Below, one piece after another: positions 1 to 32,000 of a stretch of DNA of 32,000 nucleotides; position 1 is the stretch's first letter, and each line of letters opens with the position of its first letter. The notes under the pieces were generated by a model, which had not been told where the DNA came from, did not search any database, and saw nothing but the letters and a program-made list of their open reading frames with translations. The translations under genes and the position numbers were made by a program. Source of the DNA: Mucisphaera calidilacus (GTDB taxonomy: Bacteria > Planctomycetota > Phycisphaerae > Phycisphaerales > Phycisphaeraceae); contig NZ_CP036280.1 in assembly GCF_007748075.1 (NCBI RefSeq), positions 2,070,001 through 2,102,000 of the forward strand. The letters run 5' to 3'.

Positions 1-518
1 GTTTGGGTGTTGAGGATCGTGCGGCGCTGCTGGGGTGGTTGCGTGCTCAGGAGGGGGAGCGGGCGATGCGAAGTGCGTTGCTGCTGGGGACGCTGAACGC
101 GTGGGGCGGCGGTCCGATGCTGGTGCCGCGTGATCTGCCTGAATCGCTTGATGGGTATGGGCAGCTGCTTCGTGCGTCGGATCAGGCGGAGGCGTTGCCT
201 CATGTCGCGGTGCAGTTTGCTCGTGCTGATTCTTCGGCGGCGGGGGCGTGTCTGCTGGTTTTGCTGGAGCGTGGTTATTTCTCGGAGGCGATGGGTTTGT
301 TGTTTCCGCTTGAGGGCGAGCCGGTGTTGGATGTTCGCGACTGGCTGGTCGAGGAGCGGGGTTGGCATCTGCTGGAGAAGCATCTGCCTGAGGGTTCGCC
401 TGGGTTCTGGTTGTATGGCGATGAGGCGGTTCAGGCGTTTCAGTTGCGTGTGCTGAAGCGGTGGTGGGGGCTGGCTGTGGAGCGTGGCGGGGTGGCCGAG
501 CGGGGCGTGATCCGCTAA
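1..518 (+). CDS. hypothetical protein, C-terminal fragment (5' end outside window)
   Basis: Frame 3 is open from the window edge to TAA at 516-518. Composition is protein-like (W/Y/F/E/L mix). No family recognised. Confidence 0.4.
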   Translation, partial: LGVEDRAALLGWLRAQEGERAMRSALLLGTLNAWGGGPMLVPRDLPESLDGYGQLLRASDQAEALPHVAVQFARADSSAAGACLLVLLERGYFSEAMGLLFPLEGEPVLDVRDWLVEERGWHLLEKHLPEGSPGFWLYGDEAVQAFQLRVLKRWWGLAVERGGVAERGVIR

Positions 519-559
519 GTTTTGCGTGACGAACATTTATATTTCAATGAAGGATCAGC

Positions 560-1165
560 ATGGAAAACCCCGCGCCCTCGGAACACCCGATGATTGATGT
601 CGCCAAGCGTCGCTGGAGCCCTTACGGCCTGGCGCCGAAGGTGATTCCGGCGCAGAAGATTCGTTCGCTGATGGAGGCGGCCCGCTGGGCGGCGTCGTCG
701 TTTAACGAGCAGCCCTGGCGTTTTATGCTGGCGCCGCGTTCGGACGAGGCGGCGTTTGAGAAGGCGCTGGGTTGTCTGGCGGAGGCGAATCAGGCTTGGG
801 CGAAGAACGCGGGGCTGTTGATTTTGACGGCGGTTCGTGAGTCGTTCACGAAGAATGACAAGCCGAACCGTGTGGCGGAGCATGACCTCGGGTTGGCGGT
901 GGGGAACCTGTCGTTGCAGGCTACGGCGATGGGCTTGTTCGTGCACCAGATGGCGGGCGTTGATCTGGACGCGGTGCGTGATGCTTATGGTGTGCCGGAG
1001 GGGTTCCGGGTGATGACGGCGATCGCGGTGGGACATGCGGCGAAGGCGGACGAGGTTCCGGCGGAGCTTCGGGCGCGTGACGAGGCGGAGCGTGTGCGCA
1101 ACGACTTCGACACGTTCGTGTTCGGGACGAGCTGGGGCGAGGCGTCGGCTGTGTTCAAGGATTGA
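560..1165 (+). CDS. nitroreductase family protein
   Basis: ATG is preceded by GAAGGA at about 5 nt. The product has nitroreductase hallmarks (RRWSPYG..., AARWAASSFNEQPWRF, EHDLGLAVGNLSLQATAMGL). Confidence 0.85.
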   Translation: MENPAPSEHPMIDVAKRRWSPYGLAPKVIPAQKIRSLMEAARWAASSFNEQPWRFMLAPRSDEAAFEKALGCLAEANQAWAKNAGLLILTAVRESFTKNDKPNRVAEHDLGLAVGNLSLQATAMGLFVHQMAGVDLDAVRDAYGVPEGFRVMTAIAVGHAAKADEVPAELRARDEAERVRNDFDTFVFGTSWGEASAVFKD

Positions 1166-1687
1166 TCAGGCGGAGACGGCCTGCTGCTCGGTGGGCTGCT
1201 GCACGGCCCAGGTGACGAAGGTCTTGGCCCAGTCGTGGACTTCGTCGCGGGTCATGCGGAAGGCGCCGAGTCGTCGTTCGTCGTCGCCCGGGACCATGTC
1301 GGGATCTCGGAAGGCGTGGTGGACTTTCCAGCGTGCGCCCGTGACGGCCGGGCTGTTGTCGCGGGTGTAGTCGTCGATGGTGATGACGAACTCGAAGTTG
1401 TCGGTGATGACGTCGTTGATGTCGGTGGGCTTCTGGGTGCTGATGTCCATGCCGACTTCGAACATGACTTCCACGGAGAGGGGGTGGAGGTCATCGGGCA
1501 TGATGCCGGCGGAGACGACTTCGAGTCGTGGTCCGGCGATGTGACGGATCCATGCGTCGAGCATCTGTGACCGGCAGCGGTTGTTGCGGGAGAGGATCAG
1601 GACGCGGCGCGGCTGGTTTCCGAGGCGCATGCGTTCGGTCTGAGGGTTGTGCGTGGGATACGGGTTGTTCGCTTCACCTGCCACCAT
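1166..1687 (-). CDS. LMW-PTP / ArsC-fold protein with degenerate active site
   Basis: The fold signature is alignable to ArsC/LMW-PTP (RVLILSRNNRCRSQM...VVSAG...DISTQKPTD...FVITI...FRDP), but the P-loop reads SRNNRCRS instead of CTGNSCRS. Start chosen at the ATG at 1687 (AGGTGA 6 nt upstream); the longest ORF extends to 1753. Confidence 0.7.
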   Translation of the reverse strand: MVAGEANNPYPTHNPQTERMRLGNQPRRVLILSRNNRCRSQMLDAWIRHIAGPRLEVVSAGIMPDDLHPLSVEVMFEVGMDISTQKPTDINDVITDNFEFVITIDDYTRDNSPAVTGARWKVHHAFRDPDMVPGDDERRLGAFRMTRDEVHDWAKTFVTWAVQQPTEQQAVSA

Positions 1688-1828
1688 GACTTCACCTAAT
1701 GAGGGTTCGTTTCTTCCATCCTTTAGTACGCACGGCGGGACAGAATCTTGCACGTGGAGGAATCTTTATCGGAAGAAGTGTGGTGTGGTTAAGCTAAAAG
1801 CCGTGTTCACAGCGTTATCGGGTTGGCT

Positions 1829-3910
1829 TCACGCTGAGTGGTCAAGGTGGGCAAGGAGCGATTTTCGGTGGATGGGGAGTGTGGGCAAGGCGGCGAGGAA
1901 GCGTTTTCCGTAGGACTTGGCGGTGATGCGGGGGTCGAGGACGACGACGCGGCCGGTGTCGTTTCGCGAGCGGATCAAACGACCAAAACCCTGTTTGAAC
2001 TTAAGAACGGCTTCTGGGAGGGCGTAGTGGGCGAAGGGGCTGTTGCCCTGGGCCTGGATGCGTTCGGTGCGTGCCTCGATGAGGGGTCGGTCGGGTGAGG
2101 CGAAGGGGAGGCGCATGATGATGACGTTGCGCAGCGATTCGCCTGGGACGTCGACGCCTTGCCAGAAGGTGTCGGTGCCGAGGAGGACGCTTCGGGAGTC
2201 GTGTCGGAATCTTGCGAGCAGTTCGTTGCGTTCGATGCCGTCGCCCTGGACGAGCCGTGGCATGGATCGTTCGGCGAGTGGTGTGGCGAGTCGTCGCGCG
2301 ATCTCGCGGAGGTCGCGGTAGCTGGTGAAGAGGAGGAAGGCTCCGCCCCGGGTTTCGTCGATCTGCTGGAGTGCGGCCTCGATGGCGTTGTCGAGGTAGC
2401 GTGGGTCGCGGGGGTCGGGCATGTCGGTGTAGATGAGGAGTTGTGCCTGCTGCTGGTAGTCGAAGGGGGAGTCGAGTCGTCGGGTGCGGGCGTGCGTGGC
2501 GCCGATGCGTGAGCGGATGTGGGCGAAGGCCTTGTCGTCGTCGGTGAGTGCGTCGCCCCCCTGCTCGGCGAGTGTGGCCGAGGTGAGGATGACGGGGAGG
2601 GGTCGTCCCTCGCTGTCGGTAGCGCCGAAGAGCTGGCGTTCGAGGGTGGAAGCGACCTCGACGGGTGCGGCGCGGAGGCGGACCCGCGGGGTGCGTGCGG
2701 TGGGGTTGACTTCGATCCAGTAGACGGCGTCGGTGAGTTCCTGTTTGTTCCAGGTTGTGACGGCGTGGGTGAGTTGCTCGGCGCGGTCGGCGTAGCTGGC
2801 GAGTTCGAGTCGGTCTTCCTCGTTATCGATGGAGTCGCGGACGCGTCGGAGGAGCGAGGCGAGTTGGGCGAGGGGTTCGGAGAGGGGGTCGTTGATCAGC
2901 TCGGGATCGCGGATGCGGCCGTTGGTGTTGGGGTGGTCACGGTGGTACTCGATCCATGCGTTGAAGTAGGCGTCGGCGGCGAGTCGGACGTGTTCGGTCT
3001 GCCGGATGGCTCGTTCGAGGAGGTCGGTGTCGGCGACGCCGTTCTGCGCAACGAGGATCCCGCGTTGTCGTGCGGGGTAGAAGAGTCGGCTGAGGAGGCG
3101 TGTGACCTGTGCCCGGGAGAGTGCGAGTCCGAAGTGTTCGGCGGCGACGTCTTCGATGTTGTGGGCTTCGTCGAGGACGACGGCGTCGTAGGGCGGGAGG
3201 ATGCCGACGCCTTGCTCGCGGAGTGCGAGGTCTGCGAAGAAGAGGGCGTGATTGACGACGAGGACGTCGGCGTGTGCCATGCGTCGTCGTGCGTTCTGGT
3301 AGAAGCAGTCCTGGTGTGTGGGGCATCGTCGGCCGAGGCAGTCTTCGGCGTCGGACTGGACGTCCTGCCAGACCTGGGGAGCGGGGAGTTGGGGGAGCGT
3401 GGTGAGGGTTCCGTCTTCGCTGTCGTGGGACCACTCGCGGATGATTTCGAGGGACTGGATGCTGCGGTCGTCGTCGAAGAGTTGTCCCTGTCGGTGGTGG
3501 GCGCGGTGGAGTCGTCGGAGGGAGAGGTAGTTGCCGCGGCCCTTGACGAGGACGGCGGAGAACTCGTCGGCGATGCCGGGGAGGACGGACTGGAGCAAGG
3601 GGATGTCCTTGCTGATGAGTTGTTCCTGGAGGGCGATGGTGTGTGTGGCGATGACGACTTTTTTTCGTGCGTCGGTGGCGTAGGCCTGGTCGTCGGTGTG
3701 GCCGAGCGCGTGGAGGACCATGGGGAGGAGGTAGGCGAAGGATTTTCCGACGCCTGTGCCGGCCTCGACGAGGAGGGAGTTTCGGTCGCGCAGGGCCTCG
3801 TAGACGCCTTGGGTCATGTCGGCCTGCTGGGGCCGGTGCTCGTAGGCGTCGCCTAGTTTTCGTGCGATGGGGCCGTCGGGGCCGAGGAGGGTGACGGGGT
3901 CGAGGGGCAT
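1829..3910 (-). CDS. dinG: ATP-dependent DNA helicase, DinG/XPD (Rad3-related) family
   Basis: Walker A is EAGTGVGKSFAYLLP and the DEAH box is VLDEAHNIED. There is a C-X4-C-X5-C insertion between motifs I and II. The C-terminal helicase motifs TDTFWQGVDVPG and QGFGRLIRS are present. Confidence 0.85.
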   Translation of the reverse strand: MPLDPVTLLGPDGPIARKLGDAYEHRPQQADMTQGVYEALRDRNSLLVEAGTGVGKSFAYLLPMVLHALGHTDDQAYATDARKKVVIATHTIALQEQLISKDIPLLQSVLPGIADEFSAVLVKGRGNYLSLRRLHRAHHRQGQLFDDDRSIQSLEIIREWSHDSEDGTLTTLPQLPAPQVWQDVQSDAEDCLGRRCPTHQDCFYQNARRRMAHADVLVVNHALFFADLALREQGVGILPPYDAVVLDEAHNIEDVAAEHFGLALSRAQVTRLLSRLFYPARQRGILVAQNGVADTDLLERAIRQTEHVRLAADAYFNAWIEYHRDHPNTNGRIRDPELINDPLSEPLAQLASLLRRVRDSIDNEEDRLELASYADRAEQLTHAVTTWNKQELTDAVYWIEVNPTARTPRVRLRAAPVEVASTLERQLFGATDSEGRPLPVILTSATLAEQGGDALTDDDKAFAHIRSRIGATHARTRRLDSPFDYQQQAQLLIYTDMPDPRDPRYLDNAIEAALQQIDETRGGAFLLFTSYRDLREIARRLATPLAERSMPRLVQGDGIERNELLARFRHDSRSVLLGTDTFWQGVDVPGESLRNVIIMRLPFASPDRPLIEARTERIQAQGNSPFAHYALPEAVLKFKQGFGRLIRSRNDTGRVVVLDPRITAKSYGKRFLAALPTLPIHRKSLLAHLDHSA

Positions 3911-3949
3911 GGGCTGATTGTAGGGGAGGTGGCTCGGCGCGGGGTGTGT

Positions 3950-4381
3950 TCAGGCGGTGTGTTGGGGGTTGTTGTAGCGTTCGACGACGGATCGTCTTGT
4001 GAGGACGATGAGGGTGAAGACGCCAAGGATCGTGCCGAGGGGGATGAAGAGGCAGCTGACGCAGGCGATGATGATGCTGAAGGTGCGTGCTCGGAAGGCG
4101 CGCATGGATCGGCCGGAGAGGATGGTGAGGATGCCGATGGTCCAGCCGGATATGAGCGGTATGGACCCCAGCAGGAGGACGATGAGGCCGAGGATGGGCG
4201 CGGGCATGGGCAGGTCATCGATGGCGACTGGGGCGAGTATGAGCGTCAGCCCCATGATGATGTAGAAAAGGAAGACGCTGGCAAAGAGGCAGCAGAGACC
4301 GCCGACGATGTAGTGGAAGATGCTGAGGAGTTTGATGTGTTCGACGTCACGGTCGTAGTCAGATTCGTGATTCCCGGACAT
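3950..4381 (-). CDS. small integral membrane protein (about 4 TM segments), unknown function
   Basis: Four long hydrophobic stretches. The ATG at 4381 has GAAGGGG about 8 nt upstream. The alternative ATG at 4408 lies inside the U-tail of the upstream terminator, so 4381 is preferred. Only 39 nt separate its stop from the dinG start. Confidence 0.6.
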   Translation of the reverse strand: MSGNHESDYDRDVEHIKLLSIFHYIVGGLCCLFASVFLFYIIMGLTLILAPVAIDDLPMPAPILGLIVLLLGSIPLISGWTIGILTILSGRSMRAFRARTFSIIIACVSCLFIPLGTILGVFTLIVLTRRSVVERYNNPQHTA

Positions 4382-4404
4382 GGTGCGTTCCCCTTCGTGT
4401 GATG

Positions 4405-4440
4405 CCAAAGAAAACCCCGCGAGACGGGTGTCTCACGGGG
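4405..4440 (-). terminator. intrinsic terminator of the orphan gene 4470..4868
   Basis: On the minus strand an 11-bp stem (4440-4430 / 4425-4415, one mismatch, 4-nt loop) is followed by UUUUCUUUG. Confidence 0.6.
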
Positions 4441-4469
4441 TGAAGGGTAGCAGAAAGATCTGGAATCGA

Positions 4470-4868
4470 TCAGGTCAGTGTGAGCGAATCGAGCATGCTG
4501 CCGATGTCTTTGTCCTCGAGGCAGCGTTCAACCAGACGGCATTCGTAAGTGACCTTGAGCATCAGGGTGCTGGCTCTGAGGAAGACCTCACGGAGGTACT
4601 GATTGTCCTCCTCGATGCAGAACTGGAATCCTTTGAATTGTCCGTGGCGGACGCGTTGTGCGGCATCGATGTCGAAACCCTGCTGATAGGCGGTGTACAT
4701 CAGATCGAAATCGAGTGTGGGCGTTGTTCGTGTGGTGGTGTTGATGCCGAGTCTGCCGTAGCCGTCGGGGCGATAGACTTCGATGCCATGCGTCTCGGCT
4801 TTGCAGTGCCATTCAGCCAGGACGTTCATGCCCCAGTCCATGCGTGCGACCTGCATCATTGTCATCAT
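4470..4868 (-). CDS. hypothetical protein (about 129-132 aa), lower-GC orphan
   Basis: Balanced amino-acid composition (W, Y, K, N, Q, C), unlike the antisense ORF. GAGG abuts the first ATG, so the true start may be the 4th ATG at 4859. It has its own terminator. No family recognised. Confidence 0.5.
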   Translation of the reverse strand: MMTMMQVARMDWGMNVLAEWHCKAETHGIEVYRPDGYGRLGINTTTRTTPTLDFDLMYTAYQQGFDIDAAQRVRHGQFKGFQFCIEEDNQYLREVFLRASTLMLKVTYECRLVERCLEDKDIGSMLDSLTLT

Positions 4869-5144
4869 CCTCGGGTGGCTGTGTTATGCCTTGTTCAACA
4901 GGTCCGGGCTAGTCTGATCTGTGCCGTACTGAGCCACACTGTGACCATTCTGTTCTTCGACGCAAGCTATGAACATCTTGAGGGTGAGGGCACATTGCGT
5001 ATGAGAACCATCATCTTTCTTGTTGAGTGCGCTGCTTGTTATATGATGCTAGCCTGAAGATTCTGCTGGATTCACTGGTTGATCCTTTCTGATTCACGCC
5101 GAGGCAATGGAGGCTTTGCATCTCTGTGCCGGGTCGATCCGGGC

Positions 5145-5177
5145 ATGAAAGAACCCCGTGAGGTAGCTCACGGGGTT
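5145..5177 (-). terminator. intrinsic terminator after rplL
   Basis: Perfect 11-bp stem (5177-5167 / 5162-5152, loop CUAC) running into UUCUUUC on the minus strand, 34 nt after the rplL stop. Confidence 0.6.
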
Positions 5178-5210
5178 CCTGAGGGACTTGTTGCGGGCCT
5201 GTGGGTGGTC

Positions 5211-5633
5211 TTACTTGACCTCGACCTCGGCGCCGGCTTCCTTGAGCTTCTCGGCGAGTGCGTCGGCCTCTTCCTTGGGGATGTTCTCCTTGACGGGCTT
5301 GGGAGCGCCGTCGACGAGTTCCTTGGCTTCCTTGAGACCGAGGCCGGTGGCTTCGCGGACGGCCTTGATGACCTGGATCTTCTTGTCGCCGGGGCCGGCG
5401 AGAACGACGGTGAACTCGGTCTGCTCTTCGGCTTCGGCTGCGCCGGCGTCACCGCCTGCGGGTCCGGCAGCCATCATGACGGCGCCGCCGCCGGCGGGCT
5501 CGATGTCGTAGGCTTCCTTGAGGTAATCGGCGACGTCGACGGCCTGCTTGAGGGTGAGGGAAGCGAGCTTGTCGCCGATTTCCTTGATCTCGGCGTCGAA
5601 CTCTTTGGTTGCTGCTGCTGCTTCTTCGGACAT
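5211..5633 (-). CDS. rplL: 50S ribosomal protein L7/L12
   Basis: Canonical L7/L12 sequence: N-terminal dimerisation helix, Ala/Gly hinge, and a C-terminal domain ending [32 protein letters not shown]...AGAEVEVK. Confidence 0.97.
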
Positions 5634-5764
5634 GGTTGAGGCTCCAGAGTTTTGCCTTCCGAGAGGGGATCGACCATCGATCGTTTAACCCCGAGGGGCC
5701 AGTCGGAAGTGCGGTTTGGCTTGGTTGTCGCCGGTGGTTTTGCGGCGTGTTGTTCTTTCGTGGA

Positions 5765-6313
5765 TCAGGAGGCGACCTTTTCGACCTCGCCGCCCTTCTC
5801 TTCGACGGCCTTGATGAGTCCGGCGAGTGTGGAGAAGGGTCCCTTGAGCGCGCCGCTGAGCTTGCTGGCGGGTCCGAGGATGGCACCGACGAGTTTGGCG
5901 ATGGCTTCTTCGCGGGTGGGGTACTTGGAGAGTTCCTTGACGCCGTCTTCTTCGGCGAAGACGTATCCCTCCATGACGGCACCCTTGAAGACGATGCAAG
6001 GCATTTTCTTGGCTTCGTCGACGAGTGATCGTGCGATGTTGATGATGCTCTGCTCGCCGTCGACGGAGTAGACGAAGGCACAGGCCCCGGTCAGGAGGTT
6101 GCCGACGGGCTCGAGTTCGGTGCCCTCGATGGCCTTGCGGGCGATGGTGTTCTTGACGACGGTGACCTTCATACCCTTGTCAGCGAGCGCCTTGCGCATC
6201 GCGATGTTGTCGGAGGCCTTGATGCCTCGGATATCGACGATGACGAGGCCGTCGCGGTCGGTAAATTGTGACTTGTAGGACTGGTTGATCAGTTCTTTGA
6301 CCGGCTTGCTCAT
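5765..6313 (-). CDS. rplJ: 50S ribosomal protein L10
   Basis: L10-like sequence (DGLVIVDIRGIKASD...MRKALADKGMKVTVVKNT), positioned between rplA and rplL. Confidence 0.95.
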   Translation of the reverse strand: MSKPVKELINQSYKSQFTDRDGLVIVDIRGIKASDNIAMRKALADKGMKVTVVKNTIARKAIEGTELEPVGNLLTGACAFVYSVDGEQSIINIARSLVDEAKKMPCIVFKGAVMEGYVFAEEDGVKELSKYPTREEAIAKLVGAILGPASKLSGALKGPFSTLAGLIKAVEEKGGEVEKVAS

Positions 6314-6343
6314 GGCGTTTCCTCTGGCTGTTGCCGGTTAGGG

Positions 6344-7024
6344 TTATTCGTGCTCGATGATGACGCTGGGGGTCATCGTGGCGGTGAGTGCGATCTGCTT
6401 GACGAAGACGCCCTTGGTGGCGGAGGGCTTCATTTTCTCGATGGTGGCTATGAAGTGCTGTGCGTTGTCGACGAGTTTGCCGGGCTCGAAGCTGTGCTTG
6501 CCGATGATGGCGTGGACGTTTCCGCCTGAGTCGTTTCGGAACTCGACCTTGCCGGCGGCGAAGTCCTTGACGCCTTCGACGACCTTGGGCGTGACGGTGT
6601 CGTTCTTGGGCGAGGGCATGAGTCCCTTGGGTCCGAGCTGTCGTCCGAGTCGAGCGACGACGCGCATCATGTCGGGCGAGGCGATGGCGACGTCGAAGTC
6701 GAGCCAGCCGTCCTCGATTTTCTTGACGAGTGCTTCGGCGCCGGCCTCGATGGCTCCGGCTGCCTTGGCATCCTCGACGAGTTCGTCGGAGCAGAAGGCG
6801 ATGACGCGTTTGCTGGCTCCGATGCCGTGGGGCAGTGAGACGGAGCCGCGGATGAGCTGGTCGGCCTGTTTGGGGTCGATGCCGAGGTGCATGACGATTT
6901 CGACGGACTGGTCGAACTTGGTCTGCTTGAACGACTTGACGCGGTTGACGGCTTCGACGAGTGAGACGGGCGTTTTGCTGGCCTTTTCGAGGTCAGCGCG
7001 GTAGCGCTTGCCTTGTCGCGGCAT
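6344..7024 (-). CDS. rplA: 50S ribosomal protein L1
   Basis: Canonical L1 sequence (KRYRADLEK..., FDQSVEIVMHLGIDPKQADQLIRGSVSLPHG, ASPDMMRVVARLGRQLGPKGLMP). Confidence 0.97.
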   Translation of the reverse strand: MPRQGKRYRADLEKASKTPVSLVEAVNRVKSFKQTKFDQSVEIVMHLGIDPKQADQLIRGSVSLPHGIGASKRVIAFCSDELVEDAKAAGAIEAGAEALVKKIEDGWLDFDVAIASPDMMRVVARLGRQLGPKGLMPSPKNDTVTPKVVEGVKDFAAGKVEFRNDSGGNVHAIIGKHSFEPGKLVDNAQHFIATIEKMKPSATKGVFVKQIALTATMTPSVIIEHE

Positions 7025-7162
7025 GGCGAGTTCCTTTCGATGGCCGGTCTGATCCGGCGATCTCCCACGGATTAGAGCGATTCGGCTCGTGCCGGTCGCG
7101 GGCTCGTGGTGGGCCGCTTCGGTCGGCCGCGAGGCGGCCTATGTCTTGTTTGCGGCTGTGGG

Positions 7163-7603
7163 TCAGCCGGCGGGGATTTCTTCGGTCTCGACGCCCATGG
7201 ATCGTGCGGTCCCTGCGATGGTCCGCATGATGGCTTCCTGGGAGTGTCCGGTCATCTCGGCGCCTTTTTCTTCGGCGATGGCCTTGAGGTGGTCGAGTGT
7301 GAGCTTGCCGACCTTCTTGGTGTGGGGTTCGCCTGAGCCCTTGTCGATGCTGAGGGCGGACTTGATGAGTTCGGGCATGGGTGGTGCCTTGATTTCGAAC
7401 TCGAAGGATCGGTCGCTGAAGACGGTGATGACGCATCCGACGACCTTGCCGGCCATGGGTGCGGTTCGCTCGTTGAACTGCTGGATGAACTGGCCGGGGT
7501 TGACGCCATGCTGTCCCAGCGCGGGGCCGAGGGGCGGCGCGGGGGTGGCGGAACCGGCGGGAGCCTGGATCTTGAAGACGGATTCGACGGATTTTTTGGC
7601 CAT
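7163..7603 (-). CDS. rplK: 50S ribosomal protein L11
   Basis: Canonical L11 sequence (FKIQAPAGSATPAPPLGPALGQHGVNPGQFIQQFNERT). Confidence 0.97.
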   Translation of the reverse strand: MAKKSVESVFKIQAPAGSATPAPPLGPALGQHGVNPGQFIQQFNERTAPMAGKVVGCVITVFSDRSFEFEIKAPPMPELIKSALSIDKGSGEPHTKKVGKLTLDHLKAIAEEKGAEMTGHSQEAIMRTIAGTARSMGVETEEIPAG

Positions 7604-7753
7604 GTGCCGGTATCCTCGGATTCGATCGGTGTTCGATCGCGGTTCGGTTCTCGCAGCAGCGAGCCGAGTAAAATAGCGTGGAATGGTGCGGGATGCAAGC
7701 GGTGAATGCGTGGGAGGGTCGAGCCGATAGGTGAGTTCGGTGCCGGGTCGTGA

Positions 7754-7781
7754 TTGACTTTGCGGCGCGGGTCACTAAATT
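7754..7781 (+). promoter_or_regulatory. candidate sigma70-type promoter for tRNA-Phe
   Basis: TTGACT (7754-7759), a 16-nt spacer, then TAAATT (7776-7781), about 30 nt upstream of the tRNA 5' end. Confidence 0.35.
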
Positions 7782-7810
7782 GGTTCCTCGCCCCTGTTTG
7801 GGGACGATTC

Positions 7811-7883
7811 GGCCAGATAGCTCAGTTGGTAGAGCACGGCATTGAAAATGCCGGTGTCCCCGGTTCAAGTCCGGGTCTGGCCA
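7811..7883 (+). tRNA. tRNA-Phe (anticodon GAA)
   Basis: Hand-folded cloverleaf: acceptor GGCCAGA/TCTGGCC, D arm GCTC-AGTTGGTA-GAGC, anticodon arm CGGCA-TTGAAAA-TGCCG, T arm CCCGG-TTCAAGT-CCGGG, discriminator A. 73 nt; no encoded CCA. Confidence 0.95.
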
Positions 7884-7911
7884 TTACTTATATCAAATCA
7901 GGGGATGAGCT

Positions 7912-8376
7912 ATGTCATCAGAGGGGCCGATGTGTGGCCGGGTGCTTTTTTTGTGCACGGGGAACTACTACCGGAGTCGTTTTTCGGAGCAGTGGTTCAA
8001 CCACCTGTCTTCGGAGCGGGGTCTGGCGGTGCGGGCGAACTCACGGGCGCTAGGGCTGGATGAGGATCCGTACTTCTCGTATCCGACCATCGCGGTTCGG
8101 ACGCTGGAGAAGCTGGAATCGCTGGGGTTGGAGCCTGATCCGGCAAGGCTGCCGTTGCAGGTGGTTGAGGAGGAGTTGGCGTCGGCGGCGTTGGTGGTGG
8201 CGATCAAGGAGGCGGAGCACCGGCAGCGTCTGGCGGCGAAGTTCCCGGGGTGGGAGGAGCGCGTGCGTTACTGGCACGTTCATGATCTGGACGGGGCGAC
8301 GCCTGAGGAGGCGCTGGGCGAGCTGGAGGTGCTGGTGGGTGAGCTGGTGGATGAGATGGCGGACGGATCGGCCTGA
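7912..8376 (+). CDS. low-molecular-weight protein-tyrosine phosphatase family protein
   Basis: Intact C-X5-R-S P-loop (VLFLCTGNYYRSRF). AGGGGA lies 6 nt upstream of the ATG. Confidence 0.8.
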   Translation: MSSEGPMCGRVLFLCTGNYYRSRFSEQWFNHLSSERGLAVRANSRALGLDEDPYFSYPTIAVRTLEKLESLGLEPDPARLPLQVVEEELASAALVVAIKEAEHRQRLAAKFPGWEERVRYWHVHDLDGATPEEALGELEVLVGELVDEMADGSA

Positions 8377-8377
8377 A

Positions 8378-8740
8378 TCAGGTCATGTCGGGGATGAGGT
8401 TGTCGAGACCGGGGATGTCGATGTCGCCGACGGCGAGCTTGATCTCGGACTGGATCATCTGTTTGGCCATGGCCATGGCCTGGTTGACAGCCTGGCGGGT
8501 GAGGTCCTGGAGCATCTGTCGGTCGGCGTCGTTTGCGGCGGTGAGTGCGGCGGGTTCGAAGGTGATGTCGGTGACTTCGAGGTGTCCGGAGACGGTGACC
8601 TTGACGACGCCTGCGCCGGCCTCGGCGGTAACGGTTCGTCGTCCGAGTTCGTTCTTGACCTTTTCGGCGCGGGCCTTGAGTTCGTCGCGGTTGGCCCAGA
8701 GCTTGCCGAGTTCCTTCATCATTTTCATCTGTTCGAACAT
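8378..8740 (-). CDS. ybaB: YbaB/EbfC family nucleoid-associated protein
   Basis: The 120-aa product MFEQMKMMKELGKLW...AEAGAGVVKVTVSGHLEVTDITFEP... is typical of the YbaB family. Its ATG (8740-8738) overlaps the TGA of the upstream tau frame (TGATG). The R/H/Q/P-rich extension of this ORF to 9079 is rejected. Confidence 0.9.
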   Translation of the reverse strand: MFEQMKMMKELGKLWANRDELKARAEKVKNELGRRTVTAEAGAGVVKVTVSGHLEVTDITFEPAALTAANDADRQMLQDLTRQAVNQAMAMAKQMIQSEIKLAVGDIDIPGLDNLIPDMT

Positions 8741-9240
8741 CAGTTGTCCTTGTCGTCGTTGTCGGGTTGCTGTTGTTGTTCGATGTTGGTGACGGTGGCG
8801 TCGGGGAAGATCTCGAGTGCGAGTTTGATGCCTGGCTGGTTGAGTGCGTCGCGGAGGTTGGCCTTGCCGGTGGCGGTCTGTTGATCGGTGGCGGTGTTGG
8901 TCTGCGGGGTGCTGGTGCGGATCTCGAGGGTTTGCCCGGTGGCTTTGGCGAGGAGTTCGGCGAGTTTGGCGCGGTTGGCCGGCATGCCGAGGAACTTGAT
9001 CGCCTCGCGTTTGCTGGGTTTGGGGGCGATGGTGGCGGCGTTGTCGGTGAGTTGGGTGAGGGTGAGGAAGTCGACCCACGCGAGGGAGGGTGAGGCCTCG
9101 GCGGCGTGGCGGACGTGTGCCCAGACGGCGTTGATGTCGTTGGGGTCGGCGGCGGGCTGTGCGGTGGGTGCGGTTGGTGTGGCGGGTTCCAGCCTGGGTG
9201 TGTGCGGCCGCCCTGCCGTCTGGTCAGCTACGGCTTTTTT
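8740..9240 (-). CDS. dnaX: dnaX tau-specific C-terminal extension, in the -1 frame relative to 9228..10415 (needs recoding or a homopolymer-length correction)
   Basis: Hand translation from the slippery site is open for 164 codons to TGA 8740-8742. The sequence (..INAVWAHVRHAAEASPSLAWVDFLTLTQLTDNAATIAPKPSKREAIKFLGMPANRAKLAELLAKATGQTLEI..) resembles DnaX C-terminal domains. Confidence 0.6.
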   Translation of the reverse strand, partial: KKAVADQTAGRPHTPRLEPATPTAPTAQPAADPNDINAVWAHVRHAAEASPSLAWVDFLTLTQLTDNAATIAPKPSKREAIKFLGMPANRAKLAELLAKATGQTLEIRTSTPQTNTATDQQTATGKANLRDALNQPGIKLALEIFPDATVTNIEQQQQPDNDDKDN

Positions 9241-10415
9241 TTTTGAGTCGGGGTGGTGTTGCCGGCGAGGATCGCGGCGACGTCGGCCATCTTCTCGGCG
9301 AGGGCCATGCGGGCGAGGACGGCGTCGAAGAGTGCGCGGGGGTTGGCGGATTGTTTGGCGTGTCGCTGGAGGTTGTCGGCGAGGGTGATGAGGTAGACGA
9401 GGGCGTCGGTGTCGAAGTGTGCGGCGAGTTGGGCGGTGGTCTTGCGCGCCTCGTCGGAGAGTTCGACGACGTCGGCGTCGGGTCCGCAGGCGGCGACAAG
9501 CATGAGTTGCCGGAGTCGTTCGATGAGGGTTTCGACGACCTGTTCCTGGGATACGCCTCGGGCGAGCAGGTCGTGTCCGGCGCGGAGGGTTGCGGCGACG
9601 TCGCCTTGGGCGGCGGCGTTGACGAGGTTGTCGATGAGGTCGGTCTCGGGGAGACCGAGGAGTGTTTCGAGGGTGGTGACGGTGAGTTTGTCGTCGCCGG
9701 CGGCGGCGATGACGCGGTCGAGGAGGGAGAGTGCGTCGCGCATGGAGCCGTTGCCGAGGCGTGCGACGGTGTAGACAAGGTCGTCCTCGGCGTCGAGGGA
9801 TTCGGCGTTGACGACGGCCTTGAGGTGTTCGGTGATGCGAGCGGTGGGAATGGCGGGGAAGTCGAAGCGTTGGCAGCGCGACTGGATGGTGGGCGGGACC
9901 TTGTGGGGGTCGGTGGTGCAGAGGATGAATTTCACGTGCTCGGGGGGCTCCTCCATGGTTTTGAGGAGGGCGTTGAAGGCCTGGTTGGAGAGCATGTGGA
10001 CTTCGTCGATGATGTAGATCTTGAAGCGAGCGTTGGCGGTAGGGGCGAGTCCGGCGTTGGCGATGAGTTCGCGTGCGTTGTCGACGCTGTTGTTGGAGGC
10101 GGCGTCGATCTCGATGACGTTGAGGTCGTCGCCACGCATGATGGCGTCGGCCATGCGTTGCTGGACGTCGGTTTCGGGGAGTTCGACGTCGCTGGGCTGC
10201 GGTGCGTCGGGCATGGTTGCGGGTGCGTTGAGTGCGCGAGCGAAGAGGCGTGCCATGGAGGTTTTGCCGACGCCTCGTGTCCCGCAGAAGAGGTAGGCGT
10301 GGGCGACGCGGTCGCGTTGGATGGCGTTTTTGAGCGTCTGCGCGACGGCGTCCTGGCCGACGACGTCGCCGAAGGCCTGAGAGCGGTATCGTCGAGCGAG
10401 GACGGTGTAGGCCAT
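9228..10415 (-). CDS. dnaX: DNA polymerase III subunit gamma/tau, 0-frame product (395 codons, gamma-like)
   Basis: Canonical N-terminus MAYTVLARRYRSQAFGDVVGQD, Walker A FCGTRGVGKTSMARL, and IYIIDEVHMLS. Start placed at ATG 10415, because the longer ORF to 10520 would overlap the SRP RNA. Confidence 0.92.
   Translation of the reverse strand: MAYTVLARRYRSQAFGDVVGQDAVAQTLKNAIQRDRVAHAYLFCGTRGVGKTSMARLFARALNAPATMPDAPQPSDVELPETDVQQRMADAIMRGDDLNVIEIDAASNNSVDNARELIANAGLAPTANARFKIYIIDEVHMLSNQAFNALLKTMEEPPEHVKFILCTTDPHKVPPTIQSRCQRFDFPAIPTARITEHLKAVVNAESLDAEDDLVYTVARLGNGSMRDALSLLDRVIAAAGDDKLTVTTLETLLGLPETDLIDNLVNAAAQGDVAATLRAGHDLLARGVSQEQVVETLIERLRQLMLVAACGPDADVVELSDEARKTTAQLAAHFDTDALVYLITLADNLQRHAKQSANPRALFDAVLARMALAEKMADVAAILAGNTTPTQKKKP
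9234..9244 (-). other. A10 tract containing the A AAA AAG heptamer (candidate -1 ribosomal frameshift or transcriptional slippage site)
   Basis: T10 on the + strand at 9235-9244. On the minus strand the 0 frame reads CAA AAA AAA AAG CCG TAG. Confidence 0.5.
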
Positions 10416-10459
10416 GGTGTTGGGGCCGTCTCCATTGAGGCGATGGGACCCGGTCGAGG

Positions 10460-10572
10460 GGACAGGCGGCCAGGACACCGACGGCACCGGGCCGACGACG
10501 CTTAGGGCTGCTCCGGTCAAGGCCTGACCCGGTTCACGAGCCTACCCGTGCATCGGGCCCGACCGCCTGTCC
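10460..10572 (-). ncRNA. ffs: signal recognition particle RNA (4.5S-type)
   Basis: The minus strand folds into one long hairpin, closed by a perfect 10-bp terminal helix (GGACAGGCGG / CCGCCUGUCC). The conserved domain IV strands GGGUCAGG...AGCAGCCC are separated by 10 nt, as in E. coli 4.5S RNA. It sits directly upstream of dnaX, a classic position. Confidence 0.7.
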
Positions 10573-10693
10573 GATCGACGAGGTCGATCGAACTCAAGAG
10601 GGTATGGCAGGCGGGGGTGATGGGCAACCGGGTTGCCGGTTGTGGTGTAGTCTTTATGCTCAGGCATCGCGGGTCTTATTTATTGGGGTTCTC

Positions 10694-11824
10694 ATGATTA
10701 CATACATCCTGCGTGGGCTGTTCATTCTGCTGGCGACCTCGGTGACGGCGTTGTACGTGCTGCCGTTTCAGGCGGAGCAGGAGGTCAGCGTTCTGAACGT
10801 GATGATGCTGATCGGGGGGACGCTGATTCTGTGCGTGGGGGTGATCGCGTTGGACGCGGCCTACCCGGAGAAGGATCTGTCGGCGGTGTCTGGGGTGTTT
10901 CTGGGGATCATCGCGGGTTTGCTGGCGACGTACGCGGCGTCGTTCCTGGTGGATTTGATCCCGGTGCTGATCGAGTTCAAGGAGCCTGAGGCGATCGAGC
11001 GTCTGCTGCGTGGTGTGAAGGTTCTGCTGGGCGTGGTGTTCTGTTACGTGGGGATTTCGCTGGTGCTGCAGACGAAGGATGATTTCCGGTTCATCATCCC
11101 GTATGTGGAGTTTGCGAAGGAGTTGCGGGGTTCGCGGCCGACGCTGTTGGACACGTCGGTGATCGTGGACGGTCGGATCGTGGACATAATCGAGACGCAT
11201 GCTCTGCAGGGCCCGCTGGTGGTGCCGAGGTTCGTGCTGAACGAGTTGCAGACGATCGCGGACGCGTCGGAGAAGATGAAGCGTGCTCGCGGGCGGCGGG
11301 GTCTGGACATGCTGCAGAGCCTGCAGGAGAGCCACGCGATCGAGGTGCAGATCGAGGATCGTGATGCTGAGGGGGCGGGCGTGGACCAGAAGCTGATCAG
11401 TCTTGCGCAGCATCTGCGGGCGCGGGTGATGACCAACGACTACAACCTGAACAAGATCGCGCAGCTGCGCGGTGTTGAGGTGATCAACCTGAATGATCTG
11501 GCGAAGGCGCTTCGTCCGGTGGCGCTGCCTGGGGAGGAGTTGGTCGTGAAGCTGGTGAAGCCGGGCGAGAACCCGTCGCAGGGGGTGGGTTATCTGGATG
11601 ACGGGACGATGGTGGTGGTGGAGAACGGCCGGGAGCATATCGGCGAGCGTGTGGATCTGGTGGTGACGTCGACGCTCCAGACCTCTGCGGGGCGGATGAT
11701 TTTCGGGAAGTTCGCGTCGACGGAGGACGAGGAGGAAGCGGAGGAGGCGGTGACGGAGCCGGTGGCGGTCGCGGAGGAGGGGCATCGGGTGCGGACGACA
11801 CGTCGGAACCCGCGGCGGGGATAG
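10694..11824 (+). CDS. PIN/TRAM domain-containing membrane protein (YacL-like)
   Basis: N-terminal TM helices, a PIN domain (LLDTSVIVDGRIVDI...VVPRFVLNELQ...TNDYNLNKIA) and a C-terminal TRAM-like domain (GEELVVKLVKPGENPSQGVGYLDDGTMVVVENG). Start placed at ATG 10694. Confidence 0.8.
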   Translation: MITYILRGLFILLATSVTALYVLPFQAEQEVSVLNVMMLIGGTLILCVGVIALDAAYPEKDLSAVSGVFLGIIAGLLATYAASFLVDLIPVLIEFKEPEAIERLLRGVKVLLGVVFCYVGISLVLQTKDDFRFIIPYVEFAKELRGSRPTLLDTSVIVDGRIVDIIETHALQGPLVVPRFVLNELQTIADASEKMKRARGRRGLDMLQSLQESHAIEVQIEDRDAEGAGVDQKLISLAQHLRARVMTNDYNLNKIAQLRGVEVINLNDLAKALRPVALPGEELVVKLVKPGENPSQGVGYLDDGTMVVVENGREHIGERVDLVVTSTLQTSAGRMIFGKFASTEDEEEAEEAVTEPVAVAEEGHRVRTTRRNPRRG

Positions 11825-11831
11825 CTCGTAT

Positions 11832-11877
11832 TGATTAATTAATCAGCATTGTCAAGATACGCCAATCACGGTATACT
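11832..11877 (+). promoter_or_regulatory. candidate parDE promoter with upstream palindromic operator
   Basis: Perfect 14-bp palindrome TGATTAATTAATCA (11832-11845). Then TTGTCA (11849-11854), a 17-nt spacer and TATACT (11872-11877). The parD ATG lies 7 nt after the -10 element. Confidence 0.45.
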
Positions 11878-11883
11878 TGATTT

Positions 11884-12201
11884 ATGCCTACACAGAATGT
11901 CAGTTTGTCGGAGCACTTCTACGACTTCATCCAGCGTTGCGTGGATTCGGGGCGGTATCAGAACGCGAGCGAGGTGGTGCGTGCGGGCTTGCGGGCGCTT
12001 GAGCAGCGTGAGAAGGAGGAGGCGGCGCGGGTTGAGCGTCTCAAGCAGCTGATTCAGGAGGGTGAGGAGGCTTATGCGCGTGGGGAGTATGTGAGTCTGA
12101 GTTCGTCTGAGGAGCGTGCGGCGTGGTTGGAGGGCATTGAGCAAGAGGTTCTTGAAGAGAAGCATCGAGATCAACAGCGTGTGGATGACGAGGCGGCATG
12201 A
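11884..12201 (+). CDS. parD: type II antitoxin, ParD family (ribbon-helix-helix)
   Basis: The N-terminus MPTQNVSLSEHFYDFIQRCVDSGRYQNASEVVRAGLRALEQRE is typical of ParD. It overlaps the downstream toxin gene by 4 nt (ATGA). Confidence 0.85.
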   Translation: MPTQNVSLSEHFYDFIQRCVDSGRYQNASEVVRAGLRALEQREKEEAARVERLKQLIQEGEEAYARGEYVSLSSSEERAAWLEGIEQEVLEEKHRDQQRVDDEAA

Positions 12202-12545
12202 ACTGGCGTGTCGAAGTTACGTCACAGGCACGCGCCGACATTAAGGCTGTTCTCCGGTACACGCTGGACAGGTTCGGTCCGAATCAGGTGCGGTATTACC
12301 GCGTCGCGATTGATGATTCGCTCAAACACCTTGAGACCGACCCTGTGTCTGTTCCGGCGAAACCACTTACTCCGCCGTTGCCTTCAATTCGCCAGTTGCC
12401 GGTGCGTCTGCGGGGCAGGTCGGGCCGACACGCGTTGATCTACCGGCTTGATGAGGTGGCGCGTGTGGTGATTGTGCTGCGGCTGCTGCACCGGGCGATG
12501 GATCTGGGGCGTCACGTTGAGGGGGAGGCTGGTGAGGATGATTGA
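12198..12545 (+). CDS. parE: type II toxin, ParE/RelE superfamily
   Basis: ParE-like pattern (W.V..T.QARADI..VLRY....FG...V..Y...I...L..L...P...............HALIYRLDE..RVVIVLRLLHRAMDL..H). Confidence 0.85.
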   Translation: MNWRVEVTSQARADIKAVLRYTLDRFGPNQVRYYRVAIDDSLKHLETDPVSVPAKPLTPPLPSIRQLPVRLRGRSGRHALIYRLDEVARVVIVLRLLHRAMDLGRHVEGEAGEDD

Positions 12546-12585
12546 GCGGGGGGAGGAGGCGGTGGGTCGTGCTTGGGGTACGGGC

Positions 12586-12978
12586 TTATTTATTGTCGTA
12601 GTAGCGTTGTTGCTTGTCGATTTCTTTGGTGCCGCCACGGATGTAGGCCTGGGCGGTTTCTTTTTTGTTGATGGTCTTGGCGTCGATGGCGGCCTCGGGG
12701 ATGCCCCACGTGATGGAGATGGGCCAGAGCAGCAGGTTGGCGACGCCGACCCAGATGTGTTCGTTGTTGTCGCCTGGTGCGAGGTAGAAGTTGCCGACGC
12801 CCGGGAGGATGTTGAGGACGGCGGCGGTGGTCTGGTCCTTGCGTTTGACGGCGTCTTCCTCGTAGCCGTCGGCGACGACCTTCATGAGTGTTTCTCGCTC
12901 GAGAGATGAGAGGCTGGTGCAGCCGGTCAGGATGATGGACGTTGCCAGCGTGCATGCGATGAGTCCCTGTCGGCGCAT
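12586..12978 (-). CDS. hypothetical lipoprotein
   Basis: Signal peptide with lipobox (MRRQGLIACTLATSIILTGC). Lys-rich, protein-like composition. No family recognised. Confidence 0.55.
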   Translation of the reverse strand: MRRQGLIACTLATSIILTGCTSLSSLERETLMKVVADGYEEDAVKRKDQTTAAVLNILPGVGNFYLAPGDNNEHIWVGVANLLLWPISITWGIPEAAIDAKTINKKETAQAYIRGGTKEIDKQQRYYDNK

Positions 12979-13049
12979 TGTGTTGCCCTTCTCGATGGTG
13001 TTCCTAGCCCGAGACGTAATTCAATACATTGTCGCGAGGGGTTATCTGA

Positions 13050-13955
13050 TTACAACCCGAGGGCCTTGGCCATGGTGGTGCCGAGGTCGGCGGGTGATTC
13101 GGCGATGTGGCAGCCGGCTTCGCGGAGGGCGTCGAGTTTGGTTTCTGCACCGCCTTCGCCTCCTGAGATGATCGCGCCGGCGTGTCCCATGCGTCGTCCG
13201 GGGGGCGCGGTACGTCCGGCGATGAAGGCGGCGATGGGCTTGGAGACGTGGTTCTTGATGTAGTCGGCGGCGGCTTCCTCGTCGGATCCGCCGATCTCCC
13301 CGATGAGGACGATGCCATCGGTCTGGGTATCGGCGTTGAACTGGACGAGGCAGTCGATGAAGTTCATGCCTCGGACGGGGTCGCCTCCGATGCCGACGCA
13401 GGTGGTCTGTCCGATGCCGAGGTTGGAGGTCTGCCAGACGGCCTCGTAGGTGAGGGTGCCGGATCGTGAGATGATGCCGACGGAGCGTTTGGCTTCGGCG
13501 TCTTCGGGCTTCTTGTGGATGTAGCCGGGCATGATGCCGATCTTGCACTGTCCGGGGGTGATGACACCCGGGCAGTTGGGTCCGATGAGGCGGACCTGGC
13601 GGTGCTGTGGCTGGGCGAGGATGCGTTTGACGCGCATCATGTCGACGACGGGGATGCCTTCGGTGATGCAGACGATGAGCTGGATGCCGGCGTCGGCGGC
13701 TTCGAGGATGGCGTCGCCTGCGAACGGCGGCGGGACGAAGATCATGGTGGCGTTGGCCTCGGTGGCTTCAACGGCCTCGTAACAGGTGTTGAAGATGGGG
13801 AGTCCGTTGGTGTCTTTCTGTCCGCCCTTGTTGGGCGTGACGCCACCGACCATGTTGGTGCCGTATTCGAGGCAGCCCCTGGTGTGGAAGGCACCGGCGG
13901 ACCCTGTGATCCCCTGGCAGATCACACGCGTGTTGGAGTCGACAAGAATGCTCAT
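13050..13955 (-). CDS. sucD: succinate--CoA ligase subunit alpha
   Basis: Canonical SucD sequence ([36 protein letters not shown]..., phosphohistidine loop [13 protein letters not shown]). Confidence 0.95.
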
Positions 13956-14006
13956 GGGAGGGAATCGTTTAGCCTCTGGCTGGTTGGGGGAAGTTGGGAG
14001 GTTTGT

Positions 14007-14426
14007 TTATCGCCAGTCGTCGCCTGGTCGTTCGAGGGGTCGGTCGTCGTCCTCATCGAACCAGTCGTCGACGCCCGGGCGTGAACCGAATTCGACGGTG
14101 ATGGTTGATCGGATACCGCCTCGGCCGCGCCAGTCGGTCCGGACCACGATCCATCGCGGGCTCATGGCCTTACGGAGATCATCGGCGATCTGGTTGGTGA
14201 CGGCTTCGTAGAAAATGCCCTCGGTGCGGTAATTCTGGAGGTAGAGCTTGAGGGATTTGAGTTCGATGCAGGTCTGGTCGGGAACGTATCGGAGTTCGAC
14301 GACGCCGAAGTCGGGGTGTCCGGTCTTGGGGCAGAGGCTGGTGAACTCTTCGGCGACGTGCTCGATGACGTAGTCACGGTCGGGCGTGGGGTTGGGGAAG
14401 CACTCGATGAGCTTGGTGTCGGCCAT
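14007..14426 (-). CDS. queF: NADPH-dependent 7-cyano-7-deazaguanine (preQ0) reductase
   Basis: QueF motif EFTSLCPKTGHPDF plus IELKSLKLYLQNYR. Start placed at ATG 14426 (MADTKLIECFPNP). Confidence 0.9.
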   Translation of the reverse strand: MADTKLIECFPNPTPDRDYVIEHVAEEFTSLCPKTGHPDFGVVELRYVPDQTCIELKSLKLYLQNYRTEGIFYEAVTNQIADDLRKAMSPRWIVVRTDWRGRGGIRSTITVEFGSRPGVDDWFDEDDDRPLERPGDDWR

Positions 14427-14508
14427 GTGGGAGAGGATACCCGGATCGGGCGTTTGTGTGCGGGGGGTGGGTTGTCGGCGGGTGCGGCGTGCGGCTATTC
14501 TTCGTGGC

Positions 14509-14823
14509 ATGTCCAAACCGAGTCCGATCAGTGCGTCTGATGTGCGTCACGTGGCGAAGCTGAGTCGTCTGAGTCTGAGCGACGACGAGGTGGCGACGAT
14601 GACGGATCAGCTGGGGAGCATCCTGTCGTACATCCAGAAGCTGAGCGAGCTGGACGTGGAGGGTGTGGAGCCGATGGCGCACCCGCTGGACCTGACGAAT
14701 GCCCTGCGTGAGGACGTTGAGGAGCCCGGGCTGGCGACGGACCGGGCGTTGATGAACGCGCCGGCGTCGGACCCGCCGTTTTTCGAGGTTCCGAAGGTGT
14801 TGGGTGACGGGTCGAGTGCCTGA
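14509..14823 (+). CDS. gatC: Asp-tRNA(Asn)/Glu-tRNA(Gln) amidotransferase subunit C
   Basis: GatC pattern (VRHVAKLSRLSLSDDEV...LGSILSYIQKLSELDVEGVEPMAHP). Start placed at ATG 14509. It lies directly upstream of gatA. Confidence 0.9.
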   Translation: MSKPSPISASDVRHVAKLSRLSLSDDEVATMTDQLGSILSYIQKLSELDVEGVEPMAHPLDLTNALREDVEEPGLATDRALMNAPASDPPFFEVPKVLGDGSSA

Positions 14824-14840
14824 GCGAGGTTGTCTGAAGC

Positions 14841-16319
14841 ATGGCTATAGATCTGACAGAGGCGACGCTGGCGGGGCTTTGTGCGTCGATCGCGTCGCGT
14901 GAGGTGTCTTCGGCGGAGGTTGTGCGGGGGTACCTGGATCGGATCGCGTCGTGCGACGGGACGCTTTGTGCCTATGAGGAGGTGTGGGCAGAGGCGGCGC
15001 TGGAGCGTGCGGCGGCGGTGGACCGCGGGGAGGTGACAGGGCCGCTGGCGGGTGTACCGATCGGTGTGAAGGCGTTGTTCTGCACGGCGTCGGGGACGAC
15101 GACGGCGTCGTCGAAGATGCTGGAGGGGTATCGCTCGCCTTTCACGGCGACGTCGATTGCGCGTCTGGAGGCGGCGGGCGCGGTGGTGCTGGGCAAGACC
15201 CGGATGGACGAGTTTGCGATGGGCTCGTCGGGTGAGAACTGCGGTTTCGGCGCGACGCGGAACCCGTGGGACACGGATCGCGTGCCGGGCGGCTCATCGA
15301 GCGGGAGCGCGGCGGCGATCGCGGCGGACCTGTGTGCGGGGGCGATCGGCACGGACACGGGGGGTTCGATCCGTCAGCCGGCGGCGTTGTGTGGCGTGGT
15401 GGGTCTGAAGCCGACGTATGGCCGGATTTCGCGTTGGGGGATGGTGGCGTTCGCGTCGAGTCTGGATCAGGCGGGTCCGTTGACGCACACGGTGGAGGAT
15501 GCGGCCCTGCTGCTGGCGGCGATGTCGGGGGGCGATCCGCTGGACTCGACGTGCGCGGACGAGCCGGTGCCCGATGATCTGACGGACGTGGATGCGGACC
15601 CGGGGAAGATCCGGTTGGGTCTGCCGAGGCAGTATTTCGGGGGCGGGAACACGGCGGACGTGGAGGCGGCGGTCGAGCGTGCCAAGGCGGTCTTCGCCGA
15701 CGCTGGTGCGGAGCTGGTGGAGATCGACCTGCCGCACACGGATTACGGCATCCCGGTGTATTACATCGTGGCGACGGCGGAGGCCTCGTCGAACCTGGCG
15801 CGTTACGACGGGATTCACTACGGTCATCGGACGGCGACGACGGACGACCTGGTAGAGCTGTATGCGGCGAGTCGCTCGGAGGGTTTTGGTCCGGAGGTGA
15901 AGCGTCGGATCATGCTGGGGACGTATGCGTTGTCGAGCGGGTATTACGACGCGTACTACAACCGCGCGTTGAAGGTTCGGCGATTGATCCGTCAGGATTT
16001 TGACGCGGCGTTCGAGCGTTGTGACGCGGTGCTGTGCCCGACGACGCCGGGGCCGGCGTTTCGTATTGGTGCGAAGACGGACGATCCGCTGGCGATGTAT
16101 CTGAATGACATTTACACCGTGAATGCGCCGCTGGCGGGTCTTCCTGCGATCAGCGTGCCCGGTGGGATGGACGATTCTGAGGGTCGTGCCCTGCCGATTG
16201 GCGTGCAGTTGATCGGGCGGCCGTTTGACGAGGCTCGTATGCTGCGGATCGCGCGTGTTTATGAGCGTGCGACGGAGCATTATCGTTCGCGGCCTGACCT
16301 CGGGTCGGCGACGGTTTGA
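14841..16319 (+). CDS. gatA: Asp-tRNA(Asn)/Glu-tRNA(Gln) amidotransferase subunit A
   Basis: Amidase signature (GGSSSGSAAAIAADLCAGAIGTDTGGSIRQPAALCGVVGLKPTYGRISRWG). Confidence 0.95.
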   Translation: MAIDLTEATLAGLCASIASREVSSAEVVRGYLDRIASCDGTLCAYEEVWAEAALERAAAVDRGEVTGPLAGVPIGVKALFCTASGTTTASSKMLEGYRSPFTATSIARLEAAGAVVLGKTRMDEFAMGSSGENCGFGATRNPWDTDRVPGGSSSGSAAAIAADLCAGAIGTDTGGSIRQPAALCGVVGLKPTYGRISRWGMVAFASSLDQAGPLTHTVEDAALLLAAMSGGDPLDSTCADEPVPDDLTDVDADPGKIRLGLPRQYFGGGNTADVEAAVERAKAVFADAGAELVEIDLPHTDYGIPVYYIVATAEASSNLARYDGIHYGHRTATTDDLVELYAASRSEGFGPEVKRRIMLGTYALSSGYYDAYYNRALKVRRLIRQDFDAAFERCDAVLCPTTPGPAFRIGAKTDDPLAMYLNDIYTVNAPLAGLPAISVPGGMDDSEGRALPIGVQLIGRPFDEARMLRIARVYERATEHYRSRPDLGSATV

Positions 16320-16350
16320 TCGGTTGTGTTTTTAAGGATGAGAGCATCCC

Positions 16351-17301
16351 ATGGCTAAGTCAGCACTCACGCTCGGCGTCGATCTCGGTGGCACGAATAT
16401 TCAGGCGGGTCTTCTGAGCGCGGAGGGCAAGCTGCTCGCTCGTGACAGCACGAAGACGAAGGCGGACGAGGGGGCGGAGGCGGTGCTCAAGCGGATCGTG
16501 AAGCTGTGCGACGGCATCCTTGAGGCAGCGGGTGTGGATCACGACGACGTTGCGGGGATGGGCGTGGGCGCGCCGGGTGCGCTGGACGTGTCGAAGGGTG
16601 TGGTGATCGAGGCGGTGAATCTGCGTTGGAATGACTTTCCGCTGGCGAAGAAGCTGGGCGAGATGGCGGAGATGCCGGTGGTGATCGACAACGACGTGAA
16701 CGTCGGTGCGTGGGGTGAGTATCACGCGGGTGCGGGGACCGAGGGGCAGGACATGCTGGCGGTGTTCATCGGCACGGGGATTGGTGGCGGGCTGATCATC
16801 AATGATCGGCTGTACCACGGGCACTTTTTCACGGCGGGCGAGATCGGGCACACGACGGTGGCGGCGCACGCGAGCATCGGTCGTCGGACGGTGGAGAATC
16901 TGGCGAGCCGGAATTCGATGGTGCTGCTGATCCAGAAGCTGATCATGTCGAATCACCCGTCGTGGCTGGTGGAGGCGACGGAGGGCGACCTCGGCAAGAT
17001 CCGGTCGAAGCTGCTGGCGCAGGCGGTGAAGAAGCAGGACCCGCTGGCGGTGGAGGTGGTGGCGCACGCGGCGGAGGTGGTGGGGATCGCGATCGCGAAC
17101 GCGGTGACGCTGTTGAGTCTGCCGCAGGTCGTGGTGGGCGGGGGTCTGGCGGAGGCGATGGGCGATGGGTTGATCAAGCGGATCCGCGAGGCGTTTGACC
17201 GTCATGTGTTCCCGGGCGAACTGAAGAAGTGCAAACTGGTGGCGAGCAAGCTGGGTGATGACGCGGGCGTGATCGGCGCGGCGCTGCTGGCTCGGGAATA
17301 G
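16351..17301 (+). CDS. ROK family sugar kinase (glucokinase-like)
   Basis: Contains LGVDLGGTNIQAGLL, VIDNDVNVGAWGE, GTGIGGGLI and GEIGH. The CxCGxxGC zinc motif that usually follows GEIGH is absent. Confidence 0.85.
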   Translation: MAKSALTLGVDLGGTNIQAGLLSAEGKLLARDSTKTKADEGAEAVLKRIVKLCDGILEAAGVDHDDVAGMGVGAPGALDVSKGVVIEAVNLRWNDFPLAKKLGEMAEMPVVIDNDVNVGAWGEYHAGAGTEGQDMLAVFIGTGIGGGLIINDRLYHGHFFTAGEIGHTTVAAHASIGRRTVENLASRNSMVLLIQKLIMSNHPSWLVEATEGDLGKIRSKLLAQAVKKQDPLAVEVVAHAAEVVGIAIANAVTLLSLPQVVVGGGLAEAMGDGLIKRIREAFDRHVFPGELKKCKLVASKLGDDAGVIGAALLARE

Positions 17302-17354
17302 CCTTCTGTTAGGGTAGCCGAGGCAAAAAATGTCAAACGGGGTAAACCTGAGGC

Positions 17355-17383
17355 TTGATTTACGTCCCCAGATTCACTAGATT
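17355..17383 (+). promoter_or_regulatory. candidate sigma70-type promoter inside the glk-yjbQ spacer
   Basis: TTGATT (17355-17360), a 17-nt spacer, then TAGATT (17378-17383), in an AT-richer intergenic stretch. Confidence 0.3.
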
Positions 17384-17387
17384 TTCA

Positions 17388-17469
17388 CGTAGGGAAGTTA
17401 CTGGCTTCCCTCCAGAAACCGCTTTCTCCCCTCCGCCCCGTTGTCGCCTCGCGGCAGCGGGGTTTTTTT
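17388..17469 (+). ncRNA. candidate small RNA (about 80 nt, promoter to intrinsic terminator)
   Basis: 5' hairpin GGGAAG-UUACUGG-CUUCCC (17392-17410), a single-stranded CU-rich tract CUUUCUCCCCUCC (17422-17434), then a strong terminator. It may instead be only the glk 3'UTR. Confidence 0.3.
17436..17469 (+). terminator. rho-independent terminator
   Basis: A 12-bp stem (CCCCGUUGUCGC / GCGGCAGCGGGG, two G-U pairs, loop CUC) is followed by U7 (17463-17469). The tail exists on the + strand only. Confidence 0.75.
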
Positions 17470-17477
17470 GATGTCGA

Positions 17478-17873
17478 TCAGGTCTGGAGGTGGAGGTATG
17501 CCTTGCGGTTTCGCGGGCCGTCGAATTCGCAGAAGTAGATGCCCTGCCAGGTGCCGAGCACGAGGCGTCCGTCTCGGATGAGGAGGGTGGCGGAGGATCC
17601 CATCATGGAGGCCTTGACGTGGGAGGCGCTGTTGCCCTCGGCGTGTCGGTAGAAGGGTTGCGACCAGGGGACCATGACGTCGAGTTGTCGGAGCATGTCG
17701 TGGACGACGTCGGGGTCGGCGTTCTCGTTGATGGTGAGGCCCGCTGTGGTGTGGGGGACGTAGACGACGGCGGTGCCGTCGGTGATGCCGGCCTGATTGA
17801 TGTGCTGCTGGACCTGCGCGGTGATGTCGACCATCTGGTCGCGTGATTGTGTGGGGATGGCGAGCGTGATCAT
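17478..17873 (-). CDS. yjbQ: YjbQ/UPF0047 family protein (secondary thiamine-phosphate synthase-like)
   Basis: Family-typical sequence (VDITAQVQ..., VVYVPHTTAGLTINENADPDVVHDM, HVKASMMGSSATLLIRDGRLVLGTWQGIYFCEFDGPR). Confidence 0.85.
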   Translation of the reverse strand: MITLAIPTQSRDQMVDITAQVQQHINQAGITDGTAVVYVPHTTAGLTINENADPDVVHDMLRQLDVMVPWSQPFYRHAEGNSASHVKASMMGSSATLLIRDGRLVLGTWQGIYFCEFDGPRNRKAYLHLQT

Positions 17874-17898
17874 GGGATCACGATATCACGCGGGGTGC

Positions 17899-18504
17899 TT
17901 ACTGGGCGGCGTTGGGTCGGTCGATGGCGATCTTCATCATGGTGGGGAGGAGGTAGTTGGCGCCGCGGTAGGCGAAGACCTGTCCGGAGATGATGAAGGT
18001 GATCGTGTTGCCGCGTTGGGACATGTAGTCCTCCATGTCTTCGCGGAGGGCGCAGGGCTGGAGGATCATGGGGAGGGTTGGCTGCTGGTCGTCCTGGGCT
18101 TCGAAGACGAAGAGCAGGTGTGCGCCGTCGGTTGAGGGCCGGAGGTGTCCGCGTCGTCCGATGATGAAGGATCCGTCGCGGAGCAGCGGCGGCGCTTCTT
18201 CGCCCGGCGCGAGTCCGAGGACGGTGCGGTCGATGTCGACGGAGGAAGCGGGCATGGCGACGGCGTTGGGGTTGTCGTCGTTGTCGCGGTCGGGAGCGAT
18301 TCGGAGGGAGTTCTCGCGTTTTTCGAGCATCCGCTGGACGACGTTGTCGGCGTCGACCTTGTCGGGTGCGGGCTCGTCCTGGGCGAAGACGGCGGGTGTC
18401 TGGAGGCTGCCTATGGCGGCGACGATGGCCGTGGCGATGAGGGTGGCGACGGCGGCGCTGCGCCAGTTGCTGGTGGGGTTGTGTCTGCGGTTTTGGTGTG
18501 TCAT
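17899..18504 (-). CDS. hypothetical secreted protein
   Basis: N-terminal signal peptide (AAVATLIATAIVAAIGSLQTPAVFA-QD). Same strand and tight spacing with glmS and yjbQ. No family recognised. Confidence 0.5.
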   Translation of the reverse strand: MTHQNRRHNPTSNWRSAAVATLIATAIVAAIGSLQTPAVFAQDEPAPDKVDADNVVQRMLEKRENSLRIAPDRDNDDNPNAVAMPASSVDIDRTVLGLAPGEEAPPLLRDGSFIIGRRGHLRPSTDGAHLLFVFEAQDDQQPTLPMILQPCALREDMEDYMSQRGNTITFIISGQVFAYRGANYLLPTMMKIAIDRPNAAQ

Positions 18505-18567
18505 GGGTCGGCTCCTGATCGCTCCCCTGCTCCCGTGGGTTCGCCGATGGTCTATGTCGTTATCGGC

Positions 18568-20448
18568 TCATTCTACGGTGACGCTCTTGGCGAGGTTGCG
18601 GGGTTTGTCGACGTCGTGTCCGCGCAGGACGGCGGCGTGGTAGGCGAGTAGTTGGAGGGGGATGACGGTGACGAGGGGCTGGAGGGGTTCGGGGACGTCG
18701 GGGACCTCGAAGACGAAGTCGGCGTAGCGTGCGATGTTGGTGTCGCCCTCGCTGGCGACGGCGAGGATGCGTCCGCCTCTTGATCGGACCTCTTCGATGT
18801 TGGAGATGACCTTCTCGTACTGGGAGCCGCGTGTGGCGACAAAGACGACGGGCATGCCCTGGTCGATGAGGGCGATGGGTCCGTGTTTCATCTCGGCGGC
18901 GGGCATGCCTTCGGCGTGGATGTAGGAGATTTCCTTGAGCTTGAGGGCGCCTTCGAGTGCGACGGGGTAGTTGAAGCCTCGTCCGAGGAAGAGCCAGTTG
19001 TCGCGGTCGATGACCTGCTCGACGACGTCGCGGATGCGGTCGGACTGCTGGGTAATGGTGTTGATGTGGTCGGGGATCTGGTCGAGTGCTTCGAGGTAGC
19101 GTGCGACGTCGGCCTCGGCGAGGAATCGTCGTCGTCCGACGTAGAGGCTGATGAGGGTGAGGACGGCGACCTGTCCGAGGAAGGCCTTGGTGGAGGCGAC
19201 GCCGATCTCGGGTCCGACGTGGAGGTAGACGCCCGCGTCGGTTTCGCGTGCGATGGTGGATCCGACGGTGTTGACGACGCCGAGGGCGAAGGCACCGCGG
19301 TCGCGGGCCTCGCGGAGTGCGGAGAGGGTGTCGGCGGTCTCGCCGGACTGGCTGATGGGGATGATGATGGAGCCGTCTTCGATGATGGGGTTTCGGTATC
19401 GGAATTCGGAGGCGTACTGGACGCGAGCGGGGATCTTGGCAAGGTCTTCGAGGAGGTATTCGCCGATGAGCCCGGCGTGGAAGGCGGTTCCCTGTCCGGT
19501 GAGGATGATGCGTTGGGCGCGGGCGAGGAGTCGTGTGTGCTGTGCGAGTCCGCCGAGGATCACGCGTCCGTCGCGTCGGTCGATGCGTCCGCGGAGGCAG
19601 GTTCGGAGCGTCTCGGGCTGCTCCATGATCTCCTTGAGCATGTAGTGGGGGTAGGGCCCGAGTTCGATCTGGTCGAGGTCCATCTCAAGTTCGGTGATCT
19701 GGGCGGAGACGGGGATGTTGTCGATGGTGGTGGTTCGGAGTTCGACGGACCAGGGCTCGTCGGTGTCGGCTTTCTGGTCGTTGGGTCCGGCGCAGAGCCG
19801 GACGACCTGATAGTCGTCGAGTGCGACGACCTGGGTGGTGTGAGCGACGATGGCGGAGGCGTCGGAGGCGACGAGGTAGCTGCGGTCGGCGACGCCGACG
19901 ATGAGGGGCGAGCCCTTGCGGGCGCCGATGAGTGTGTGGGGTTCGGCGGAGGTGATGACGGCGATGGCGTAGGCGCCGGTGACTTCGCGGAGTGCGGCCT
20001 GGACGGCCTGTTCGAGGTTGCCGTCGTAGACCTCGGCGATGAGCTTGGCGAGGACCTCGGTGTCGGTCTGGCTGGAGAAGGTGTGTCCCTTGCCCTCGAG
20101 GTAGGTTCGGAGGGTTCGGTAGTTCTCGATGATACCGTTGTGGACGACGGCGATGGTGTGTCCGTCGCGTGTGGTTCCGGTGTGGGGATGAGCGTTGGCC
20201 TCGGAGGGTTCGCCGTGGGTGGCCCATCGTGTGTGCGCGATGCCGATGGTGCCGTGGAGGTTGGGTGTCTGCTCGACGTTGTCTTCGAGGACGGCGACGC
20301 GTCCGACGGAGCGTGCGAGGTTGATGCCGTGTTCGTTGCCGATGGCGACGCCTGCGGAGTCGTAGCCGCGGTACTCGAGTCGTTTGAGTCCCTCGACGAG
20401 CAGGCGTGAGGCCTGCTGGGATCCGACGTATGCAACGATTCCACACAT
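18568..20448 (-). CDS. glmS: glutamine--fructose-6-phosphate aminotransferase (isomerising)
   Basis: N-terminal MCGIVAYVG nucleophile, two SIS domains, and the C-terminal LAKSVTVE. GGAGA lies upstream of the ATG. Confidence 0.97.
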   Translation of the reverse strand: MCGIVAYVGSQQASRLLVEGLKRLEYRGYDSAGVAIGNEHGINLARSVGRVAVLEDNVEQTPNLHGTIGIAHTRWATHGEPSEANAHPHTGTTRDGHTIAVVHNGIIENYRTLRTYLEGKGHTFSSQTDTEVLAKLIAEVYDGNLEQAVQAALREVTGAYAIAVITSAEPHTLIGARKGSPLIVGVADRSYLVASDASAIVAHTTQVVALDDYQVVRLCAGPNDQKADTDEPWSVELRTTTIDNIPVSAQITELEMDLDQIELGPYPHYMLKEIMEQPETLRTCLRGRIDRRDGRVILGGLAQHTRLLARAQRIILTGQGTAFHAGLIGEYLLEDLAKIPARVQYASEFRYRNPIIEDGSIIIPISQSGETADTLSALREARDRGAFALGVVNTVGSTIARETDAGVYLHVGPEIGVASTKAFLGQVAVLTLISLYVGRRRFLAEADVARYLEALDQIPDHINTITQQSDRIRDVVEQVIDRDNWLFLGRGFNYPVALEGALKLKEISYIHAEGMPAAEMKHGPIALIDQGMPVVFVATRGSQYEKVISNIEEVRSRGGRILAVASEGDTNIARYADFVFEVPDVPEPLQPLVTVIPLQLLAYHAAVLRGHDVDKPRNLAKSVTVE

Positions 20449-20624
20449 GCGCGAAGTCTCCTTTGTACAGCCCGTGCGCCCGGGTTGAGTATCGGCCAGC
20501 GTGGGGCTGTTCTCAGCGCGGGCATGGGTTAACCGCGAGAGAACTTGTCCTCTCGGGTGCTTACGTCATGGTTACGCGGAGGGATCGCGCGGTTGTGAGG
20601 GTTGTGCGCAATCTGTGTATTGAA

Positions 20625-21449
20625 TCAGTTACCGGTTCTGAACCGTTTCGAAGACCTGGGTACCTGTCGGGGTCCGGGTTTTCGGGGGTAGGTGACGGCG
20701 GTGAGCATCATGTCGCCGTAGCGTTGCCAGAGTTCGTCGTCGGAGAGTTGGGTGTCGGACTTATAGAATTCGACGGTGATGGTGGGGATCTGCTGGTCGA
20801 CGCCAAGCCATGAGCCGAGAGATCCGGGTCGGCTGCCGAGTTTCTTGACCGGGAGGTTGGCGGCTTCGGCGAGTGCCTCGGCGAGGGGGAGGGTTATGTC
20901 TTCGGGTCCGTCGTAGTCGATGCAAACGAGGGGCTGGTGGAGAGTGATGACGCGAGAGGGTTTTCGGGGGAGGCTTCGGAAGAGGTCGAAGAGGGCGCGT
21001 GACTCGGGTTCGGAGAGGGGTCGTTCGCCGTGACGGTCGCGTTTGGTGGTGTGGTTGCGAGCGGGGAAGTTTCGGTTGAGGTCGATGCCGTTGTTGTTGT
21101 AGCGTTGTCCCTTGGCGAGTCCGTCGGGGTTGGCGTTGTTGACGATGATGATGGTCTTGTTGAGGAGCAGTTCGGGGTTGGCCTTGAGGACGGCTCCGAG
21201 TTGCCGTGAGAGGGGCACGCCAGCGGGCTCGCTGCCGTGGATGCCGGCGACGAAGACGATGTGTTCGTAGCCGTTGCCGAGCTTGTGACACTCGATGCCT
21301 CGGCCGTCGAGTGATCGCCCGATGATGGAGTAGGACTCGGGTACGCTTTGGGGCGGCTCGGGTGCGGTCACGTTAATTTCCGTGGCGGATCGGCAGCCAG
21401 AGAGTGCGATGAGCGCGGCCGTTACAAAGAGGCCGAGGGTGCGAAGCAT
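20625..21449 (-). CDS. M14 family zinc carboxypeptidase lipoprotein (MpaA / murein peptide amidase-like)
   Basis: Lipobox ALSGC, zinc motif AGIHGSEPAG, plus NANPDG, DLNRNF and ITLHQP. Start placed at ATG 21449; the R/P-rich extension to 21842 is rejected. Confidence 0.8.
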   Translation of the reverse strand: MLRTLGLFVTAALIALSGCRSATEINVTAPEPPQSVPESYSIIGRSLDGRGIECHKLGNGYEHIVFVAGIHGSEPAGVPLSRQLGAVLKANPELLLNKTIIIVNNANPDGLAKGQRYNNNGIDLNRNFPARNHTTKRDRHGERPLSEPESRALFDLFRSLPRKPSRVITLHQPLVCIDYDGPEDITLPLAEALAEAANLPVKKLGSRPGSLGSWLGVDQQIPTITVEFYKSDTQLSDDELWQRYGDMMLTAVTYPRKPGPRQVPRSSKRFRTGN

Positions 21450-21469
21450 GCGTGTCTCCGTGGGGTTCG

Positions 21470-22558
21470 TCAGCCCGGTGTCGGGCAGGCGTCGTCGTTC
21501 CTTGCGAAGGCATTCTGAGTTGCGTTCTCGGGATCTGCAAGGCGGCCGGGGCCGTTGGTGGTGTAGAAGCGGTCGAGGACGTGGTGCCAGTCGGCGAGGG
21601 TGCTGACGCTGATGAAGGCGTTTTTGATGTCGTCGGCCCGGGGGTGGTGACGCGCGAACTTGATGCCGAACTTGCGCATCATTTTGGAGGCGGGGATTTC
21701 GCCGTGGAGTTGGAGGGAGCATTCGAAGTGGCGGAGGAGGACGGCGCGTTGTTCGTGGATGGTGGGGGGTCGGTCTGCCTCGTCGGGGTTGTTGTCGAGG
21801 AGGGCTCGTGCCTGGCGGAAGATCCAGGGGTTGCCGATGCACCCGCGGGCGACGGAGACCCAGTGGACGCCTGTCTGCTGGATCATGCGGAAGATGTCGC
21901 GTGCGGTCCAGACGTCGCCTGAGCCTCCGATGGTGAAGGTGCCGGTGCGGTTGGCGGCGTCGCGGTAGCGTTGGGTGAGGTCGGCGAGGAAGCCCCAGTT
22001 GGAGGGGCCGATGTATTTCTGTTCGACGGTTCTGCCGTGGACGGTGGCGCCGGCGTAGTCGTTGTCGATGGTGGCCTCGAAGATGGCGAAGAAGCGTTGA
22101 GCGGCTTCGGGCGAGTCGTCGGAGGCGCGTCGGAGCTTGACGGTGAGGGGGATTTCGTCGGGGACGGCGTCGCGGACGGCTTTGAGGATGTCGATGGCGG
22201 TGTCGGTGGCGGAGAGGAGGTGTCCGCCTCGGGCCTTCTTCTTGATCTTCTTGACGGGGCAGGCGAGGTTGACGTCGATGACGTCGTAGCCGAGGTCGGC
22301 GAGGATGGCGGCGCCCCGTGCGATGTCGTGGGGGTTGGAGCCCATGAGCTGGCCGGTGATGGGGTGGTCGTTGTCGGGGATTTCGGCGGCGTGTCGTGCT
22401 TTTCCGCCTGCGATGAGGAAGTGGTCGAGCATGGCTTCGGTGACGCAGTGGGGGCAGCCGTGCTCACGTGCGACCACCCTCATGGCGTGATCGGAGTATC
22501 CTGCGAGTCCCGCCTGATAGAAGGGCGCATCAATCTGGAGGTTGCCAAGTCGGATCAT
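21470..22558 (-). CDS. tRNA-dihydrouridine synthase
   Basis: The N-terminus aligns with DusB (MIRLGNLQIDAPFYQAGLAGYSD vs MRIGQYQLRNRLIAAPMAGITD). Contains DVIDVNLACPVKKIKKKARGGHLL. Confidence 0.9.
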   Translation of the reverse strand: MIRLGNLQIDAPFYQAGLAGYSDHAMRVVAREHGCPHCVTEAMLDHFLIAGGKARHAAEIPDNDHPITGQLMGSNPHDIARGAAILADLGYDVIDVNLACPVKKIKKKARGGHLLSATDTAIDILKAVRDAVPDEIPLTVKLRRASDDSPEAAQRFFAIFEATIDNDYAGATVHGRTVEQKYIGPSNWGFLADLTQRYRDAANRTGTFTIGGSGDVWTARDIFRMIQQTGVHWVSVARGCIGNPWIFRQARALLDNNPDEADRPPTIHEQRAVLLRHFECSLQLHGEIPASKMMRKFGIKFARHHPRADDIKNAFISVSTLADWHHVLDRFYTTNGPGRLADPENATQNAFARNDDACPTPG

Positions 22559-23057
22559 GCGCAGTCACTATAGGTCACCGATCCTTCGAACCCTGTTCAC
22601 TTTTTTCGCTGTGGTCTGTTTGATGCTGTCGGGGTGCCGTGGGACGGAGTCGGTGGTATCGGGTGCGGAGCGTGCGGAGTTTTCGCAGCTGTCGTATCCG
22701 TCGGACGCGACGGTGGGCCCGCCGCTTGAGGTTCACGTGGTGCGTGACGGTCGTCGTGGTCTGCGGGTGATGAACCTGACGCCTGCGGATCTGGGCCGGG
22801 TTCAGGTGTGGCTCAACGCGGAGTACGTGCGTGTGGTGGACGAGGTGGCGATCGGTGAGACGTGGTTGTCGCTGCGTCGTTGGGTGAATGGTTTTGGTGA
22901 GTCTTACCCGACGGGGACGTTTTTCTCGCCGGACAAGAACCAGCCGCTTGCGTTGGCGGAGGTTTATGACCCGTCGACGGGTCTTCGTCGTCAGCTGGTG
23001 GTTCGTCGGAGCGATGACCGCCGGGCGACGGGCGCGTTGACGACGGTTTCGGACTGA
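22557..23057 (+). CDS. hypothetical lipoprotein
   Basis: Signal peptide plus lipobox (RTLFTFFAVVCLMLSGC). Start is either ATG 22557 or 22542; both overlap the divergent dus start codon. No family recognised. Confidence 0.5.
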   Translation: MRSHYRSPILRTLFTFFAVVCLMLSGCRGTESVVSGAERAEFSQLSYPSDATVGPPLEVHVVRDGRRGLRVMNLTPADLGRVQVWLNAEYVRVVDEVAIGETWLSLRRWVNGFGESYPTGTFFSPDKNQPLALAEVYDPSTGLRRQLVVRRSDDRRATGALTTVSD

Positions 23058-23089
23058 TTCTTCCGGCCCCCTGAGTGAAGGAGTTACTC

Positions 23090-24688
23090 GTGCAGATGAT
23101 CGAGGATAAGGCGGCGTTGTATCGGTTCCAGAAGAAGCACCTGTGCAAGGTGCGTGGTGTCGGGATCACGCTGGACGTATCGCGGATGGGATTCCCGGAG
23201 AGTCTGTGGACGGACATGTCGCCTGTGATGCGTGGCGTGTTCGAGGCGATGGACGCGCTGGAGGGGGGCGCGATCGCGAACCCGGACGAGGAGCGGATGG
23301 TGGGTCATTACTGGCTGCGTGCGCCGCACCTGGCGCCGGAGCAGTCGCTGAGCGACGCGATCCAGCAGACGACCAACGACGTGATCGCGATGGCGGATGC
23401 GGTGCACGGCAAGGAGGTCGTTCCGGAGAAGGCGGCGCGGTTCACGGAGTTGCTGGTGATCGGGATCGGGGGGTCGGCGCTGGGTCCGCAGCTGACGGCG
23501 GATGCGTTGGCGGGCAAGCGGAACAAGCTGAACCCGCATTTCCTGGACAACACGGACCCGGACGGCATCGAGCGCACGCTGCTGGGTCTTAAGAGCAAGC
23601 TGAAGTCGACGCTGGCGGTGGTGATTTCGAAGTCGGGCGGTACGCCTGAGACGCGCAACGGGATGCTGCTGGCGAAGGCCGCGTACGAGGCGCAGGGGTT
23701 GACGTTCGCGAAGCACGCTATAGCGGTGACGGGGGTGGGTTCGAAGCTGGATCAGGTGGCGGAGGGCGAGGGGTGGCTGCGTCGGTTCCCGATGTGGGAC
23801 TGGGTGGGCGGCCGGACGAGTCTGATGTCGGCGGTGGGGCTGGTGCCGATGGCGTTGCAGGGGATCAACGTGCGGCTGCTGCTGGAGGGCGCGGCGTTGA
23901 TGGACGAGGCGACGCGTGAGCCGGACGTGAAGAAGAACCCGGCGGCTCGGCTGGCGTTGATGTGGCATTTCGCGACCGGTGGCAAGGGGGAGCGTCAGAT
24001 GGTGATGCTGCCTTACAAGGATCGTCTGGTGTTGCTGTCGAAGTACCTGCAGCAGCTGGTGATGGAGTCGCTTGGCAAGGCTCAGACGCTGGAGGGCGAT
24101 TCGACGAAGCAGGGCATCACGGTGTTCGGGAACAAGGGTTCGACGGATCAGCACGCGTACGTGCAGCAGCTGCGTGACGGCCTGGACGATTTCTTCGCGA
24201 CGTTCGTCGTGGTGATGCAGGAGTATGCGACGCCCGGCAAGCGGAGCGAGGTGGAGGTTGAGCCGGGGATCACGGCGGGAGACTACCTGCGTGGTTTCTA
24301 CATGGGGACGCGTACGGCGTTGTACGAATCGGGTCGTCCGTCGATGACGATTCTGCTGGACAAGCTGGACGCGAAGTCGCTGGGCGGTCTGCTGGCGTTG
24401 TACGAGCGTGCGGTGGGTTACTACGCGACGCTGGTGAATATCAACGCGTACCACCAGCCGGGTGTGGAGGCTGGCAAGAAGGCGGCGGGCGTGGTGCTCG
24501 ATCTGCAGAAGCGTGCGGTAGAGCACCTGCGTGGCGTGGGTGCGGAGGGGATGACCGTTGAGGCGTTGGCCGAGGCTCTGGGTGCCACAGAGCAGATCGA
24601 GGACCTGACGTTCATTCTGGAGGGTCTTGCGGCGAACAAGCGGCGGGTCAAGCGTGTGCGCACGAGTACGTATGCGGCGTTGTCGTGA
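23090..24688 (+). CDS. pgi: glucose-6-phosphate isomerase
   Basis: PGI motifs (IGIGGSALGPQ, VISKSGGTPET, GGRTSLMSAVGL, NAYHQPGVEAGK). AAGGAG (23078-23083) favours the GTG at 23090; ATG 23096 or GTG 23075 remain possible. Confidence 0.92.
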   Translation: MQMIEDKAALYRFQKKHLCKVRGVGITLDVSRMGFPESLWTDMSPVMRGVFEAMDALEGGAIANPDEERMVGHYWLRAPHLAPEQSLSDAIQQTTNDVIAMADAVHGKEVVPEKAARFTELLVIGIGGSALGPQLTADALAGKRNKLNPHFLDNTDPDGIERTLLGLKSKLKSTLAVVISKSGGTPETRNGMLLAKAAYEAQGLTFAKHAIAVTGVGSKLDQVAEGEGWLRRFPMWDWVGGRTSLMSAVGLVPMALQGINVRLLLEGAALMDEATREPDVKKNPAARLALMWHFATGGKGERQMVMLPYKDRLVLLSKYLQQLVMESLGKAQTLEGDSTKQGITVFGNKGSTDQHAYVQQLRDGLDDFFATFVVVMQEYATPGKRSEVEVEPGITAGDYLRGFYMGTRTALYESGRPSMTILLDKLDAKSLGGLLALYERAVGYYATLVNINAYHQPGVEAGKKAAGVVLDLQKRAVEHLRGVGAEGMTVEALAEALGATEQIEDLTFILEGLAANKRRVKRVRTSTYAALS

Positions 24689-24713
24689 ATCGGATTTGAA
24701 AGGGCCTGATGCG

Positions 24714-25937
24714 ATGCTGAATCGATGGTTGATGGTGCTGGTTGCTGTCTGTGGTGCCGCCCTGCTCTCGGGGTGCGCGACGGGCGGTTCGAAGGCGGTG
24801 GTGCACGATGCGCAGGTGCTCAATGGCATCGACGTGCTGGTGCGGAACGGGTTTGACGTGCTGGAGGGTCAGCGTGTCGGTCTGATCACGAACCACACGG
24901 GGCTGAGCCGCGAGGGTCGTTCAACGATCGAGCTGTTCAACGAGGCGGAGAACCTGGAGCTGGTGACGCTGTTCAGCCCGGAGCATGGCCTCAAGGGCGA
25001 GCTGGACCGGAAGGTGGAGGACTCGGAGGACCCGCTGACGGGTCTGAAGGTTTACAGCCTGTATGGCAAGAACTTCAAGCCGACGCCTGAGATGCTCGAG
25101 GGGCTTGATGTGCTGGTGTTTGATATTCAGGACATCGGCACGCGTTTCTATACGTATATCGCGACGATGGGTCACGCGATGGACGCGGCGGGCGATGCGG
25201 GTGTGAAGTTCGTGGTGCTGGACCGCCCGAACCCGATCCGAGGCGACCGCGTGTTCGGGCCGATCAACGATGTTGACGGGAAGCTGACGGCGTATCACCC
25301 GTCGCCTCTGGTGCACGGCATGACGGTGGGCGAGCTGGCGATGATGTTCAACGCGGAGCGTGAGCTGGGCGCGGACCTGACGGTGGTGCACATGGAGGGT
25401 TGGCGTCGTGATCTGTGGTTTGATCAGACGAATCAGGTGTGGGTGAATCCTTCGCCGAACATGCGTTCGCTGACGCAGGCGACGCTTTACCCGGGGATCG
25501 GTCTGGTGGAGGCGTGCCGGGTTTCGGTGGGCCGTGGGACGGATACGCCTTTCGAGGTGTTTGGTGCGCCGTGGATTGAGCCTTTGTCGCTGGCGGCGCG
25601 GCTGAACAGTCTGAATCTGCCTGGCGTTCGTTTCGTGCCTTACCGTTTTACGCCTGACGCGAGCAAGTTCAAGGGCGAGGCATGCGGCGGCGTGCAGGTG
25701 ATTCTGACGGATCGCGAGGCGTTCGAGCCGATCCAGACGGGACTGTCGATCGTGCGTGAGCTGCGGCTGCTGTTCGGTGACGACTTTGATGTGGATAAGG
25801 TGAACCGCCTGCTCTTCGAGGAGGCGGTGTTGGAGCACGTGAAGGCGTCGCAGTGGCCGGAGGATTACAGGGTGCTGTGGGCTGAGCCGCTGGAGGCGTT
25901 CATGGCGGTTCGCGCGGGGTACCTGATTTACGAGTGA
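24714..25937 (+). CDS. DUF1343 family lipoprotein (NamZ-like exo-beta-N-acetylmuramidase family)
   Basis: Lipobox LLSGC, plus the family-typical VLNGIDVL...GQRVGLITNHTG...LFSPEHGLKGE...FDIQDIGTRFYTY. Confidence 0.85.
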   Translation: MLNRWLMVLVAVCGAALLSGCATGGSKAVVHDAQVLNGIDVLVRNGFDVLEGQRVGLITNHTGLSREGRSTIELFNEAENLELVTLFSPEHGLKGELDRKVEDSEDPLTGLKVYSLYGKNFKPTPEMLEGLDVLVFDIQDIGTRFYTYIATMGHAMDAAGDAGVKFVVLDRPNPIRGDRVFGPINDVDGKLTAYHPSPLVHGMTVGELAMMFNAERELGADLTVVHMEGWRRDLWFDQTNQVWVNPSPNMRSLTQATLYPGIGLVEACRVSVGRGTDTPFEVFGAPWIEPLSLAARLNSLNLPGVRFVPYRFTPDASKFKGEACGGVQVILTDREAFEPIQTGLSIVRELRLLFGDDFDVDKVNRLLFEEAVLEHVKASQWPEDYRVLWAEPLEAFMAVRAGYLIYE

Positions 25938-25955
25938 GTTAGACTTAGCGATCGG

Positions 25956-26029
25956 GCTCCCGTAGCTCAGCTGGATAGAGCAGGGCTTTCCTAAAGCTCA
26001 GGTCAGAGGTTCGAATCCTCTCGGGAGCG
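25956..26029 (+). tRNA. tRNA-Arg (anticodon CCT)
   Basis: Hand-folded cloverleaf: acceptor GCTCCCG/CGGGAGC, D arm GCTC-AGCTGGATA-GAGC, anticodon arm GGGCT-TTCCTAA-AGCTC, T arm AGAGG-TTCGAAT-CCTCT. 74 nt. Confidence 0.93.
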
Positions 26030-26279
26030 CTTTGGTTTCTGGGGGTTGCGATTGGGAATGGCGTGGGGTTAGAGATGGGTCCTGTCGAGCCATGCAGTCT
26101 CTGGGTTCGCATCGTCTCCTGTTGTGTGTGATCACCAGGGGGCGGGCTTGATCAGGGTTTCGCGCGGTGGATTTAGCAGGTTCCTAACGGGGTTCGCTGC
26201 GATAGCGGTGATAGCATTCGTTGCACGGCGTATCGGGATGCGCTGTCAGAAATGTCTATCGCACGATCAGGAGATGAAG

Positions 26280-27740
26280 ATGATTCAGCGCGCTGCCTTG
26301 CACCTTGTCGGAGCCGCGATGCTCGGTACGACCGCTTCGACCGCGTTCGGGACGAGCTCGTTTTCGCTTGCCGTCATCCCGGACACGCAGATCCAGTCTC
26401 TGAATGACACCTGGGTCGAGTCGTTCCGTGATCAGACGCGTTGGATCCGTGACAACTACGTGCCTGAGAACATCGTGCTGGCGACGCACGTCGGCGACGT
26501 CGTTCAGGGCGAGCTTGCGGGTCTTGAGCAGATTATTCCGCAGTATTCGTGGCAGGCCCAGTTGCTGCGGAGTGACGATGTGCTAGGCGCGTTGGACGAG
26601 GCGAACGTCGGCGGCTCGCTGGCTTATTCGGTGTCCTCGGGCAACCACGACTACCTGCCGACGGGTGACAAGGTGAACGGCGACGATCCGATTTCGCCGA
26701 CTGGTTTTACGACTTACTACGGGCCGGACCGCTACGCCGGCTACGACTGGTATGGTGGCGGTGACTCGACGGGCTTCAATCACTACCAGATGTTCGAGGC
26801 TAACGGGCACACGTACCTGCACCTGAACCTGGAGTATGAACCGGAGAACGCCGAACTCGACAGTGAATTGGACCGAGGGGGTTTTGCGGATGCGATCGAC
26901 TGGGCACAGTCGATCATCGGTGCGAACCCGGGCGTTCCGACGATCATCTCCACGCACAAGTATCTGACCGATCTTGAGCCGGATGGTTTCGACGCCACCG
27001 GGTATCAGGGTGACGGCTTTGATGACACGTTCGGCGGCGAGCGTACGTCGACCGGCGACGCGTTGTGGGAGGGGCTGATCCGCTCGAACCCGCAGGTCTT
27101 CATGACGATCAACGGGCACGACCATGAGGGTCCGTACCGTGAGGACGGCGAGTACGCACAGGTGAGTATCAACGACGCGGGTCTTCCGGTGTATGAGATC
27201 CTCGCCGACTATCAGGATTATGTGAACCCTCTGACGGGCAGCGACCCGTACCTGCGTCTGATCGAGTTCGACCCCGAGGCTGGTACGATCAGCAACAAGA
27301 CGTTCAGTCCGACGTTCGCGGCATTCCTCGACAATCCGAGTCTGATTATCGATCGGCTTGATGGTCTTCTGGATGAGTTTGAGGCGGGTCTGCCGATCGG
27401 TGCCTACCTCGGCGAGGACTTCGTTCAGATTGTGCTCTCCGCGGATATCCCGGGCTACGACTCACTCGCGGCGACACTGAACGCGACGCTGGGCGCGGGA
27501 TTGCCGTTTGACTTCGCGTTGTTGGGTGACCGCGCGATGGCGGAGCAGGTGATCCTCGGGTTCTTCGGTCTCACGGATCGTGCCGACCTCGCGACTGTTG
27601 AATTCAGCCCTTATCTCACGGATGCGGACAGCGAGTTCGTGTTCAACGTGCTTTTTGACGCCAACGGTCGGCCGGTCCCGGAACCTGCCTCGATGGCCTT
27701 GCTGGCGTTGGGTGGGCTTGCCCTGCTTCGGCGGGGTTGA
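26280..27740 (+). CDS. secreted calcineurin-like metallophosphoesterase with C-terminal PEP-CTERM sorting signal
   Basis: Phosphoesterase motifs (AVIPDTQ, HVGDVV, SGNHDY, STHKY, INGHDHEG). The C-terminus is PVPEPASMALLALGGLALLRRG. AGGAG (26269-26273) favours ATG 26280 over 26274. Confidence 0.75.
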   Translation: MIQRAALHLVGAAMLGTTASTAFGTSSFSLAVIPDTQIQSLNDTWVESFRDQTRWIRDNYVPENIVLATHVGDVVQGELAGLEQIIPQYSWQAQLLRSDDVLGALDEANVGGSLAYSVSSGNHDYLPTGDKVNGDDPISPTGFTTYYGPDRYAGYDWYGGGDSTGFNHYQMFEANGHTYLHLNLEYEPENAELDSELDRGGFADAIDWAQSIIGANPGVPTIISTHKYLTDLEPDGFDATGYQGDGFDDTFGGERTSTGDALWEGLIRSNPQVFMTINGHDHEGPYREDGEYAQVSINDAGLPVYEILADYQDYVNPLTGSDPYLRLIEFDPEAGTISNKTFSPTFAAFLDNPSLIIDRLDGLLDEFEAGLPIGAYLGEDFVQIVLSADIPGYDSLAATLNATLGAGLPFDFALLGDRAMAEQVILGFFGLTDRADLATVEFSPYLTDADSEFVFNVLFDANGRPVPEPASMALLALGGLALLRRG

Positions 27741-27842
27741 GTCCTCTGGGCCGGAGCGTTGTTGGGCGGTGAGAATCGCAGACGTTGGGGGTAGGTGCGC
27801 TTGTGCGCGGCGAAACCCGCCGGGGGCTTCTTTGATCGTTAA

Positions 27843-27915
27843 TGGGAGCGGCAGGATTCGAACCCGCGACCGAGCGATTATGAGTCGCCTGCTCTAACCA
27901 CTGAGCTACGCTCCC
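27843..27915 (-). tRNA. tRNA with anticodon CAT (elongator Met, or Ile2 if lysidine-modified)
   Basis: The minus-strand cloverleaf has acceptor GGGAGCG/CGCTCCC, an anticodon loop CTCATAA and a T loop TTCGAAT. It lacks the initiator hallmarks (paired 1:72, no GGG/CCC anticodon stem). Confidence 0.9.
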
Positions 27916-27968
27916 GCCGGGGCGAGTATAGTCCCATGTGACCTGTGGCAGGACAAGGAGCGTTGGCT

Positions 27969-28982
27969 ATGCGTTTGTGGACGAGCTGGATGGTGTCGGG
28001 GCTGTTGGCGGTGTGTGTTCTGGTTGTGGGGTGCGGGCCGGCGACGTTTGTGGTGGGGGTGACGCCTGGCGACCGTGAGCTGACGGAGACGGTGGTGGTG
28101 AATGACCGTGGCTGGCGGACGCGGGTGGCGATGATCGACGTGTCGGGGGTGATCACGAACGGGCGTCAGGACGGGTTGTTCATGGAGGGGATCAATCCGG
28201 TGGCGGAGCTGCATGAGAAGCTGGCGCGGGCGGCGCGGGATGATCGGGTGTGTGCTGTGGTGCTGCGGATCAATTCTCCCGGGGGGACGGTGACGGCGAG
28301 CGAGGCGATGCACGGCGAGCTGGTGCGTTTCCGCGAGCGGACGGGCAAGCCTGTGGTGGTGGCGATGATGGACGTTGCGGCGAGCGGGGGCTATTACCTG
28401 GCGTGCGGGGCGGACCGGATCGTGGCTTATCCGTCGACGGTGACGGGGAGCATCGGCGTCATCATGCAGACGGTGAGTCTGAAGCCGGCGATGGACCGGA
28501 TCGGTGTGGAGGCGACGACGATCCGCAGCGGGCCGATCAAGGGTGCGGGTTCGCCGTTGATGGAGATGACGCAGGAGCAGCGGGCGGTGTTTCAGGGGAT
28601 GATCGACGCGTTCCACGAGCAGTTTGTGAGCGTGGTGGATGCGGGTCGGTCGGGTCTGAGCCGTGCCGAGGTGAAGAAGCTTGCGGATGGCCGTGTGTAC
28701 ACGGGCGAGCAGGCGGCGGAGGTGGGTCTGATCGACGGGCTGGGGGATATTTATTCGGCGTACGCGGATGCCAAGCGTCTGGCGGGCGTGAAACACGCGG
28801 ACCTGGTGCTGTATCACCGGCCGCTGGATTATGTGGCTTCGCCTTATGCGATGGACCCGTCGCGGGGGACGGGTTCGGGTGAGACGACGATCAATTTGTT
28901 GTCGCTTCGGATTGATCGGTCATCGTTGCTGGGTTCGCCGGTGACGTTCGGCTACCTGTGGACGGTGGACGGGCTGGAGTGA
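27969..28982 (+). CDS. sppA: signal peptide peptidase SppA (S49, 36K type)
   Basis: Contains VVLRINSPGGTVTAS and MDVAASGGYYLACGADRIVAYPSTVTGSIGV. AAGGAG lies 8 nt upstream of ATG 27969. Confidence 0.9.
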   Translation: MRLWTSWMVSGLLAVCVLVVGCGPATFVVGVTPGDRELTETVVVNDRGWRTRVAMIDVSGVITNGRQDGLFMEGINPVAELHEKLARAARDDRVCAVVLRINSPGGTVTASEAMHGELVRFRERTGKPVVVAMMDVAASGGYYLACGADRIVAYPSTVTGSIGVIMQTVSLKPAMDRIGVEATTIRSGPIKGAGSPLMEMTQEQRAVFQGMIDAFHEQFVSVVDAGRSGLSRAEVKKLADGRVYTGEQAAEVGLIDGLGDIYSAYADAKRLAGVKHADLVLYHRPLDYVASPYAMDPSRGTGSGETTINLLSLRIDRSSLLGSPVTFGYLWTVDGLE

Positions 28983-30584
28983 TCAGTCGGAGAGGGTGCG
29001 GAGGAGTTGCTGGAGGGTGTGGAGTTGGTCGGCTTCTTCGTGTTTTTTGTCGGTGCGCCAGCGAAGGATGCGGGGGAAACGCAGGGCGATGCCTGAGCGG
29101 TGTCGTTTCGAGGCCTGGATGCCCTCGAAGGCGATCTCGAAGACGTGTTCGGCTTTGACGGTGTGGACGGGGCCGTGTCGAGCGGTGGTGTTGGCGCGGA
29201 CCCATCTGGTGATGGTCTCGAGTTCCTTGTTGGTGAGTCCGGAGTAGGCTTTGGCGACGGTGACGAGTTGGTCGTCGTCCCAGAGTGCGAGGGTGAAGTC
29301 GCTGAAGAGTCCGGCGCGTTCGCCGTGGCCGTGCTGGGCGGCGACGAGGACGGCGTCGACGGTGTGGGGAGCGATCTTCCATTTCCACCAGATGCCTGTT
29401 TTGCGTCCGGAGGCGTAGCTGCTGTCGTGTCGCTTGAGCATGAGTCCCTCGACGCGTCGGTCGCGGGCCTCTTCGCGGAGGGCGGCGAGCTGTGCCCATG
29501 TGTCGAAAGCGATGGATTCCGAGAGCACGAGGAGTGGGTCGTCGGTCTGGCTGACGTGGTGCTCGAGGCGTGCGCGGCGGCGGGTGAAGGGTTGGTCGCG
29601 GAGGTCGTCGCCTCGGTCTTCGAGCAGGTCGTAGGCGACGAATCGGACGGGGATCTCGGGCCCGAAGAGTGTGGGGCGAACGTCGGTGCGGTTGAGTCGT
29701 CGCTGAAGGGTGTTGAAGGCGTGGGGCCGGTCGTGGTCGTGGTCCCAAGCGAGGATCTCGCCGTCGAGGACGGTGCCGGGAGGGAGTTGTCGTCCGAGTT
29801 CGATGAGTTCGGGGAAGGCCTTATCGATGGTCTCGTCGCCTCGTGACCAGAGGCCGACGCCTGGCTTGCGGTGGATGAGTTGGGCGCGGATGCCGTCCCA
29901 TTTCCACTCGGCGGCGAAGTCCCGGGGGCTGCCGAGCGCGTCGGGCGAACTGTCGTGCTGGGTGGCGAGGCAGAAGGGGTAGGGACGCATGGCGTCGAGG
30001 GCGGGGTCGCCTTCGATGATCATGCGGTAGGCGGTGGGCGTGGGCTCCCAGCGTCCGGTGAGTCGATGGGCGACGACTTCGGGCTGCTGGTCGAAGGCGC
30101 TGGCGAGGCCTCGGACAAGTAGTCGCTGGCCGACACCGATGCGCAGGGAGCCGGAGATGAGTTTGTGAAAGACGAATCGCTGCCAGGGGTCGAGTTGGTC
30201 CCATGCCTGATTAAGGAGGGAGCGTTTGGTTTTCTCGTCGGCCTGTGGGAGCGGTAGGAGGTAGTGTTCGACGAGTTGGTGGAGGGGTGGCGGGTCGGCG
30301 TCGGGGTTGGGAGGAAGGAGGAGTGCGAGTGTTTCGCCGAGGTCACCAACCATCTGTCGGCAGGGCGGGATGATCCAGTCGGGGAGGTTGCTGCGTCGCG
30401 CGGCTTCCTGCTGCATGAGCTTGTAACTGATGGCGCGTTTGATGCGTCGTCCGGCGAGGAAGTAGAGGGTCCAGGCGGCGTCCTCGGGCGGGGCGTCGGC
30501 GAAGTAGTCGCGGAGGGCGTCGCGTTTCTCGTTGGTGCGCGTGGTCTGGTCGAGTCGTCGGTAGAGGTCGGCGAGGCGTTTCAT
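28983..30584 (-). CDS. ATP-dependent DNA ligase (ligase-associated DNA damage response type)
   Basis: Adenylation motif I is EWKWDGIR. Its size and N-terminus (MKRLADLYRRLDQTTRTNEKRDALRDYF) are typical of the ligase found next to the MBL exonuclease. It overlaps that gene by 4 nt. Confidence 0.9.
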   Translation of the reverse strand: MKRLADLYRRLDQTTRTNEKRDALRDYFADAPPEDAAWTLYFLAGRRIKRAISYKLMQQEAARRSNLPDWIIPPCRQMVGDLGETLALLLPPNPDADPPPLHQLVEHYLLPLPQADEKTKRSLLNQAWDQLDPWQRFVFHKLISGSLRIGVGQRLLVRGLASAFDQQPEVVAHRLTGRWEPTPTAYRMIIEGDPALDAMRPYPFCLATQHDSSPDALGSPRDFAAEWKWDGIRAQLIHRKPGVGLWSRGDETIDKAFPELIELGRQLPPGTVLDGEILAWDHDHDRPHAFNTLQRRLNRTDVRPTLFGPEIPVRFVAYDLLEDRGDDLRDQPFTRRRARLEHHVSQTDDPLLVLSESIAFDTWAQLAALREEARDRRVEGLMLKRHDSSYASGRKTGIWWKWKIAPHTVDAVLVAAQHGHGERAGLFSDFTLALWDDDQLVTVAKAYSGLTNKELETITRWVRANTTARHGPVHTVKAEHVFEIAFEGIQASKRHRSGIALRFPRILRWRTDKKHEEADQLHTLQQLLRTLSD

Positions 30585-31585
30585 GGAGCGGCCTCGTCGT
30601 GGTGTCGTGTGGTTGCGATAGCGAAAGCGTCGACGCCTGATTCGCGGAGGTATCGGACAAGGGTTTCGGTGTTGCCGTGGGTCAGGCCGACGCGTCGGGC
30701 GCCGGTGTCGCGGATGGTCTGGAGGAGACCGGGCCAGTCGGCGTGGTCGGAGATGACGAAGCCTCGGTCGAGGGCGTCGTGTCGTCGTCGGCCGCGGACG
30801 GTCATCCAGCCGGAGGCGGCGGCGGTTGAGACAGGAGTGAGTTTCCGTATCCAGGTGGTGTTGCGGGCGGCGGGCGGTGCGAGAACGAGTGCTCGGCCTT
30901 TGAGTTCTGCGGCGTTGCGGGCGTCAAGTTTGGTCCAGTCGGGGAGGGAGATGCCCAGGTCGCGGTAGAGCTTGTTGAGGGGGTGGATGCTGCCGTGGAC
31001 GGCAACGGGGCCGATGGTGGGGTCGATGGCGGCGAGGATGCGTTGGGCTTTGCCGAGCGCGTAGACGGAGAGGACGGCGGTGCGTTGCTGTGCCTGGCAG
31101 TCGCGCCACCATTGGTTGATGTCGTTGAAGACGTGTTCGGGTTCGGGCCAGCGGTAGATGGGCAGGCCGAAGGTGCACTCGGAGATGAGGACGTCGCAGG
31201 GAACGACCTCGAAGGGTGCGCAGGTCGGGTCGGGGTGTCGTTTGTAGTCGCCGGTGACGACCCAGACGTGGTGGTCGTGTTCGACACGGACCTGTGTGGA
31301 GCCGAGGAGGTGGCCGGCGGGGTGGAGGGAGACCCGGGTGTCACGAAGGTCGATGGTTTCGCCTGGCTCGAGTGTGGTGGTGTTGATGGTTTTGCCGAGG
31401 CGATGGCGGAGGATGGGTGCGGTCTGCGGCGAGCAGATGTAGCGGTGTGAGCCGGCGCGGGCGTGGTCGCTGTGGCCGTGGGTGATGACGGCGGTGCGGA
31501 CGGGTCGTGTGGGGTCGATGCAGAATTCGCCAAGGCTGCAGTTCAGTCCGGCCGTGGTTGCCTGAATGAGTTCGTGATGGCTCAC
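30581..31585 (-). CDS. metallo-beta-lactamase / beta-CASP fold exonuclease (ligase-associated DNA damage response exonuclease-like)
   Basis: Contains the ITHGHSDHAR motif. It has a GTG start and is translationally coupled to the ligase gene. Confidence 0.85.
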   Translation of the reverse strand: MSHHELIQATTAGLNCSLGEFCIDPTRPVRTAVITHGHSDHARAGSHRYICSPQTAPILRHRLGKTINTTTLEPGETIDLRDTRVSLHPAGHLLGSTQVRVEHDHHVWVVTGDYKRHPDPTCAPFEVVPCDVLISECTFGLPIYRWPEPEHVFNDINQWWRDCQAQQRTAVLSVYALGKAQRILAAIDPTIGPVAVHGSIHPLNKLYRDLGISLPDWTKLDARNAAELKGRALVLAPPAARNTTWIRKLTPVSTAAASGWMTVRGRRRHDALDRGFVISDHADWPGLLQTIRDTGARRVGLTHGNTETLVRYLRESGVDAFAIATTRHHDEAAP

Positions 31586-31594
31586 GCTCTGATG

Positions 31595-32000
31595 TTAGGA
31601 GCGGTTGCGGTAGAGGTCGGGGTCGACGGCGCTGACGATGGCGTCGGTGTTGAGGCCGCCGAGGAAGGCGTCGAGTTGTTGAGCGACGTCTGCGGGGTTG
31701 GTGATGGCGTCGCGGTGGTTGATGTCGAGGAGGGTCATCTCGGGTCGGGCGGCGATGGTGGCGCGGGCCTGAGCGAGTTGGGATTCAAAGACCGGTTTGA
31801 GCCGTGCGGGTTCGGCGACGGGTTTGCCGGAGCGCTGGAGCATGGCGGCCTGTGAGGCGAGGACCTCGTCGAGGTCGCGGTTCATCATGACGATGCGGTA
31901 TCGGTGGTCGGGAGGGAGGTCGCCAAGGAGCAGGTGGATGACCTTGATGACTCTGCCATGGGCCTCGGCGAGCCATGCGTGATCGGATGACTGTTTGAGT
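31595..32000 (-). CDS. sulfotransferase family protein, C-terminal part (5' end outside window)
   Basis: I extended the frame by hand to the window edge without meeting a stop (..VIKVIHLLLGDLPPDHRYRIVMMNRDLDEVLASQAAMLQRSG...DPDLYRNRS). The RDLDEVLASQ..ML and LYRNR endings match my memory of this sulfotransferase family. Confidence 0.55.
   Translation of the reverse strand, partial: LKQSSDHAWLAEAHGRVIKVIHLLLGDLPPDHRYRIVMMNRDLDEVLASQAAMLQRSGKPVAEPARLKPVFESQLAQARATIAARPEMTLLDINHRDAITNPADVAQQLDAFLGGLNTDAIVSAVDPDLYRNRS

Follow-up and report, generated by a model that had tools for sequence, protein, structure and literature searches.

How does Mucisphaera calidilacus obtain the tau form of its clamp-loader subunit from a dnaX gene whose reading frame closes two codons after a run of ten A residues? 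In E. coli, the C-terminal domains of tau bind the DnaB helicase and the α subunit of Pol III, and these domains are needed for replisome assembly. The answer that we consider probable is a programmed recoding of dnaX, in which both clamp-loader subunits would derive from a single gene via slippage of RNA polymerase on the A-run; we infer the slippage and its products from the arrangement of the reading frames and from the pattern seen in related organisms.

The dnaX frames and the predicted tau C-terminus

The stretch of DNA that we have analysed, hereafter called the window, comprises 32,000 nucleotides of the M. calidilacus contig NZ_CP036280.1, with 63% G+C. On its minus strand, dnaX reads ACT CAA AAA AAA AAG CCG TAG at the run, and the features surrounding this site are the following:

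9228..10415, minus strand: dnaX ORF1 (0 frame), from ATG 10415 to TAG 9228-9230, with a translation of 395 aa, gamma-type
9235..9244, minus strand: A10 run (T10 on the plus strand), the candidate slip site on the border between gamma and tau (CAA AAA AAA AAG, codons 391-394)
9234..9240, minus strand: heptamer A_AAA_AAG, in phase with the 0 frame and formed inside the run and the next G, on which ribosomes might shift by -1
9228-9230, minus strand: 0-frame stop TAG, two codons past the run, which ends gamma as ...TQKKKP
9224-9226, minus strand: +1-frame stop TGA, three codons past the run, the +1 frame reading SRS and then stop
8740..9234, minus strand: predicted tau-specific C-terminal region, read in the -1 frame over 164 codons and followed by TGA 8740-8742
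8378..8740, minus strand: ybaB/ebfC, 120 aa (Pfam YbaB_DNA_bd, 3.5e-19; TIGR00103)

The 395-aa product of ORF1 spans the ATPase domain, the lid and domain III, as indicated by its matches to the Pfam families DNA_pol3_delta2 (1e-35), DNAX_ATPase_lid and DNA_pol3_gamma3 and to the NCBIfam family dnaX_nterm (2.6e-112). It is also 100% identical, over an equal length, to the protein that NCBI lists for M. calidilacus as 'DNA polymerase III subunit gamma/tau' (P0001). At the other end of the locus, the stop of the tau frame (TGA 8740-8742) shares its A with the start codon of ybaB (ATG 8740-8738), the two overlapping as TGATG; an exact-sequence look-up of the YbaB protein of the window retrieved no record.

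When ORF1 and the -1 frame are joined at the run, the resulting protein is a tau of 558 aa (...TQKKKAVADQ...), in which the peptide directly past the junction reads AVADQTAGRPHTPR. Several lines of homology identify the -1 ORF as the likely C-terminus of tau. The ORF matches the Pfam family DUF3646, 'DNA polymerase III gamma and tau subunits C terminal', with E 1.9e-6 and a score of 28.5 bits that lies slightly below the gathering score of 30.2 bits, as well as positions 458-598 of the 616 in the NCBIfam profile NF006585 (E 4e-8). Moreover, the reconstructed tau aligns end to end, in a single BLASTP HSP, with an uninterrupted DnaX of 566 aa (P0006), and the junction KK(K)(A)VAD lies inside this alignment. 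It is this homology to Pfam, NCBIfam and a contiguous relative, not the length of the open frame, that leads us to consider the downstream frame as coding. We rejected ORF length as coding evidence, given that upstream of the run the -1 frame likewise shows no stop over 434 codons; 164 open codons carry little weight in this genome because of its skewed strand composition. Used alone as a query against a set of 5.8 billion proteins, the 164-aa C-terminal ORF gave no match at E ≤ 1e-3, since the linker and the C-terminus are too divergent or too low in complexity for the word index. The -1 ORF contains only one ATG, GTG or TTG codon, ATG 8985, and therefore lacks an initiation codon close to the junction.

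These results agree with an earlier note on this DNA, made from the letters alone, which had placed the A10 run at 9235-9244 and the TAG at 9228-9230, had given 395 aa, 164 codons and a 558-aa tau, and had taken the -1 frame for the C-terminal domain of tau; the positions and lengths are confirmed on the sequence, and the coding assignment now has the support of DUF3646, NF006585 and the alignment to P0006.

The A-run among Phycisphaeraceae

The A10 site is real and selected, because it constitutes the only homopolymer of at least 8 bases in the window, in which even a run of A9 would be expected by chance only 0.06 times (dinucleotide shuffles). Lysine codon bias was also considered as a sign of selection for the run and discarded, as AAA and AAG are about equally frequent on the strand (56 vs 62).

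To place the site in its phylogenetic context, we have considered the 120 nearest DnaX clusters retrieved by protein search, all from Phycisphaeraceae and with 64-77% identity. The comparison with orthologous genes that the earlier note had proposed recovers both the run and the break: KK or KKK lies at the run site in 116 of the 120 proteins, the gene is split in 77, and A7-A10 is present at the matching site in all 25 of the related loci that were read. The 77 short clusters have 389-446 aa and carry their stop within 8 residues of the K-run in 73 cases; they include at least one protein (P0022, labelled 'partial' by its source) which ends before the K-run and has probably been cut by a contig end. 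The other 43 clusters read through the site to give proteins of 555-664 aa. Across the 25 loci the run lies at codons 373-419, and at codons 373-401 in all except L009. A run of A10 is found in short and long types alike, and A11 in none of the 25. All 12 distinct short-type loci that were read have their tau region in the -1 frame. The automatic rule by which the longest frame was taken as tau mislabelled one locus (L004), and its -1 assignment, which rests on an acidic C-terminal tail resembling that of L003, is less secure than those of the other loci. One relative has an identical A9 allele in five independent assemblies.

The base that follows the run is much less constant, since it is G in 13, C in 7 and T in 1 of 21 loci (thus C or T in 8), and 22 of the 77 short proteins have C-terminal tails with KKN. 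As judged from these loci, it is the A-run and not the AAG codon that is conserved across the relatives. The emphasis which the earlier note had put on the E. coli heptamer holds insofar as the heptamer is present and in phase, but not with respect to its last base, which changes in these same loci and tails; conversely, slippage of RNA polymerase, which had been mentioned only in brackets as an alternative, is favoured by the lack of conservation in the base after the run.

A further property of the site is the speed with which the frames other than tau are closed after it. In the dnaX of the window, each of the two non-tau frames meets a stop no more than three codons after the run, and the background fraction for both off-frames closing equally fast is 0.0000 over the codons tested (20-350). 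In 16 of the 17 loci with A9 or A10, both non-tau frames close faster than at at least 96% of the positions of the same gene (background fraction ≤0.04), the exception being L012 with a fraction of 0.23. The relatives with A7 or A8 (L001, L002 and L004) lie below the usual length for slippage and leave one off-frame open, and for this reason the Phycisphaeraceae clade may use more than one mechanism.

Short and long states are intermixed in the family. By a UPGMA tree on p-distances, which is crude and makes the count approximate, at least 17 switches between the two states have occurred among the 120 lineages, and pairs of proteins with 92% identity are found in opposite states with A10 retained in both. 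For example, the proteins of L085 (short) and L094 (long) share 92% identity, and in the DNA of each the A10 precedes GCC YTA G; the two loci differ in the phase set upstream of the run. A search of metagenome contigs, for which the last 351 aa of the reconstructed tau served as query, recovered a single locus, L081, which is of the short type with A10. In the scan of genome contigs, the nearest representatives were only 58% identical among the matches listed, and the closer relatives discussed here come from the protein search.

Possible routes to tau

How, then, would the C-terminal region be brought into the same protein as ORF1? The most likely route is transcriptional slippage that leaves one extra A in the mRNA, because the run is conserved without the base that follows it, both non-tau frames are closed immediately, and stimulators of ribosomal frameshifting were looked for and not found. 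Transcripts copied faithfully with A10 (CAA AAA AAA AAG CCG TAG) would produce the 395-aa gamma. Slippage of RNA polymerase on the ten A:T pairs would generate a pool of mRNAs varying in the number of A, among which those with one extra A (A11, and also A8 or A14) would have the C-terminal region in frame and would be translated into the 558-aa tau (...TQKKKAVADQTAGR...). With A9 or A12, translation would instead stop at TGA 9224-9226, giving a second gamma-like form with the ending ...TQKKSRS or ...TQKKKSRS, respectively. In unslipped mRNA, -1 slippage of the ribosome on A_AAA_AAG may raise the yield of tau. The earlier note had already read the 0 frame as gamma-like and tau as needing a -1 change, to which an additional A in the mRNA would be equivalent; this reading is supported.

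A different possibility is that -1 programmed ribosomal frameshifting on the A_AAA_AAG of the A10 mRNA is the main source of tau, gamma being the product of the ribosomes that do not slip. The window has the exact heptamer of E. coli in the right phase, and the constant -1 position of tau in all 12 short-type loci is expected for such a shift, even if it is equally consistent with slippage biased towards insertions. The A7 relatives L001 and L004 retain an in-phase A_AAA_AAA and close the 0 frame only, and reversed-type candidates with stimulators like those of E. coli are on record, for instance in Chlorobium phaeobacteroides (Atkins et al. 2016, PMC5009743). A bare heptamer, furthermore, produces about 14-16% of -1 shifting without stimulators in E. 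coli systems (bioRxiv 10.1101/2025.10.02.679949), and given the in-phase heptamer a ribosomal contribution to tau, even a dominant one, could occur. Against this stands, in the first place, the lack of accessory elements. The 20 nt upstream of the run, GGCAACACCACCCCGACUC, contain no Shine-Dalgarno-like or GGAGG-like motif; the fold of the upstream RNA is unremarkable (z = -0.12 against shuffles); the downstream stem-loop is not significant (MFE -18.5 kcal/mol vs a shuffle mean of -20.2, z = +0.59), and the sole stem begins at the G of AAG, with zero spacer; no match to the dnaX frameshift families of Rfam was obtained with E up to 10. The absence of convincing stimulators noted earlier by eye is thus borne out. 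In addition, AAC or AAT replaces AAG in many of the relatives that keep A9 or A10, a run of A10 exceeds what the heptamer needs, and pure -1 shifting would leave without purpose the early +1-frame stop that 16 of the 17 A9/A10 loci possess. On balance, we regard ribosomal frameshifting as an unlikely main source of tau, though one to be taken seriously.

The remaining explanations dispense with recoding. Homopolymers are classic sites of assembly errors and a true run of A11 would fuse the two frames, as pointed out in the earlier note; alternatively, dnaX could be a pseudogene from which no tau is made. Yet the break recurs at the same site in the 77 short relatives, both types reach at most A10, A11 is missing from every locus read, and an identical A9 allele has been assembled independently five times, so that a length error is refuted by the relatives. 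A pseudogene is hard to reconcile with a downstream frame that is intact and tau-homologous over 164 codons, with the need for the C-terminal domains of tau in replisome assembly, and with the status of the organism as a cultured isolate; we consider an artefact or a dead gene extremely improbable. We judge it very improbable too that dnaX is a split gene, its C-terminal domain being translated from an internal start to act in trans, or that A10 undergoes phase variation at the DNA level. Separate ORFs of 127-191 aa are indeed called downstream in relatives, and A10 tracts are known to be mutable in replication (discussed by Baranov 2005, PMC1088944). However, initiation at ATG 8985 would give 81 aa without the region that is conserved from the junction onwards, the homology to contiguous relatives begins at the run itself (KKK-(A)VAD), and 43 of the 120 relatives have one continuous protein, while rare DNA variants could not supply a subunit that every cell requires.

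Returning to slippage of RNA polymerase, the pattern in the family suggests a broader scenario, which we advance tentatively and with some doubt: the A10 of Phycisphaeraceae would be a frame-neutral device on which slippage affects near half of the transcripts, so that lineages could toggle freely between a tau-templated and a gamma-templated gene. If this were true, an essential replisome subunit would be routinely made only from 'erroneous' transcripts in most members of the family, which would then constitute a natural system for measuring selection on polymerase slippage and on the tau:gamma ratio.

There is also a consequence for annotation. The public record of M. calidilacus appears to list only the 395-aa 'gamma/tau' protein, leaving the essential 558-aa tau unannotated, and the same appears to apply to most genomes and MAGs of Phycisphaeraceae; in all 7 of the short-type genomes with gene calls that were inspected, a spurious 'hypothetical protein' is called over the tau frame.

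Two-ORF dnaX genes and other recoding systems

The dnaX of the window reveals no new mechanism, and its inverted polarity is already described (Antonov et al. 2013, PMC3711429; Atkins et al. 2016, PMC5009743). Two-ORF dnaX genes that reach tau via recoding were reported by Antonov et al. (2013, PMC3711429) in Chlorobi, Bacteroidetes and Verrucomicrobia, as a set of 17 genes from 12 genera, and the organisation was later reviewed by Atkins et al. (2016, PMC5009743). Ten of the named members of this set belong to Chlorobi, Bacteroidetes and one verrucomicrobium (Coraliomargarita); only two planctomycete genomes were among those screened, and planctomycetes are absent from these ten. In the two-ORF genes, as in the window, ORF1 ends just past a poly-A run at the gamma/tau boundary and tau lies in the -1 frame. 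A10, the length of the run in the window, is also the commonest in that set as there described, and the dnaX with A10 and two ORFs was assigned to transcriptional realignment, the same mechanism that we propose here. The resemblance extends to the local sequence, which is close in Chlorobium luteolum (CAAAAAAAAAAGCCCCTGA) and in the window (CAAAAAAAAAAGCCGTAG; PMC3711429). Three features of a two-ORF dnaX are found here, namely a stop after a run of 7-10 A, a -1 ORF for tau, and conservation in the position and direction of the break, while the production of both gamma and tau is predicted. What distinguishes the present case from the earlier set is that the split type is the majority type of its family (77/120 in Phycisphaeraceae), often alternating with the one-ORF type. 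The two-ORF arrangement is hence extended to Planctomycetota, and the density of the clade shows that the A-run persists irrespective of which frame the DNA encodes, with the polarity flipping often.

With the dnaX of E. coli, the window shares the heptamer A_AAA_AAG in the same codon phase, its location at the same domain boundary, and two products with a common N-terminus. The polarity is reversed, since in E. coli tau comes from the 0 frame and gamma from the -1 frame; unlike E. coli, moreover, the window has no upstream Shine-Dalgarno-like stimulator, downstream stem-loop or Rfam dnaX element, and its heptamer is embedded in a longer run, with a last base that is not conserved among relatives. 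The mxiE gene of Shigella flexneri, one of several genes whose two ORFs are joined through slippage, offers another parallel, for its longer functional product also needs a non-templated nucleotide at a homopolymer, even if gene and function are unrelated and the run is made of U residues (PMC1088944).

A mechanistic counterpart is the dnaX of Thermus thermophilus (Larsen et al. 2000, as summarised in PMC1088944 and PMC5009743), which similarly has a run of A9/A10 on the sense strand at the gamma/tau boundary and nearby stops in both non-tau frames (Baranov 2005, PMC1088944). In bacteria, nine consecutive A or T residues are enough for efficient slippage (PMC5009743, PMC1088944), and in both organisms a mixed population of mRNAs would be expected to yield the two subunits. 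In Thermus the templated frame gives tau and slipped transcripts give gamma, whereas in the window the templated frame gives gamma and the transcript with one additional A would give tau; the inverse polarity with respect to E. coli and Thermus, which the earlier note had inferred, is supported by the frame translations. The site in M. calidilacus can accordingly be viewed as the probable equivalent of the Thermus mechanism, the frame encoded in the genome being displaced by one base.

Layout of dnaX and coding in its -1 frame

From ATG 10415, the minus-strand dnaX of the window runs to ...ACC CCG ACT CAA AAA AAA AAG CCG TAG, with the following features.

Frames and downstream gene of dnaX in the window
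9235-9244, minus strand: A10 run, exactly ten A in the sequence (T10 on the plus strand)
9228-9230, minus strand: 0-frame stop TAG, reached after 395 codons
G 9234 to TGA 8740-8742, minus strand: -1 frame of 164 codons, its translation beginning AVADQTAGRPHTPR...
9224-9226, minus strand: +1-frame stop TGA, reached after three codons
8378-8740, minus strand: YbaB/EbfC gene (Pfam 3.5e-19), its ATG sharing the A of the tau stop

Re-reading the sequence and translating both frames showed that all coordinates and counts of the earlier note at dnaX were correct, as was its assignment of the short product to the 0 frame (gamma, 395 aa) and of the long one to the -1 frame (tau, 558 aa when fused to ORF1). 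The A10 run is the only homopolymer of eight or more bases in this 63% G+C window, in which A9 would be expected by chance 0.06 times. The 395-aa product matches, at 100% identity, the NCBI 'DNA polymerase III subunit gamma/tau' of Mucisphaera calidilacus (Planctomycetota, Phycisphaerae, Phycisphaeraceae), from which listed product we infer that tau is unannotated in the public record.

That the downstream -1 frame is coding, as had been proposed from its likeness to a tau C-terminal domain, is settled by sequence homology. Its 164-aa translation matches Pfam DUF3646 'DNA polymerase III gamma and tau subunits C terminal' (E 1.9e-6; its 28.5 bits fall slightly short of the gathering score of 30.2) and positions 458-598 of 616, the C-terminal part of NCBIfam NF006585 (E 4e-8). 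Moreover, the reconstructed tau aligns with P0006, an uninterrupted metagenome DnaX of 566 aa, in a single BLASTP HSP of 57% identity that crosses the junction unbroken (KKK-AVAD vs KKK-VAD). ORF1 contains the DnaX ATPase domain, lid and domain III, so its end falls at the domain boundary where E. coli gamma also stops. The C-terminal ORF is unlikely to be translated on its own, since the only ATG, GTG or TTG in its frame, at 8985, would yield 81 aa.

ORF length was rejected as coding evidence, because upstream of the run, too, this -1 frame has no stop for 434 codons (open region 9234-10536). This follows from an extreme strand bias that makes minus-strand stop codons rare: the plus strand has 39.9% G vs 23.4% C and 21.9% T vs 14.8% A, and the GC skew of each 2-kb bin lies between +0.12 and +0.34 regardless of gene orientation, an asymmetry far exceeding the usual bacterial replication skew. 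The predicted ORFs include many long overlapping ones, and in this genome the length of an ORF is no reliable guide to coding. Lysine and glutamine codon choice also varies with strand: among long ORFs, plus-strand genes have AAA 4 vs AAG 95 and CAA 4 vs CAG 85, and minus-strand genes AAA 56 vs AAG 62 and CAA 42 vs CAG 115.

The tau stop and ybaB start overlap as TGATG at 8738-8742, so ybaB translation may be coupled solely to ribosomes in the tau frame. The two closest relatives have overlaps of 8 nt (L082, 3747-3754) and 1 nt (L083, 3715), and more distant ones gaps of 10-320 nt. Divergent from dnaX lies a gene for a membrane protein of about 400 aa (10604-11824, plus strand), and in several relatives the neighbouring gene (L085, 354-1619; L093, 404-1663) gives weak PIN_9 or TRAM matches; this neighbourhood may be conserved.

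Run and frame state among relatives

The orthologue comparison, suggested earlier as a check, found both the A-run and the frame break conserved. Among the 120 nearest DnaX protein clusters (64-77% identity), 77 are short (389-446 aa) and 43 long (555-664 aa, with KK or KKK at the matching position), some metagenomic calls of either kind possibly containing homopolymer errors; the two-ORF state is therefore the majority within Phycisphaeraceae. In 73 of the 77 short clusters the stop lies at most 8 residues from a KK/KKK run, the tails reading ...EKKK, ...QKKK, ...KKN or ...QKKKP. All 25 related loci read at the DNA level carry A7-A10, at codon 373-419 (373-401 except L009); the window and 12 other distinct genes are short with tau in the -1 frame.

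Run length and frame state of related dnaX loci
Short, tau in -1 frame, A10: L081, L082, L083, L085, L091, L093
Short, tau in -1 frame, A9: L086, L096
Short, tau in -1 frame, A8: L002
Short, tau in -1 frame, A7: L001, L004 (L004 least secure, assigned only by resemblance of its C-terminal tail to L003; its +1 frame is longer)
Long, tau in 0 frame, A10: L003, L006, L010, L013, L084, L092, L094, L095
Long, tau in 0 frame, A9: L008, L012
Long, tau in 0 frame, A7: L005, L007

A10 is thus retained in both states. On a simple, crude UPGMA tree of 120 lineages, at least about 17 changes of state are counted, vs 35 expected if states were random. Pairs in opposite states reach 92% protein identity, as with L085 (short) and L094 (long): both have A10 then GCC YTA G, and they differ in the codon phase with which the run is entered from the Gly-rich linker upstream. 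The trivial explanation raised before, a homopolymer length error hiding A11, is refuted by this comparison, A10 being the maximum in both types and A11 occurring in none of the loci read. In addition, five independent assemblies, Tara Oceans samples among them, have the identical A9 allele of P0097, and the exact 397-aa P0073 (...QKKKP, the tail of the window) is present on five contigs. Artefact, split gene and phase variation, even taken together, are very improbable.

In short-type genomes (L082-L093, L096), gene callers place 'hypothetical' genes of 127-191 aa over the tau frame, two of them with weak DUF3646 matches; tau looks systematically mis-annotated in this clade. A 664-aa DnaX of 66% identity from a eukaryote protein set (P0071, EukProt g15320.t1) ends in a YbaB domain; it probably stems from Phycisphaerae contamination of a eukaryote assembly, with dnaX and ybaB fused in one gene model.

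Slippage or frameshifting

How, then, would tau be reached? Judging from sequence comparison, RNA polymerase slippage is probably the main route. Templated A10 mRNA would give gamma (...TQKKKP), A11 mRNA would give tau, as would A8 or A14 with one Lys fewer or more, and A9 or A12 would give ...TQKK(K)SRS of 396-397 aa; in many bacteria, nine consecutive A or T already suffice to make a run prone to slippage (PMC1088944). The alternative, a ribosomal -1 shift, is the less likely main route, even though the window carries A_AAA_AAG in phase and the bare heptamer gives about 14-16% shift in E. coli systems (bioRxiv 10.1101/2025.10.02.679949). The heptamer noted earlier is indeed present, but its AAG is not conserved: 13 loci have G directly after the run, 7 have C and one has T, and 22 of the 77 short proteins end in KKN, which makes the AAG dispensable. 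Run length is kept while the following base is not, and this favours slippage as the conserved mechanism.

The same is suggested by the closure of both non-tau frames within 10 codons in 16 of 17 A9/A10 loci, since a stop in the +1 frame would serve nothing under -1 frameshifting alone. Such double closure occurs at no more than 4% of positions per gene (L012 excepted, 23%) and at none of those tested in the window's dnaX. Stimulators of frameshifting were not found in the window, in agreement with the earlier note of a weak hairpin only and no Shine-Dalgarno-like element: the downstream 70 nt fold no better than shuffles (-18.5 vs -20.2 kcal/mol, z = +0.59), their only stem starting at the G of AAG with zero spacer; the upstream 60 nt (z = -0.12) lack a Shine-Dalgarno-like motif; and no Rfam dnaX frameshift family is matched in the window at E up to 10. 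At the A7/A8 sites of more distant Phycisphaerales (L001, 4134-4140; L002, 4125-4132; L004, 1397-1403; L007, 4134-4140) one off-frame stays open for 66-192 codons, which sets them apart from nearly all A9/A10 loci; they may form a separate class relying on ribosomal frameshifting.

Comparison with known dnaX systems

The observation is hence confirmed and its interpretation supported, with transcriptional slippage the most likely mechanism. The inverted polarity, in which the 0 frame encodes gamma, is already published: Antonov et al. 2013 (PMC3711429) describe 17 such genes in 12 genera, the shift being -1 relative to the DNA; 12 of the genes have poly-A runs (nine of them A10), which the authors read as transcriptional realignment. 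Their Figure S3 includes Chlorobium, Prosthecochloris, Pelodictyon, Flavobacterium, Cytophaga, Capnocytophaga and Coraliomargarita, at sites resembling that of the window, e.g., C. luteolum CAAAAAAAAAAGCCCCTGA. Their screen covered only two planctomycete genomes, and our literature text search returned no other paper tying dnaX recoding to Planctomycetes. The dnaX of the window is therefore not new in kind, but extends this two-ORF gene to a new phylum. It resembles the Thermus system in that both off-frames close, so that any out-of-register A count would give gamma (PMC1088944; PMC5009743), and that of E. coli in the domain boundary at which ORF1 ends and in its in-phase A_AAA_AAG. What the present data add is the two-ORF majority in Phycisphaeraceae, A10 in both states and repeated switching between them.
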